A stretch of DNA of 52,326 nucleotides, from the NCBI GenBank assembly GCA_947624515.1, contig CANQKN010000003.1, positions 1 through 52,326 on the forward strand, in the 5' to 3' direction. The translations under genes were made by a program, and so were the position numbers. This document shows, piece after piece, positions 1 through 52,326 of the stretch (within the stretch, counting starts at the first letter, position 1; each line of letters starts with the position of its first letter). Origin of the DNA: an uncultured Bacilli bacterium (GTDB taxonomy: Bacteria > Bacillota_I > Bacilli_A > RF39 > UBA660). Below the pieces are notes generated by a model. The model did not search any database. It had not been told where the DNA came from and saw nothing but the letters and a program-made list of their open reading frames with translations.

Positions 1-365
1 TAAGATGGTCCTCCCTTATAAGCATTGCCATCTTTTTCTTGATATTTTGCTCCTAAGTAACTTTCACAGAAAGCATTGATGGAAGTAATGACTCCTACTA
101 CCCAAATCCAAAAAATAGTTCCTGGTCCACCTATATAGATTGCTAAAGCGATTCCTGATAGAGAACCTACACCTACTCTAGCTGCTAATGACATTGTTAG
201 GCTTTTAAAGGGAGATACTTTACTATTTTTGTCTTTCTGAAATCCTTTGAATAAAGATTTTATTTTAAACTGAGGAAATCCTAATTTAATGCTAAAATAA
301 AGTCCTCCTCCTAAAAGAAAAATAATAGCTGTACTCCATAATAGATCTGTTATCACTTTCAGCAT
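1..365 (-). CDS. Alanine/glycine:cation symporter family protein (N-terminal part; runs off window edge)
   Basis: Manual translation from ATG at 365 (RBS AGGTGA): MLKVITDLLWS...SPFKSLTMSLAARVGVGSLSGIALAIYIGGPGTIFWIW...YKGGPSY, typical AGCS motifs. Not in the ORF track because it is truncated. Confidence 0.85.
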   Translation of the reverse strand, partial: MLKVITDLLWSTAIIFLLGGGLYFSIKLGFPQFKIKSLFKGFQKDKNSKVSPFKSLTMSLAARVGVGSLSGIALAIYIGGPGTIFWIWVVGVITSINAFCESYLGAKYQEKDGNAYKGGPS

Positions 366-440
366 ATTATCACCTAGTGAAATTATATAAAATAGAAAAA
401 GAAAAAAATGTCCTTTTCTGACATTTTACCATAATTCTTT

Positions 441-803
441 TTATTTCCAATGATTTCCTATTGCCGCTATAACTCTATCAGGATCTTCTAAAAACTTTTC
501 ATATAATTTGCTATCTTTTTTTAAAGCTTCAATAATTTCAATATCTTTTTCTGATAAACTTACAATTCTATTTTCTGCTTTTGGAAATTCTAATTCCATT
601 CCAATTAACCATAAAAAATCTACTTCTAGGAAATTTGCTATTCGAATTAATACATCAATTGGTGGAGTTCTCTTTCCACTTTCATATAGACATACTTCCT
701 GTTTACTAACATAGATTGCTTTTCCTAAAGATTCTTGTGTTAATGATCTTTGTTTTCTTGCTTCTTTTAGTCGTTTTTGAAATACCACCATACTATCCCT
801 CAT
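441..803 (-). CDS. XRE-family helix-turn-helix transcriptional regulator
   Basis: RLKEARKQRSLTQESLGK...YESGKRTPPIDVLIRIANFLEV HTH_3 pattern. Confidence 0.85.
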   Translation of the reverse strand: MRDSMVVFQKRLKEARKQRSLTQESLGKAIYVSKQEVCLYESGKRTPPIDVLIRIANFLEVDFLWLIGMELEFPKAENRIVSLSEKDIEIIEALKKDSKLYEKFLEDPDRVIAAIGNHWK

Positions 804-909
804 TTAGGTTAATTATAAGTTAACAGATATTTAAAATGTTAAAAATTAACTAATTGTATATTTTAAATTTTATAAGAATTTATGCTATAATAAATTCGAG
901 GTGCTTGGT

Positions 910-1536
910 ATGGTAGAATATTTAGATACATATGATGAACAGAGGAACTTTTTAGGAAAAGAAACTAGAGATTTTGTTCACCAAAATGCTATTTGGCATA
1001 AGACTGTACATTGTTGGTTATATGATAAGTTGGGAAATATTTATTTTCAAATTCGACATGATAGTGGTACTTTTTATACTACCGCTAGTGGACATGTATT
1101 AGCAGGAGAAAGTTTAAAGGAAGCTTTTGGTAGAGAAATTAAAGAAGAAATTGGAATTTCTTTGGATTATGAGAAAGCAGAGTTAATAGATGTTGTACCT
1201 TTCCGGATGGATAAAGTTAAAAAAGATGGTTCTATCTTTCGTGATCGTGCTTTTGCCAATGTATTTATTTATCCTATTGATCAACAGAATTTTAAGTTTC
1301 ATTTTGATGAAAATGAAGTTGATGGACTCGGAAGAATGGATGCTAGAGAGGTACTTGAACTTTTAAAACAAGAAAAAAAGGAAATATTAGCTACCATTAT
1401 CACAGAAAAAGAGAGTGCTATGGTTTTTGAAGAAAAGAAGATTACGATTAATGATTTTCTAATTAATCAAGGTGAAACTGGAATTGAAAAATATGGAAAA
1501 GTTTTAGAGTCTATTATTGAAAAAAATTCCAATTAA
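910..1536 (+). CDS. NUDIX hydrolase (IPP-isomerase-like subgroup)
   Basis: Nudix box GHVLAGESLKEAFGREIKEEIG; WHKTVHCW. ATG at 910 follows GAGGTG RBS (the track starts at GTG 901). Confidence 0.85.
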   Translation: MVEYLDTYDEQRNFLGKETRDFVHQNAIWHKTVHCWLYDKLGNIYFQIRHDSGTFYTTASGHVLAGESLKEAFGREIKEEIGISLDYEKAELIDVVPFRMDKVKKDGSIFRDRAFANVFIYPIDQQNFKFHFDENEVDGLGRMDAREVLELLKQEKKEILATIITEKESAMVFEEKKITINDFLINQGETGIEKYGKVLESIIEKNSN

Positions 1537-1588
1537 AGATATAAATCAGTACTAAATTTTATAATAATGCGCCAATTGAGGAGATAGT

Positions 1589-2497
1589 ATGCACGATTTT
1601 ATTTATGATATTGATTCTATTTTAGATTCTAAACAAGTACTTTCAAATGATTTTGGTCGTTATTCCAAAATTTATTTAATGACTACGGAGAATATAAAAG
1701 GTTTTTTGCAGCAATATGATCTAACCAATCGAAATATATTAACAGTTACCGGTAGTGGTGATCAGATGTTAAATGCTTTTTTAATGGGTGCTAGGAATGT
1801 TACTTGTTTTGATATAAATCCTCTTACTTTTTTGAATGCGGAATTAAAAAAGGCTGCTCTTTCCACTTTATCTTATTCAGAATTTATTTCCTTCTTTTTT
1901 CAAGAATTTCAAAAATTTTTAGATGTTCATCTATATGAAAAAATTAGATTAGAACTAAAAGATGAAGCTCTAGTTTTCTTTGATTATTTATATTCAAAAT
2001 ATAGAAGTCAAGAAATTTTTGATAAGATTTACTACCGATTTCATACTCCATTTGAGAAAATGAAAACTCTTAATTTCTATTTAGAAGAATCTCATTATGA
2101 AAAACTATCTGATATTTTAAAGAAGAAAAAAGTCACCTATCTTGAAAGTAATATTACTACTTTACGGGAATATCTAACCGGACAAGTCTTTGATATGATT
2201 CTGCTTTCTAATATTAGTGATAGTATTGATGATATTTGGAAAGAAGATGCTTTGAAAAATTTTAAAAGATTTATTCACTCTTTGAGTAAAATTTTAAAAT
2301 CTAATGGTACTATACAAGTTGGTTATATTTATGATTATTATTCTTATCATACTTTTCATTCCTTTCACAATAAAAAGGAAAGGCAAACTATTTTTACAAC
2401 AGATGAGTTTCATACTTCTTTCGTAGAAGGTTTTTCTTATCATGATCAAAGTGATGCTATTATTACATTTCAAAAAATTAAAAAAAGAAAGAGTTAG
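1589..2497 (+). CDS. DUF3419/BtaA-like SAM-dependent (class I Rossmann) protein
   Basis: ILTVTGSGDQMLN...VTCFDINP SAM-binding motifs; FDMILLSNI; GAGGAG RBS. Confidence 0.65.
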   Translation: MHDFIYDIDSILDSKQVLSNDFGRYSKIYLMTTENIKGFLQQYDLTNRNILTVTGSGDQMLNAFLMGARNVTCFDINPLTFLNAELKKAALSTLSYSEFISFFFQEFQKFLDVHLYEKIRLELKDEALVFFDYLYSKYRSQEIFDKIYYRFHTPFEKMKTLNFYLEESHYEKLSDILKKKKVTYLESNITTLREYLTGQVFDMILLSNISDSIDDIWKEDALKNFKRFIHSLSKILKSNGTIQVGYIYDYYSYHTFHSFHNKKERQTIFTTDEFHTSFVEGFSYHDQSDAIITFQKIKKRKS

Positions 2498-2646
2498 TGC
2501 TGATTTATTTTTATAGAAGCCAAAAGACTCTTTTTCTTGTGTGAAAATTGTAGTCAAAATAAAGTGCGACTTATCTTTTTTTAGAAAATCTTTACTTTTC
2601 ATTTTATTTTTGATAAAATAAATACCCAATTAAGAGGGGAATTATT

Positions 2647-3798
2647 ATGAATTATAATTGGGATATTGAAAAATTAGAAAAGCAGAAAAAAATCATTCAA
2701 AATTGTATTAGAATAACCAAAGGGTTAACCAAAGAAGAAATTCAATTTTTAAAAAGTAGTATTAAACAAATTAAAGAATTAGAAGATATTTTATTTAATA
2801 GATATCAATTGAACCAACCTCGGAAAATTCATTATATGGACTCCCATAAATTATTACCTATTAAAACTTATCAAGATTTTCAAAGCATTCCCTACTATAT
2901 CAAAGAAACTATTCTAAAAGCAACCAGGTTATTTAAAGATTTAGATGATACTTATGATAATATTCCTTTACCAATATTTAATGTTAGTAATCAAGATTTA
3001 GTAGAGATGTCATATGATTTCTATTCTCTATTACCGGATTCTTCTTTTCTAAAGGACTTTATTAAATATACAGATCCAAAAAAGCATCTGTTACAATTTA
3101 AAAATGCTCAAATGAAAGATATATTTGGAGGACAAACTTATATTTTTTATTATCCAAAGTATATTCCTTATTTTTTAATTTATAGAAGACATGATATTAG
3201 TGATTTTTTATCCTTAAATCATGAAATTAGTCATGCCATTATGTATCAACATGATACTTATACAGTAGATAAAAAAAATCATTATTTTTTAACGGAATTA
3301 GAAGGGTATTTTTTTGATTATCTTTCTATTCAATATCTAAAAAAATTTTATTCGGAAGAGGTAATTAATCAATTAGAGTATGATCGTATTACTGCTGTAT
3401 TAGAAGATTTTGCTACTATTTTTATTGACGATACTGCTATTCAATTATTTGAAAATAATAGAAAGATTACCCTTCATTCTATTAAGAATCGTTTTCAAAA
3501 ATGGAATCTTCCTTTTTCTATAAATTCTGTTCTTTTAAAAGAAACTTTATGGGAAGATGTGAGATATCATAGCTGTTGTATCCTTTCTCTTTTAACCAGT
3601 TTAGATTTAGAAATGATTTATGAAAAAGATCCTGAATATGCTTTCTATTTATTTGAAAAAATTAGAAATAATAAAACTGATCATATATTTCAAAATCTAG
3701 AAAAAAATGGAATCAGTTTTATGGGAGAAAGGGAAAACTATGATCCTTTTCAAAAGAAGATACAGTGGATTAATCAATTAGGAGAAAAAAGAAAATGA
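2647..3798 (+). CDS. Hypothetical protein with HExxH metallopeptidase (gluzincin/M3-like) motif
   Basis: LNHEISHAI followed about 20 aa later by FLTELEG (candidate third ligand); GAGGGGA RBS. Confidence 0.55.
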   Translation: MNYNWDIEKLEKQKKIIQNCIRITKGLTKEEIQFLKSSIKQIKELEDILFNRYQLNQPRKIHYMDSHKLLPIKTYQDFQSIPYYIKETILKATRLFKDLDDTYDNIPLPIFNVSNQDLVEMSYDFYSLLPDSSFLKDFIKYTDPKKHLLQFKNAQMKDIFGGQTYIFYYPKYIPYFLIYRRHDISDFLSLNHEISHAIMYQHDTYTVDKKNHYFLTELEGYFFDYLSIQYLKKFYSEEVINQLEYDRITAVLEDFATIFIDDTAIQLFENNRKITLHSIKNRFQKWNLPFSINSVLLKETLWEDVRYHSCCILSLLTSLDLEMIYEKDPEYAFYLFEKIRNNKTDHIFQNLEKNGISFMGERENYDPFQKKIQWINQLGEKRK

Positions 3799-3860
3799 TT
3801 CTATATTTTATAGAGTTACTAATAAAATAATTATTGACTTAATTCTTTATCATCATTTAA

Positions 3861-3892
3861 AAAAATACCATATCATTACTTATGGTATTTTT
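3861..3892. terminator. Bidirectional intrinsic terminator between convergent genes
   Basis: AAAAATACCATA-8nt-TATGGTATTTTT inverted repeat. Confidence 0.6.
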
Positions 3893-4331
3893 CATTGTTT
3901 AAAATTTTATAACTTCTAAATAACTGTTCTAATAATAAAATTCTAAATAATTGATGAGGAAAAGTCATTTTTGAAAAAGATAATTTAGCATTAGCCCTTT
4001 CTTTTATACTAGGATGAATTCCGTAAGAACCACCTATTATAAAGGTAATATCACTATTTTGAATCAAAGTTTTATCTAACTTATCGGCAAATTCTAGGGA
4101 AGATAATTCTTTTCCTTCAATCTCTAGTGTAATCAAAAACTCTTTTCCTGTAATGTGTTTTAATAGTTCTTTTTTTTCTTTTTCTAAAGCTACTTTTTCA
4201 TGATCAATTTCGGAATCCGGTAACTCTATTATTTCTATATTTGTATACTTTTTTAATCTCTTTACATATTCTTCTTGTGCTTCTTTTAAATAAGTTTCTT
4301 TTAATTTACCAATACAAATAATTTTAATCAT
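3876..4331 (-). CDS. rlmH: 23S rRNA (pseudouridine1915-N3)-methyltransferase RlmH
   Basis: IKIICIGKLKE...FIIGGSYG...LSFSKMTFPHQLFRILLLEQLFR...YHK. Confidence 0.95.
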   Translation of the reverse strand: MIKIICIGKLKETYLKEAQEEYVKRLKKYTNIEIIELPDSEIDHEKVALEKEKKELLKHITGKEFLITLEIEGKELSSLEFADKLDKTLIQNSDITFIIGGSYGIHPSIKERANAKLSFSKMTFPHQLFRILLLEQLFRSYKILNNEKYHK

Positions 4332-4332
4332 A

Positions 4333-5094
4333 TTAAACCTCAATTTCTTCTAAGGATTCATATTGTTTCGCTACGAGAATTTCTTTATGAATATGATTTT
4401 TTTCTAAAAGATTCTTCGTTGTTTCTAAAGCTAATTCTTCCGTATTATTGTTTTCACTAATATGGGCTAAAATAATTTTTTTGGTTTTTTCTCCTACAAT
4501 ATCTAATAAATAGTTTGCAGTTGTTTCATTGGAAAGGTGACCTTTATCACTAATTACCCTTTGCTTTAATAGATAGGGATAAGGTCCTTCCATTAGCATT
4601 TCTTCATCATGATTACTTTCCATAATATAAATTTCTCTATTTTTTAATAAAGGAAAATATTTTTCATTAATGTAACCAGTATCTGTAATATAGACAAGAG
4701 AATGATTATTTGCCTCTAAAACAAAGCCTACTCCTTCAACATCATGAGAGATTCTAATTAAATCGATTTTTAAATCTTCCAAAACGAAAGAGTTATCATA
4801 GATGAAAATATTTTCTTTCGGTATTCTTTTAGATAATTCCTCTATCATTTCTTTTAGTGCATATACTTTTAAATTAGTTTTTTTCACTAAAGATGCCAAC
4901 CCTTTAATATGATCACTATGCGTATGAGTTATAAAAATAGCATCTAATTCTTTCGGAGAAACACCAACTGTTTCTAATTCGGTTACTAGATATTGATAAG
5001 TTATTCCCATATCAATCAAAATTTTTAATTTTTCGGTTTGGATAAAAGTACTATTTCCTTTTGATCCACTTGCTAATACTTTTACTTTCATCAT
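4333..5094 (-). CDS. walJ: MBL-fold metallo-hydrolase, WalJ/YycJ-like
   Basis: LASGSKGN, THTHSDH, ESNHD, GHLSN, LAHISENNN; adjacent to rlmH as in Bacilli. Confidence 0.8.
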   Translation of the reverse strand: MMKVKVLASGSKGNSTFIQTEKLKILIDMGITYQYLVTELETVGVSPKELDAIFITHTHSDHIKGLASLVKKTNLKVYALKEMIEELSKRIPKENIFIYDNSFVLEDLKIDLIRISHDVEGVGFVLEANNHSLVYITDTGYINEKYFPLLKNREIYIMESNHDEEMLMEGPYPYLLKQRVISDKGHLSNETTANYLLDIVGEKTKKIILAHISENNNTEELALETTKNLLEKNHIHKEILVAKQYESLEEIEV

Positions 5095-6653
5095 CTAAAA
5101 ATGGTAGTATATGGATTTAAAGCTACCCCTCCTCTAAATGGATAACCACTATATAAACCAAAATGTAGGTGAACTCCTGATGCAAAACCACTTCTACCTG
5201 CAGTACCAATCTGATCATTTGACATAACAATATCACCATATTTTTTCGTACGAGAAGCCATATGAGCATACATCGTATAGTAACCATTACTGTGTTTGAT
5301 AATAATATAATTTCCGTTGGTACTATTATAAGAAGATTCTACTACAACACCATTATTCACAGCTTTAATTGCACTTCCATAAGTAATACCGGAAATATCA
5401 AGTCCCTCATGAAGTTTACCCCAACGCCATCCATAAGGACTACTGATTGTATATGGAGTCATAGTAGGCCATACCCAACTACCAATACCAACTGGTACAT
5501 CAATATTAGGATTATAAACTTGATACTGTTTCGTTCCTCTAGTTACTATCTTATTAATAGTTGGAACTAATTCTACAGTAGATCCGGGAACGGTAACAAT
5601 TTCTTTAATTTCACCATTTACTAACTGAATTTTTTGAGTAATTAATTCTAGTCCATCTTGACCTTCTTGTTCTACTCTCTCATACCCTACATATTGAGTA
5701 TCATCATTTTTATATATAGTTTCCATTGTTTTTACTTTTTTAGAAACAACATGTTCCACTTCTACTAAATCAAAAACAGGAGATATTAATCCTAATTTTA
5801 CTACTTGTCCAGGATATAATAGGTCTTGGGCTGTTTTAAAATTAGTATTAGCAATTAAAAATTCTTCGGTTGATAATTTATTATTATAGGAAATTTCTTC
5901 TATTGTATCCCCTGCTTTTACAATATAAGATTCCTGTTCTTTGGTAGTTCCAAAAAGTAAATATTTACTTAATTCCTCTTCTGTTTGATAGATCATATCA
6001 CCTACGGGAATACGAGTTTCCTTAATCATAATATTATTAGCAATACTGATATTTTCAATAATAGTTCCCTCTTCATTTTCCTCTAATTTTTTTTGAGTAT
6101 CATTTAAGTAACTATCATATTGATCACTATCAATGAAAGCAGTTATTGTTTTTCTAACAGAGTTAGTAAAAATATCTTTGTCTAATACATATAAGGTAAT
6201 ATCAGGAGTTGTAGTAACTGTCCCATCTTCATTTGATTTTTCAATACCATTAATTTTTATCTCATATCCATCAACAGTAAAAGAAGAAGGACCCATAATA
6301 TCTTCTATTTTTTGGTAAATTTCTTCTACCGAAAGAATGGTTTCATTATAAGTAATTTCTTTGATAATATCTAAATCATTGGGAGCATATACTTTATCAA
6401 CTTGATACTTTTCTTTTAATTGTTGTTGTTTTCCATCAATATAATCTAATAATTCTTTTTCTGACTCAATTACGCCAATTGATTTACCTGATAAATAAAT
6501 ACGATATAACTGGCGTGGAGTATTTGTATTTGTATAGATTCCAACAATTTTTGCATAAATTGTATTGGGATTTGATCCAATAAAGATAATTGCACATGAT
6601 AGTAAAAATGCTATTATGACAATTAAAATTTGTTTTTTACTCATTTTTTTCAC
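5091..6653 (-). CDS. M23 peptidase with LysM and G5 domains (cell-wall endopeptidase)
   Basis: N-terminal TM/signal; LysM YIVKAGDTIEEIS; G5-like segment; M23 HEGLD and HLH motifs. Confidence 0.9.
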   Translation of the reverse strand: MKKMSKKQILIVIIAFLLSCAIIFIGSNPNTIYAKIVGIYTNTNTPRQLYRIYLSGKSIGVIESEKELLDYIDGKQQQLKEKYQVDKVYAPNDLDIIKEITYNETILSVEEIYQKIEDIMGPSSFTVDGYEIKINGIEKSNEDGTVTTTPDITLYVLDKDIFTNSVRKTITAFIDSDQYDSYLNDTQKKLEENEEGTIIENISIANNIMIKETRIPVGDMIYQTEEELSKYLLFGTTKEQESYIVKAGDTIEEISYNNKLSTEEFLIANTNFKTAQDLLYPGQVVKLGLISPVFDLVEVEHVVSKKVKTMETIYKNDDTQYVGYERVEQEGQDGLELITQKIQLVNGEIKEIVTVPGSTVELVPTINKIVTRGTKQYQVYNPNIDVPVGIGSWVWPTMTPYTISSPYGWRWGKLHEGLDISGITYGSAIKAVNNGVVVESSYNSTNGNYIIIKHSNGYYTMYAHMASRTKKYGDIVMSNDQIGTAGRSGFASGVHLHFGLYSGYPFRGGVALNPYTTIFR

Positions 6654-7998
6654 CCTTATTATCCTTAGTCATATTTAGAAATGTACTGGTACTTTTTTTA
6701 AATAATAAATCGATTTTTCCAGTTGGTCCATTACGATGTTTTCCAATAATTAATTCACTTAAACTTGGATCGGCTGCTTCCCCTAACTCTTTTGTATTTT
6801 GATAGTAGTCATCACGATATAATAAAGCAACAATATCGGCATCTTGTTCAATAGAACCTGATTCTCTTAAATCACTCATTTTTGGCCTTTTATCTTCACG
6901 AGATTCTACACCACGAGATAACTGGGCTAACGCAATGACTGGGATTTTTAGTTCCATAGCCATTTTTTTTAGATTTCTAGAAATATCCGTAATTTCTAAT
7001 TGACGATTATTTCCATAGTTACCACCCATTGTTAATAATTGAAGGTGATCGATAATTACTAAATCTAATCCCTCTTCACTAGTTGCTAGACGACGGCATT
7101 TGGATTTGATATCTCCTACTGTTACTCCTGCATCGTCGCAAATGTAAAGTTTAGCTTGTGCTAATTGACTTTTAGCTTCTGTTATTCTTTTCCAATCTTC
7201 ATTTAAAAGATTACCACTTGTTAGTTTGGTACCTTCAATTTGTCCTAAAGAAGAAAGCATACGATTTGCTAACTGTTCAGCACCCATTTCCAAAGAGAAA
7301 ATAGCCACTGTTTTATCAGTATTTATAGCTACACTGGTAGCAAGATTTAAAGCAAAGGCAGTTTTACCCATGGCAGGACGCGCTGCTAAAATCACTAGTT
7401 GATTTTCATGTAATCCTGAAGTTAGACGATCTAATTCATACCAACCTGTAGGAATTCCGGTAATTTCTCCTTTTGAAGATGCTAATTTTTCTAAATTTTG
7501 TTGCACATCATTTAAAATATTTTGAATCGTTCTAAATTCAGAAGAACGACGATTTTTAATAATTCCTACAATTTTACTTTCTACTTGATCTAAAATATCG
7601 GTTACTTCGCCATTATGTTCATAAGCTAATGTTGCAATTTCTGTAGAAGTATCTATTACGCTTCTTAACATATAATTATCTTCTACTATTTTTATGTAAT
7701 ATTCAATATTAGCAGCAGTTGGTACAACATTTATTAATTCTGTTAGATATTCTACACCGCCTACATCATTCAACTTTTTGGTTTGATTTAATTCTGCTGT
7801 AATTGTTGTTAGGTCAATAGGTACCTTTTTATCATGTAAATCAGCAATAGATTGAAAAATAATTTTGTGTTTATCTAAATAAAATGAATCAGCAAACAAT
7901 TTATCTGTTGCTTTTTCTATTGCACTTGGCGATAGAAACATTGCTCCTAATACAGATTGCTCTGCTACAATATCATTAGGAATGGTTTTAATAGCCAT
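6637..7998 (-). CDS. dnaB: Replicative DNA helicase
   Basis: AEQSVLG, ARPAMGKT, IDHLQL, QLSR, DLRESGSIEQDAD, KHRNG. Confidence 0.97.
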   Translation of the reverse strand: MAIKTIPNDIVAEQSVLGAMFLSPSAIEKATDKLFADSFYLDKHKIIFQSIADLHDKKVPIDLTTITAELNQTKKLNDVGGVEYLTELINVVPTAANIEYYIKIVEDNYMLRSVIDTSTEIATLAYEHNGEVTDILDQVESKIVGIIKNRRSSEFRTIQNILNDVQQNLEKLASSKGEITGIPTGWYELDRLTSGLHENQLVILAARPAMGKTAFALNLATSVAINTDKTVAIFSLEMGAEQLANRMLSSLGQIEGTKLTSGNLLNEDWKRITEAKSQLAQAKLYICDDAGVTVGDIKSKCRRLATSEEGLDLVIIDHLQLLTMGGNYGNNRQLEITDISRNLKKMAMELKIPVIALAQLSRGVESREDKRPKMSDLRESGSIEQDADIVALLYRDDYYQNTKELGEAADPSLSELIIGKHRNGPTGKIDLLFKKSTSTFLNMTKDNKGEKNE

Positions 7999-8011
7999 AT
8001 GATCACCTACT

Positions 8012-8452
8012 TTATTTTACTAATTGTATTTTTAATTCTGCTTTTACCTCTTTGTATAGTGTAATTATTACTTTATGGAATCCTAATGATTGTAAAGAGG
8101 TTGTTAATTCAATTTGTTTTTTATCTATTTTATATCCTTTTTTTAATAATTCTTCTTTGATTTGTTTAGGACTAATACTTCCAAATACTTTATCTTGTTC
8201 TCCTGTTTTTACTTTAAAAGTAAGAGTTATGTTCTCTAATTGTTGTTTTAGTTCATTAGCTTGTTTTGTTAAGGCTTCTTCTTCTTTTCTTTTTGTTTCT
8301 TTTTCTGCTTTTACTTTTTCTAGATTTTTTTCTGTTAGAGGAGTTGCATAACCATTTTTAATAAGGAAGTTTTCAGCATATCCATCTTTTACTTCTTTGA
8401 TATCTCCTTTTTTTGCTTGTTTCTTTAAGTCTTTCACAAAGATTACTTTCAT
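8012..8452 (-). CDS. rplI: 50S ribosomal protein L9
   Basis: MKVIF...[13 protein letters not shown]; KVFGSIS. Confidence 0.97.
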
Positions 8453-8462
8453 AGAATCCCTC

Positions 8463-9431
8463 CTATTTTAATAATTTTTTTAATTCTTCAGCTGCTTGAT
8501 GCAAAGTAATATCTTTTATTTGGGCAGCAGCATCGTGATTATCACCACCACCACCAAATGTTTCAGCTATTTTACCAACATTGATGGTTCCTTCGCTCCT
8601 TGCACTTAATCCAACTCCTCCATCAGTTCTATTTCCTAATACAAAGGATGCTTCAATATTATTAAATTGAAGAAGGGTATCCGCAATTTTAGCAAGTTCT
8701 TCTCGTTTGTATGTAATTTTATCAGGAGCAATGGATAATGCATATTTATCATTAATTACTTTTACTTCTGTAATGACTTTTTGTCTTATTATATAATCTT
8801 TAATGTCTTGTTTCAAGAAATATTGAACTTTTCTAGGAATTGCACCTTGTTCAGCCAAATAATAAGCAGCTTGATATGTCTTTGTAGTAGTCTTTACAAT
8901 AAAATTATTAGTATCCAATACAATTCCTGCTAAAATGAAGGTTGCTGGTTTTGGTTCCAGTTTTACATGATAAGCTTCTATTAAATTCGTTACAATTTCG
9001 CAAGTACTAGAAGCTTGTTCTTCAATAATTCGATCAGTATGGGAAATTGTTTGATCTGTTTCTTGATGATGATCTAATATGATAATATTTTTAAAATAGT
9101 GAAGGACTTTATCACTTTGTAGTAATTGAGCTTTATTGGTATCTACAATGATTAAAATACTTCTCTTGGAATAGTAGTTGGGAATATTACTACTTTGGAT
9201 GATATGATAGTTATTTCCTATTTCTTTTAATACCTTTTCTACACCTAGTTCATGTTTTTCATCATCGATAATAATATAATTTTTCTTATGAAAATGATTA
9301 CTAATTGCTGATACACCAATACAAGCTCCTAAAGCATCTAAATCAAGATTTTTATGAGCCATAATAAAAATATTTTTACTAAATTTTATTTTTCTTTTGA
9401 TCTTTGTTTCTATTTTCATCAGATTCACCAT
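8463..9431 (-). CDS. DHH/DHHA1 phosphoesterase, GdpP-like catalytic domain only
   Basis: [30 protein letters not shown]; syntenic with gdpP upstream of rplI-dnaB but lacks TM/PAS/GGDEF. Confidence 0.85.
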
Positions 9432-9516
9432 TTCCTATCAACATTATACAACAAATCCTAGTAGATGTCCAAGTAAGACATCATTTTTAGATGAAAAAAT
9501 AGAACTTGTGAAAGTT

Positions 9517-10776
9517 CTATCTTATTTTTCTTGGTTCTTCTATCGTTAAACTTAATTTTTTGATGTCTTCTTCGGAAATATAAATTACTTTACCGCCTGG
9601 TGGATTGATTTTGTTATCACCATAAGCAATCCAAATGGCTTTAACTTCTGTTTTTGGCATAGATGCACAACCATCTGTAAAAATTATTTTATTTTCAGCT
9701 TTTCCTGTAAAAGCATTCACTGCTACCTCAAAGTCAGTTCCACCTCTTCCTATAATAGGAAAATTATCTATATCTTCTTGGGTTTTTATTACTTGAAAGC
9801 CATAGAATTTTGTATCAAAACAACCAACACTAATCTCTGAAGTTTGAAGAATTGTTTTACATTCTCTCAAAGTGCTTCTAACTATGTTATCACTTACTGA
9901 ACTGCTTGTATCGATCACAATCTCTGTTTTTGGTTTCGGCTGTTCTTCTATATGTGGTATTACTACTCCATATTCTATGGTAGCATTTATAAATGACCAG
10001 TCTTCTTCTATTTTAGTAGCATTATAAAGTAATTGTTTCCAATTTAATAAATTACTGGCTTCTCCTATATTATCTAATTTTAGATTTTGTTCATCAGTAT
10101 TATTCCCAGCATTTATCATTTGATTTACCAATTGTTTTCTTAGTTTTTTCAGTTTTTGTTTTAATTCTTGTCTATTTTTTTGGAATATTTCTTTTTCGGA
10201 ACAGTCTTTTCCATTAGGTAGATCTTTTGTTTCTTCTTGATACCAACCACTATGGGTATCATGTCCTACATCATATTGTTTAAAATCTTGAGAGTTTTGG
10301 TATTCAGGAGAATGATTGTTTTTCTCTTTCTGATTATTTTTTGAATTTTTTTGTTTTTGCTTTTGATTCATTAATTTTTGATAATATTGTTCAGCACTAT
10401 AATTAATAGCTTCTGGAATATCAACTAATCCATCTATCAGTTTAAAACCATCTTTTTTTAAGTTTGTATTTATTACAGCATCTGTTGCTATATTCCAAAT
10501 TTTAGGATTTCTATCTTTACTTCTTTCATGATGCTTTAAATGGATATGCATTAGTTCATGAGCAAATAAAAAGGTTCTTTCTTCACGATCTAGGTTAGAA
10601 ACAAAATCAGGGTGATACTTTATTTTTGTTTTACTTGCTGCTGCTGTTGGATTTCCATTAAAATCAAAACAATTATAATCTGGGGCTATTTCTATATTAG
10701 CTAATGTACTTCCAAGAAAACTATATGTGAATAAAACATCTCTTATAATTTCTTCTATATTTATTTCACTCTTCAT
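9517..10776 (-). CDS. Zincin-like metallopeptidase plus vWA domain protein (DUF2201-like)
   Basis: FAHELMH (HExxH), WNIATDAVIN, Q/K/N-rich linker, MIDAS DTSSS...RGGTDF...FTDG. Confidence 0.85.
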   Translation of the reverse strand: MKSEINIEEIIRDVLFTYSFLGSTLANIEIAPDYNCFDFNGNPTAAASKTKIKYHPDFVSNLDREERTFLFAHELMHIHLKHHERSKDRNPKIWNIATDAVINTNLKKDGFKLIDGLVDIPEAINYSAEQYYQKLMNQKQKQKNSKNNQKEKNNHSPEYQNSQDFKQYDVGHDTHSGWYQEETKDLPNGKDCSEKEIFQKNRQELKQKLKKLRKQLVNQMINAGNNTDEQNLKLDNIGEASNLLNWKQLLYNATKIEEDWSFINATIEYGVVIPHIEEQPKPKTEIVIDTSSSVSDNIVRSTLRECKTILQTSEISVGCFDTKFYGFQVIKTQEDIDNFPIIGRGGTDFEVAVNAFTGKAENKIIFTDGCASMPKTEVKAIWIAYGDNKINPPGGKVIYISEEDIKKLSLTIEEPRKIR

Positions 10777-10784
10777 AACATCAC

Positions 10785-11189
10785 CTACATTACAGCAACT
10801 AAGGAAGAAATCGTATCATTCATTGTTTCCTGATTAGATTTTCCAGCAATGATTATCACACAGTTTTTTGGTAGATTAAATACATTGACTTTTCTATATT
10901 TTAATAATTCCCCAAATTTTAGTTGTTCTTCTTTTGAAATACTAGATAGATCCTTAATTACTAAGAAGCAATAATTCTCATTCTCATATTGGTTTAATTC
11001 TTGATACCATGATGGTGGTAAAAATTCTTTTTCTTCATAATGCCCTGTTAATTCATTGATGTTGATATCTGCTGGTAAAATGACACTATTTTTATCAAAT
11101 ATATCTGATTGAATATTTTCAAGCAGAATAGGTACATAATGAGTCTTAATATAAGCTTCTATCATTTCTAATCTATCTTGATTTTTCAT
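10785..11189 (-). CDS. Small degenerate (inactive) MoxR-like AAA+ domain protein
   Basis: PPSWYQEL, FLVIKDL and LPKNCVIIIAG align by eye with PTWLKRL, ILFLDEI and LPENARIVVAG of the upstream ATPases; no Walker A. Confidence 0.6.
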   Translation of the reverse strand: MKNQDRLEMIEAYIKTHYVPILLENIQSDIFDKNSVILPADININELTGHYEEKEFLPPSWYQELNQYENENYCFLVIKDLSSISKEEQLKFGELLKYRKVNVFNLPKNCVIIIAGKSNQETMNDTISSLVAVM

Positions 11190-13047
11190 TTTTCGTCTCT
11201 CTTTCTAATTTTTCTAAGCGATGATTATCTCCTTGGGTCCATAAGTTATCAAATAAAGATAAGGTTTCTTCTCCTAATTTTTCTACAAATTCTCTTACAG
11301 TTTCTATGTGCTCTTCATCTACTTGTGATAGGGCTACTGCTGTTACTGCTTTTTCACTAAGATTCATATTTAAATCTTCTTCTGTATAATTTCCATTTAA
11401 AACGTCTTCTAATGTAATTACTCTTTGATTACAGAAGGCTATAAACTCTCTTGTTAGTGCTTCTCCTATTAAAGCTCTTAACATTTCTGGTTTTCCTGTT
11501 GTATATAACATCTTAGATGCCATCTCCCATTTCCTTGGATCGGCATTTGGCTTCTTTCCTGTATATGTCGTTCTTAATGCAGCTTCTCTTCTATAATTGA
11601 TAAAAGCATAAATCGCTGGATGGATCTTCTTTTCGACTTTTCCTTCTTCATAGTCTATCTTTCCATATTCTTCTATTGGTGTTGATGCCCAATTTAACCA
11701 ATCTTCTACTGTTGTATGAATATAAATATGAGCTAGTCTATTATATAATGGCTGTGGTATTTCTATTGCTGATATCGAATCTTCTACTTCATTTCCTGCT
11801 ACTACGATTCTAGCATTTTCTGGTAGTTTCCACTTTCCATCTAATTCTCGATCTAAGATTAAATTATAGGCTAGATTTAGGATATAATTTGATTTTACAT
11901 TCGTGATTTCATCTAAGAATAAAATATGAATTTTATCTTTTTCTTTTTGACATTTTTCTTCTAAACGCTTTAACCAGGTTGGTTTTACATCTATCATTTC
12001 TCCTGTTTCCTGATTATAGACACTTTTTCCTGCAAAGGAATCGGGATTTTGCGTGATCATATAGATGATTTCACAGTCTGGATCAAGTTCTTTTATACGA
12101 GCACTTTTTCCATCACTTGGTAAACCATGTAGAAAGGGGGCAATTCCACTTTTAATAGCTCCTATTATTATTTCTTCTTCGGTTACTTGATCAAAATTCA
12201 AGTTATATAGATTTTTCTTATTGAGTTCTTCTTTTTGTTTTAACATAGCTGTTCTTATATTTTCATTTTGGATATCTCTAATAAAATGAGTATTTAAAAA
12301 CCAGTACAAATTTGTTTGGGTAAAATCTCCTTTATAATTTTCTTCTAAATTAAATTGTACACCTGCAAATAAAATATCTTCTGATATAATTCTATCTTTT
12401 TTCAAATCTCCTAACCATTTAATAGGTTCTACTTCTACCCATACATAATCACCATTTTGATATTTTTTTTTATTAGATAAAGTAAATTCTATTTCATCAT
12501 AAAAATTTGCTTTTACTCTTACATATTTTTTCCCTTGATATTCATATTCAATATGTAATTGAGGTTCAAAATCTCCTTTGTCATCTTTTCTAGAATCTGT
12601 TGTATAGGTTTTTCCCGTCTTTTTTAGAGTTCCTTGATAATATTTTCTTTCTAATACTCTTTGCATATTTTTACCTACTACTGTTTGAGGATATTCTCCA
12701 TACTCTACTTCTAGAATGTTATCATGTGCCAACATTTGATTTGAACAGATGGAAGCGATGGAAGAGTACAGTAAAACTGGACGGCAACCAATATCACGTA
12801 GGCTAGCATTGTAGTTATAACTATTACCAGCACAATTAACAACACGCGCATTATTACCTTCATCGTCTGTTTTGGTCCAATACTGTCCTGTTCTATCTTT
12901 TAAAGCTTTAGATGCATTTCCTCCTAATAATATCGCAAAACCGGTTATTCTAGCACTAGCTCCTCTTTGTTTAAAAATATCTAATCGATTAGTATCATTG
13001 CCATAGATTTGATCTCTTGTTAATATATCAACAATTATATTATTCAT
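11173..13047 (-). CDS. DUF6273/CLec-like N-terminal domain fused to MoxR-type AAA+ ATPase (paralog B)
   Basis: YWTK...GCRPVL, YGEYPQ, EPIKW; Walker A GLPSDGKS, Walker B LFLDE, sensor VVAGN, LYNRL, PRKWE. ATG 13047 follows AGGTGA and overlaps the paralog A stop. Confidence 0.8.
   Translation of the reverse strand: MNNIIVDILTRDQIYGNDTNRLDIFKQRGASARITGFAILLGGNASKALKDRTGQYWTKTDDEGNNARVVNCAGNSYNYNASLRDIGCRPVLLYSSIASICSNQMLAHDNILEVEYGEYPQTVVGKNMQRVLERKYYQGTLKKTGKTYTTDSRKDDKGDFEPQLHIEYEYQGKKYVRVKANFYDEIEFTLSNKKKYQNGDYVWVEVEPIKWLGDLKKDRIISEDILFAGVQFNLEENYKGDFTQTNLYWFLNTHFIRDIQNENIRTAMLKQKEELNKKNLYNLNFDQVTEEEIIIGAIKSGIAPFLHGLPSDGKSARIKELDPDCEIIYMITQNPDSFAGKSVYNQETGEMIDVKPTWLKRLEEKCQKEKDKIHILFLDEITNVKSNYILNLAYNLILDRELDGKWKLPENARIVVAGNEVEDSISAIEIPQPLYNRLAHIYIHTTVEDWLNWASTPIEEYGKIDYEEGKVEKKIHPAIYAFINYRREAALRTTYTGKKPNADPRKWEMASKMLYTTGKPEMLRALIGEALTREFIAFCNQRVITLEDVLNGNYTEEDLNMNLSEKAVTAVALSQVDEEHIETVREFVEKLGEETLSLFDNLWTQGDNHRLEKLERETKNEKSR
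11224..12152. repeat. Direct repeat copy 1 (about 929 bp, ATPase coding region)
   Basis: Matches 13115-14043 at offset 1891; no mismatch seen in spot checks; translations identical. Confidence 0.9.
12778..12870 (-). other. Hypervariable segment, DGR variable-region-like (paralog B)
   Basis: 93 nt between YWTK and CRP; dense first/second-position codon differences versus paralog A; most codons end in C/T. Confidence 0.5.
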
Positions 13048-14971
13048 CTTGTTTATCACCTAGCTTTTTTTCTTTAGCTTTGACATGATTCTTTATTAAT
13101 CTTTCTAAGCGATAATTATCTCCTTGGGTCCATAAGTTATCAAATAAAGATAAGGTTTCTTCTCCTAATTTTTCTACAAATTCTCTTACAGTTTCTATGT
13201 GCTCTTCATCTACTTGTGATAGGGCTACTGCTGTTACTGCTTTTTCACTAAGATTCATATTTAAATCTTCTTCTGTATAATTTCCATTTAAAACGTCTTC
13301 TAATGTAATTACTCTTTGATTACAGAAGGCTATAAACTCTCTTGTTAGTGCTTCTCCTATTAAAGCTCTTAACATTTCTGGTTTTCCTGTTGTATATAAC
13401 ATCTTAGATGCCATCTCCCATTTCCTTGGATCGGCATTTGGCTTCTTTCCTGTATATGTCGTTCTTAATGCAGCTTCTCTTCTATAATTGATAAAAGCAT
13501 AAATCGCTGGATGGATCTTCTTTTCGACTTTTCCTTCTTCATAGTCTATCTTTCCATATTCTTCTATTGGTGTTGATGCCCAATTTAACCAATCTTCTAC
13601 TGTTGTATGAATATAAATATGAGCTAGTCTATTATATAATGGCTGTGGTATTTCTATTGCTGATATCGAATCTTCTACTTCATTTCCTGCTACTACGATT
13701 CTAGCATTTTCTGGTAGTTTCCACTTTCCATCTAATTCTCGATCTAAGATTAAATTATAGGCTAGATTTAGGATATAATTTGATTTTACATTCGTGATTT
13801 CATCTAAGAATAAAATATGAATTTTATCTTTTTCTTTTTGACATTTTTCTTCTAAACGCTTTAACCAGGTTGGTTTTACATCTATCATTTCTCCTGTTTC
13901 CTGATTATAGACACTTTTTCCTGCAAAGGAATCGGGATTTTGCGTGATCATATAGATGATTTCACAGTCTGGATCAAGTTCTTTTATACGAGCACTTTTT
14001 CCATCACTTGGTAAACCATGTAGAAAGGGGGCAATTCCACTTTGGATAGCTCCTATTATTATTTCTTCTTCGGTTACTTCATCAAAATTCAAGTTATATA
14101 AATTTTTCTTATTGAGTTCTTCTTTTTGTTTTAACATAGCTGTTCTTATATTTTCATTTTGAATATCTTTAATAAAATAAGTATTTAAAAACCAGTACAG
14201 ATTTGTTTGAGAAAAATTCCCTATATAATTAATTTCCTGATTAAATTGTACACCTGCAAATAGAATATTTTCGGCTATCGCGATATTATTTTTACTATCT
14301 ACTAACCATTTAATAGGTTCTACTTCTACCCAAATATAATCACCATTTTGATATCTTACACCATTAGATAGAATAAAGTTTTTTTCATCATAACTAGCAT
14401 TTGCTTTTACTCTTACATATTTTTTTCCTTGATATTCATATTCAATATGAGATTGAGGTTCAAAATCTGCTCCTTCTTCCTCATAGTTTCTAGAATCCGT
14501 TGTATAGGTTTTTCCCGTCTTTTTTAAGGTTTCTTTACAAAGTTCCATTTCTAATACTTCTTGCATATTTTTATCTACTGGTTGTTGAGGATATTCCCCA
14601 TACTCTACTTCTAGAATGTTATCGTGTGCTATCACTTGATTTGAAGAGATGGAAGAGATGGCAGAGTATGATAAAACGGGACGACAGCCAATATGACGTC
14701 TGTTAATATTAGTGCTGTTAAAATAACCAGAATAGTTAACAACTTTCACGCAAATACTTCCATCAGCTTTTTTGGTCCAATACTGTCCTGCTCTATCTTT
14801 TAAAGCTTTCGAATTATTTACATGGTCAATTTCAGATGCAACTCCTCCTAATAATATCGCAAAACCAGTTATTCTGGCTCTAGCTCCTCTTTGTTTAAAA
14901 ATATCTAATCGATTAGTATCATCACCAAATATTTGGTCTTCTGTTAGTATATCAACAATTATATTATTCAT
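13040..14971 (-). CDS. DUF6273/CLec-like N-terminal domain fused to MoxR-type AAA+ ATPase (paralog A)
   Basis: Same motifs as paralog B; GGGGAG RBS; C-terminal ATPase translation identical to paralog B. Confidence 0.8.
   Translation of the reverse strand: MNNIIVDILTEDQIFGDDTNRLDIFKQRGARARITGFAILLGGVASEIDHVNNSKALKDRAGQYWTKKADGSICVKVVNYSGYFNSTNINRRHIGCRPVLSYSAISSISSNQVIAHDNILEVEYGEYPQQPVDKNMQEVLEMELCKETLKKTGKTYTTDSRNYEEEGADFEPQSHIEYEYQGKKYVRVKANASYDEKNFILSNGVRYQNGDYIWVEVEPIKWLVDSKNNIAIAENILFAGVQFNQEINYIGNFSQTNLYWFLNTYFIKDIQNENIRTAMLKQKEELNKKNLYNLNFDEVTEEEIIIGAIQSGIAPFLHGLPSDGKSARIKELDPDCEIIYMITQNPDSFAGKSVYNQETGEMIDVKPTWLKRLEEKCQKEKDKIHILFLDEITNVKSNYILNLAYNLILDRELDGKWKLPENARIVVAGNEVEDSISAIEIPQPLYNRLAHIYIHTTVEDWLNWASTPIEEYGKIDYEEGKVEKKIHPAIYAFINYRREAALRTTYTGKKPNADPRKWEMASKMLYTTGKPEMLRALIGEALTREFIAFCNQRVITLEDVLNGNYTEEDLNMNLSEKAVTAVALSQVDEEHIETVREFVEKLGEETLSLFDNLWTQGDNYRLERLIKNHVKAKEKKLGDKQDE
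13115..14043. repeat. Direct repeat copy 2 (about 929 bp, ATPase coding region)
   Basis: Matches 11224-12152. Confidence 0.9.
14678..14770 (-). other. Hypervariable segment, DGR variable-region-like (paralog A)
   Basis: Counterpart of 12778-12870; same length, no indels. Confidence 0.5.
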
Positions 14972-15101
14972 ACTGCTATCTCCCCAGTTTTTTGATTCCT
15001 ATGATATCACTTTTTCTATATTTTTACCAGTATTTTTGAATAAAATTAAGTTTTTAAGATTTTTATTTCTATTCCAATCTTTTTTATTCAATTTTTTTCA
15101 T

Positions 15102-15135
15102 AAAAAATAAAAGATGAACTTTTTTGGTTCATCTT
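15102..15135 (-). terminator. Intrinsic terminator after rpsR
   Basis: AAGATGAAC/GTTCATCTT stem followed by a T-rich tract on the minus strand. Confidence 0.7.
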
Positions 15136-15349
15136 ACTTAGTATAAGGTAATAAAGCAATTGCACGAGCGCGTTTGATTTGTTCTGCTATATGCCTTTGA
15201 TGTTTTGCACAAGCTCCTGTAATTCTTCTTGGTAAAATCTTACCTTTATCGTTAATATATCTTTTTAAAGTTTCTACATCTTTATAATTGATATCTTTTC
15301 CTGTACACATGTAGCATACTTTTTTCTTTTTCTTATAAAATTCTGCCAT
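15134..15349 (-). CDS. rpsR: 30S ribosomal protein S18
   Basis: True start [15 protein letters not shown] after AGGAGG; [13 protein letters not shown]...[10 protein letters not shown]...IKRAR. Confidence 0.97.
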
Positions 15350-15365
15350 AGTCTTTCCTCCTTCT

Positions 15366-15848
15366 TTAGAATGGTAATTCATCATCACTAATCTCAATAG
15401 AAGATCCGAAATCTGCAAATGGATCATTTGATACATCTGTAGTTTGATTTGGAGTTGATGCAAAATCATATGGAGTTGCATTATCATTAAATGCAGGTTC
15501 CACATTACTTCCACCATTATTTGTATTAGCAGATCTTGTTCCTAAAAATTGAACATTATCAGCAACTACTTCTGTAACATATCTTTTTTGTCCATCTTGA
15601 CCATCATAACTTCTTGTTTGAATACGACCATCAATTGCTACTTGGCTACCTTTTGTTAGATAGTTTTTTACATTTTCAGCTTGTTTTCTCCAAACAACTA
15701 TATTAATAAAATCAGCTTCTCTTTCTCCATTTTGATTGGTGAAATTTCTATCAACAGCTAAACTAAATGTTGCTGTTGCGACATTACTACTAGTATATCT
15801 TAATTCTGGGTCTTTTGTTAATCTTCCGATTAAAAATACTTTATTCAT
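15366..15848 (-). CDS. ssb: Single-stranded DNA-binding protein
   Basis: [19 protein letters not shown]; acidic tail ISDDELPF. Confidence 0.97.
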
Positions 15849-15861
15849 TTTATTACCTCTC

Positions 15862-16152
15862 TTAATCTTCAACTTTTACTATTAAGTGACGAAGAATATT
15901 TTCATTAATTAATGATAAACGATCAAATTCTTTTGTTGCATTTAAATCTTCTGTTTCAATAGTAAATAAGAAATAATAACCTGTTTTATACTTATTAATT
16001 TCATAAGCTAATTCTTTTTGTCCCATCTCTTTTAGTTCTAACACTTTTGCATGATTAGATTCTAATACTGATTTCATATCTTCTGCTACTTGTTTAATAG
16101 ATGATTCTTCTAAATCAGGTTTTACGATGAACATAATTTCATACTTTCTCAT
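15862..16152 (-). CDS. rpsF: 30S ribosomal protein S6
   Basis: [14 protein letters not shown]...LAYEINK...ILRHLIVK. Confidence 0.97.
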
Positions 16153-16154
16153 TT

Positions 16155-16200
16155 TCTACACCTCCCTTTGGTCTTTTGGCTATTTCTAGCAAGGAGTAAA
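16155..16200 (-). promoter_or_regulatory. Probable S6:S18 ribosomal protein leader
   Basis: Minus strand ACTCCTTG-GCTAGAAATAGC hairpin-...CAAAGGGAGGTG; CTCCTTG can pair with the SD region directly upstream of rpsF. Confidence 0.5.
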
Positions 16201-16225
16201 TTCATACTCGCTAGTAATATAACAA

Positions 16226-16253
16226 AAAAAAGCATTTCTGTAAATGCTTTTTT
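16226..16253. terminator. Intrinsic terminator after dehydrogenase gene
   Basis: AAAAAAGCATTT-CTGT-AAATGCTTTTTT. Confidence 0.65.
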
Positions 16254-16269
16254 AATATTTTTTTCTATT

Positions 16270-17295
16270 TTATTTATTAGGATCTACTAATATCTTAACA
16301 GCAGAATCTGTTCCAGATGTTAATCTTTCATAAGATGCTTGTACTTGATCTAGACCAACGATATCATCAATAAATTTTGTTGCTTCTACTTGTTTGCTAG
16401 CAATTAAATCAATACAAGTTCTAAATTCTTCTTTGGTATAACCTATGGCACCTAATACTTTTAATTCCTTCATAACAGCCATTACCGTATATGTTGAAAT
16501 ATCTTTGGTAGATACTCCTACTAACACAACAGTTCCACCCGGTTTTACTAAAGTTAAAGCACTATTTACAGCAGGAGCATTTCCGACACATTCAATTACT
16601 ACATCAAATCCTCCTTTTGTTTTTTCTAATAAGGTTAGTACTGTATTTTCTAATTTTGCATCATACCATTCATCTGCTACTTGTAATGATACTGACTTTT
16701 TACCTCTTTCTGGATTGGTTTCTGTTAATGCTACAAGACTCGCTCCTTCTTTTTTGGCAAACATGGCAGATACTAAACCAATGATTCCACCACCAATTAC
16801 TAAAACTTTAGCTCCTACTTTGATATCTGCTAAGTGAATTGCATGTAGTCCTACAGCAGTTGGTTCTACCATAGCTCCTTCTTCAAATGTCATAGTATCT
16901 GGTATTTGATATACCATATCGCTCCTTACTTTTAACATAGGAGCTAATCCTCCAGGATAGTCCATAGATAATCCTACAGCATGTGTCCATGTATCCTTAC
17001 AATACTGAACATTTCCTGTTTGGCAGCTATCACATTCTAAACATGGTGAAATTGGTAATGCTGTTACACGATCTCCTACTTTTAAATCTTGTCTAGAACC
17101 AGGATTTACTACAGTACCACTAAATTCATGTCCCATAATTAATCCTTTTGGTTCTCCATTTTCCCAGTAATGAATATCAGAACCACAAATTCCTGTTTTT
17201 GCTACTTTAATTAGAATGTCTTTTTGACTAGGAATTGGTTCTTCTACTTCCTTTATTTCAAATTCTCTGATTCCTTTAATAGCAACTGCTTTCAT
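16270..17295 (-). CDS. Zinc-dependent medium-chain alcohol/polyol dehydrogenase
   Basis: GICGSD, GHEFSG, CLECDSC...C structural zinc, GGGIIG Rossmann motif. Confidence 0.92.
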   Translation of the reverse strand: MKAVAIKGIREFEIKEVEEPIPSQKDILIKVAKTGICGSDIHYWENGEPKGLIMGHEFSGTVVNPGSRQDLKVGDRVTALPISPCLECDSCQTGNVQYCKDTWTHAVGLSMDYPGGLAPMLKVRSDMVYQIPDTMTFEEGAMVEPTAVGLHAIHLADIKVGAKVLVIGGGIIGLVSAMFAKKEGASLVALTETNPERGKKSVSLQVADEWYDAKLENTVLTLLEKTKGGFDVVIECVGNAPAVNSALTLVKPGGTVVLVGVSTKDISTYTVMAVMKELKVLGAIGYTKEEFRTCIDLIASKQVEATKFIDDIVGLDQVQASYERLTSGTDSAVKILVDPNK

Positions 17296-17400
17296 AATTT
17301 AGCCTCCTATTTTTATTGTAAACATTTTTCTCATAATTTAAAAGTAAGAATCTGAAATATTCCTGTTTCTTTACACTTTTATTCAAAAAAAAGATGACTT

Positions 17401-18042
17401 TTAGTCATCTGATTTTCCAAGTAATCTTAATAAATCAATAAAGATATTAATAAAATCTAGATATAATTGAAAAGCACCAAATATTGCTAAATTGCTCTCT
17501 TCCATTACTCCATCCATCTTTTTGATTTTTTGGATATCGTAAGCGATAAAACCGATAAAGATTATAATACTAATTATAGATAGTATAATATCAAAAGTTT
17601 CATTTTTTAAAAATAGATTAACAATTACACATAAAATAACTCCTATTAACATCATCATTAGGAAAGATCCTATTTTACTTAAATCTATTTTAGTATAATG
17701 GCCAATTAAGGCAAATATTAAGAATAGTAAAGCTGTTATTGCAAAAACCATAATGATCGATTCTAATTGATATACAACAAATAATGAAGAGAACGTTAAA
17801 CCACTAAAGAAAGTATATAATAAATAACTAATTTTAGCGGTAGTTGGTTGCATTTTATGAATTCTTATGGATAAAAAGATAGCAAGGCCTAGTTCTATTA
17901 AAACAAAGATCCAGTAATATCCTTTCATAAAAATAACAGAAAAAGCATCTTTATTAGTTGCTGTATAAGCACCTGTGATAAAAGTTACTAATAATCCAAT
18001 AAATAACCATATATAAACTTTAGAATAAATTTTATTTTCCAT
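17401..18042 (-). CDS. Bax inhibitor-1/YccA family membrane protein
   Basis: Multiple TM helices; AYDIQKIK, LYLDFINIF. Confidence 0.9.
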   Translation of the reverse strand: MENKIYSKVYIWLFIGLLVTFITGAYTATNKDAFSVIFMKGYYWIFVLIELGLAIFLSIRIHKMQPTTAKISYLLYTFFSGLTFSSLFVVYQLESIIMVFAITALLFLIFALIGHYTKIDLSKIGSFLMMMLIGVILCVIVNLFLKNETFDIILSIISIIIFIGFIAYDIQKIKKMDGVMEESNLAIFGAFQLYLDFINIFIDLLRLLGKSDD

Positions 18043-18067
18043 AAACGATTCCCCTTTAAATACTATT

Positions 18068-18772
18068 TTATTTTTCTTCTTTGCTAATTATTAATTTTTT
18101 ATATAATGATTCTGATATATTTGGGTTGAAACTTTCAGAATTAGTAGCTTGAAAGAAGGCTTGAATTTGTTCATATAATTGTTGAAATTCTTCTAATTCT
18201 AATATTTCTATTTTAGCTACTTCTTTTAAATGAATGCATTTTAAGACTTCAGAATAATATTCTAAATCTGATTTTTGATTTTTATTTTTTTCTTGATAAA
18301 TTTTATAATCTTTTAGTTCTTGTTTGACTCTTTCTAATTCTTCTACATTAATATCATCTAGTTCCTGCTCAGATAAGGTTTTTAATTTTGCTTTTAAGTT
18401 ATTTTGAACTTGAGGCTTTTTCTCCTCTGCAACGGGATTTCTTAATTGAGAAATGACACTGGTATTACCAGCTAATAAACTCCTTATCAATGTTACTAAT
18501 TTTGTATCTTGATATTCATCATAATCAAATTGATAATAACTTACTTCTAAATCATTAGCAGTTGTAGGATTAGCCTGTTTTCCTAGATATTTAAAATTAT
18601 AATTCTTAATATGAAAATCAGAAACATCAGGTAATTTGCTTGATTGATATGATTTATGAATAATTTCTCCGCATTCATTAACGATTATTTTAATGAAATC
18701 TTCTAATTTCTTTCTATCTAAATTTACCTCATATTTTATTAAACTTTGTTCTGTCTGTTCTATATAGTACAT
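18068..18772 (-). CDS. Hypothetical protein
   Basis: Long ORF; ATG 18772 (MYYIEQ) follows AAGGGAGG RBS; no recognisable motif. Confidence 0.7.
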   Translation of the reverse strand: MYYIEQTEQSLIKYEVNLDRKKLEDFIKIIVNECGEIIHKSYQSSKLPDVSDFHIKNYNFKYLGKQANPTTANDLEVSYYQFDYDEYQDTKLVTLIRSLLAGNTSVISQLRNPVAEEKKPQVQNNLKAKLKTLSEQELDDINVEELERVKQELKDYKIYQEKNKNQKSDLEYYSEVLKCIHLKEVAKIEILELEEFQQLYEQIQAFFQATNSESFNPNISESLYKKLIISKEEK

Positions 18773-18785
18773 ACCTAAACCTCCC

Positions 18786-19886
18786 TTATACATTAAATCT
18801 AAAATGACAGATGTCGCCATCTTGCATTAGATAATCCTTTCCTTCTAATCGAGCTTTTCCTGCTTCTTTTACTTTTAGTTCACTTCCACAAGATATTAAA
18901 TCTTCGTAAGACATTACTTCTGCTCGAATAAATCCTTTTTCAAAATCAGTATGAATAATTCCTGCACATTCCTTAGCATTCATTCCTTTTTTGAAAGTCC
19001 ATGCTCTTACCTCATCTGTTCCTACTGTAAAGTAGGTTGCTAGTCCTAATAAATCGTAAGTAGCTTTTATTAATTGATCTAATCCACTCATTTCAATTCC
19101 TAGAGCTTCTAACATTTCTTTATGATCTTTATCATCTAATTGACTTAGTTCTTCTTCTATTTTAGCACAAACCTTAATTACTTTAGCATTTTCTTTGTTG
19201 GCATATTCTTTTACTATTTTTACATAATCGTTATCTGCTTCTGCTACCTCTTCTTCATTAATATTAGCCATATAAATAATTGGTTTTAGTGTTAAGAAAT
19301 TATAAGATTTGATAGCCTGCTTTTCTTCTTTCGTAAAATCAACTGTTCTTAATGGTTGATTTTTTTCTAGGGCTTCTTTTGCTTTGATCAGAGCATCTAA
19401 TTCTACTAATTCATCTTTATCTTTCGTAGTTCTTACTTTTTTTTCTATTTTTTCGATTCGATTACCAATACTCTCTAAATCAGCTAGTACTAATTCTAAA
19501 TTGATAATTTCAATGTCGCGAAGTGGATCAACTTTTCCTTCTACATGAATGATATCACTATTTTCAAAACATCTTACTACTTCAACAATGGCATCTGTTT
19601 CCCTAATATGAGATAAGAATTTATTTCCTAATCCTTCGCCTTGACTAGCACCTTTTACTAATCCTGCAATATCAGTAAACTCAAAAGCAGTTGGTATCAG
19701 TCTTTCTGGATGATACATTTCATTTAAAGTATCTAATCTTTCATCCGGAACAGTTACAACTCCTACATTTGGTTCAATGGTAGCAAATGGATAATTTGCT
19801 GCGAGAATACTTTTCTTGGTAATGGCATTAAATAAAGTAGATTTTCCTACATTGGGTAAGCCTACAATTCCTGCTGTTAATCCCAT
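18786..19886 (-). CDS. ychF: Redox-regulated ATPase YchF
   Basis: GIVGLPNVGKSTLFN, ANYPFATIEPN, DIAGLVKGAS, TGS domain ending FRFNV. Confidence 0.97.
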   Translation of the reverse strand: MGLTAGIVGLPNVGKSTLFNAITKKSILAANYPFATIEPNVGVVTVPDERLDTLNEMYHPERLIPTAFEFTDIAGLVKGASQGEGLGNKFLSHIRETDAIVEVVRCFENSDIIHVEGKVDPLRDIEIINLELVLADLESIGNRIEKIEKKVRTTKDKDELVELDALIKAKEALEKNQPLRTVDFTKEEKQAIKSYNFLTLKPIIYMANINEEEVAEADNDYVKIVKEYANKENAKVIKVCAKIEEELSQLDDKDHKEMLEALGIEMSGLDQLIKATYDLLGLATYFTVGTDEVRAWTFKKGMNAKECAGIIHTDFEKGFIRAEVMSYEDLISCGSELKVKEAGKARLEGKDYLMQDGDICHFRFNV

Positions 19887-20006
19887 CTTTATCCCTCATT
19901 TCTTATTTAGTATTATATCATGTAATCTATGATTTTTAAATTTTTTATAAATGTTTCTGTTTTTCTGTAATTGGAAATAAACTTTCTTTCCTTTCTAAGA
20001 TCTTTT

Positions 20007-20187
20007 CTATGGATACATTCGTACCATTATAATGGATATAGCTGATTCATAAAAATAAAAGAAATGTTTATATAATATATTTTTTTTGATATTGAAAAGT
20101 ATTTTTTCCATGTGGTGCATTGGTATGGTTAGTAATTCCAATCATGCATGCAAGCTCACGTACACTAACGCATCGATAAACTAGCAT
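20007..20187 (-). pseudogene. Probable frameshifted gene remnant
   Basis: GAGGTGA RBS then MLVYRCVSVRELACMIG...KNTFQYQK; an A8 run is followed by a stop, while a shifted frame continues YKHFFYFYESA for a short distance. Confidence 0.4.
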
Positions 20188-20254
20188 CGTATCACCTCAA
20201 TTTGATTACGACTTATTATAAATTATTATAAGAAAAAAAGCAAGAAATTCTTGC

Positions 20255-21868
20255 TTACAAAGTTGGATAAATATTGGTTCCTACTGGTAATCCTGTTAAA
20301 TACCACAATAGAATGATGGCTAACCATACAAAACTGATAATAAGACAGTATGGCATAATTAATCTTAAAGATCTTCCTATTGTGATTGGTCTTTTCTTAT
20401 TTGGATTATAAATATTTAGGTAACCTACAAATATAACGAAATAAGTTAATAACGGAGTAATTCCTTTTGTCATAGAATCTGTTGCTCTTAAAATAAATTG
20501 AGTAAACTCTGGTGAAATATTAGCTTGCATTAATTTTGGTACCATGATAGGTGCTAATATTAACCATTTAGCTGTTGGTGTTGTATTAAATAAATTAATA
20601 ATGATTAAGATAAAAACAACTAAAATAATTAATGGAATTCCACTAATATCCAACTTACTAATTAAGTTAGCTCCCCATGCTGTTAGTATGGTATCAATGT
20701 TCGTTTTTCTAAATACTGCTATTAACTGTGTAGCAAAGAACACCATAGGAATTAAAGCTGTTACCTCTGTCATATATTTACTTGCTTCTGTTAATAATTC
20801 TTTATCATTTTTTATTGTTTTAGCACCAAAACCATAGGCAAGTCCTGTAGTAATAAAAAATAAGGAAACCATGTAAGTAAAACCATCTTGGAAATAAGAA
20901 TTTGGTCCAAATACTTGACCTAAGTAAGTAGCTTCATTCATATCTAATAACATACCAGAAAAAGGTAAGTTAGGAATTAATGAATAAATAAATATAAGAG
21001 CAAAAATAATAGCAGTAATGGTAGCATATTTCATTCCCTTTTTCTCATGGATTTCAGCAGCTAATTTTCTTTGTTCTTCTTCTTCCACATTTTCAATAAT
21101 TTCTATTTCTCCTGTTCGAATGAAATCATTATTATCTTTGTAACGACCTAATTTAGGAATAATTACCTTTTCAATAATTATGGTACCAACTATTGATAAA
21201 ATAATAGATGTCGTAATAATGATAATTAAATTAGAAGACAAAGAAACATGATAACTAGCATCAATTAACTTTGCTGCTGTTTCTGTTGTGGATATTAAAT
21301 TTACTTCCATTGATCCTACAAATAAAGTTACACCATAACCAAATGCAACTCCACAGAAAGCTGCAATAATTCCAGCTAATGGATTTCTATTATTTTTTAA
21401 AAATACTAAAGCAGCAATGGGAATTAATATTACATATCCAATATCATTAATTAAACTTGCTATCGTTGCTAGAAAAATCACGATAAATGTTATTTTCTTA
21501 TTGTCAATTTTTACTAATACTCTCTTAATAAAAGCATCTAATAATCCTGTTGCTTGGGCTATTGATAATCCAATTAATGAAATTAGTAAAGTACTTAATG
21601 TGGTAAAACTGATAAAGTTTCTAGCTGCATTACTGATTATATACTTTAATCCACTGAAATTAAATAAATTTTCTACTGTTGCTAAAGTATTTTCTAATTG
21701 ACCTGTTGCAACATTAACTGTAGAGTATGTTGCTTGCATCTGTAATAAAGAACAAATTCCACTTATTATCATTACTAAAAAAGTTAATAAAATGTAAGCT
21801 GTAACTGGATGTAGATAAAACTTTTTTAATCTCCATCTTTTTTTCTGTTTCATATTATCAATTTTCAC
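20255..21868 (-). CDS. AbgT-family transporter
   Basis: LHPVTAY, NPLAGIIAAFCGVAFGY, AKWLILAPIMVP, RATDSMTKGITP, GLPVG; start may be ATG 21853. Confidence 0.8.
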   Translation of the reverse strand: MKIDNMKQKKRWRLKKFYLHPVTAYILLTFLVMIISGICSLLQMQATYSTVNVATGQLENTLATVENLFNFSGLKYIISNAARNFISFTTLSTLLISLIGLSIAQATGLLDAFIKRVLVKIDNKKITFIVIFLATIASLINDIGYVILIPIAALVFLKNNRNPLAGIIAAFCGVAFGYGVTLFVGSMEVNLISTTETAAKLIDASYHVSLSSNLIIIITTSIILSIVGTIIIEKVIIPKLGRYKDNNDFIRTGEIEIIENVEEEEQRKLAAEIHEKKGMKYATITAIIFALIFIYSLIPNLPFSGMLLDMNEATYLGQVFGPNSYFQDGFTYMVSLFFITTGLAYGFGAKTIKNDKELLTEASKYMTEVTALIPMVFFATQLIAVFRKTNIDTILTAWGANLISKLDISGIPLIILVVFILIIINLFNTTPTAKWLILAPIMVPKLMQANISPEFTQFILRATDSMTKGITPLLTYFVIFVGYLNIYNPNKKRPITIGRSLRLIMPYCLIISFVWLAIILLWYLTGLPVGTNIYPTL

Positions 21869-22052
21869 TACTTTCTACTTTTTTTAATTTTCGATTAAAT
21901 TCTATCCTTGGTATCATAACTATCCTTCCACAATAACAGCATTTGATTTTAATATCTGCGCCTAAACGGACGATTTCCCAAAGATTGGTACCACAAGGGT
22001 GTCCTTTTTTCATGATGACTTTATCCTTTAATTTATATTCTTTGTTTTCCAT
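21858..22052 (-). CDS. DUF951 family protein
   Basis: MKKGHPCGTNLWEIVRLGADIKIKCCYCGR. Confidence 0.9.
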   Translation of the reverse strand: MENKEYKLKDKVIMKKGHPCGTNLWEIVRLGADIKIKCCYCGRIVMIPRIEFNRKLKKVESSEN

Positions 22053-22083
22053 TATTCACCTCATTTTGTGATATGGTTATATT

Positions 22084-22965
22084 TTAATCATCTAATCCCA
22101 TAATTTCTAAAATTCTATTTAAATCATTGAAATTAACAAAATGTAGTTCTACTTTATTGTTTTTTATTTTTACTTTTGTTCCAAATTTTTCTGATAATTC
22201 TTCTTCTATATTTTTATATTCATTTGGTTTTTGTTCATGTCTTATTTGGATATTTTTTCTTTCTAAAGTAGTATCATGAGATAATTCTTCTATTTCACGA
22301 ACACTTAATCCATCTACTACTACTTTTTCAGCAAGCTCTACTACTTTATTATTATCTTCTATTTTACTAAGAACACGAGCATGACTCATAGAAAGTTTTC
22401 CGGATATAATCATATCTTTTACTTTTTCTGGTAATGTTAATAATCCTAGCATATTGGTAATATGACTTCTACTTTTTCCTAATCTATGGGCTAATTCTTC
22501 TTGAGTTAGTGATAATTCTTCTAATAATTTTTTATAAGCTAAAGCTTCTTCTAACGCATTTAAATTTTCTCTTTGTAGATTTTCTAACAATGCGATTTCC
22601 ATCATATCTTGATCTGAAAAATTTCTAATAATAGCGGGGATTGTTTCCTTTCCTGCTATTTTAGATGCTTTTACTCTTCTTTCACCTGCTATGATTTCAT
22701 AACCTTTAATACTAGGCTTTACAATAATTGGTTGAAAGACACCATGTTCTTTAATAGATTCTGCTAATTCTTTTAAGGCATTTTCATCAAAATTTTTTCT
22801 TGGCTGATAAGGATTACTTCTTAATTCTGATACAGGAATTTCAACAATTTCTTCATTGGTAGAAGAATTAATGATTTTTTCTTCCATTTTTTCATAATCA
22901 AGAGGTTCATTATTAAATAATTCTTCTAATCCTCTTCCTAGAGCCTTTCTTCTAGATGTTTCCAT
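22084..22965 (-). CDS. spo0J: Chromosome partitioning protein ParB/Spo0J
   Basis: RKALGRGL, NPYQPRK, IAGERR, ENLQRE, HTH GKSRSHITN. Confidence 0.95.
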   Translation of the reverse strand: METSRRKALGRGLEELFNNEPLDYEKMEEKIINSSTNEEIVEIPVSELRSNPYQPRKNFDENALKELAESIKEHGVFQPIIVKPSIKGYEIIAGERRVKASKIAGKETIPAIIRNFSDQDMMEIALLENLQRENLNALEEALAYKKLLEELSLTQEELAHRLGKSRSHITNMLGLLTLPEKVKDMIISGKLSMSHARVLSKIEDNNKVVELAEKVVVDGLSVREIEELSHDTTLERKNIQIRHEQKPNEYKNIEEELSEKFGTKVKIKNNKVELHFVNFNDLNRILEIMGLDD

Positions 22966-23740
22966 TTCTCTCAATCACTTCCTTTGCTAAATTTATATAG
23001 GCTTCTGTTGCCCTATGTTTTGGGTCATAAGCTATTATTGGTTTTCCATGAGAAGGAGCTTCTGTTAATTTAACAAGTCTTGGAATAATAGTGTTATATA
23101 CTCTTTCTTTAAAAAATCTACGAATATCTTCTACTACTTCTAATCCAAGTAAAGTTCTGGAATCTAGCATAGTTAGTAGGACACCTTCAATATCTAAATT
23201 TGGATTTAAGTTTTTTTGAGCTAACATAATTGTATTAAGTAATTGAGTAATTCCTTCTAACGCAAAAAATTCACATTGAACTGGGATAATAACAGAATCG
23301 GAAGCAGTTAAGGCATTGGTTGTAATTAAACCTAAAGATGGTGGACAATCAATAATAATATAATTAAATAAATTTTTAATTGGATCTAAATATTGTTTTA
23401 ATTGTGCATTTTTTACAAATCCTTGATTTGTTTTACTTTTTTCCATTAGTTCCATATCTAATCCTGCTAAATTTATAGTTGCAGGTAAAACATATAAATT
23501 TTTATATTTTGTTCTAACAATTGCTTGTGTTATTTCACAGTTTCCTGTTAAAACTTCGTGAATACTATTTTCGATATCTCCTTTATTAATACCAATTCCT
23601 GTTGTTGTATTACCTTGTGGATCAAGATCTATTAATAATACTTTTTTTCCTAAATATGCTAAAGATGCAGAAAGATTAATACTTGTTGTTGTTTTTCCTA
23701 CTCCACCTTTTTGATTTACTAATGAAATAATTTTGCCCAT
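22952..23740 (-). CDS. soj: ParA/Soj ATPase
   Basis: NQKGGVGKTT, DLDPQGN, IDCPPSLG, EAPSHG. Confidence 0.96.
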   Translation of the reverse strand: MGKIISLVNQKGGVGKTTTSINLSASLAYLGKKVLLIDLDPQGNTTTGIGINKGDIENSIHEVLTGNCEITQAIVRTKYKNLYVLPATINLAGLDMELMEKSKTNQGFVKNAQLKQYLDPIKNLFNYIIIDCPPSLGLITTNALTASDSVIIPVQCEFFALEGITQLLNTIMLAQKNLNPNLDIEGVLLTMLDSRTLLGLEVVEDIRRFFKERVYNTIIPRLVKLTEAPSHGKPIIAYDPKHRATEAYINLAKEVIERNGNI

Positions 23741-23829
23741 ACTACCACCTTTTCTTTGTACTCTTCTATTTTAACAGAAATTGTTTAAATAGGAAATGTT
23801 TTTCGAAAAAAAAAGTAGAAGTTCTACTT

Positions 23830-24816
23830 TTATTTATTTTTTTCAATTTTTACTAGGATTTGATAAGTATTTTCAAAATCCATTTCTTCCATACGAATAT
23901 CAAAACCTTTTGTTTCTAATTTCGTTACGGTATTTTTGATTTCACTAATAGCATCTTTTAATGTATAAGAACGGCTGCTTCTTAATAATTGATCTATTTT
24001 TTTCATACTAGAATCTTCTTCATTTATAGTGTTATTGATACTCTTAGAATCGATTTCTTCTTCTAATTCTTCTATTACATCATCCTCATCTAGACTAGGA
24101 AGTGGTAGATCATCAAGAATTTGATCTGAATCATCATATTGATCAGGATTTTTTACTTCTATTTTAGGGCCAGCTTCTGATAAGATGCTATTTTCTTGTA
24201 CTTCAGGTAAAACAGGCTCTCCTTTTAGCACTCTAATTTCATTATCTAAATCCCTTACAGTCATACGATTATTAATAATTTTTCTTAACATATTAATTTG
24301 TTCTTCACTACTATCTAAATTTAATAAACTTCTTGCATGACGTTCTGAAATTTTATCATAAAGAAGTGCTTCTTGTACTTCATCAGGTAAGGATAATAAT
24401 CTCATTTTATTAGCAATGGCTGCTTGGGATTTTCCTAGTGTACGACCTAACTCTTCCTGAGTCATAGAATCTAACTCTAATATTTTTTGATATGTTCTTG
24501 CTTCTTCAATTGCAGTTAAATCTTTTCTTTGAAGATTTTCTAAAAGGGCAACTTTAGAAGCTTCTTTATCATCTAAATTACGGATAATAGCTGGAATTTT
24601 AGTTAATCCTGCTATAACAGATGCTTTATATCTTCTCTCACCTGCTATAATTTCATATTTATCTCCTATTTTTCTAACAATAATTGGTTGAATAATACCA
24701 TGTTCTTTGATAGAATTAGCTAATTCGCTTAGATCGTTTTCATTAAATACTTCTCTTGGTTGAAAACGATTTGGAATAATATCATCTAAATATAATTCTA
24801 CTACTTCTTTATCCAT
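23830..24816 (-). CDS. noc: Nucleoid occlusion protein (ParB paralog)
   Basis: PNRFQPR, IAGERR, GKSQAAIANKMRLL, ISERHARSLL; between rsmG and soj; start MDKE follows AAGAGGG (alternative start 24834). Confidence 0.85.
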   Translation of the reverse strand: MDKEVVELYLDDIIPNRFQPREVFNENDLSELANSIKEHGIIQPIIVRKIGDKYEIIAGERRYKASVIAGLTKIPAIIRNLDDKEASKVALLENLQRKDLTAIEEARTYQKILELDSMTQEELGRTLGKSQAAIANKMRLLSLPDEVQEALLYDKISERHARSLLNLDSSEEQINMLRKIINNRMTVRDLDNEIRVLKGEPVLPEVQENSILSEAGPKIEVKNPDQYDDSDQILDDLPLPSLDEDDVIEELEEEIDSKSINNTINEEDSSMKKIDQLLRSSRSYTLKDAISEIKNTVTKLETKGFDIRMEEMDFENTYQILVKIEKNK

Positions 24817-24955
24817 AAAATACCCTCTTTTCATTCTTCTTATTCTTTTACACTATATACATTATAGCATAAATTTAGAAGTAGACAAGAAAAAAAGTCA
24901 AAATTTGTGGTTTTGACTTTAAAAAGGCTTCCTTAATAAAATTTTTGCAAATATA

Positions 24956-25651
24956 TTATTTTTTGATTTGATCTAATTTTCTTGGATAAATGACATTTGT
25001 CTTTTTATCTTTTTGAATTAAAATAATATTTCGAATACTATTTTCTATTGGTAAAGTAAAAGTTTCTATTTTTTCAATATGGCTATCTAATTTATTTAAG
25101 ATATCTTTACTATTTTCTAATTCCTCTTCAATATTTGCTTTCATAGCTATAAAGTGTCCTTTTTCTTTTACCATTGGAATACATAATTCTGATAATACTT
25201 TTAAATTGGCTACTGCTCTAGCGGTTACAATATCAAATTTTTCACGATTTATTTTAGCATAATCTTCAGCCCTGGTATGGATTGTTTCAATATCAGATAA
25301 ATCCAATTCTTGAATAATCGTATTTAAATAATTGATTCTTTTCTGTAGAGAATCGATTAAAGTTATTTTTAAATTTGGAAATACAATTTTTAAAACAATT
25401 CCAGGAAAACCTGCGCCAGTTCCTATATCACATAAAGAATATTCTTGATTTAAATCTATTACTTTCATTAGTGTTAAACTATCATAAAAGTGTTTTAAAT
25501 AAACATCTTCTTTGTTGGTAATTCTTGTTAAATTCATTTTTTCATTCCAAGCAATTAATAAGTTGTAAAATTTTTCTAATTTATTTAGTTGATTTTGATC
25601 TAAAGATATTCCTAGTTTTTTTGTTGCTTCTATAAATAATTCTAAATTCAT
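24956..25651 (-). CDS. rsmG: 16S rRNA m7G527 methyltransferase
   Basis: WNEKMNLT, KHFYDSL, DIGTGAGFPG, ARAVA. Confidence 0.96.
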   Translation of the reverse strand: MNLELFIEATKKLGISLDQNQLNKLEKFYNLLIAWNEKMNLTRITNKEDVYLKHFYDSLTLMKVIDLNQEYSLCDIGTGAGFPGIVLKIVFPNLKITLIDSLQKRINYLNTIIQELDLSDIETIHTRAEDYAKINREKFDIVTARAVANLKVLSELCIPMVKEKGHFIAMKANIEEELENSKDILNKLDSHIEKIETFTLPIENSIRNIILIQKDKKTNVIYPRKLDQIKK

Positions 25652-27507
25652 ATTCTTTTTTCCTTTTTTAAATAGACCATTAGAATGGAAATATCTGATG
25701 GATTTACACCACTAATACGAGATGCTTGAGCTATTGTTGTTGGTCTTACATCTTTTAGTTTTTGTCTTGCTTCACTTGCGAGATTATGTACTTGATCATA
25801 GTTGATATCAGTTGGAATTTTTACTTTTTCTAAATCTAACATTTTTTGTGCTTCTCTATTAGCCTTGATGATATATCCTTCATATTTTATTTGAATTTCT
25901 ACTTGTTCTATTACCTCGTTACTAAAATTAATTGCAAGCCAATGTTTTAAATTTTCAGTAGTAATTTCTGGTCGTTTTAATAAATCATATAGAGTAATTC
26001 CATCCAATATTTTGGTAGAGTGAATACTTTCTAAATAATCATTATTTTCTTTAGTTGGTGTGATTTTATGATTTTTTAGTAAATTAGTTAACTCTTCAAT
26101 TTGTTTCTTTTTTTCTTGTAATTTTTGATATTTTGCTTCTGATATTAGTCCCATTTGATAACCATATTCTCTTAATCTTAAATCAGCATTATCATGTCTT
26201 AATAATAAACGGTATTCGGCACGAGATGTTAACATACGATAAGGTTCTTTTGTTCCTTTTGTTACTAAATCATCTATTAATACCCCAATATAAGCTTCAT
26301 TTCTTTTTAAGATTAACGGTTCTTGATTATGGATTTTACGAGAGGCATTTATTCCTGCAATAAGACCTTGACCAGCTGCTTCTTCATATCCACTCGTACC
26401 ATTGATTTGTCCTGCTGTAAATAAATTTTCTATCACTTTGGTTTCTAGTGACTGTTTTAATTGAAGTGGATCGATTGCATCATATTCAATTGCATAAGCA
26501 TACTTTAATATTTTAGCATGTTCTAGCCCTGGTAAAGAATGAACCATTTTTTCTTGAACATCTTCTGGCATACTTGTTGAAAAACCTTGAATATAGATAT
26601 CATCATAATAAATACTTTCTGGTTCTAGAAATAATTGATGCCGTTCTTTATCTTTAAATCTTACTACTTTATCTTCTATAGAAGGACAATATCTAGGTCC
26701 AATTCCTTCTACATAACCACCATACATACTAGATTTATCTAAATTTTCATTGATAATTTTATGAGTTTCCGGAGTTGTATAAATTAAATGACATGGTACT
26801 TGATCCTCTATTTTATAGAGTGGTTCATTATCATAAGAAAAAGTATATGGTATGGAATCACCTGGTTCTAGACTTGTTTTAGTAAAATCAATACTAGATT
26901 TATCAATTCTTGGTGGTGTACCTGTTTTTAATCTTTGAATGGTAAATCCATATTCTTTTAATTTATTACTTAAAAATTTAGAAGGTTTCTCTCCATGTGG
27001 TCCACTAACTGTTTTAGTAGCACCTCTTAAAATTACTGCTTTTAAATAAGTACCCGTTGTTAAGATAACAGCTTGGGATTTAATTTGTTCATTATTTTCT
27101 AAAATAACCCCTTTTACAATATTATTTTCTATGATTAAATCTTCAACGATTGATTCTTTTATTTCTAGATTGGATTGTTTTTTCATGGTTTCTAACATTG
27201 CTTTCGGATAAGTAATTTTATCACCTTGAGCTCGAAGTGCACGAACAGCAGGACCTTTTTTTGTATTTAGCATTTTTACTTGCAAACAACTATGGTCAAT
27301 ATTATTAGCCATTTCTCCACCTAAAGCATCTATTTCTCTAACAATAATTCCTTTAGCGGGACCACCAATTGAAGGATTACAAGGCATATCAGCAATGTTT
27401 TTAATATTTCCTGTTATTAATAATGTTTTATTTCCTAATCTAGCAGAAGCTAAAGATGCTTCACAACCTGCATGTCCACCTCCTACTACGATAATGTCAT
27501 ATTTCAT
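25648..27507 (-). CDS. mnmG: tRNA uridine-5-carboxymethylaminomethyl modification enzyme
   Basis: GGGHAGCEA, CNPSIGG, GPRYCPSIEDK, GQINGTSGYEEAA. Confidence 0.98.
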   Translation of the reverse strand: MKYDIIVVGGGHAGCEASLASARLGNKTLLITGNIKNIADMPCNPSIGGPAKGIIVREIDALGGEMANNIDHSCLQVKMLNTKKGPAVRALRAQGDKITYPKAMLETMKKQSNLEIKESIVEDLIIENNIVKGVILENNEQIKSQAVILTTGTYLKAVILRGATKTVSGPHGEKPSKFLSNKLKEYGFTIQRLKTGTPPRIDKSSIDFTKTSLEPGDSIPYTFSYDNEPLYKIEDQVPCHLIYTTPETHKIINENLDKSSMYGGYVEGIGPRYCPSIEDKVVRFKDKERHQLFLEPESIYYDDIYIQGFSTSMPEDVQEKMVHSLPGLEHAKILKYAYAIEYDAIDPLQLKQSLETKVIENLFTAGQINGTSGYEEAAGQGLIAGINASRKIHNQEPLILKRNEAYIGVLIDDLVTKGTKEPYRMLTSRAEYRLLLRHDNADLRLREYGYQMGLISEAKYQKLQEKKKQIEELTNLLKNHKITPTKENNDYLESIHSTKILDGITLYDLLKRPEITTENLKHWLAINFSNEVIEQVEIQIKYEGYIIKANREAQKMLDLEKVKIPTDINYDQVHNLASEARQKLKDVRPTTIAQASRISGVNPSDISILMVYLKKEKRI

Positions 27508-27595
27508 TTTGATACACTTCCTCTTTTTTCTGCATTTTATTATACAATATTTTTCCTTTTTTCGTGGAATTTTTTCATATATTATGAAAAAAATT

Positions 27596-27609
27596 ATTTC
27601 CCGGGAAAT
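27596..27609. promoter_or_regulatory. Noc-binding site (NBS)
   Basis: ATTTCCCGGGAAAT perfect consensus inside a 28-bp palindrome (27589-27616). Confidence 0.85.
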
Positions 27610-27675
27610 AATTTTTAGTGTTAAATTATAATTTTTGTATTATAATTACATTTTTATTAATTAATATTTTATATT

Positions 27676-29031
27676 TTACTTTCCTAAACAAAATTGACTA
27701 AATAATTGATCAATTAATTCTTCTGTATATGTTTCTCCTATTATTTCTCCTAATTTTTCCCATGATCTTTTGATATCAATTTCTATCATATCTATTGGTA
27801 TTTCTTCTTCTATTCCTTTTTCTACTTCTTCTAAGATAGAATAGGATTCTTTAGCTAGAGAAATTTGTCTTACATTACTTAAATAAGTATAATCTTGTTG
27901 CTCCAATTCATTTAGATTAAATAATTCTACTATTTTTTCTTTTAAAGAATCGATTCCATTTAAATCAATGGTATTTGTATAAATAATATTTTTATAAGAA
28001 ATTTCTTCCATATTAATTTTTCTTTCTAAATCATTTTTATTAATTACAACAATTGTTTTCTTATCTTGGCAATAATTTAATATTTTTTGATCTTCTTTCG
28101 TTAATTCTTCATTATTATTTAATACTAGTATGACTAAATCAGCTTCTTGAATTAGATTTAAACTTTTCTCTACTCCTATTTTTTCAACAATATCATTAGT
28201 ATCTCTAATACCTGCTGTATCCATTAAATTTAAAGCCACTCCATGAATCGTAATACTTCCTTCTACTGTATCTCGAGTGGTTCCTTCAATATCAGTAACA
28301 ATTGCTTTTTCTTCATCTAATAAACGATTTAAAATACTACTCTTTCCTACATTTGGTCTACCTATAATAATTGTTTTTATACCATTTGTTAATACTTTAC
28401 CATTTTCTGACTCTGTAATAATTTTTTTTAATTTTTCTTTGATTTCTTTCATTTTTGGTTTTATTTTATCATTGGTCATCACTTCAATATCTTCATATTC
28501 GGGATAATCAATATTTACTTCAATAGATGCTAATAATTCTAATATTTCTTGTCTTAAATTTCTAATAATATTACTAACATAACCATCTAAACTTTTCATT
28601 GCTACTTTTCGTTTTGATTCATTTTTAGCATTAATTAAATCCATTACTGATTCTGCTTGAGTTAAATCAATTCTTCCATTTAAAAAGGCACGTTTTGTAA
28701 ATTCTCCTGGTTCTGCTAGTCTTGCACCATGATTTAAAACTAATTCTAATACTTTATTTGTAGTTGAAATTCCACCATGACAATTAATTTCTACTACATC
28801 TTCTGTAGTAAATGTTTTAGGTGCTTTCATTACTGATACTAATACTTCATCTATTTCTTCTTCTTGATCTATAATATGACCATAATGAATGGTATGAGTA
28901 TCTACTGTTTCTAAATCTTTACCTTTAAATATTTGATTTACAATAGAAATAGCATTTTCTCCACTTACTCTAATAATAGAAATAGCACCTACTCCTAAAG
29001 TTGTAGAAATAGCAGCAATTGTATCATTCAT
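27676..29031 (-). CDS. mnmE: tRNA modification GTPase
   Basis: DTIAAIST, GRPNVGKSS, GTTRD, DTAG, C-terminal FCLGK. Confidence 0.98.
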   Translation of the reverse strand: MNDTIAAISTTLGVGAISIIRVSGENAISIVNQIFKGKDLETVDTHTIHYGHIIDQEEEIDEVLVSVMKAPKTFTTEDVVEINCHGGISTTNKVLELVLNHGARLAEPGEFTKRAFLNGRIDLTQAESVMDLINAKNESKRKVAMKSLDGYVSNIIRNLRQEILELLASIEVNIDYPEYEDIEVMTNDKIKPKMKEIKEKLKKIITESENGKVLTNGIKTIIIGRPNVGKSSILNRLLDEEKAIVTDIEGTTRDTVEGSITIHGVALNLMDTAGIRDTNDIVEKIGVEKSLNLIQEADLVILVLNNNEELTKEDQKILNYCQDKKTIVVINKNDLERKINMEEISYKNIIYTNTIDLNGIDSLKEKIVELFNLNELEQQDYTYLSNVRQISLAKESYSILEEVEKGIEEEIPIDMIEIDIKRSWEKLGEIIGETYTEELIDQLFSQFCLGK

Positions 29032-29089
29032 TTTAATCCCTCTTTCGATAGCATTATACTATCACTTTTTTTTAAAAAAGAAAAGAAGA

Positions 29090-29704
29090 TTATTCCTCTT
29101 CCTTTGGTTTAATTACAACACAACGATTTGGTTCTTCGCCTTCACTTTCAGTTGTTACTTTTTTATTTTCTGCTAATATGGTATGAATAATTCTTCTCTC
29201 ATAAGAATTCATTGGATCTAACTTTGCTGGAATTTTAGTATATGCTACTTCTCTAGCAGTTTTTTTAGCAAGTGATTCTAACTTTTGTTCTCTTGCTACT
29301 TTATATTCACCAATATCTAATACGAAAGGAAAATATTCTCCTATTTCATTATGAATCATTTGTTTTACTATTAAAGTAATAGCTTCTAATGTTTTTCCAT
29401 TCTTTCCAATTAAGATTGAATTATTATCAGAAATAACTGTAATATTCATTCCATTTTCTCTTTTCTTTACTTCTAAATTACAACTAAGACCCATATTATG
29501 AATCAATTCTTTTATGTATTCTTTGATATATTCAATCACATCATCTTTTCTAATTACTTCAATTTCTACTTTTTTATTAAATAATCCTGATTTCACTTCT
29601 ACTTCTTTAATATATAAATTTTCTTCTAATTCTTGAAGTGCAATTTTAGCGTTATTAATTGCTTCTTCCTTATTTTTTCCACTATATCTATTTTTTATTA
29701 ACAT
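29090..29704 (-). CDS. jag: Jag/KhpB/EloR RNA-binding protein
   Basis: KH LIGKNGKTL; R3H MNSYERRIIH; SEGEEPNR. Confidence 0.92.
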   Translation of the reverse strand: MLIKNRYSGKNKEEAINNAKIALQELEENLYIKEVEVKSGLFNKKVEIEVIRKDDVIEYIKEYIKELIHNMGLSCNLEVKKRENGMNITVISDNNSILIGKNGKTLEAITLIVKQMIHNEIGEYFPFVLDIGEYKVAREQKLESLAKKTAREVAYTKIPAKLDPMNSYERRIIHTILAENKKVTTESEGEEPNRCVVIKPKEEE

Positions 29705-30624
29705 ACTTCTTTACTCCTTTTTACTATTAAATTTTGAATTACAGTAAATAAGTTAGTCGTAATCCAATAAATACATAAAGCTGTTGGCATAAAGAATCCC
29801 ATTACGATAATCATAACTGTCATTACAGTAGTCATATTTTTCATTGGATCATTTTCTGATTGGGCTGTTGTTTTATTTAAACTAAATGAGAAATAAGTTG
29901 TTAATCCAACTAGTAGAATTAAAATGATATAAATCCAATTTCCATTAGTTAATAGTCCAACTGATGGTGTTGTTCCTAATTGTAATCCTAAAAAGTTATC
30001 TTCAAATAATGCTGGAACACGATTGATTGCTTCTAGGAATGCTATAAATAAAGGTAATTGAATAAAACCATATAAACAACCTGATATCGGATTAATATTA
30101 TATTTTTTATAAATCATCGTCATTTCTTGACTTTTTCTCATAATTGATTCTTGATCTGTTTTATTAGCATATTTTTTTTCTAGACGATCTAAATCTGGCT
30201 TCGCTTTATTTAATAATTCTGATTGTAAAGCTGTTTTCTTCGTAATTGGATAAGCAATTAAACGAATTATAATACTGGTAATAATCAATGCTAAAGCAGC
30301 ACTTTTTACATATTTATTAAACCACAAAATAACAAATGCTAATGGTTTAACAAAAATACTATTCCATAATCCTTCATATCCTCCACTGGTAATTTTAAAA
30401 TTACTACATTTTGGATATTTTGATAAATCTACGCCATTTTCTTCATAAGCTTTAATCGTTTCTTTATTTTCCGGTTGGCACAAAATATTTTCTGTTAAAC
30501 TTTGACCAGTTTCTGGATTAATAACTGCTTTCTTATCAGAACCTTTTAAGGTTTTAGTACATCCAGTTGTTAGTAATAAAATTAATACTAGAACAATTAT
30601 TAAACTTTTTTTACTTTTTTTCAT
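29698..30624 (-). CDS. yidC: Membrane protein insertase YidC/SpoIIIJ
   Basis: Lipobox LLTTGC; INPISGCL..IQLP; ALCIYW. Confidence 0.92.
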   Translation of the reverse strand: MKKSKKSLIIVLVLILLLTTGCTKTLKGSDKKAVINPETGQSLTENILCQPENKETIKAYEENGVDLSKYPKCSNFKITSGGYEGLWNSIFVKPLAFVILWFNKYVKSAALALIITSIIIRLIAYPITKKTALQSELLNKAKPDLDRLEKKYANKTDQESIMRKSQEMTMIYKKYNINPISGCLYGFIQLPLFIAFLEAINRVPALFEDNFLGLQLGTTPSVGLLTNGNWIYIILILLVGLTTYFSFSLNKTTAQSENDPMKNMTTVMTVMIIVMGFFMPTALCIYWITTNLFTVIQNLIVKRSKEVC

Positions 30625-30967
30625 TTTGTTCTCCTTTATTTTTGCTTTTGTTCATTAATTCAAGAAAGTTATTTTCTAATTCTTGGTAATTAGATTCTAA
30701 ACAACTTCTTTTCATTATTATAATATAATCTTGATTATTTTCATATAGTTTTTTATGATTATCGATAATACTTTTTAACTTTCTTTTTAATTGATTTCTA
30801 ATTACTGCTTTATTAGAAATTTTTTTTCCAACAGAAATTCCAAAACGATAATATGGTAAATGATTTTCTATCCTATATAATATATAAAAATTATTTTTTA
30901 TCAATTTACCTTTATGTATTGCTTTTTCAAAATCTTTGCTATCTTTCACAATATTTATTTTTTTCAT
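30611..30967 (-). CDS. rnpA: Ribonuclease P protein component
   Basis: RFGISVGKKISNKAVIRNQLKR. Confidence 0.95.
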   Translation of the reverse strand: MKKINIVKDSKDFEKAIHKGKLIKNNFYILYRIENHLPYYRFGISVGKKISNKAVIRNQLKRKLKSIIDNHKKLYENNQDYIIIMKRSCLESNYQELENNFLELMNKSKNKGEQNEKK

Positions 30968-31016
30968 CTAATCACCTATTTTTAAAAGAAGCAAAAAAAA
31001 CCACAATTGTGGTATT

Positions 31017-31139
31017 TTATTTAGATAATCTTTTACGACCTTTTGCTCTTCTTTTGTTTAATACTTTACCCTTAACTCTTGAAAAAAAGCCATGTGTTTT
31101 CTTCATTTTACGATTATTTGGTTGATAAGTTCTTTTCAT
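31017..31139 (-). CDS. rpmH: 50S ribosomal protein L34
   Basis: [18 protein letters not shown]...[19 protein letters not shown]; 40 aa. Confidence 0.95.
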
Positions 31140-31239
31140 AGTTCCACCTCCAGACATAAAATCTACATTATTATAATAAAATTTAAGAGGTTTTGTCAAT
31201 TCTTTCAAAAAAAAACTTTGAAAAATATCAATTTTCTTA

Positions 31240-31420
31240 TTTTCACAATTTCCACATACCTGTTTATAACTTTATTAACTTTGTGAATTAAAAAAAATTT
31301 TATTTTGTGGAAAAAAGCGTTATAATCAGTATATATAAGTATTTTAATTGTGGATAAGTATGTGCATAACTTGTTTATAAAAAAAATATCATTTTTTTCT
31401 ATTTATTTTTCCACAAAAGT
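31240..31420. promoter_or_regulatory. oriC upstream DnaA-box cluster / dnaA promoter region
   Basis: TGTGGATAA 31349-31357, TGTGCATAA 31361-31369, TTTTCCACA 31407-31415, further near matches at about 31248 and 31306. Confidence 0.85.
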
Positions 31421-31473
31421 AAGTTAAAATAAAAATTGCAATTTGAAATTATCTTTAGTCAGGGGGGATAATA

Positions 31474-32868
31474 GTGAATGTAAAAATTATTTGGTCTAAT
31501 TTTTTAAATAGCATTAAAAACGAACTAAATCCCCTATCTTTTGAAACTTGGTTTCAAAGTACTGAATTATATGAATATAAAGATGGAATTTGTAAGATTA
31601 TTGTTCCTATGGCAATTTATAAAAAACATTTAACTACAAAATATTATGACTTAATTGTAAATACTTTAAATCAAGTAGTAGGAGAAATTGTTGATATTCA
31701 ATTTTATACGAAAGAAGAATTAGAAGAACAAGAAGAAATCAAACAAGAAAATCAATATTCCAATTATCATAATAATATAAATGAAAATAGTGATAATAAT
31801 AATTTCGAAACAGATCATTTTGTATCTAATCTTAATAAAAATTATACCTTTGATAATTTTATTGTAGGAAATACTAACAAATTTGCACAGGCTGCTGCTT
31901 TAGAAGTTGCAGAAAATCCTGGGGCTTTATATAATCCTTTATTTATTTATGGAAATAGTGGGTTAGGAAAAACTCATTTAATGCATGCAATTGGAAATTA
32001 TATTACAGAACATTCTAATAAAAAAGTTTTATATGTATCTAGTGATCAATTTATATCAGATTTTTTAGGTATCAATAAAAAAGATGAACATGGAAAAAAT
32101 TTTGATTCAATTAATTATTTTAAAAATAAATATCGAAATATTGATGTCCTGATTGTAGATGATATTCAATTTTTTCAAGGGGCACCACAAACGCAAAATG
32201 AATTTTTTAATACTTTTACGAAATTACATGATGAAAATAAACAAATTATTATTTCTTCTGATCGATCCCCAGATGATTTAAAATTATTAGAAGATCGTTT
32301 ACGAACTCGATTTTGTTGGGGATTAACAGCTGATATTTTTCCACCAGATTTTGATTTAAGAGTTGCTATTCTAAAAAAGAAAATCATAGGGGAGTCTATT
32401 AATAAAAATATTCCTGATGATGTGATTGAATATATTGCTTCTAATGTAGGGAGTGATGTAAGACATTTAGAAGGATCTATTACTAGATTACTTGCTTATT
32501 CTACTATGATGGGCGGATATGAAATTAATTTAGATTTGGCAGTAGATGTATTAAAAGACTTTGTTAATAAAGGATATAGCGAAAAAAATAGTATTAATAG
32601 AATACAAAGAATTGTTGCTGAATACTTTCAAGTATCGGTAGATGATATGAAATCAAAAAAGAGAAGTGCTAATTTAGCATTTCCTAGACAAGTAGCAATG
32701 TATTTATGTAGAAAACTTACTAATGAATCTTTTCCACGAATAGGAATTGAGTTTGGTGGTAAAGATCATTCTACTGTAATGTATTCTGTTGAAAAATTAG
32801 AAAAAGAAATTAGTACAAATAAAGAATTAGCAAATATTATTGAAAAATTAAAAAAAGATATTGTGTGA
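31474..32868 (+). CDS. dnaA: Chromosomal replication initiator DnaA
   Basis: YNPLFIYGNSGLGKTHL, DDIQF, RQVAMYL, GGKDHSTV. Confidence 0.98.
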   Translation: MNVKIIWSNFLNSIKNELNPLSFETWFQSTELYEYKDGICKIIVPMAIYKKHLTTKYYDLIVNTLNQVVGEIVDIQFYTKEELEEQEEIKQENQYSNYHNNINENSDNNNFETDHFVSNLNKNYTFDNFIVGNTNKFAQAAALEVAENPGALYNPLFIYGNSGLGKTHLMHAIGNYITEHSNKKVLYVSSDQFISDFLGINKKDEHGKNFDSINYFKNKYRNIDVLIVDDIQFFQGAPQTQNEFFNTFTKLHDENKQIIISSDRSPDDLKLLEDRLRTRFCWGLTADIFPPDFDLRVAILKKKIIGESINKNIPDDVIEYIASNVGSDVRHLEGSITRLLAYSTMMGGYEINLDLAVDVLKDFVNKGYSEKNSINRIQRIVAEYFQVSVDDMKSKKRSANLAFPRQVAMYLCRKLTNESFPRIGIEFGGKDHSTVMYSVEKLEKEISTNKELANIIEKLKKDIV

Positions 32869-32995
32869 TGTGGAAAAAAATTAAATATTAAGATTTTTTT
32901 CCACAGGTAAAAATAAGAAAAAACTAAATAAAATATGCTTCTTACGAGTTATACACAATTTTCACAGTAATAATAATAAAAATTAATAAAGAAAG
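32869..32995. promoter_or_regulatory. oriC downstream part: DnaA boxes plus probable unwinding element
   Basis: TGTGGAAAA 32869, TTTTCCACA 32897, TTATACACA 32949, TTTTCACA about 32959, followed by (TAA)4 and an AT-rich tract. Confidence 0.8.
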
Positions 32996-33007
32996 AAGGA
33001 ATTATAT

Positions 33008-34129
33008 ATGAAATTAAAAATTAAAAAGGAGATATTATTAGATGGACTTAATAAAGTATCAAAAGCCTTGTCTAGTAAAAATCTAGTACCAGTTCTTGCA
33101 GGAATTAAATTTGAATTAACGGAAAAAGGATTATTATTAACAGCAAGCGATAATGATATTACAATTCAAGTATTCATAGATAAAACAGATGATATGAATA
33201 TTGAAAAAGAGGGAAGTATTATTATTCAAGGTAAATATATTTTAGATATTGTACGTAAACTTCCAGATGAATTTATTAATATAGAAGTAGTAGATGAATT
33301 AAAAATTACTATTTATACAGATAATAGCGAATTTAATTTAAATGGAATTGATAAAAATGAATATCCTAATATTAATTTAGATTTAAGTAAAAAACCATTA
33401 TCTATTAACAGTAGGATCTTTAGAAGTATTATTTCACAAACTAGTTTTGCAGCATCCAATGATGAGTCTAGACCTATTTTAACAGGAATTAATTTTAAAA
33501 TTATTGGAAATACAATGGAATGTAATTCTACCGATTCTTATCGTTTAGCTAGAAGATTGATTGAATTATCTACTCCAGTAGAAGAAAATTATAATATTGT
33601 AATTCCTAGTAAAAATTTATTAGAATTAGTAAAAATTATGGATGATAGCGAAGAATCTTTAGAATTACACATTTTTAATAATAAAATCTTAATCAAATAT
33701 CAAAATATTTTATTCCAATCAAGATTAATTAGTGGAACTTATCCTAATACAGCAAATTTATTACCAGATGAATTTGTGTTAGATATTAAAGTAGATGTTA
33801 ATGAATTATATAATGTAATTGATTGTGCTAGTATTTTAACAAGTGATAAAGAAAAAAATATTGTTACTTTTGAAATTGAAGGTAATAAATTATTTGTTAA
33901 AAGTAGTTCTGCTGAAATTGGTAGAGTAGAAGAAAAAATGAATATTGAAAAAGAACAAAATGAAAATCTTAAAATATCTTTTGTTGCTAAATATATGATG
34001 GAAGCATTAAAATCTTTTGAAGATGAAAAAGTAAAGATTTCTTTTGTAGGAGAAGTAAAACCAATTATTTTAAAATCTGAAAAAGATGAAGGATTAACTC
34101 AATTGGTTTTGCCAATTCGAACTTATTAA
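33008..34129 (+). CDS. dnaN: DNA polymerase III beta clamp
   Basis: SRPILTG, STDSYRLA, SRLISGTYP, LVLPIR. Confidence 0.97.
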   Translation: MKLKIKKEILLDGLNKVSKALSSKNLVPVLAGIKFELTEKGLLLTASDNDITIQVFIDKTDDMNIEKEGSIIIQGKYILDIVRKLPDEFINIEVVDELKITIYTDNSEFNLNGIDKNEYPNINLDLSKKPLSINSRIFRSIISQTSFAASNDESRPILTGINFKIIGNTMECNSTDSYRLARRLIELSTPVEENYNIVIPSKNLLELVKIMDDSEESLELHIFNNKILIKYQNILFQSRLISGTYPNTANLLPDEFVLDIKVDVNELYNVIDCASILTSDKEKNIVTFEIEGNKLFVKSSSAEIGRVEEKMNIEKEQNENLKISFVAKYMMEALKSFEDEKVKISFVGEVKPIILKSEKDEGLTQLVLPIRTY

Positions 34130-34292
34130 TCATATAAAAAAAATTAAAAAATGAGTAAATTTTTAATAATTTACTTCTTTTTTTTTGAAAAAGTAAAATT
34201 TTCTTGTTTATACGACATAAATCTTCTTTTTTCGACTTAATAACTTGCTATGATAAGACTCGCAATTTTAAATTGCACAGGGGGAAAAATAT

Positions 34293-34748
34293 ATGAAACA
34301 ATATGAAGTAAATGATGAAACACTAGCTGTAATTGGAATTAATGAAAATAATTCTAAAGTACTAGAAAAGAAAAAAGAATATCTAATTGAAAATAGTAGT
34401 TATGAAGTTATGGATTATTCTTGCCAATATTTTGGTAGTTCTTATTTAGGTAGGGTAGATGGTAGTAAGAAAATGTTAGGAGCAAATTATAAATTACCTA
34501 TTATTGTAGAAGAAAGTTCTGGATTAATTTTCTTTCCTATTACATCACCTGAAAATAAAGAATGTATTTGGATTTCTTTAAAATGGTATCAAGAAACTTT
34601 AGAATCAAAAGAACATACTTATATTATCTTAAAAAATGGTAAAAAAATATTGTGTTCTATTTCTAAAAAATCAATTGAAAATCAAGTAATGAGAGCTTCT
34701 AGATTAAATTTAATTTTAAATGAGCGAAAATTAGAAAAAATTAACTAA
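34293..34748 (+). CDS. ComK-family protein
   Basis: YEVNDETLA, SCQYFGSSYLGR, YKLPII, IFFPITSP...CIWISL. Confidence 0.75.
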   Translation: MKQYEVNDETLAVIGINENNSKVLEKKKEYLIENSSYEVMDYSCQYFGSSYLGRVDGSKKMLGANYKLPIIVEESSGLIFFPITSPENKECIWISLKWYQETLESKEHTYIILKNGKKILCSISKKSIENQVMRASRLNLILNERKLEKIN

Positions 34749-34871
34749 AAAAAGAAGAAAAAATCTTCTTTTTTTGTGTTTTTAGGCTCATATTATGATA
34801 TAATGTATATGTAGGTATAGGAGTACTTAATAATATAAAAGGTGATAATATGAGTTTTTTGTGGGTTTTTT

Positions 34872-35987
34872 ATGTATTTATCAAAATTAGAAGTTAATCA
34901 TTTTCGAAATTATAAAAAAGAAAAACTATCGTTATGTAATAACATTAATATTTTTATAGGAGATAATGCTCAAGGAAAAACAAATATTTTAGAAAGTATT
35001 TATATACTTGCACTTACGAAATCACATCGTTTAGGTTTCGAAAATAATATCATTCAAAATGGTTTTTCTTGTTGTAAAATAAAAGGAATTTTAAGAGATA
35101 ATGATGAATTAAAAGAGTTAGAAATTCAAGTATCTGAAGAAAAAAAAAGTGTTTTTATTAATCAAAAAGAAATTAAAAAAATTGCATCTTATATTTCTAA
35201 TATGAATGTAATTATGTTTTGTCCAAATGATTTAGATATTATTAAAGGATCTCCACAAGTTCGAAGAAATCTGTTAAATATTCAAATTAGTCAATTATAT
35301 CCATTATATGTCAATTATTTAAATGAATATAATAAAATCTTAAAAAATAGAAATGAATATTTAAAACAAATGAGTCTTAATGGATTTACTGATACTAGAT
35401 ATTTAGATATTATAAATGAAAAACTAGTAGATCGTGGAACAAAAATTTATTTAATGAGAAAAAAATACTTAGATTTTATTAATTCTAAAATAGGACTTAT
35501 TTATGAAAATATTATGAATATTAATCACTTACAAATTCTTTATGAAAATAACTTAGATTTAAAAAATTATCAAGAAGAAGAAATTAAGAAATGTTTCTAT
35601 TATAAATTAAAATCTAATTTAAAAAGAGAAATATCTCAAGGAATGACATTATATGGACCGCATCGAGATGATTTTTCATTTTATATTAAAGATGAAAATA
35701 TGAAATTTTTTTCTTCTCAAGGACAACAGCGTATTGCCATTATTTCTTTTAAATTGGCAGAAGTAGAAATTTTTAATCAAGAAAAGAATAGTAGTCCTAT
35801 ACTTTTATTAGATGATATTTTTAGTGAATTAGATATTGAGAAAAGAAATAAATTAATGAAATATATTCCAAATGATGTTCAAACTATTATTACTACGACA
35901 GATCTAAAAAATATTCAAAAGAAAATGATGAAACAGGCAAAAGTTTTTATTGTTGAACAAGGAAAAATAAGGGAAAAGGTGAAATAA
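34872..35987 (+). CDS. recF: DNA replication/repair protein RecF
   Basis: [36 protein letters not shown]. Confidence 0.97.
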
Positions 35988-35988
35988 A

Positions 35989-37926
35989 ATGAATACAGAA
36001 GAAAAAGAATTAGAACATTATGATGCTTCGGATATTCAAGTATTAGAAGGATTAGAAGCTGTAAGAAAAAGACCAGGTATGTACATTGGTACCACTGATG
36101 TAAAAGGATTACACCATTTAGTATGGGAAATTGTAGATAATGCTATTGATGAAGCATTAGCAGGTTTTTGTCATAATATTGAAGTAATTATTAATAAAGA
36201 TAATTCTATTACTGTAAAGGATGATGGTAGAGGTATTCCAGTAGATATTCATCCTAAAACAAAAATTTCCACAGTAGAAACAGTTTATACAGTACTTCAT
36301 GCTGGTGGAAAATTTGGTGGTGGCGGTTATAAAGTATCTGGAGGACTTCACGGAGTAGGTGCTAGTGTTGTTAATGCTCTTAGTAGATGGGTAGAAGTTA
36401 CTGTGTATAAAGAAGGAAAAATTCATCAAATTCGCTTTGAAAATGGTGGACATACTAAAGAACCATTACACATAATAGGTGAATGTAGTAGTGATAGAAG
36501 TGGAACTACTGTTACTTTTAAACCAGATCCTGAAATATTTGATACAGATATTTATGATTATGATACTTTGAAAACAAGAATAAGAGAACTTGCTTTCTTA
36601 AATAGAGGTTTATCTCTTACGATTCGTGATGATCGCGATTTAGAAGATACTACTGGTGAAACTTTTCTTTATGAAGGTGGAATTAGTGAATATGTTAAAT
36701 TTATTAATCAAGAAAAAACTCCATTACATGAAGATATCATTCATTTAAGTGGGGAAAAAGATAATGTCTTTTTTGAAGTAGCTATGCAGTATAATACCTC
36801 ATATAATCCTAATATTTATTCATTTGTTAATAATATTAATACTCATGATGGTGGTACTCATGAAGAAGGAGTAAAAAGAGCATTAACAAGAGTTATTAAC
36901 AGTTATGCTAGAAAAGCTAATTTATTAAAAGAAAAAGATGAAAATCTAAAAGATGATGATGTCAAAGAAGGTCTTACCATGATTATTTCTTGTAAGCATC
37001 CAAATCCTCAATTTGAGGGACAAACAAAAGGTAGACTTGGAAATTCTGAAGTAAGAAATTTAGCTGATAGTGTATTTAGTGAAGGATTTGAAAGATTTTT
37101 ACTTGAAAATCCAGAAGAAGCTCGAACAATTATTAATAAAGCAATCTTAGCAAGAAATGCTAGAATGGCTGCTAAGAAAGCTAGAGAAGCAACTCGTAAA
37201 AGTGATTTGGCAACTACCAATTTCTTTGGTAAATTGTCAGACTGTAAGAGTAAAGATCCTAGTATTTCAGAAATATTTATTGTCGAAGGAGATAGTGCAG
37301 GAGGGTCTGCTAAAAAAGGTAGAGATTCAATGACACAAGCTATTCTTCCATTAAGAGGAAAAATTTTAAATGTAGAAAAGGCTAGATTAGATAAGGCATT
37401 AGGTAATGAAGAAATCAAAACTATTATTACAGCTTTTGGTACTGGTATTGGAGAATACTTTGATTTATCTAAATTGAGATATGATAAAATCATTATTATG
37501 ACGGATGCTGATGTAGATGGCTCTCATATTCGTGTCTTATTATTAACTTTATTTTATCGTTTCTTTAGACCAATTGTAGAAGCTGGTCATGTTTATGCTG
37601 CGCAACCTCCACTTTTTAGAATTATGCATGGTAAAACAAGAAAATATGTTTTAAATGAAGAAGAACTTGCTAATTATTTGGCTTCACTTCCAGAAAATGT
37701 ACGATCTAAAGCCGAAATTGCTCGTATGAAAGGATTAGGAGAGATGGATGCTGAAGAATTAAATGAAACAACCATGGATATTGAAAAAAGAGTTCTAAGA
37801 AAAATTACAATCAATGATTGTGTAGCCGCAGATTCTGTATTTGAAAGATTAATGGGGGATGAAGTAGATCCTAGAAGAAAATTCATTGAAGAAAATGCTA
37901 GAAAGGTAACAAATCTTGATATTTAG
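35989..37926 (+). CDS. gyrB: DNA gyrase subunit B
   Basis: [49 protein letters not shown]. Confidence 0.97.
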
Positions 37927-37937
37927 GAGGTGAATTT

Positions 37938-40580
37938 ATGGATAACAAAGATGATTTAAATGAGTTATTAAAAAGAGCTGAAATAGAAGAAGAAAACAAT
38001 AATCAAAATGATGATACTTTTTTAGAAATAGAAACATCATTAGAAGATAATTCTAATAATGATGATGAAGGTGGTAATAATTTTAGTGGTTATTTTCATG
38101 AAAGAGATCGATTAGATCATAATAATATTGTTAACGAAGTAGAAACTTCATTTTTGGAATATTCCGTAAGTGTTATTACTTCTCGTGCTTTACCTGATTT
38201 GAGAGATGGTTTAAAACCTGTTCATAGACGTATTTTATGGTCAATGTATGAATCTGGATATACTCCTGATAAACCTCATAGAAAGAGTGCTAAAACAGTT
38301 GGTGAAGTTATGGGTAATTACCATCCTCATGGAGATAGTTCTATTTATGAGGCTATGGTTAGGTTAGCACAAGATTTTAACCAACGTTATATGTTAATTG
38401 ATGGCCATGGAAATTTTGGTAATATTGAGGGTGATGGAGCAGCAGCAATGCGTTATACTGAATCGCGACTTTCTAAAATTTCTTTGGAATTATTACGTGA
38501 TATTGGTAAAGATACTGTTGATATGGATGACAACTTTGATGTGACTAGAAAAGAACCAAAGGTTTTACCTTCTAGATTTCCTAATTTATTAGTAAATGGT
38601 TCTATGGGAATAGCAGTAGGTATGGCAACTAATATACCACCTCATAATTTAGGGGAAGTAATTGATGGTTGTGTTGCATATATTGATAATCCTGATATTG
38701 ATACTCTTGGTTTAATGGAATATATTAAAGGTCCTGATTTTCCGACTGGCGGAATTATTTTAGGAAATTCTGGTATTCGTAAAGCTTATGAAACAGGTAG
38801 AGGATCTATTACAATTCGTAGTAAAGCAACTATAGAAGATGTTGGTAGTCATAGTAATATTATTATTGATGAAGTTCCTTATGGCGTAAATACTATGGAA
38901 TTAAAAAATAAAGTTGCCGAACTTGTTCATAATAAAATTATTGATGGTATTTCTGATTATCATACAGATTTAAAAGATGGCGTTAAAATTACGATTACTT
39001 TAAAGAAAGATGCTAATCCTCAAGTAGTATTGAATAATTTATATAAACATACTAATTTTCAAGTTAATTATGGAATTATCTTTTTAGTATTGGATGGTCA
39101 AACACCTAAGACTTTAGGATTAAAAGATATGATTGCTAAGTATATTGATCATCAAAAAGAAGTTATTATTAGAAGAACTAGATATGATTTAGGAAAAGCT
39201 GAAGAGAGAGTTCACATTTTAGAAGGTCTAAGAATTGCTTTAGATAATATTGATGAGGTTGTACGGATTATTAGAGCTGCTGATAGTGATGAAGATGCTA
39301 GGGCAAATTTAATGGCTAGATTTGAACTGGATGAAATTCAAGCAAATAGTATTTTAGAAATGAGATTACGCAGATTAACTGGATTAGAACGTAGTAAAGT
39401 AGAAGATGAATTAAATGATTTATTGGTTAAAATTGCTGATTATAAAGATATTTTAGCTAATTCTCAAAGAGTTCTAGATATTATTAAAGAAGAAATGTTA
39501 GAAATTAAGAAAAAATATGCAGATGATAGACGTACTAAAATTGATATGACTGCTATTGATTATATTGAAGATGAATCTTTAATACCTGTGGAAAAAATAT
39601 TAATTACTTTAACAAATAAAGGCTATATTAAGAGAGTTGGTATTGATGAATATAGAACACAAAATCGTGGAGGCGTTGGTATCAAAGGAATGGCAACAAA
39701 TGAAGAGGATTTTGTGGAAAAAATGATTAATATGGAAACTCATGATTATATTTTATTCTTTAGTAATAAAGGAAAAATTTATCGTATGAAAGGTTATGAA
39801 ATTCCACAATTTAGTAGACAAAGTAAAGGTTTACCAATAATTAATTTATTACCTGTGGATAAAGATGAAAAAATTAATTCTATTGTTTCCTTGGATGCAA
39901 AAGAGAATAACTATAAATATTTATTCTTTATCACTAAGAATGGTATTGTTAAACGTACTGATTTATCTGAATTTGAAAATATCAGAAGTGGTGGTAAAAT
40001 AGCGATTACATTAAAAGATGATGATGAATTGATTTCTGTTAGTAAGACAATTGGTACAAATGAAATTATTATTGGTGCTTCTAATGGTCGAATGGTTAGA
40101 TTTGTTGAAGATGAAGTTCGTATTATGGGCCGTACTGCTGCTGGTGTTAGAGGTATTGATCTAAGCGGAGCAAAAGTAGTTGGTGGAGAAGTAATTAATG
40201 ATGATGAACAAGTATTGATTGTTACTGAAAAAGGTTACGGAAAGAAAACTCCAATTGGCGAATATAGATTAACTCATAGGGGAAGTAAAGGTGTAAAAGC
40301 ATTAAATGTTACTGAAAAAAATGGTATGTTAGTATCTTTAAAAGCAGTATCTGGTGAAGAAGATTTAGTTATTATTACAGATAGTGGTATTATTATGAGA
40401 ATGTCTATGGATCAAATTTCAACTTTGGGTAGGGCAACGCAAGGTGTTCGATTAATTAAATTAAAAGATGAACAAAAAGTTGCTACTGTTTCTACCATTT
40501 TGAAAGAAGAAACTGATGAAACTTCTAATGAGGTAACTGATTCTGAAACTGAAGAGAGTGTTGAGAGTGTATCTGAATAG
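37938..40580 (+). CDS. gyrA: DNA gyrase subunit A
   Basis: [22 protein letters not shown], GyrA-box QNRGGVG. Confidence 0.97.
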
Positions 40581-40594
40581 TTACACTCTTTTTA

Positions 40595-40610
40595 TGTTTC
40601 ACGTGAAACA
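40595..40610. promoter_or_regulatory. parS site 1
   Basis: TGTTTCACGTGAAACA perfect consensus. Confidence 0.93.
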
Positions 40611-40617
40611 TAAAATT

Positions 40618-40631
40618 ATTTCCCGGGAAAT
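40618..40631. promoter_or_regulatory. Noc-binding site (NBS)
   Basis: ATTTCCCGGGAAAT, 7 bp from parS1. Confidence 0.85.
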
Positions 40632-40661
40632 AATTGTTTGAATTTTTTATTATTAAATTAA

Positions 40662-40677
40662 TGTTTCACGTGAAACA
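40662..40677. promoter_or_regulatory. parS site 2
   Basis: TGTTTCACGTGAAACA within a 38-bp perfect palindrome (40651-40688). Confidence 0.93.
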
Positions 40678-40744
40678 TTAATTTAATATTTAACTATTTC
40701 TAAAATATTTATGAATATTGATTTGATAAATATATAATTGACAA

Positions 40745-40760
40745 TGTTTCACGTGAAACA
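40745..40760. promoter_or_regulatory. parS site 3
   Basis: TGTTTCACGTGAAACA. Confidence 0.93.
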
Positions 40761-40807
40761 TTGAAAAAAAGTTGTTTTTTTTAAATTTTTATATTAGTAT
40801 ATTATAC

Positions 40808-40879
40808 GTGCAATAAATATGAATGGAAACAGGTCAGGATTGGAAAATAGCAGCCTTAACATTTTATATTTATGTGCAC
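40808..40879 (+). ncRNA. ffs: Small SRP RNA (4.5S type)
   Basis: Helix-8 motif AGGTCAGG-ATT-GGAA-AAT-AGCAGCCT; closing stem GTGCA...ATAAATAT/ATATTTAT...TGCAC; T-tract downstream; near tadA-dnaX. Confidence 0.85.
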
Positions 40880-40903
40880 TTTTTTTGTAGGTGATATTAT
40901 TCT

Positions 40904-41350
40904 ATGAACAATGATCTATTTTTTATGAATGAAGCATTAAAAGAAGCAAATAAAGCATATGATAAAGGAGAAATTCCAATTGGAGCTATAATTGTTAAAA
41001 ATAATAAGATTATTTCGAAGGCTCACAATTTGAAAGAGTCAAAAAACAATGCTTGTAAGCATGCAGAATTAATAGCTATTGAAAAAGCTAGTAGAAAATT
41101 AAAAAATTGGCGTTTATTAGATTGTACTATTTATGTTACAATGTTTCCTTGTCCAATGTGTGCTAGTGCTATTAATCAATCTAGAATTTCTAAATTGGTA
41201 TATGGAACTATTCCAAAATATGCTAATAAAGAACTGATTTCTTCCATTCTAAATGATAAAAATTATGGAAATCCTGTTAAAATTGTTGATAAAATTTTAG
41301 AAAAAGATTGTACACAATTGTTAAAAAAATTTTTTCTAAAAAAAAGGTAA
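40904..41350 (+). CDS. tadA: tRNA adenosine(34) deaminase
   Basis: GEIPIGA, HAE, NWRL, PCPMC. Confidence 0.9.
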   Translation: MNNDLFFMNEALKEANKAYDKGEIPIGAIIVKNNKIISKAHNLKESKNNACKHAELIAIEKASRKLKNWRLLDCTIYVTMFPCPMCASAINQSRISKLVYGTIPKYANKELISSILNDKNYGNPVKIVDKILEKDCTQLLKKFFLKKR

Positions 41351-41412
41351 TAATTGATTATAATTATTACTTTTTTAATGTTATAATATAGATATATTTT
41401 GGAGGTGTATTT

Positions 41413-43092
41413 ATGTCTTATCAAGCTTTGTATAGAAAATATAGACCATCTACATTAGCAGATGTAATGGGTCAAGATATTGTTACTAAAATATTAAAAA
41501 ATGCCGTTCAAAATAATAAAGTATGCCATGCTTATATGTTTTCAGGACCTCGTGGTATTGGCAAAACAACAATTGCTAAATTATTAGCAAAAGCTGTTAA
41601 TTGTTTAGATCCTCACGATGGAGATGCCTGTGAAAAATGTGAAAATTGTATTTCTATTAATAGCGGTTTTAATTCTGATATTATTGAAATTGATGCTGCT
41701 TCTAATAATGGTGTTGATGAAATCAGAGAAATAAAAAGTAAAATTAATTTAGTACCAAATCAATTAAAATATAAAGTATATATTATTGATGAAGTTCATA
41801 TGTTATCAATTGGTGCTTTTAATGCCTTATTGAAAACTTTAGAAGAACCTCCTGAACATATCATTTTTATTCTTGCTACTACTGATTTGCATAAAGTTCC
41901 AAGTACTATTGTTTCTAGATGTCAATGCTTTGAATTTCATAGAATTCAAAATAAGGATATTGTAAAAAGATTGGAATTTATCTGCCAAAAAGAAAATATT
42001 ACTGTGGATAAAAAAGTTTTAGAAAAAATTGCTCAATTATCTGATGGTGGTTTAAGAGATGCTATTGGAATGTTAGATAAATTGAATGCATATTCCAATT
42101 CTAATATTAGCCTAGAGGATTTTGAAAAAGTAAATGGTATTGTTTCTTATGATGAACAAAAACAATTTTTAAATGATGTATATCATAAAAATATTATAAA
42201 TGTTCTTCAATTTCTTGATGACATATATGATAAAGGAAAAGATTTAATTATATTTACTCAAAATTTAATTGAATTATGTAAAGAAATGTGTGTTACTTAT
42301 TATGTAGAAAAAAAGTGCGATTATCCTATTCAATTTCTGTTAGATTTTTCTTCTAATGTTAGTAATTTAGTTAGAAATACTAGTTTTTCATTTAATACAA
42401 AAACATTATTGGAAATCATGATCCTTTCTTTTATTAATAGTCATTCAACTGATTCTACAGAAAATATTGATGAATCTACAAAAATATTAACTTCAACTGA
42501 TAAAAAATTAGAGAAAAAAACTGAAAAAGAATCTACATCAATAAATAAAGATGATAAAATTATTTCCCAGGAAATAAATTCAGAAAAGAATTTAACTTTA
42601 GATGATTCTAAATTTATTATTGAAAATAAACAAATTGTTAATAATTGCTTTGCTCGTGCTGATAAAAATGAAAAAAAAGTTTTTGAGAGTAAGTGGAATC
42701 AATTAAATGATTATGCATTAGATAGTGAATATGGTGCTACAGCATGTTATATTTCTGATGGTAAAATTTGTGCTGTAGGAACTGGTGAAATTATTATATC
42801 TTTTGATTATGAATCTATGGTTAACCGAGGAATTCATTTAATTAATAAGATGGAACAATTATTAGAAAAAATATATAATAAGCATTACGATATTGCTTTG
42901 CTTACTAATGATGAATGGAAACAGGCAAGAGAAGAATTTATTTCTAATAAAAATAATAATATCAAGTATGAATATATTCCTGTACAAAAAGTTCATGCAG
43001 GTTATATAGATAAGAAAAAAGATGTTTCAAATAATACTGTTACTAGTGAAGCAATAGAATTATTTGGAGCAGATATGATAACAATTAATTAG
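41413..43092 (+). CDS. dnaX: DNA polymerase III gamma/tau
   Basis: ALYRKYRP, GPRGIGKTT, EIDAASN, DEVHML, SRC. Confidence 0.97.
   Translation: MSYQALYRKYRPSTLADVMGQDIVTKILKNAVQNNKVCHAYMFSGPRGIGKTTIAKLLAKAVNCLDPHDGDACEKCENCISINSGFNSDIIEIDAASNNGVDEIREIKSKINLVPNQLKYKVYIIDEVHMLSIGAFNALLKTLEEPPEHIIFILATTDLHKVPSTIVSRCQCFEFHRIQNKDIVKRLEFICQKENITVDKKVLEKIAQLSDGGLRDAIGMLDKLNAYSNSNISLEDFEKVNGIVSYDEQKQFLNDVYHKNIINVLQFLDDIYDKGKDLIIFTQNLIELCKEMCVTYYVEKKCDYPIQFLLDFSSNVSNLVRNTSFSFNTKTLLEIMILSFINSHSTDSTENIDESTKILTSTDKKLEKKTEKESTSINKDDKIISQEINSEKNLTLDDSKFIIENKQIVNNCFARADKNEKKVFESKWNQLNDYALDSEYGATACYISDGKICAVGTGEIIISFDYESMVNRGIHLINKMEQLLEKIYNKHYDIALLTNDEWKQAREEFISNKNNNIKYEYIPVQKVHAGYIDKKKDVSNNTVTSEAIELFGADMITIN
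42562..42575. promoter_or_regulatory. Noc-binding site, 1 mismatch, inside dnaX linker
   Basis: ATTTCCCAGGAAAT with the same AATT flank as the other sites. Confidence 0.6.
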
Positions 43093-43108
43093 AAAAGAGG
43101 AAAAAATT

Positions 43109-43408
43109 ATGAATTTACAAGCATTAATGAAGCAAGCTCAAAGTTTACAAAAAGACATGATGAAAGCAAAAGAAGAGATTGATCATATGACTTTTATAGG
43201 AACTAGTTCTTTTATAAAAGTAGAAGTAAAAGGTACAAAGGAAATAGTTAAAGTTACTATTGATAATGATAATATTACCAATGATGATAAAGAAATGATT
43301 GAAGATATGTTAGTAGTAGCATTAAATGATGCCATGAGTCAAATTGATAAAGTTACTGAACAAAAAATGGGTAAGTTTAGCAGTATGATGCCTGGCGGAT
43401 TATTTTAG
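43109..43408 (+). CDS. YbaB/EbfC nucleoid-associated protein
   Basis: MKQAQSLQ...EMIEDMLVVALNDA; between dnaX and recR. Confidence 0.92.
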   Translation: MNLQALMKQAQSLQKDMMKAKEEIDHMTFIGTSSFIKVEVKGTKEIVKVTIDNDNITNDDKEMIEDMLVVALNDAMSQIDKVTEQKMGKFSSMMPGGLF

Positions 43409-43416
43409 GAGTTTTT

Positions 43417-44013
43417 ATGTATCCTAGTAGTTTACAGAAATTAATTGATTGTTTTAAGTATCTTCCTGGTATTGGTGAAAAAACAGCAGAACGCTTAGCT
43501 TTTTCTATTATGAATATGGATGATGAGAGAGTAGTAGATTTTTCTGAAAGTCTTTCTAAAGTAAAGTCTTCTATTCATAGATGTCCCATTTGTAATGGAT
43601 TAACAGATTTAGATATTTGTAAAATATGTAGTGATAAATCTCGTAGCTCTGATGTTTTATGTGTTGTAGAAGATCCAAAATCTGTATTTTTATTTGAAAA
43701 TTTAGGATTATTTCAAGGAAAATATCATGTTTTGAAGGGATTAATATCACCATTAGATGGTGTAAATCCAGAAGATATTGAATTAGAAAAATTAATTGAT
43801 CGTGTTAAAAAAGAAAATTATAAAGAAATTATTTTAGCATTTAAACCTAGTATTGAGGGAGAAACAACATCTTTATATATAAAACGAATTTTAGGAGATA
43901 TGAAACTTTCTATTACCAAAATAGCTAGTGGTATTCCAATTGGTGCTGATATGGAATATATTGATGCCATGACTTTAGAACGTGCACTATTAGACAGAAA
44001 AGATGTAGAATAA
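43417..44013 (+). CDS. recR: Recombination mediator RecR
   Basis: LPGIGEKTAERLA, C4 zinc finger, YHVLKGLISP, EGETT. Confidence 0.97.
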   Translation: MYPSSLQKLIDCFKYLPGIGEKTAERLAFSIMNMDDERVVDFSESLSKVKSSIHRCPICNGLTDLDICKICSDKSRSSDVLCVVEDPKSVFLFENLGLFQGKYHVLKGLISPLDGVNPEDIELEKLIDRVKKENYKEIILAFKPSIEGETTSLYIKRILGDMKLSITKIASGIPIGADMEYIDAMTLERALLDRKDVE

Positions 44014-44051
44014 AACTTTTCGATCTTCATATTTTTTAATAGGTGATATAT

Positions 44052-44237
44052 ATGAAGAAAGTATTAGAATTGTTAAAAAAAATTCTTTTGAGCTTCGTAA
44101 TTTTATATGGATTTAATACAATTGGTAGTAATTTTAGTTTGGTAATTCCTATTAATGCTATTACCATTACATTAATTACCTTTTTAGGATTTCCAGCTTT
44201 ACTTTCTTTAGTTCTATTATTGGTAATTGCATTTTGA
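44052..44237 (+). CDS. BofA-like small membrane protein (pro-sigmaK processing inhibitor family)
   Basis: LYGFN...IPINAIT...LGFPAL; position after recR; AGGTGA RBS. Confidence 0.65.
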   Translation: MKKVLELLKKILLSFVILYGFNTIGSNFSLVIPINAITITLITFLGFPALLSLVLLLVIAF

Positions 44238-44246
44238 GGTGAAAAT

Positions 44247-45125
44247 ATGTTAGAAGTATATAAGGACAAGCAGCCATTATTTTATGAAGAAATTATTCAT
44301 AGTATTCAAAATCAAAAAATGAGTCATGCTTATTTAATTGAAACAAATAATTACCCAGAAAAGGATGATTTAATTCTTTCTTTTATCAAAATGTTATTAT
44401 GTGAAAAGCATTTCTTTAGTTCTCAAAATTGTGAGGAATGTAATATTTGTCATCTCATTGATACAAATACTTTTTCTGATTTTATTATAGTAGAGCCTGA
44501 TGGAATGTGGATAAAAAAAGAACAAATTTTGGATGTGAAAGAAAAGTTTAAAACGACTTCTTTACAAAATAATCCTAGGGTTTATTGGATTAAACAAGCT
44601 GATAAATTAAATAAACAATCAGCTAATTCTCTATTAAAATTTTTAGAAGAACCAGAAGGAAACATTATAGCAATTTTAGAAGTAGTAAATCGCTATCAAG
44701 TATTAGAGACGATTCGAAGCAGATGTCAAATTTATTCTTTTATCAATCATGAATTACAAAGAGAGTTTTTAGATTTTGAATTATTAATTAAGATTATTCA
44801 AGTATTGGAAGAAAAAGAAAATACGGCAATAGCATATCTACCAATTATTTTAGAAAATGATTATCGTAATAAAGATTTTTGGAATACTATTTTTACAGAA
44901 ATGATAGATATTTATGAAGCAGCAATGCGCAAAATGGAAAATGTAGTGTATACTGATTATGGAGATATTATTCAAATTATTATTTCAAAAAATACAATTT
45001 CTAAGATAATTTCAAAATTACATGTACTATTTTCTACTATTCAAAATTTAAATTATAATTTGAATATGAATATGATGTTAGATCAGTTTATTATCGAATT
45101 TTCAGGAGGTGAGTGTAATGAATAA
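44247..45125 (+). CDS. holB: DNA polymerase III delta' subunit
   Basis: SHAYL, CxxC, IKKEQI, SANSLLKFLEEP, TIRSRC. Confidence 0.9.
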   Translation: MLEVYKDKQPLFYEEIIHSIQNQKMSHAYLIETNNYPEKDDLILSFIKMLLCEKHFFSSQNCEECNICHLIDTNTFSDFIIVEPDGMWIKKEQILDVKEKFKTTSLQNNPRVYWIKQADKLNKQSANSLLKFLEEPEGNIIAILEVVNRYQVLETIRSRCQIYSFINHELQREFLDFELLIKIIQVLEEKENTAIAYLPIILENDYRNKDFWNTIFTEMIDIYEAAMRKMENVVYTDYGDIIQIIISKNTISKIISKLHVLFSTIQNLNYNLNMNMMLDQFIIEFSGGECNE

Positions 45126-45897
45126 AGTAGTTGGTGTTGTTTTAAATGGTAAAAGTAAAACTTATCTTTTTTCTACTAATCATATTGAGTTAAAGAAAAA
45201 TGATTTTGTGATTGTTGAAACTGATAAAGGTTTTCAGTATGGACAAGTTGTTATACCTCCTTATGAAGTAGCAGATGAAGATGTTGGTTTTACTTTAAAA
45301 AATGTTATTAGAACATCTACTAAAGAAGATGATAAACAATATGAGAAAAATAAAAAGGATGCTGAAATTGCTTTGGCTAAAGCAAGAACGATTGCTGAAG
45401 ATTTAAAATTAAATATGCGCATTATAGATGCACAATATACATTTGATCGGAATCAGTTATTATTTAATTTTTTAGCAGATAGTCGTATTGATTTTAGAGA
45501 GTTAGCGAAAAAGTTAGCACAGATTTATCGTACTCGTATTGAACTTCGTCAGATTGGTGTTCGTGATAAAGCTAAAGAAATTGGTGGACTTGGACCTTGT
45601 GGTAGATTTTTATGCTGCAGTACTTTTTTAACAGATTTTAATAGCGTATCTATTAATATGGCTAAAAATCAAATGCTTGCATTAAATCCAACAAAAATTA
45701 ATGGTATTTGTGGTAGACTTCTATGTTGTTTAAATTATGAAGATGAAATTTATACAGAGATGAAGAAGGATATGCCTTCTATCGGAGAAACTTATAAAAA
45801 GGATGATATAGAAGGCAAGGTTGTTTCTTTAAATTTATTAAAAAGGACGGTAACTTTAGAAACTAAAAATAAAACATTAATTGAGGTTGAAGTTTAA
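45118..45897 (+). CDS. yaaT: PSP1-domain protein YaaT/RicT
   Basis: RIDFRELAK, RIELRQIGVRD, GPCGRFLCC, CGRLLCCLNYE. Confidence 0.9.
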   Translation: MNKVVGVVLNGKSKTYLFSTNHIELKKNDFVIVETDKGFQYGQVVIPPYEVADEDVGFTLKNVIRTSTKEDDKQYEKNKKDAEIALAKARTIAEDLKLNMRIIDAQYTFDRNQLLFNFLADSRIDFRELAKKLAQIYRTRIELRQIGVRDKAKEIGGLGPCGRFLCCSTFLTDFNSVSINMAKNQMLALNPTKINGICGRLLCCLNYEDEIYTEMKKDMPSIGETYKKDDIEGKVVSLNLLKRTVTLETKNKTLIEVEV

Positions 45898-45898
45898 A

Positions 45899-46618
45899 AT
45901 GGAAGTTTTAAATGATTTAGTAGGATATAAAAATTTAAAAATTTTTCAAAATAAAGAATGGTTTACTTTCTCTTTGGATTCTATCTTACTTCCTAATTTT
46001 GTAACTCTTAATAAAAATATTGAAACGATTATTGATTTAGGATGTGGTAATGCACCAATTCCTTTGATCTTATCTACAAAAACAAAAGCAAAAATTATAG
46101 GTGCCGAAATTCAAAAAGATAGTTATGATTTAGCAAAGAAAAGCGTTGAATACAATCATTTGGAAAATCAAATTACTTTACTTCATTTGGATATGAAACA
46201 ATTGAAAAATTATTATTCCAGTGATAGTATCGATGTGATTACTTGTAATCCACCGTATTTTAAATATTTAGAAACTAGTCAATTAAATGATGATATTCAT
46301 AAAATTATTGCTCGTCATGAAAAAATGATTACATTAGAAGAAATCGTTTCTTTATCAAGATATCTTTTAAAAAATAATGGTGTTCTTGCTATGGTACATC
46401 GTACAGATCGTTTAATAGAAATTATTCAATTATTTGAAAAATATGGATTGGAAATTAAAAAATTGCGATTCATTTATCCAAAAGTAGGGTCAGAATCTAA
46501 TATGATTTTAATTGAGGGAAGAAAAAATGGTAATGTAGGATTAAAAGTATTATCACCACTTTATGTTCATTGTGAAGATGGAAATTATACGAAAGAAGTT
46601 TTAAAAATGTTTGAATAG
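45899..46618 (+). CDS. tRNA1(Val) A37 N6-methyltransferase (YabB/TrmN6-like)
   Basis: FSLDSILL, DLGCGN, NPPY, IARHE. Confidence 0.88.
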   Translation: MEVLNDLVGYKNLKIFQNKEWFTFSLDSILLPNFVTLNKNIETIIDLGCGNAPIPLILSTKTKAKIIGAEIQKDSYDLAKKSVEYNHLENQITLLHLDMKQLKNYYSSDSIDVITCNPPYFKYLETSQLNDDIHKIIARHEKMITLEEIVSLSRYLLKNNGVLAMVHRTDRLIEIIQLFEKYGLEIKKLRFIYPKVGSESNMILIEGRKNGNVGLKVLSPLYVHCEDGNYTKEVLKMFE

Positions 46619-46630
46619 GAGGATTTTAAT

Positions 46631-46972
46631 ATGAATATAAACATTGATCAAGTAAAAATATTTGTAACTGTTCCTTTAAAAAATGTGGATGAGGTTAGAA
46701 ATGCTATGTGCAAAGCTGGTGCTGGAATCATTGGCAATTATTCTTTTTGTTCAACTTCTACAAAATCAATTGGTACTTTTTTACCTAATGATAATGCAAA
46801 TCCCTATATCGGAACTAATAATCAATTAGAATTTGTGGAAGAAGAAAAATTAGAGGTTGTGTGTGATATTAAACTGGTAAAAAAAGTAATATCTGAACTC
46901 AGAAAAGTTCATCCATATGAAGAGCCTGCTATAGATATTATTCCGTTAATAGATGAAAAGACTTTTTATTAA
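46631..46972 (+). CDS. Stand-alone Nif3/YqfO insertion-like (PII/CutA-fold) domain protein
   Basis: AGAGIIGNYSFCS...GTFLP...PYIG...HPYEEPAIDI. Confidence 0.8.
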   Translation: MNINIDQVKIFVTVPLKNVDEVRNAMCKAGAGIIGNYSFCSTSTKSIGTFLPNDNANPYIGTNNQLEFVEEEKLEVVCDIKLVKKVISELRKVHPYEEPAIDIIPLIDEKTFY

Positions 46973-47005
46973 ATTCGTATATTATGAAAATGTAGAGGTG
47001 ATAAT

Positions 47006-47845
47006 ATGAGCCAAAAAAGTTATGATAATAGTCCAAGTTTATATTTAATACCTACTCCAGTTGGAAATATGGAAGATATTACATTGCGTAGTATCAATAC
47101 TTTAAAAATGGTAGATTTATTACTTTGTGAAGATACTAGGGTAACATCAGAATTGCTTCATAAGTTAGATATTAAAAAGAAATTAATTCATTCCGATGAT
47201 CATAATGAAGATAGTTTGAAAGAAATGGTTCTTACTAAACTACAAGAAGGGCTTAATATTGGACTTGTTACAGATAGAGGAACTCCGATTATTAGTGATC
47301 CAGGTTATAAAATAGTAGAATTCATTAGTAAAAATGGATTTAATGTTATTAGCTTACCTGGACCAACTGCTTTTGTTCCGGCTCTAACAATGTCAGGAAT
47401 TCGTCCAGCACCATTTTTATTTTATGGATTTCTAAATAGTAAAGAAGCAAAAAGAATAAAAGAACTTGAAACTTTAAAAAAATTACCTTATACTATCATT
47501 TTGTATGAAGCTCCTCATAGAATTTCAGAAATGTTAAATTCTTTACTACAAGTATTTGGCAATCGAAAGATAGCTTTATGTAGAGAAATTAGTAAAAAAT
47601 ATGAAGAAATCATTCGTGGTACTATTACCGAAGTATTGGAAGTTTTTGATACATTAAAAGGGGAAATGGTTGTTGTTGTAGAAGGTAATTTAGAACAGGA
47701 AGATTATTCAAATATGACGATTCTAGAACATGTTCAATTATATCTAGAAGATGGTATGAGTGAAAAAGAGGCAATTAAAAAAGTGGCAGTTGAAAGAGAT
47801 ATTCCTAAATCAATTGTTTATAAAGAATACCATATCAATCATTAA
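47006..47845 (+). CDS. rsmI: 16S rRNA C1402 2'-O-methyltransferase
   Basis: LYLIPTPVGNMEDIT, CEDTR, GTPIISDPG, YEAPHR, REISKKYEE. Confidence 0.96.
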   Translation: MSQKSYDNSPSLYLIPTPVGNMEDITLRSINTLKMVDLLLCEDTRVTSELLHKLDIKKKLIHSDDHNEDSLKEMVLTKLQEGLNIGLVTDRGTPIISDPGYKIVEFISKNGFNVISLPGPTAFVPALTMSGIRPAPFLFYGFLNSKEAKRIKELETLKKLPYTIILYEAPHRISEMLNSLLQVFGNRKIALCREISKKYEEIIRGTITEVLEVFDTLKGEMVVVVEGNLEQEDYSNMTILEHVQLYLEDGMSEKEAIKKVAVERDIPKSIVYKEYHINH

Positions 47846-47849
47846 AATT

Positions 47850-47863
47850 ATTTCCCGGGAAAT
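47850..47863. promoter_or_regulatory. Noc-binding site (NBS)
   Basis: ATTTCCCGGGAAAT inside a 28-bp palindrome (47843-47870). Confidence 0.85.
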
Positions 47864-47886
47864 AATTTTAGAATAGAGGTGAAGTT

Positions 47887-48447
47887 ATGAAATTAATAGT
47901 TGGACTAGGAAATCCTGGTCGTGAGTACGAAAATACTAGACATAATATTGGATTTCGTATGATTGATCAGTTTGCTAGTAAATTAGGAGTAACTATTAAC
48001 AAATCAAAATTTAATGGTCTTTATGCTGAGGCAGTAGTTAATCAGGAAAAAGTAATTTTATTAAAGCCACAATCTTATATCAATCTTAGTGGAGAAGTGA
48101 TTCGTAAATTTGTGGATTTCTATAAAATATCTATTGATGATATATTAATTATTCATGATGATTTAGATTTACCTGTAGGGGTTTATAAAATTAAACAAAA
48201 GGGTTCTAGCGGTGGGCATAATGGATTAAAGAATATTGAACTTCATTTAGGTACTCAAGATTATAAAAGAATTAAAATTGGAATTTCTAATAATAAAAAT
48301 ATCGATACTAAAGATTATGTTTTAGGAAAACTATCTAAAGAGGAAGAAACTATTTTTCATAAAATAGAAGAAATGATTTTGGTAATATTAGATGATTATT
48401 TTCAAGTATCATTTTCAGAATTGATGTCAAAATATAATCATAGATAG
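47887..48447 (+). CDS. pth: Peptidyl-tRNA hydrolase
   Basis: LIVGLGNPG, TRHNIGF, HDDLD, GGHNG. Confidence 0.97.
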   Translation: MKLIVGLGNPGREYENTRHNIGFRMIDQFASKLGVTINKSKFNGLYAEAVVNQEKVILLKPQSYINLSGEVIRKFVDFYKISIDDILIIHDDLDLPVGVYKIKQKGSSGGHNGLKNIELHLGTQDYKRIKIGISNNKNIDTKDYVLGKLSKEEETIFHKIEEMILVILDDYFQVSFSELMSKYNHR

Positions 48448-51400
48448 ATGGTGATTGAAATGGATTTATTTTTTAAAGATATTCCTATTCAAAAGATTAA
48501 TAATATAGCTTTATCTGGTTTAACAGATGAGCTTTTTTGTCGTTATCTTCATACTGTTTATGAAAATAATTCTCAATCTATTTTGTTAGTTACTTCAAGT
48601 TTATTTGAAGCAAATCAATTATATGATAGTCTTTCTAATTATCAAGATCATGTTTTACTGTTTCCTATGGATGATTTTTTAACAAGTGAGGCTATTGCTA
48701 CTAGTCCTGATTTAATGGTAACTCGTTTAGAAACAATTAATTCTATTTTAAAGGCTGAAAAAAATATTGTTGTTACTAATTTAATGGGATATCTAAGATT
48801 TTTACCAACCGTTACAGTTTATCAAAATAGTATTCAAACGATTACTTTAAATCAAGATTTTGATCAAACTAAATTTTCTAAATATTTAAATCAAGTTGGA
48901 TATCATAGGGAATCTATGGTAACTAAAACTGGCGAATATGCTGTACGTGGTTTTATAGTAGATGTCTTTCCTTTAGGTGAAGAATATCCAGTTCGTTTTG
49001 AATTTTTTGGAGATACAATTGATTCTATTCGTTTTTTTGATGAAGATACTCAAAAATCAATTTCTCCTATTAATTCAATTACGATTCATCCTTATAGTGA
49101 ATTTATATTGGATTCTGATGTCGAAGTAGAATCTAAACAAAAATATTTAAGTCAATATTCAAAAGTATCTTCTATACTTGATTATTTAAAAGATGCCATC
49201 GTCTTTTATAAAGACCAACCTCAACTCGAAATTACTTATCAAAATATTATGAAGGAAACTTTAGAATATCGTCTAGAAAAAGATAAAGATTTTTCTGGTA
49301 ATTACATGTTTGATTTTTTTAGTTTAATTCCTAAATATTTAAATCATTATTTAACGATCGATAATATTTTAAAAGATAAAACTATTACTGTTTACTATTT
49401 TGATTGTAAAGAAATTCCTTCTTTTCATGAAAATATGAATGCTATTAATCATTTTTTATCTGAACAATTAGGTTTAAATAAAATGATTCTTATCTATTTA
49501 AAAGAAATCCAAATAAAAAACTTTGTGAAAGAGCTAACTTGTCCTTATATTATTACAGATGAAGAACATCTTCAAAAGGGAATTGTTAATATTATTAAAA
49601 AAACTATAAATAAAGGTTATTTATATCAAAATGTAGTTGTATTAACTGATAAAGAATTATTTCATTACACTAGTAATCATAAAAAATATAAAACAAAGTT
49701 TAAGTATGCTTCTAAAATTAAAGATATTCGAAAATTAGAAATAGGAGATTATGTTGTTCATGCTGTTAATGGAATTGGAATTTATCAGGGAATCAAAACA
49801 CTTACTCATGGTGATTTAGTAAAAGACTATATTGAAGTTAGTTATGCTGGAAATGATAAGCTTTATATTCCTGTTGAAAAGATTGATCTCATTAGTAAAT
49901 ACTCTGGTAATGAAGGGGTCAGTCCTAAAATTAATAAATTAGGGGGATCTGATTGGAATAAAGTAAAAGCAAGAGTTAAAAGTAAAATTCATGATATTGC
50001 AGATAAGTTATTAAGACTTTATGCAGAACGAGAAATGAAACAAGGTTTTTCTTTTTCTAAAGATACAGAACTTCAAAAACAATTTGATCAAAGCTTTGAA
50101 TATACAGAAACTAAGGATCAGTTACTTGCTATTGAACAAATCAAAGAAGATATGGAGTCTAGTCATCCAATGGATAGACTTTTATGTGGTGATGTAGGTT
50201 ATGGAAAAACAGAAGTTGCATTTCGTGCCGTATTTAAGGCTGTGATGGATTCAAAACAAGTTTTATATTTATGCCCAACTACGATTCTTTCCAATCAACA
50301 ATATCAAAATGCTTTAGAAAGATTTTGTGATTTTCCTATTAATATAGGACTTTTAAATCGTTTTACAACTCCAAAAGAAAAAAGAAGAATTCTAGAAGGT
50401 CTTAAAGATGGTACAATTGATTTTGTGATTGGAACTCATCGTTTACTTAGCAATGATATCAAACCTAAGAATTTAGGACTTTTAATTATAGATGAAGAAC
50501 AGAGATTTGGAGTTACTCATAAAGAAAAAATTAAGGAATATAAAAGTAATATTGATGTTTTAACCTTAACAGCAACACCTATTCCTAGAACATTACAAAT
50601 GTCTATGGTTGGTATTCGTAGTTTATCTTTAATTGAAACTCCGCCAGTAGATCGGTATCCTGTTCAAACTTATGTAATTGAAGAAAACCAACAGATTATT
50701 AAAGATGCAATTTATAAAGAAATGTCTAGAAGTGGACAAGTATTTTTACTTTATAATCGAATTGAAAGTATTGAAAAAAAAGTTTATGAAATTCAAAATC
50801 TTGTTCCAGAAGCTAGAATTGTGTTTGCACATGGAAGATTAACAAAAGAAGAATTAGAAGATAGAATGATGGCTTTTATCAATCATGAATATGATGTATT
50901 AATTTGTACTACTATTATTGAAACGGGAATTGATATTCCTAATGCCAATACTTTAATTATTTTAGATGCAGATCATTTTGGTCTTAGCCAGTTATACCAA
51001 ATTCGTGGTAGAGTAGGAAGAAGTAATAAAATAGCTTATGCTTATTTGATGTATCATCCTTCTAAAATGTTAAATGAAGCAGCTGTTAAAAGATTAAATG
51101 CTATTAAAGATTTTACAGAACTTGGTAGTGGTTTTTCTATTGCAACAAGAGATTTATCTATTCGTGGAGCAGGGGATATTTTAGGTAGTGAACAGGCAGG
51201 GTTTATTGATACAGTAGGAATTGATTTGTATTTGAAAATGTTACAAGATGAAATTGATCGTTTAAAGGGAATTACTCCAAAAGAAGAAATTATTCAGAAT
51301 GAAAAGCCTCTTTTAGATGTATCTACTCATATTTCTGATAATTATACTGATGATGATCAATTAAAAATTTCTATTCATAAAGAAATTAATACTATTGATT

Positions 51401-51753
51401 CTTTAGAAAAATTAAAAGAGGTACAACTAGATTTGGAAGATCGTTTTGGTAAACTTGATGAAACAATTATTATTTATATGTATCAAGAATGGTTTGAAAA
51501 AATGGCAAAAGATTTAGAAATAGAAAAGGTTAATTCTACTAGAAATTCTATAGAGTTAATATTTAGTCAGAATATGACTAAACAATTAGATGGGGAAGCT
51601 TTATTTATGGATGCTTTTCATATTACTCCTATGTTTCGTTTTAAAATGATGCATGATAGACTTATCGTTATTCTTGATACCATTAAATTAGAAAAACATT
51701 ATATTTATTATTTAGTAGATTTATTAAGCAAGATTAAAAAGAAAAATAACTAG
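48448..51753 (+). CDS. mfd: Transcription-repair coupling factor
   Basis: GDVGYGKTEVA, DEEQRFG, TATPIPRT, QIRGRVGR, GDILGSEQAG. Confidence 0.97.
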   Translation: MVIEMDLFFKDIPIQKINNIALSGLTDELFCRYLHTVYENNSQSILLVTSSLFEANQLYDSLSNYQDHVLLFPMDDFLTSEAIATSPDLMVTRLETINSILKAEKNIVVTNLMGYLRFLPTVTVYQNSIQTITLNQDFDQTKFSKYLNQVGYHRESMVTKTGEYAVRGFIVDVFPLGEEYPVRFEFFGDTIDSIRFFDEDTQKSISPINSITIHPYSEFILDSDVEVESKQKYLSQYSKVSSILDYLKDAIVFYKDQPQLEITYQNIMKETLEYRLEKDKDFSGNYMFDFFSLIPKYLNHYLTIDNILKDKTITVYYFDCKEIPSFHENMNAINHFLSEQLGLNKMILIYLKEIQIKNFVKELTCPYIITDEEHLQKGIVNIIKKTINKGYLYQNVVVLTDKELFHYTSNHKKYKTKFKYASKIKDIRKLEIGDYVVHAVNGIGIYQGIKTLTHGDLVKDYIEVSYAGNDKLYIPVEKIDLISKYSGNEGVSPKINKLGGSDWNKVKARVKSKIHDIADKLLRLYAEREMKQGFSFSKDTELQKQFDQSFEYTETKDQLLAIEQIKEDMESSHPMDRLLCGDVGYGKTEVAFRAVFKAVMDSKQVLYLCPTTILSNQQYQNALERFCDFPINIGLLNRFTTPKEKRRILEGLKDGTIDFVIGTHRLLSNDIKPKNLGLLIIDEEQRFGVTHKEKIKEYKSNIDVLTLTATPIPRTLQMSMVGIRSLSLIETPPVDRYPVQTYVIEENQQIIKDAIYKEMSRSGQVFLLYNRIESIEKKVYEIQNLVPEARIVFAHGRLTKEELEDRMMAFINHEYDVLICTTIIETGIDIPNANTLIILDADHFGLSQLYQIRGRVGRSNKIAYAYLMYHPSKMLNEAAVKRLNAIKDFTELGSGFSIATRDLSIRGAGDILGSEQAGFIDTVGIDLYLKMLQDEIDRLKGITPKEEIIQNEKPLLDVSTHISDNYTDDDQLKISIHKEINTIDSLEKLKEVQLDLEDRFGKLDETIIIYMYQEWFEKMAKDLEIEKVNSTRNSIELIFSQNMTKQLDGEALFMDAFHITPMFRFKMMHDRLIVILDTIKLEKHYIYYLVDLLSKIKKKNN

Positions 51754-51780
51754 TATAAACAATTTGTACTAGTTATTTTT
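51742..51780. terminator. Bidirectional terminator between mfd and XRE gene
   Basis: AAAAATAACTAGTA...TACTAGTTATTTTT. Confidence 0.75.
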
Positions 51781-51994
51781 TTGGATACGGAGTTTTAGTA
51801 TTTGTTCTTCCTATTATGTAATCTACCGAAGTATTATAAAAGCTTGCTAGTTTATCCAGTCTATCTATTGGCATTAGTCTAATTCCTAATTCATATTCAC
51901 TATATGCCTGTTGGGTAGTATTTAATAATTTAGCTATGTCTTTTTGATATAGATCATGATCTTCTCTTAAATCTTTTAGTCTTTTAATGTTCAT
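51773..51994 (-). CDS. XRE-family HTH regulator
   Basis: RLKDLREDHDLYQKDIAKLL...YSEYELG...SVDYIIGRT. Confidence 0.88.
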   Translation of the reverse strand: MNIKRLKDLREDHDLYQKDIAKLLNTTQQAYSEYELGIRLMPIDRLDKLASFYNTSVDYIIGRTNTKTPYPKK

Positions 51995-52326
51995 TTTATC
52001 ACACTCTTATCTTTATTTTCACATACATAAAAAATAGTGTATTGATTATACATAATATTTGTGTATAATATATCTGAAAGTAAACTTTGAAGGAGTGATT
52101 TTATGATTAAAAATAAGAAAAAGGAACCGTCCTAGGTAAATTATGTTTATCTATTATGGCTGAAAAACAGCCAACGGTTCCTTAATTAATGCCAATATAA
52201 CATAATCTAAAGATAAAGTCAAATTATCTACTATATATTCTATGAAAATATTGTAGTGTTACAATTGATGTGACACCAATTAATGTATACAAAAAGCGAT
52301 TGATCCAGTAAAATGTTAATTGAAAC

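What the first reader, a model, noticed from the sequence alone, without database searches (positions are those of the whole stretch)
9517..14971. Candidate undescribed system: variable lectin-like sensor-AAA+ fusions (x2), an inactive AAA+ protein and a zincin-vWA protein
Seen: four tightly packed minus-strand genes (two overlapping junctions and one 8-bp gap) inserted into otherwise housekeeping order. Two tandem paralogs have a divergent N-terminal domain and a constant AAA+ ATPase with intact Walker A/B. Known: MoxR-type AAA+ ATPases work with vWA partners; DUF2201-type partners carry an HExxH peptidase; some MoxR-vWA modules occur in biological conflict systems with a variable third component. 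Inference: here the variable component is fused to the ATPase itself, giving an interchangeable ligand-recognition head, an ATPase ring and a protease effector. This would fit a diversifying sensor-protease or anti-phage system.
Basis: partly seen in the sequence, partly recalled or inferred. Interest (0 to 1): 0.88.

Follow-up and report, generated by a model that had tools for sequence, protein, structure and literature searches.

The report
Lectin-headed AAA+ ATPases with zincin-vWA partner
Four tightly packed genes in a small-genome gut bacterium encode two motor proteins that differ mainly in a lectin-like head, a dead copy of the motor core and a protease partner; in related bacteria a mutagenic retroelement rewrites that same head, which points to a variable recognition machine inside the cell.

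Summary
On the minus strand, 9517-14971, lie two tandem head-plus-AAA+ ATPase genes, a 134-aa gene and a DUF2201 zincin-vWA gene. They sit between rpsR and a DHH-rplI-dnaB block. The two ATPases share 929 bp of identical DNA in the motor half, while their heads are about 75% identical. The small protein is a paralogue of the ATPase core that lacks the P-loop.

Main new result: the operon is a conserved module. All three part types occur in 71 of 77 related loci from gut Bacilli MAGs. In about 40% of loci with enough upstream sequence, an Avd-like gene, a template repeat and a reverse transcriptase sit directly upstream. In the 15 best template/variable-repeat pairs, 175 of 198 mismatches fall on template adenines. 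The variable repeat maps onto the most divergent patch of the window's two heads.

The window's own assembly (89% complete) shows no RT, Avd or template. Here the variety comes from paralogous heads on a homogenised motor.

The cassette is accessory: it is uncommon in the genus, and one relative carries a deletion scar.

It is a new variant of the DGR-linked MoxR-vWA conflict-system theme. The lectin domain is fused to the ATPase rather than to the vWA protein. Function is inferred, not shown.

The parts
13040..14971 (-). Paralogue A: head (aa 1-275) + linker + MoxR-like AAA+ ATPase (aa ~301-643), 643 aa
   Evidence: ORF. More than 2780 homologues, many matching over the full length. phrog_1297 ATPase 2.3e-42. 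AF2 model pLDDT 82.5; Foldseek hits to MCM, MoxR 2r44 and RavA 6q7l.
14147..14971 (-). Head domain of A (aa 1-275), lectin-like (DUF6273-like), fast-evolving
   Evidence: dN/dS 0.56-0.81 against 0.10 for the motor. 23 of 30 ESM-feature hits belong to the DUF6273 set. Relatives have borderline Pfam DUF6273 matches. The head duplicates as one unit in the 914-aa protein P0007.
14678..14749 (-). VR-equivalent hypervariable segment of A (aa 75-98, VKVV...GCRP)
   Evidence: Aligns in register with the DGR variable repeats of 15 relatives. It is the most variable 15-aa window of the family in both RT+ and RT- loci.
13994..14017 (-). Walker A of A (GLPSDGKS, aa 319-326)
   Evidence: G319, G324, K325 and S326 are invariant in 38 sequences.
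13799..13816 (-). Walker B of A (ILFLDE, aa 386-391)
   Evidence: D390 and E391 are invariant.
13115..14043 (-). 929-bp stretch of A identical to B 11224-12152 (homogenised motor module)
   Evidence: longest exact match; identity profile.
11173..13059 (-). Paralogue B: head + MoxR-like AAA+ ATPase, 628 aa from GTG 13059 (ATG at 13047)
   Evidence: phrog_1297 1.4e-42.
12778..12849 (-). VR-equivalent hypervariable segment of B (aa 71-94, ARVV...GCRP)
10785..11189 (-). Small protein (134 aa): AAA+ alpha/beta core without a P-loop, paralogue of the ATPase core
   Evidence: hhalign 95.2%, E 2.6e-8 to A aa 303-452. AF2 pLDDT 85.9, pTM 0.80. Foldseek NorQ 9qh7_E and CbbQ 6l1q, TMq 0.64-0.66. Predicted to bind the ATPase module. 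Present in 74 of 77 loci.
9517..10776 (-). Zincin-vWA protein (419 aa): DUF2201_N peptidase (HELMH, nt 10546-10560), low-complexity linker, DUF2201 vWA with MIDAS (DTSSS, nt 9898-9912)
   Evidence: Pfam. phrog_1314 2.4e-60. Invariant H73, H77, H82, D289, S291, S293, T347 and D368. Coordinates.
15111..15135 (-). Terminator-like hairpin after rpsR, marking the upstream edge of the cassette
   Evidence: A 162-bp spacer with a GGGGAG ribosome-binding site precedes the ATG of A.
9443..9471 (-). Promoter-like site (TGGACA-17-TATAAT) between vWA and DHH, marking the downstream edge of the cassette
   Evidence: 11 of 12 matches. This is a consensus match only.

Best explanation
The cassette is a self-contained, accessory, cytoplasmic recognition-and-proteolysis module. 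[quoted passage not shown]

Proposed working:
- The MoxR-like AAA+ subunits form a ring.
- Each subunit carries an N-terminal lectin-like head whose hypervariable loop binds a ligand, most likely a foreign (phage or mobile-element) protein.
- The small P-loop-less AAA+ paralogue docks on the nucleotide face of a motor subunit and acts as a cap or regulator.
- The zincin-vWA protein is held on the ring through its MIDAS-vWA domain, as in NorQ-NorD and CbbQ-CbbO.
- It either cleaves what the heads capture or is switched on by ligand capture.

In this window the DGR is missing. Two paralogous heads on an identical motor supply the variety, and mixed rings are possible.

Shown: gene content, motifs, homologies, operon conservation, DGR targeting of the head in relatives, fast head evolution, accessory status.
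Inferred: ring formation, binding of the vWA protein, the nature of the ligand, the protease substrate, and the conflict role.
For: 1. Conserved operon. The order [head-ATPase]x1-4, small, vWA holds across the family. All three part types occur in 71 of 77 loci, and 5 of the 6 exceptions end at a contig edge.

2. DGR upstream in relatives. An RT cluster occurs in 26 of 77 loci and an Avd-like cluster in 21 of 77. RT is present in 22 of 58 or 23 of 59 loci with at least 2 kb upstream.

3. Template-to-variable-repeat mismatches. In L091, 14 of 14 mismatches fall on template adenines. Over all 22 ungapped alignments the figure is 237 of 318. In the 15 pairs kept by the filter (at least 70 nt, at least 70% at A) it is 175 of 198. 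The variable repeat lies at aa ~70-108 of the fusion protein.

4. Variability of that segment. It is the most variable 15-aa window in 22 RT+ and in 44 RT- sequences. Scaffold residues G82, R92 and R97 stay fixed.

5. Phylogeny. The window clade's two nearest sister lineages, L017 and L019, are RT+ (support 99 and 96; quick tree).

6. Selection. Head dN/dS is 0.56-0.81. The motor is 0.10, small 0.13, vWA 0.33, DHH 0.09 and dnaB 0.05.

7. Diverged heads on a near-identical motor recur in other tandem loci: L021 52/98%, L028 43/96%, L054 64/97%, L087 65/90%.

8. Small protein. It is a P-loop-less AAA+ core. The complex model supports binding to the motor: score 0.66, best of 3 controls 0.00. That mark was reached by 58 of 80 solved complexes and 2 of 110 mismatched pairs. 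Runs agree in at least 83% of contacts and partner pLDDT is at least 82. The interface includes Walker A and Walker B residues. AAA+ protomer interfaces are solved many times, so this pass may reflect likeness.

9. Catalytic residues. HExxH and MIDAS are invariant.

10. Cytoplasmic. No hydrophobic 19-mer exceeds 1.25 on the Kyte-Doolittle scale.

11. Accessory. Full-length matches occur in 4 of 25 genus genomes. rpsR abuts DHH in 17 of 26. G004 keeps a frameshifted remnant of the last 53 vWA codons at the same site.

12. Precedent. DGR-diversified lectin domains are described in MoxR-vWA conflict systems (PMC7159879 and PMC10907252, passages read).
Against: - No RT, Avd or template repeat was found in the window's assembly. 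The assembly is 89% complete, so a DGR elsewhere in the genome is not excluded.
- A and B differ beyond adenine-type changes and outside the VR. Their VR differences are only weakly enriched at template-A positions (15 of 29 against 10 of 43, p 0.02).
- None of the four proteins matches a PADLOC model.
- The nearest neighbours of the module are heterogeneous, often housekeeping genes. No defence family appears in more than 3 of 117 neighbours.
- The lectin fold of the head was not confirmed by a structure search. Whole-model searches return only AAA+ hits, and a PDB profile search gave nothing significant.
- Pfam DUF6273 matches cover only the last third of the model. Only 1 of the 7 proteins examined exceeds the cut-off.
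- All comparative data come from MAGs.
- No expression or phenotype data exist.
Confidence: 0.55

Rival explanations
1. It is a chaperone-protease pair for assembling or maturing a cellular or phage-derived structure, as proposed for the jumbo-phage MoxR plus metallopeptidase-vWA pair. The head serves as a substrate adaptor, not an immune sensor.
For: The core pair matches the phage families phrog_1297 (1.4e-42) and phrog_1314 (2.4e-60). Distant homologues of both proteins occur in N4-like and jumbo phages. PMC7824862 (passage read) proposes a virion-assembly role for such a pair. Solved MoxR-vWA pairs such as NorQ-NorD and CbbQ are maturation chaperones (titles).
Against: No structural or client genes are conserved next to the module in 77 loci. 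A housekeeping chaperone would not be expected to be DGR-targeted, uncommon in the genus, variable in copy number and deleted in a close relative.
Confidence: 0.2
2. It is a selfish or decaying mobile cassette, a remnant of a DGR element, with no current function in this genome. The two copies are then just a recent duplication.
For: The DGR is missing. A relative has a deletion scar. Some loci carry Mob_Pre or serine-recombinase genes, 4 loci each. Synonymous divergence between G000 and G019 is lower in the cassette than in its flanks.
Against: All four ORFs are intact, with invariant catalytic residues. The motor and the small gene are under strong purifying selection, dN/dS 0.10 and 0.13. 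The operon is conserved in RT- loci as well.
Confidence: 0.1
3. It is a surface or host-interaction factor. The lectin head binds an external ligand, as most DGR targets do (phage receptor-binding proteins, tentaclins).
For: DUF6273 domains described so far are phage receptor-binding or decoration proteins (PMC10743442 and bioRxiv 10.1101/2024.10.15.618418, passages read).
Against: None of the four proteins has a signal-peptide-like or transmembrane stretch. The head is fused to a cytoplasmic-type AAA+ ATPase. No secretion genes are conserved nearby.
Confidence: 0.05

Closest known systems
DGR-associated MoxR-vWA (VMAP) ternary conflict systems (Kaur et al. 2020, PMC7159879; Dore et al. 2024, PMC10907252)
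   Same: A MoxR-type AAA+ ATPase, a vWA protein and a third component, combined with a C-type-lectin/FGS domain that a neighbouring DGR hypermutates. A peptidase serves as effector. The proposed role is invader sensing.
   Different: In those systems the lectin domain is C-terminal and fused to the vWA component, the third protein is a VMAP, and the hosts are mostly multicellular cyanobacteria, actinobacteria and gammaproteobacteria. Here the lectin-like head is N-terminal on the ATPase itself. The vWA protein carries an N-terminal zincin. The third protein is a P-loop-less AAA+ core. The hosts are gut Bacilli with genomes listed at about 0.7-1.8 Mb in the genus. The window's own locus has no DGR.
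Phage MoxR ATPase plus metallopeptidase-vWA pair (jumbo phages, PMC7824862; PHROG families 1297 and 1314; N4-like phages)
   Same: The same two-gene core: an AAA_5-like ATPase next to or near a zincin-vWA (DUF2201) protein. Both window proteins hit the PHROG models strongly.
   Different: The phage ATPases are ~350 aa and have no head. No small AAA+ paralogue is reported and no DGR is linked. Identity to the window proteins is only 22-30%. The window's cassette is chromosomal.
DUF6273 DGR targets of gut phages (tentaclins and Mtd-like proteins, PMC10743442; Toutatisvirus hotspot, bioRxiv 10.1101/2024.10.15.618418)
   Same: [quoted passage not shown] The variable repeat ends in a G-x-R-P-like scaffold. 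It is targeted by Avd-TR-RT cassettes.
   Different: Those are virion or receptor-binding proteins joined to Ig-like domains. Here the domain is joined to a cytoplasmic AAA+ motor, and the Pfam match is borderline and partial.
NorQ-NorD, CbbQ-CbbO and RavA-ViaA MoxR-vWA chaperone pairs
   Same: An AAA+ hexamer of the MoxR class working with a MIDAS-vWA partner. These are the best structural matches of the small protein and good matches of the motor.
   Different: They have no variable head, no zincin, no dead paralogous subunit and no DGR link. They have dedicated metabolic clients.

Membership tests
MoxR-class AAA+ ATPase (Pfam AAA_5) | Walker A GxxxxGK[ST] and Walker B hhhhDE | tested here: met
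   GLPSDGKS and ILFLDE are present, with invariant residues in 38 sequences.
MoxR-class AAA+ ATPase (Pfam AAA_5) | Pfam AAA_5 match above the curated cut-off | tested here: not met
   The window proteins give no Pfam hit at E <= 0.1. 9 of 38 relatives hit at E <= 0.01. Of the relatives examined one by one, the normal-length P0057 and P0068 score ~17 bits, below the 22-bit cut-off. Only the atypical 1018-aa P0009 exceeds it (29.1 bits), through a short P-loop match.
MoxR-class AAA+ ATPase (Pfam AAA_5) | Structural likeness to solved MoxR ATPases | tested here: met
   Foldseek gives 2r44 at E 6.5e-7 and RavA 6q7l at 9.5e-7. MCM chains rank higher. Viral hits are dynein-related or MoxR-like ATPases.
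DUF2201 zincin-vWA | Pfam DUF2201_N and DUF2201 above the cut-offs | tested here: met
   94.5 bits (cut-off 23.2) and 46.3 bits (cut-off 26.4).
DUF2201 zincin-vWA | HExxH metal site and MIDAS DxSxS...T...D | tested here: met
   H73, H77, H82, D289, S291, S293, T347 and D368 are invariant, and E74 is at least 90% conserved, in 28 sequences.
DGR target protein | Variable repeat matched by a template repeat, with mismatches at template adenines | tested here: not met
   Window: no template was found in the assembly. Relatives: met in 15 loci, 175 of 198 mismatches at A.
DGR target protein | DGR reverse transcriptase and Avd accessory gene in the locus or genome | tested here: not met
   Window genome: PF00078 gives none and tblastn gives none; the assembly is 89% complete. 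Relatives: RT in 26 of 77 loci and Avd-like in 21 of 77. The Avd Pfam match is weak, 23 bits against a cut-off of 40.
DUF6273 / C-type-lectin-like domain | Pfam DUF6273 match above the cut-off | tested here: inconclusive
   The window proteins give none. 5 of 38 relatives hit at E <= 0.01. The matches cover only profile positions ~103-169 of 172, and 1 of 7 proteins examined exceeds 23.5 bits. 23 of 30 ESM-feature hits fall in the DUF6273 set.
DUF6273 / C-type-lectin-like domain | C-type-lectin fold of the head | tested here: inconclusive
   The AF2 head is confident, with block pLDDT mostly 77-95. Whole-model Foldseek returns only AAA+ hits. The PDB profile search gives nothing below E 0.01. 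No separate fold search of the head was possible.
VMAP-type MoxR-vWA ternary system | Third component is a VMAP protein, and the effector or lectin domain is fused to the vWA component | tested here: not met
   The third component is an AAA+ core paralogue. The lectin-like head is on the ATPase. No VMAP profile was at hand, so VMAP was judged only by exclusion.
Known anti-phage systems (PADLOC v2) | Any component matches a PADLOC model | tested here: not met
   0 families for all four proteins at E <= 0.1.
Phage MoxR + metallopeptidase-vWA pair | Both genes match the phage families, and the genome context is phage | tested here: inconclusive
   The PHROG matches are strong. The context is chromosomal, between rpsR and DHH. 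No virion genes appear among the recurrent flanking-gene clusters, the 10 cluster representatives scanned or the top 25 families of the 117 nearest neighbours.

The most novel reading that the evidence does not exclude
This family is an intracellular, retargetable immune receptor-protease of minimal-genome gut bacteria. The lectin head on each AAA+ subunit is an antibody-like variable site, rewritten by a DGR where one is present. Where the DGR is lost, as in this window, it is replaced by arrays of paralogous heads kept on a gene-converted common motor. Captured foreign proteins would be unfolded and cut by the tethered zincin. If so, DGR-driven anticipatory immunity is not tied to multicellular bacteria, and paralogue arrays and hypermutation are alternative routes to the same repertoire.
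Probability: 0.3. Interest if true: 0.85.

Novelty: new variant of a known kind. Interest (0 to 1): 0.72.

Why it matters
DGR-diversified lectin sensors coupled to MoxR-vWA machines have been presented as a trait of multicellular bacteria (PMC7159879, PMC10907252). Here a compact four-part version appears in gut Bacilli with small genomes (about 0.7-1.8 Mb in the genus), and the variable domain sits on the motor itself.

The family is large: more than 2780 proteins and 240 hits among species-representative genomes. Its parts are small and soluble, which suits biochemistry.

It also offers a natural comparison between loci with a DGR and loci with tandem heads. All 7 tandem-motor loci among 59 lacked an RT (but see L019 and L080 under Tried and rejected). 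This could show how bacteria build recognition repertoires.

Finally, it gives a first functional handle on the widespread phage MoxR plus DUF2201 pair, whose role is unknown.

Tried and rejected
1. DGR in the window's own genome. PF00078, tblastn with a relative's RT and Avd plus blastn-short with both VR segments, and a second RT query on G000, G019, G023, G015 and G004 found nothing linked to the locus. This is not proof of absence: completeness is 87-89%.

2. A direct DGR origin of the A/B differences. Rejected as the sole cause. The differences include indels, third-position changes and patches outside the VR, and enrichment at template-A positions is weak.

3. Reads.
- Of the 9 runs listed, four (X1-X4, one sample) hold half or more of the sampled words and five hold only a small share (0.05-0.12); all are kept as contigs, and no RNA holder is listed.
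- Laying X1, X2, X3 and X5 gave fragmented, low-depth contigs.
- Only one contig spans the VR of A, with no differences. X2 and X3 have no cover there.
- This says nothing about population variation or expression.

4. Fold of the head. The whole-model Foldseek searches (PDB, viral) are dominated by the AAA+ half. The PDB profile search with a head-only alignment gave only chance-level hits, best E 0.014, hemopexin-like.

5. Defence-island context. A PADLOC and a Pfam scan of the 117 nearest neighbours showed no recurrent defence family. The maximum was 3 of 117 in PADLOC and 4 of 117 (generic AAA) in Pfam.

6. 'Tandem heads replace the DGR'. 7 of 36 RT- loci against 0 of 23 RT+ loci have two or more full motors (Fisher p 0.036). 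The loci are related, so the test overstates. L019 (RT+, second copy cut by the contig end) and L080 (four copies, with an RT fragment at the contig start) are counter-examples.

7. The careful tree did not finish in 300 s. The quick IQ-TREE was used.

9. Supplements of the DGR surveys could not be opened. Wu et al. (PMC5758913) mention CPR targets that match a Midasin AAA domain. These might be related, and I could not check.

10. 'Not in print'. Searches for DUF6273, DUF2201, DGR+MoxR, DGR+AAA+vWA, DGR+gut+ATPase, DGR+gut microbiome+AAA+, and DGR+metallopeptidase+von Willebrand found no paper describing this fusion architecture. Subscription journals are not covered.

Full report
**What is in the window**

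One search shows four minus-strand ORFs:
- A: 13040-14971, 643 aa.
- B: 11173-13059, 628 aa.
- Small: 10785-11189, 134 aa.
- vWA protein: 9517-10776, 419 aa.

Upstream lie rpsF, ssb and rpsR. Downstream lie a DHH-family gene, rplI and dnaB. A terminator-like hairpin follows rpsR. A near-consensus promoter-like site precedes DHH. The cassette therefore looks like its own transcription unit. None of the four proteins has a membrane-like stretch. The genome is a 1.02-Mb, 72-contig assembly, 89% complete, with about 28% G+C.

**The parts**

- *vWA protein.* It is a clear DUF2201_N zincin plus DUF2201 vWA protein. The HExxH histidines and a full MIDAS motif are invariant in 28 relatives.
- *A and B.* They have no Pfam match of their own. 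Their C-terminal halves match the phage ATPase family phrog_1297, and the vWA protein matches phrog_1314. Walker A and Walker B are intact and invariant. The AF2 model of A (pLDDT 82.5) matches MCM, the MoxR protein 2r44 and RavA, and phage dynein-related or MoxR-like ATPases.
- *Small protein.* It aligns with A residues 303-452 (hhalign 95.2%, E 2.6e-8). The P-loop is deleted and the Walker B acidic pair is lost. Its model (pLDDT 85.9) best matches NorQ and CbbQ. It is a dead paralogue of the motor core.
- *Predicted contact.* A complex prediction supports binding of the small protein to the motor module: score 0.66, best of 3 controls 0.00. That mark was reached by 58 of 80 solved complexes and 2 of 110 mismatched pairs. 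The runs agree in at least 83% of contacts, and partner pLDDT is at least 82. The contacts include the Walker A and B region. AAA+ protomer interfaces are abundant among solved structures, so this pass may show likeness rather than prove binding.

**The two paralogues**

A and B are 86% identical. A 929-bp stretch of the motor half is identical base for base. The heads are about 75% identical, and their differences cluster in patches. The densest patch is A aa 75-98 and B aa 71-94.

Comparison with the close relative G019 gives these dN/dS values:
- Heads: 0.56-0.81.
- Motor: 0.10.
- Small gene: 0.13.
- vWA gene: 0.33.
- Flanking DHH: 0.09.
- Flanking dnaB: 0.05.

**The family**

More than 2780 proteins match, and most of the 120 listed do so over the full length at about 50% identity. 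A scan of species-representative genomes found 240 encoding stretches. I kept 77 loci, almost all from gut MAGs labelled Bacilli, Tenericutes or Mollicutes.

- All three component types are present in 71 of 77 loci, in the order fusion(s), small, vWA. Five of the six exceptions stop at a contig end.
- Two or more heads occur in 16 of 77 loci.
- Some listed proteins are about 900 aa long. The one compared, P0007 (914 aa), carries two heads in tandem on one motor.
- Median identity to the window is 40% for heads, 58% for motors and 44% for the small protein.

**The key finding**

Clustering the flanking genes showed two recurrent upstream neighbours. One is a reverse transcriptase (PF00078), in 26 of 77 loci. 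The other is a weakly bAvd-like protein, in 21 of 77. Among loci with at least 2 kb upstream, 22 of 58 or 23 of 59 carry the RT.

Between Avd and RT lies a template repeat that matches the head.
- In L091, an 80-nt template differs from the variable repeat at 14 positions, all template adenines.
- Of 34 gene-by-locus comparisons, 22 gave an ungapped alignment of at least 40 nt. In these, 237 of 318 mismatches lie at template A.
- Fifteen pairs passed a filter of at least 70 nt and at least 70% of mismatches at A. In these, 175 of 198 mismatches lie at A. The filter itself selects for A bias. However, three loci show 36 of 36.
- Nine RT+ loci gave no clean pair: L023, L024, L025, L035, L042, L072, L077, L080 and L088.

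The variable repeat covers aa ~70-108 of the fusion protein. It aligns without gaps to the hypervariable patch of the window's A and B. That segment is the most variable 15-residue window in 22 RT+ sequences and also in 44 RT- sequences, with fixed scaffold residues G82, R92, R97 and P98. The family is therefore a genuine DGR target. Even DGR-less members carry the same pattern of variation.

**The window's own state**

No RT, Avd or template was found in the assembly. In the quick maximum-likelihood tree of the motor, the window's copies and G019 form a clade. Its two nearest sister lineages, L017 and L019, are RT+ (support 99 and 96). RT+ and RT- loci are interleaved, with at least 9 changes forced by well-supported branches. 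Loss of the DGR in this lineage is the simplest reading.

A-versus-B differences in the VR segment are only weakly enriched at template-adenine positions (15 of 29 against 10 of 43, p 0.02). Differences also exist elsewhere, so ordinary divergence and recombination contributed too.

Diverged heads on a near-identical motor recur in other tandem loci: L021, L028, L054, L087, L034, L065 and L092. L045 and L080 are whole-gene recent duplicates. Tandem motors were seen in 7 of 36 RT- loci and 0 of 23 RT+ loci (p 0.036, not independent). L019 and L080 are counter-examples.

**Accessory status**

- Full-length matches occur in 4 of 25 genus genomes: G000, G019, G023 and G015.
- In 17 of 26 genus genomes with the DHH gene, rpsR lies directly beside it. 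Four others have a different ~1.2-kb insert.
- G019 has the tandem cassette at the same site.
- G023 has a single, 50%-identical version next to rpsR.
- G004 retains the last 53 codons of the vWA gene, frameshifted, plus the flanking spacers. This is a deletion scar.
- Elsewhere the module sits in varied contexts. No defence family recurs among its nearest neighbours.

**Comparison with the literature**

- DUF6273 is described as a C-type-lectin-like DGR target in gut phages (passages of PMC10743442 and bioRxiv 10.1101/2024.10.15.618418).
- Kaur et al. (PMC7159879) and Dore et al. (PMC10907252) describe DGR-diversified lectin/FGS domains in MoxR-vWA ternary conflict systems. There the lectin is fused to the vWA component, and the hosts are mainly multicellular bacteria (passages).
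- Iyer et al. (PMC7824862) note a MoxR plus metallopeptidase-vWA pair in jumbo phages and propose a chaperone role (passage).
- My seven searches found no description of the head-on-ATPase architecture with a dead AAA+ third subunit.
- Supplements were closed. The 'Midasin-like' CPR targets in Wu et al. could not be checked.

**Verdict**

The system is best filed as a new variant of DGR-linked MoxR-vWA conflict systems, built on the phage-type MoxR plus zincin-vWA core. The immune or proteolytic mechanism remains an inference. The lectin fold of the head and its membership of DUF6273 are only partly supported.

Noticed in passing
L017, L018, L029, L050 (variable repeats within the fusion genes; e.g. 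L018 ORF 7974-8246, then 8319-9908): Several template repeats contain in-frame TAA or TAG codons. In four RT+ MAGs the variable repeat keeps a stop at the same codon, which splits the target gene. This could be an on/off effect of retrohoming. It could also be an assembly consensus of a mixed population.
   Followed up: partly
L072:6385-7887: In this locus the RT ORF is 500 aa long. It carries the N-terminal half of a C-5 cytosine DNA methylase (PF00145, 1.1e-40) in front of the RT domain. The other RTs of the cluster are about 340-370 aa. It is either a fusion or a read-through of two genes.
   Followed up: no
G023:C2:328-1212 (L120): An RT-like frame (33% identity to the L017 RT) contains 7 in-frame TAG codons and no other stops. 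This may be a TAG-recoded phage contig binned with the genome.
   Followed up: no
L096 (G004:C27) 417-574: A deletion scar lies at the rpsR/DHH junction. The last 53 codons of the vWA gene survive, frameshifted, at 84% and 73% identity. About 100 bp of the spacer upstream of gene A also survives.
   Followed up: yes
window 9517-14971 compared with 6637-9431: Between G000 and G019, synonymous divergence is lower in the cassette (0.10-0.34) than in the flanking DHH, rplI and dnaB genes (0.46-0.82). This fits recent exchange of the cassette between the two lineages, or different codon constraints.
   Followed up: no
window ~30000-32000: GC skew changes sign and the cumulative skew reaches its minimum near 31 kb. 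All genes examined at 6-18 kb are on the minus strand. This suggests a replication origin or terminus inside the window.
   Followed up: no
L065 (6054-17823) and L080 (404-9866): These loci carry arrays of the module. L065 has two complete cassettes, each with two fusions, small and vWA, followed by a fifth head. L080 has one cassette followed by three nearly identical extra fusion genes.
   Followed up: partly
L095, L103, L113, L114 (G010, G041, G003, G002): Four genus genomes have a different insert of about 1.1-1.3 kb between rpsR and DHH. It does not match any cassette protein. The junction may be a recurrent insertion site.
   Followed up: no
window 15134-15517: The listed 127-aa ORF for rpsR has a long N-terminal extension that overlaps ssb. 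Relatives match only its last ~78 residues. The true start is probably internal.
   Followed up: no

Follow-up and report, generated by a model that had tools for sequence, protein, structure and literature searches.

Two tandem paralogous genes, termed gene A and gene B, in the genome of an uncultured Bacilli bacterium (assembly GCA_947624515.1) each contain a 93-nt segment that is probably an orphan (fossil) variable region (VR) of a diversity-generating retroelement (DGR), whose cassette was deleted while its target was kept as a tandem pair. The segments are positionally homologous to verified VRs in other gut Bacilli, the assembly lacks a reverse transcriptase (RT), a template repeat (TR) and an Avd-like gene, the syntenic slot of the cassette is empty, and genes A and B are nested among DGR-bearing and decaying lineages. 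Part of the present difference between the two segments would then date from DGR activity. The features of the locus are listed in Table 1; the window is the whole stretch of DNA analysed (52,326 nt).

Table 1. Features of the locus and their positions in the window.
Feature	Position	Strand	Basis or remark
Gene A, 643 aa	13040..14971	-	ORF
Gene A domains	residues ~1-104; ~105-300; ~311-620		predicted DUF6273-like (C-lectin-like); middle; predicted AAA+ ATPase
Gene B, tandem paralog of A, 624 aa	11173..13047	-	start taken as ATG 13047; GTG 13059 in the ORF list
VR-equivalent of gene A, codons 68-98 (K68..P98)	14678..14770	-	codon alignment
VR-equivalent of gene B, codons 60-90	12778..12870	-	codon alignment
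929-nt tract of gene A, ATPase part	13115..14043	-	exact match to gene B 11224-12152
Partner of the 929-nt tract, in gene B	11224..12152	-	
SYSAISSISSN-coding stretch, directly after GCRPVL	14639..14671	-	family consensus PYSSIxSISSN
Small conserved ORF, 134 aa, module gene 2	10785..11189	-	ORF
DUF2201_N (putative metallopeptidase) + DUF2201 VWA-like protein, module gene 3	9517..10776	-	Pfam
Spacer between rpsR and gene A, 162 nt	14972..15133	-	slot of Avd-like gene, TR and RT in DGR-positive homologs

When aligned by codon, the two segments differ at 34 of 93 nucleotides with no indels, and the differences fall 11/14/9 over the three codon positions. Adenine is present in one copy at 19 of the 25 differences at positions 1 and 2. 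YWTK, VV(N), G82, R92 and GCRPVL are unchanged, and 26 of the 31 codons in each segment end in C or T, compared with 254/612 and 236/593 in the rest of genes A and B (Fisher 3e-6 and 2e-6). At least 26 such codons occur in 41 of 12,997 31-codon stretches from the long ORFs of the window. These counts and fixed motifs bear out an earlier note on this DNA exactly where it had given approximate figures. However, the C-rich CCATCTCTT tandem that it had set apart as an atypical element proved to be family-conserved coding sequence (S-Y-S-A-I-S-S-I-S-S-N).

Genes A and B share 8 nt where the first runs into the second, and the two proteins are 86-87% identical overall. The segment has the lowest identity along the pair (63%), whereas the remaining N-terminal 300 codons are 86-91% identical and the ATPase part differs at 1 of 310 codons. 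The exact identity over 929 nt indicates gene conversion or a very recent duplication, as judged from sequence. Fast evolution extends over all of the N-terminal 300 codons (dN 0.12-0.18, dN/dS ~0.5-0.65). In the segment dN/dS is below 1 (0.46/0.69), and dS is raised too (0.69 vs. 0.23), with third-position differences at 9/31 codons vs. 34/268 (p 0.026). The same segment is the least conserved region in 14 of 18 other within-locus paralog pairs, counting only pairs that show any difference.

At least 2779 homologs make up the family of gene A. The gene A protein has no match in Pfam, NCBIfam or PADLOC, and neither the A nor the B protein matches Pfam DUF6273 (PF19789), even at E ≤ 10 with the isolated domain. 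Among 40 sampled homologs, DUF6273 matches 4 (E ≤ 0.01), AAA_5 matches 7 and Sigma54_activat matches 8; homolog P0066 scores 25.4 bits against DUF6273 over profile positions 103-169. Comparison of the N-terminal domain family (91 sequences) with five DUF6273 DGR targets of relatives by hhalign gave E 4e-6 over 87 columns, with YWTK placed on WWLR and GCRPVL on GVAPAF, at a probability of 86.9%, which lies below the usual 95%. This supports a predicted N-terminal domain related to DUF6273 and C-type-lectin-like, since DUF6273 is known as a DGR target of C-type-lectin-like character (PMC10743442). Nothing relevant was returned by a profile search of PDB sequences. Walker A (GLPSDGKS) and Walker B (ILFLDE) motifs can be read in gene A, as can a HELMH motif in the DUF2201_N protein. 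Against the AAA profile the gene A protein reaches only E 0.17; the DUF2201 VWA partner is clear (94.5 and 46.3 bits for DUF2201_N and the VWA-like DUF2201), and its gene is conserved downstream in related loci. A homolog of the small ORF, whose protein has no match in Pfam, NCBIfam or PADLOC, follows the gene A homolog in most of 68 related loci. Inspection by eye reveals neither a signal peptide nor a membrane segment in the module, which may be a cytoplasmic sensor or conflict system.

Of 73 homologous loci from other gut Bacilli, 11 carry a true DGR VR at the same codons. TR/VR pairs were sought by self-BLAST, with at least 70% of mismatches at A or T of one copy, and clean pairs were found in 9 of 68 loci and then in 2 of 5 further loci. 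Mismatches at A number 12/12 (L008), 10/10 (L009), 9/11 (L010), 12/12 (L012), 13/14 (L013), 11/12 (L021), 7/9 (L042), 11/11 plus one gap (L049) and 10/10 (L052) in the former, and 9/10 (L115) and 11/12 (L117) in the latter. Each TR lies ~1.6 kb upstream of its VR, and the order in DGR-positive loci is Avd-like gene, TR, RT, target, small ORF and VWA gene; the RT scores 61 bits against RVT_1 and the Avd-like protein 22 bits against bAvd, which is under the cut-off. The VR covers codons aligning to codons 75-100 of gene A, and seven TRs with their VRs align there in the same frame without indels (from ~codon 68 for L008 and L042). The present segments thus align in frame and free of indels to VRs verified by TR/VR pairs, and the analogy with DGR-diversified lectin folds drawn in the earlier note holds codon for codon. 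The fixed codons G82, R92 and G95..P98 correspond to non-A codons of the TRs.

A further 11 loci have a decaying cassette immediately upstream of the homolog, which is direct evidence that loss is the common direction. RT fragments are found in L011, L023, L051, L054, L056, L111 and L118, an RT without TR in L015 and L053, an Avd-like gene alone in L114 and a drifted VR in L047. L051 and L056 have rpsF-ssb-rpsR upstream, the same as here. Some cassettes in this series of loci write stop codons into their own target. RT identity between clades is 57-73% and correlates with ATPase identity (Mantel rho 0.69, a value reached by 7 of 2000 permutations). Of 28 genomes from the same genus, 16 contain RVT_1, and 8 of the 14 RT neighbourhoods examined in the genus hold A-only TR/VR pairs, several of them on DUF6273 targets.

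In the genome studied here, the search covered a 1.02-Mb assembly that is 89% complete, which leaves absence unproven for the remainder. RVT_1 has no match over the cut-off in this assembly; the best weak match (E 0.03) is a GT2 glycosyltransferase. Searches of the genome by tblastn with two RTs and two Avd-like proteins (from L013 and L009) gave nothing at E ≤ 1e-3. The template that the earlier note had proposed to seek by BLASTN did not appear, blastn-short finding no third copy of either segment in the assembly. For the repeat scan, 8 DGRs detected in relatives and a further 11 at homologous loci act as positive controls; it found no VR-related A-biased pair, either among 671 repeat pairs genome-wide or in the window. 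The spacer between rpsR and gene A is empty of a DGR cassette and holds the rpsR terminator (15111-15135). Furthermore, the IMH-like 3' motif, CGCCCAGCTTTR in all DGR-positive homologs, is altered in both copies, to CGTCCCGTTTTA and CGTCCAGTTTTA. The marks of an active DGR target (cognate TR, DGR-type RT and conserved GC-rich IMH) are thus lacking in the assembly, and the segment is best read as a target left behind rather than one still in use.

The adenine involvement that the earlier note had taken as a DGR signal does not exceed that of the flanking N-terminal codons (19/25 vs. 42/70; Fisher p 0.22), A making up ~40% of codon positions 1 and 2 here. The ratio of transitions to transversions is likewise no different (17:17 in the segment vs. 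61:43 in the flanks; p 0.43). The A and B VRs mismatch seven foreign TRs equally at A and non-A sites, as with gene B (WIN_B) against the L115 TR (9/23 at A, 14/49 at non-A; p 0.42), whereas in the own VRs of six of the seven TRs the mismatches number 5-12 at A sites, compared with 0-1 at the others; the L115 VR has 5/23 and 3/49 (p 0.1). The DGR mutational signature is not recoverable in the segments of this genome. The variable sites are enriched at TR adenines. Over codons 77-98, A and B vary at 17 of 37 sites where any of the seven foreign TRs has adenine and at 4 of 29 elsewhere (p 0.0075); for the four VRs of this genome and the sister genome (G019) the figures are 29/37 and 9/29 (p 1.5e-4). 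Shared structural tolerance alone could produce this coincidence. Codons 68-76 also vary between A and B (8 of 9, D70 being constant), though the TRs that cover them (L008 and L042) hold few adenines there.

The phylogeny comprised 76 proteins (quick LG+G4) and has long branches, the tree tool warning that L117 and the clade of genes A and B meet as long branches. In this tree, A and B (WIN_A and WIN_B) group with L002, and the successive sisters are L117 (DGR, SH-aLRT 95), L115 (DGR, 94) and L118 (decay, 93); at the next, unresolved fork L013 (DGR) and L036/L111 (decay) join. Because A and B are nested among DGR-bearing lineages, we infer that the cassette was lost in this lineage rather than never present. 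The sister genome, 87% complete, has a homologous rpsR-gene A junction (139/162 identical) and yielded no RT homolog. The VRs of the two genomes differ at 37/93 and 33/93 nt, compared with 33/310 ATPase third positions (p 1e-9 and 1e-7), and the four VRs are star-like (dN 0.44-0.62 in all six pairs) with no orthology signal. A simple picture of segments frozen since the loss does not explain this faster-than-neutral divergence despite a cassette-less junction common to both genomes.

It is unlikely that the lineage never had a DGR, with diversifying selection or relaxed constraint acting on a ligand-binding loop and DGRs recruited repeatedly in its sisters. Such a history would account for the missing adenine signature and for the fast evolution of all N-terminal 300 codons, not the segment alone; the segment is least conserved also in paralog pairs of DGR-free loci (L029, L038, L019 and L037 among them), and the same-genus genomes G023/L033 and G015 have single copies that lack a cassette, within a nine-row clade where no DGR occurs. 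It would, however, need many independent gains of homologous cassettes in the same position and orientation, when the 11 decaying loci are direct evidence of loss and the three nearest sister lineages carry the cassette, two intact and one decaying. The excess of NNY codons and the exact frame common with non-A codons of the TRs also fit a template-derived origin.

Ongoing diversification in trans, by a DGR on the missing part of the genome, a prophage or a plasmid, is highly improbable. Remote targets are known, with a TR "elsewhere in the genome" (as described in PMC7159879), a single TR serves two paralogs in L115, DGRs are common in the genus, and the four VRs lie at equal distances from one another and, from the origin of the shared cassette-less junction onward, have outpaced near-neutral sites in divergence. 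Against this stand the lack of RT, Avd-like gene and TR-like copy in 1.02 Mb and of an RT homolog in the sister genome, the altered IMH-like motif, and the 4/29 differences at sites without TR adenine, which include third positions of G95, C96 and P98 (IMH-equivalent); one current template therefore cannot give both copies, as the earlier note had noticed. Its option of an ancient DGR origin is thus favoured, and that of an active remote DGR is not supported. A mosaic origin, in which the VR alleles are old paralogs or imports, conversion has homogenised all but the most divergent stretch, and hypervariability is an artefact of non-orthologous comparison, is improbable as the full account. The raised dS and third-position differences in the segment, the active conversion seen in the 929-nt tract, arrays of 4-5 copies in L037 and L047, and the four VRs without orthology signal all speak for it, but it accounts for the age of the alleles and not for the same stretch, in exact frame, being variable family-wide. 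It is compatible with orphan VRs and may be part of their history.

Under the favoured reading of orphan VRs, the segments would code for the variable surface stretch that YWTK and GCRPVL frame in a DUF6273-like, C-type-lectin-like domain at the N-terminus. In the wider family, the upstream cassette of Avd-like gene, TR and RT would rewrite these codons by adenine-directed mutagenic retrohoming, and in an ancestor of this genome the cassette would have been deleted between rpsR and the target gene. The predicted AAA+ ATPase with its variable domain would work with the small protein and the DUF2201 VWA/metallopeptidase. Gene conversion would hold the two ATPase halves to one sequence, and the N-terminal parts that bind the ligand, the former VR most of all, would stay well apart, which would leave two hard-wired specificities.

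Canonical DGR VRs lie in C-type-lectin folds, as in Mtd of Bordetella phage BPP-1 and TvpA of Treponema (both cited in PMC7159879). The segments resemble these in their NNY-rich stretch between fixed frame residues with a G-x-R-P-type end, and homologs of gene A are likewise rewritten from a TR with adenine-specific changes. In contrast, TR and RT are lacking here, the VR is near the N-terminus of a 643-aa protein instead of the C-terminus, and the host protein is an ATPase without evident export signal, not a phage fibre or surface lipoprotein. Homogenisation of tandem paralogs by gene conversion outside their specificity-determining regions is a general pattern. The present pair fits it, the 929-nt identical tract adjoining a 63%-identical predicted binding segment, but in relatives the spared segment is the target of a retroelement.

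Tentaclins and other DUF6273 DGR targets have been described in gut phages (PMC10743442; bioRxiv 10.1101/2024.10.15.618418), some of which are reported to keep targets though the DGR is absent (bioRxiv 10.1101/2024.10.15.618418). In those descriptions, Ig-like domains follow and the proteins are presumed virion-surface binders, whereas the present domain is joined to an AAA+ ATPase, encoded by a three-gene module on the chromosome with ribosomal-protein genes next to it, and A and B fall under the Pfam DUF6273 threshold that 4 of 40 homologs reach. A further close parallel is found in the MoxR-vWA "ternary" conflict systems associated with DGRs (Kaur et al., 2020, PMC7159879; Dore et al., 2024, PMC10907252), which are described as combining an AAA+ (MoxR/AAA_5-like) ATPase with a VWA protein and, as third member, a small or adaptor component, with a DGR-diversified lectin-like domain proposed as sensor. 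The variable CLec/FGS domain described there is at the C-terminus of the vWA protein or in a separate target, not N-terminal on the ATPase, and the hosts described are multicellular cyanobacteria, actinobacteria and purple sulfur bacteria rather than gut Bacilli of ~1 Mb. Here, moreover, the VWA partner belongs to the DUF2201 metallopeptidase type and no VMAP was identified. A full-text literature search found no paper combining "diversity-generating retroelement" with "DUF2201". We consider it possible rather than probable that the module is an undescribed DGR-programmed cytoplasmic sensor system of small-genome gut Bacilli with its VR at the ATPase N-terminus, in which repeated retroelement loss is followed by tandem paralog arrays that preserve diversity. 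The orphan VRs of this genome and its sister would then have kept diverging after the loss, at more than the neutral rate, by recombinational allele import or an RT-independent route.

For genome scanning, NNY-rich hyperdivergent stretches framed by W-T-K and G-x-R-P can be DGR footprints without an RT nearby. The target class, an ATPase with a predicted N-terminal variable lectin-like domain and a VWA metallopeptidase partner, is unlike the targets most prominent in DGR surveys, which are surface and phage-tail proteins. A DGR-like signature without a retroelement is here placed in a documented evolutionary series at one locus, from intact cassettes through stop-writing cassettes, drifted targets, RT fragments and RT without TR to loci where the cassette is cleanly deleted and the target kept and duplicated, which allows asking whether a hypervariable receptor freezes, duplicates or decays after the loss of its mutator. 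Should the module prove to be a sensor or conflict system, the theme of DGR plus MoxR/vWA would extend from multicellular bacteria to reduced host-associated genomes.

The earlier note had called two 93-nt segments, which lie in the tandem paralogs gene A and gene B, hypervariable, with a signature like that of the variable region (VR) of a diversity-generating retroelement (DGR). Its counts were reproduced on recount: there are 34 differences between the segments and no indels, distributed 11/14/9 over the three codon positions, and one or other copy carries A at 19 of the 25 differences at positions 1 and 2. Identity within the gene pair is lowest in this segment (63%; first 67 codons, 91%; codons 99-310, 86%), and the ATPase halves show one difference in 310 codons, with a 929-nt exact tract included. 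Codons end in C or T in 26/31 cases in each segment, versus approximately 41% elsewhere in the two genes (p 2-3e-6). Nei-Gojobori estimates were dS 0.69 and dN 0.46 for the segment and dS 0.23 and dN 0.12 for the other N-terminal codons, so that both synonymous and nonsynonymous change are raised in the segment, with dN/dS below 1. Two supposed signals did not hold up: adenine is involved no more often than in the flanks (19/25 vs 42/70; p 0.22), and the C-rich tandem codes for a family-conserved SYSxISSISSN motif.

Features of the window, with genes A and B, their neighbours and two repeats
Feature	Coordinates	Strand	Remarks
Gene A	13040-14971	minus	643 aa; tandem with gene B
Segment in gene A	14678-14770	minus	codons 68-98
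Gene B	11173-13047	minus	624 aa, counted from the ATG matching the start of gene A
Segment in gene B	12778-12870	minus	codons 60-90
Small ORF	10785-11189		134 aa; after gene B, third in the row behind genes A and B
DUF2201_N/DUF2201 protein	9517-10776		putative metallopeptidase with VWA-like domain; Pfam 94.5 and 46.3 bits
Imperfect palindrome/inverted repeat	40591-40762		roughly 60-100 nt; 86% complementarity over 58 nt, centre near 40670 (self-BLAST scan)
Direct repeat	4232-4323 and 19190-19281		92 nt, 68% identity; may be chance or a common protein motif

The family of genes A and B comprises at least 2779 matches among 7999 candidates scored. Neither protein matched Pfam, NCBIfam or PADLOC, the latter two being blank for all four genes, and domain matches among 40 aligned homologs were to AAA_5 (7), Sigma54_activat (8), DUF6273 (4) and Fib_succ_major (1); in homolog P0066, residues 23-97 match the C-terminal part of the DUF6273 model (25.4 bits). 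Searched alone, the N-terminal 124 residues matched 412 representatives with a wide range of architectures (E<=1e-3). A PDB sequence-profile search gave only a chance-level hemopexin match with the N-terminal domain alignment (E 0.079) and no match with the whole-protein alignment; a C-lectin fold is predicted for this domain from profile homology and the literature. Homologs of about 900 aa (P0005, P0007, P0008 and others) have two successive N-terminal modules, lectin-like and middle domain, before the ATPase, and P0009 has two ATPase modules instead of the doubled N-terminal module. Most of 68 related loci (gut Bacilli/'Tenericutes' MAGs) have the ATPase, the small ORF and the VWA protein in this order, and tandem or multiple ATPase copies are common (e.g., L005, L019, L029, L037, L038, L043, L047, L064). 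A literature search on DGRs with RF39, Tenericutes or DUF2201 found nothing relevant; the family may be among the targets tabulated in the supplement of Roux et al. (10.1101/2020.04.01.020958).

DGRs were found at homologous loci with a self-BLAST scan for template repeat (TR)/VR pairs 50-400 nt long that carry five or more mismatches, at least 70% of them at A (or T) of one copy. Validated on the reverse transcriptase (RT) neighbourhoods of relatives, the scan returned clean pairs in 8/14 stretches (e.g., 16/16, 12/12 and 22/23 mismatches at A), several on DUF6273-type targets, with the VR between a YW(T/L)xS motif and GVRP/GVAP. In 9 of the 68 homologous loci a TR lies approximately 1.6 kb upstream of the ATPase gene and matches its codons ~72-105, with mismatches at A of 12/12 (L008, L012), 10/10 (L009, L052), 9/11 (L010), 13/14 (L013), 11/12 (L021), 7/9 (L042) and 11/11 plus one gap (L049); five further loci yielded two more (L115, L117). 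The cassette is ordered as an Avd-like gene (bAvd 22 bits, below cut-off), the TR and an RT of 338-372 aa (RVT_1 61 bits), followed by the target. By alignment, the 93-nt segment is homologous in position to the variable region of a true DGR, because seven TRs align to codons 75-100 of gene A codon for codon without indels, and the non-adenine codons of these TRs coincide with G82, R92 and G95 to P98, the residues fixed between A and B.

Several DGR-positive loci have further peculiarities. In L115, the TR (2929-3008) matches the VRs (4515-4594, 8397-8473) of two paralogous ATPase genes separated by 3.9 kb, which flank the small ORF and VWA gene, one on each side. L117, the closest DGR-positive homolog, has an A-specific pair (11/12; VR 6204-6283, TR 4613-4692) with in-frame TAA codons in the TR and in-frame TGA and TAG in the VR; the DGR has therefore written stop codons into its own target. 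The target ORF is also split inside the VR in L021 (9974-11908; ORFs of 90 and 529 aa) and in L049 (9694-11632), where TR and VR differ in length by one base. In L093, from a genome of the same genus (G009), the TR (2178-2285) serves two identical copies of a protein (154-1488, 5779-7113) that combines a prepilin-type methylation motif at its N-terminus (N_methyl 36.5 bits) with a DUF6273 domain at its C-terminus (62.9 bits), hence a DGR-variable pilin-like protein.

The assembly in which the window is contig C3 (1.02 Mb in 72 contigs, 27.6% GC, rated 89% complete) yielded no such element. An RVT_1 search gave one sub-threshold match, a GT2 glycosyltransferase; tblastn queries from L013 and L009 (RT and Avd-like proteins) had no match in the assembly; and a whole-genome scan of 671 repeat pairs contained no VR-related A-biased pair. 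The earlier note had proposed comparing both segments with the whole genome, and this revealed no third copy in the assembly. Upstream of gene A lie rpsR, ssb and rpsF, with a spacer of only 162 nt between rpsR and gene A that includes the rpsR terminator, the only element recovered in a promoter/terminator scan (promoter-like sites were at chance level). The closest relative, the sister genome G019 (83% identity), shares the tandem pair and the synteny; its rpsR-gene A junction is homologous (139/162 identical), and it has no RT homolog. Both window copies depart from CGCCCAGCTTTR, the 3' motif of DGR-positive VRs. With L047 and six high-GC genomes left out, GC of the codons equivalent to the conserved 3' VR end (IMH) is higher in DGR-positive than in DGR-less loci (MWU p 8e-4, 8 vs 46 rows), but the ranges overlap, so the comparison turns on the 3' motif alone.

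The window VRs mismatch all seven foreign TRs equally at A and non-A sites, giving no adenine-specific footprint, while six of the seven TRs differ from their own VRs nearly exclusively at A (the L115 pair is weaker, 5/23 vs 3/49). Differences between A and B are enriched at TR-adenine sites (17/37 vs 4/29, p 0.0075; 29/37 vs 9/29 with four sequences), which fits a template-derived layout and could also reflect shared structural tolerance; eight of the nine codons 68-76 also differ between A and B, though the TRs covering them are adenine-poor there. The four VRs of the window genome and G019 are equidistant (dN 0.44-0.62), and between the two genomes 33-37 of 93 nt differ, versus 33 of 310 ATPase third positions, with the cassette-less junction common to both. 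This fast divergence may stem from copies retained differentially out of a larger array, from alleles imported via recombination, from strong diversifying selection or from an element acting in trans. Of twelve public runs, all in the form of assembled contigs, four contain at least half of the sampled words; in the four runs compared with the window (X1, X5, X6, X7), 14675-14761 and 12848-12934 are uncovered, a contig gap that has no bearing on population variation. Even in the best-matching run, contigs break off close to both segments.

Decaying cassettes at 11 other loci bear on whether the window lineage ever had one. RT fragments immediately precede the target in L011, L023, L051, L054, L056, L111 and L118 (with rpsF-ssb-rpsR also upstream in L051 and L056); L015 and L053 have an RT without TR and L114 only an Avd-like gene, and in L047 the VR has drifted, its 3' motif is altered and the gene is present in four identical copies. 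In a 76-protein tree (a quick LG+G4 tree with long branches, drawn with midpoint rooting), the successive sisters of the window clade (A, B and L002) are L117 (DGR, 95), L115 (DGR, 94) and L118 (decay, 93); the fork after these, which brings in L013 (DGR) and L036/L111 (decay), is unresolved. RT identity follows ATPase identity (Mantel rho 0.69; 7/2000 permutations as high). We infer that the cassette was lost in the window lineage rather than absent from the start. L047 itself retains RT, Avd-like gene and TR (1025-1102), its VR has 18 mismatches in 78 nt, at non-adenine sites too, and its tandem copies (at 2404, 6043, 8010 and 9977) are identical through the N-terminal 310 codons, which suggests a DGR that has only begun to decay. 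Elsewhere, L119 (G023:C2:328-1143) is a frame resembling an RT (36% identity to that of L013), with six in-frame TAG and no other stops, either a pseudogene or part of an element reading TAG as sense.

The original observation is thus confirmed and its interpretation partly supported: the segments are positional homologs of true VRs, with no adenine-specific footprint and no RT or TR found in the assembly. They are best read, on balance and with moderate confidence, as orphan DGR variable regions that have outlived their mutator. The family would pair a diversifiable binding module, the N-terminal lectin-like domain, with an AAA+ ATPase acting together with a VWA/metallopeptidase partner. This ATPase and VWA scheme is similar to that of the DGR-associated MoxR-vWA conflict systems described by Kaur et al. 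(PMC7159879) and by Dore et al. (PMC10907252), the difference being that the variable domain here is on the ATPase. With the mutator gone from this genome, the two paralogs with their different former VRs would represent two fixed specificities, and their ATPase halves may be kept identical by gene conversion.
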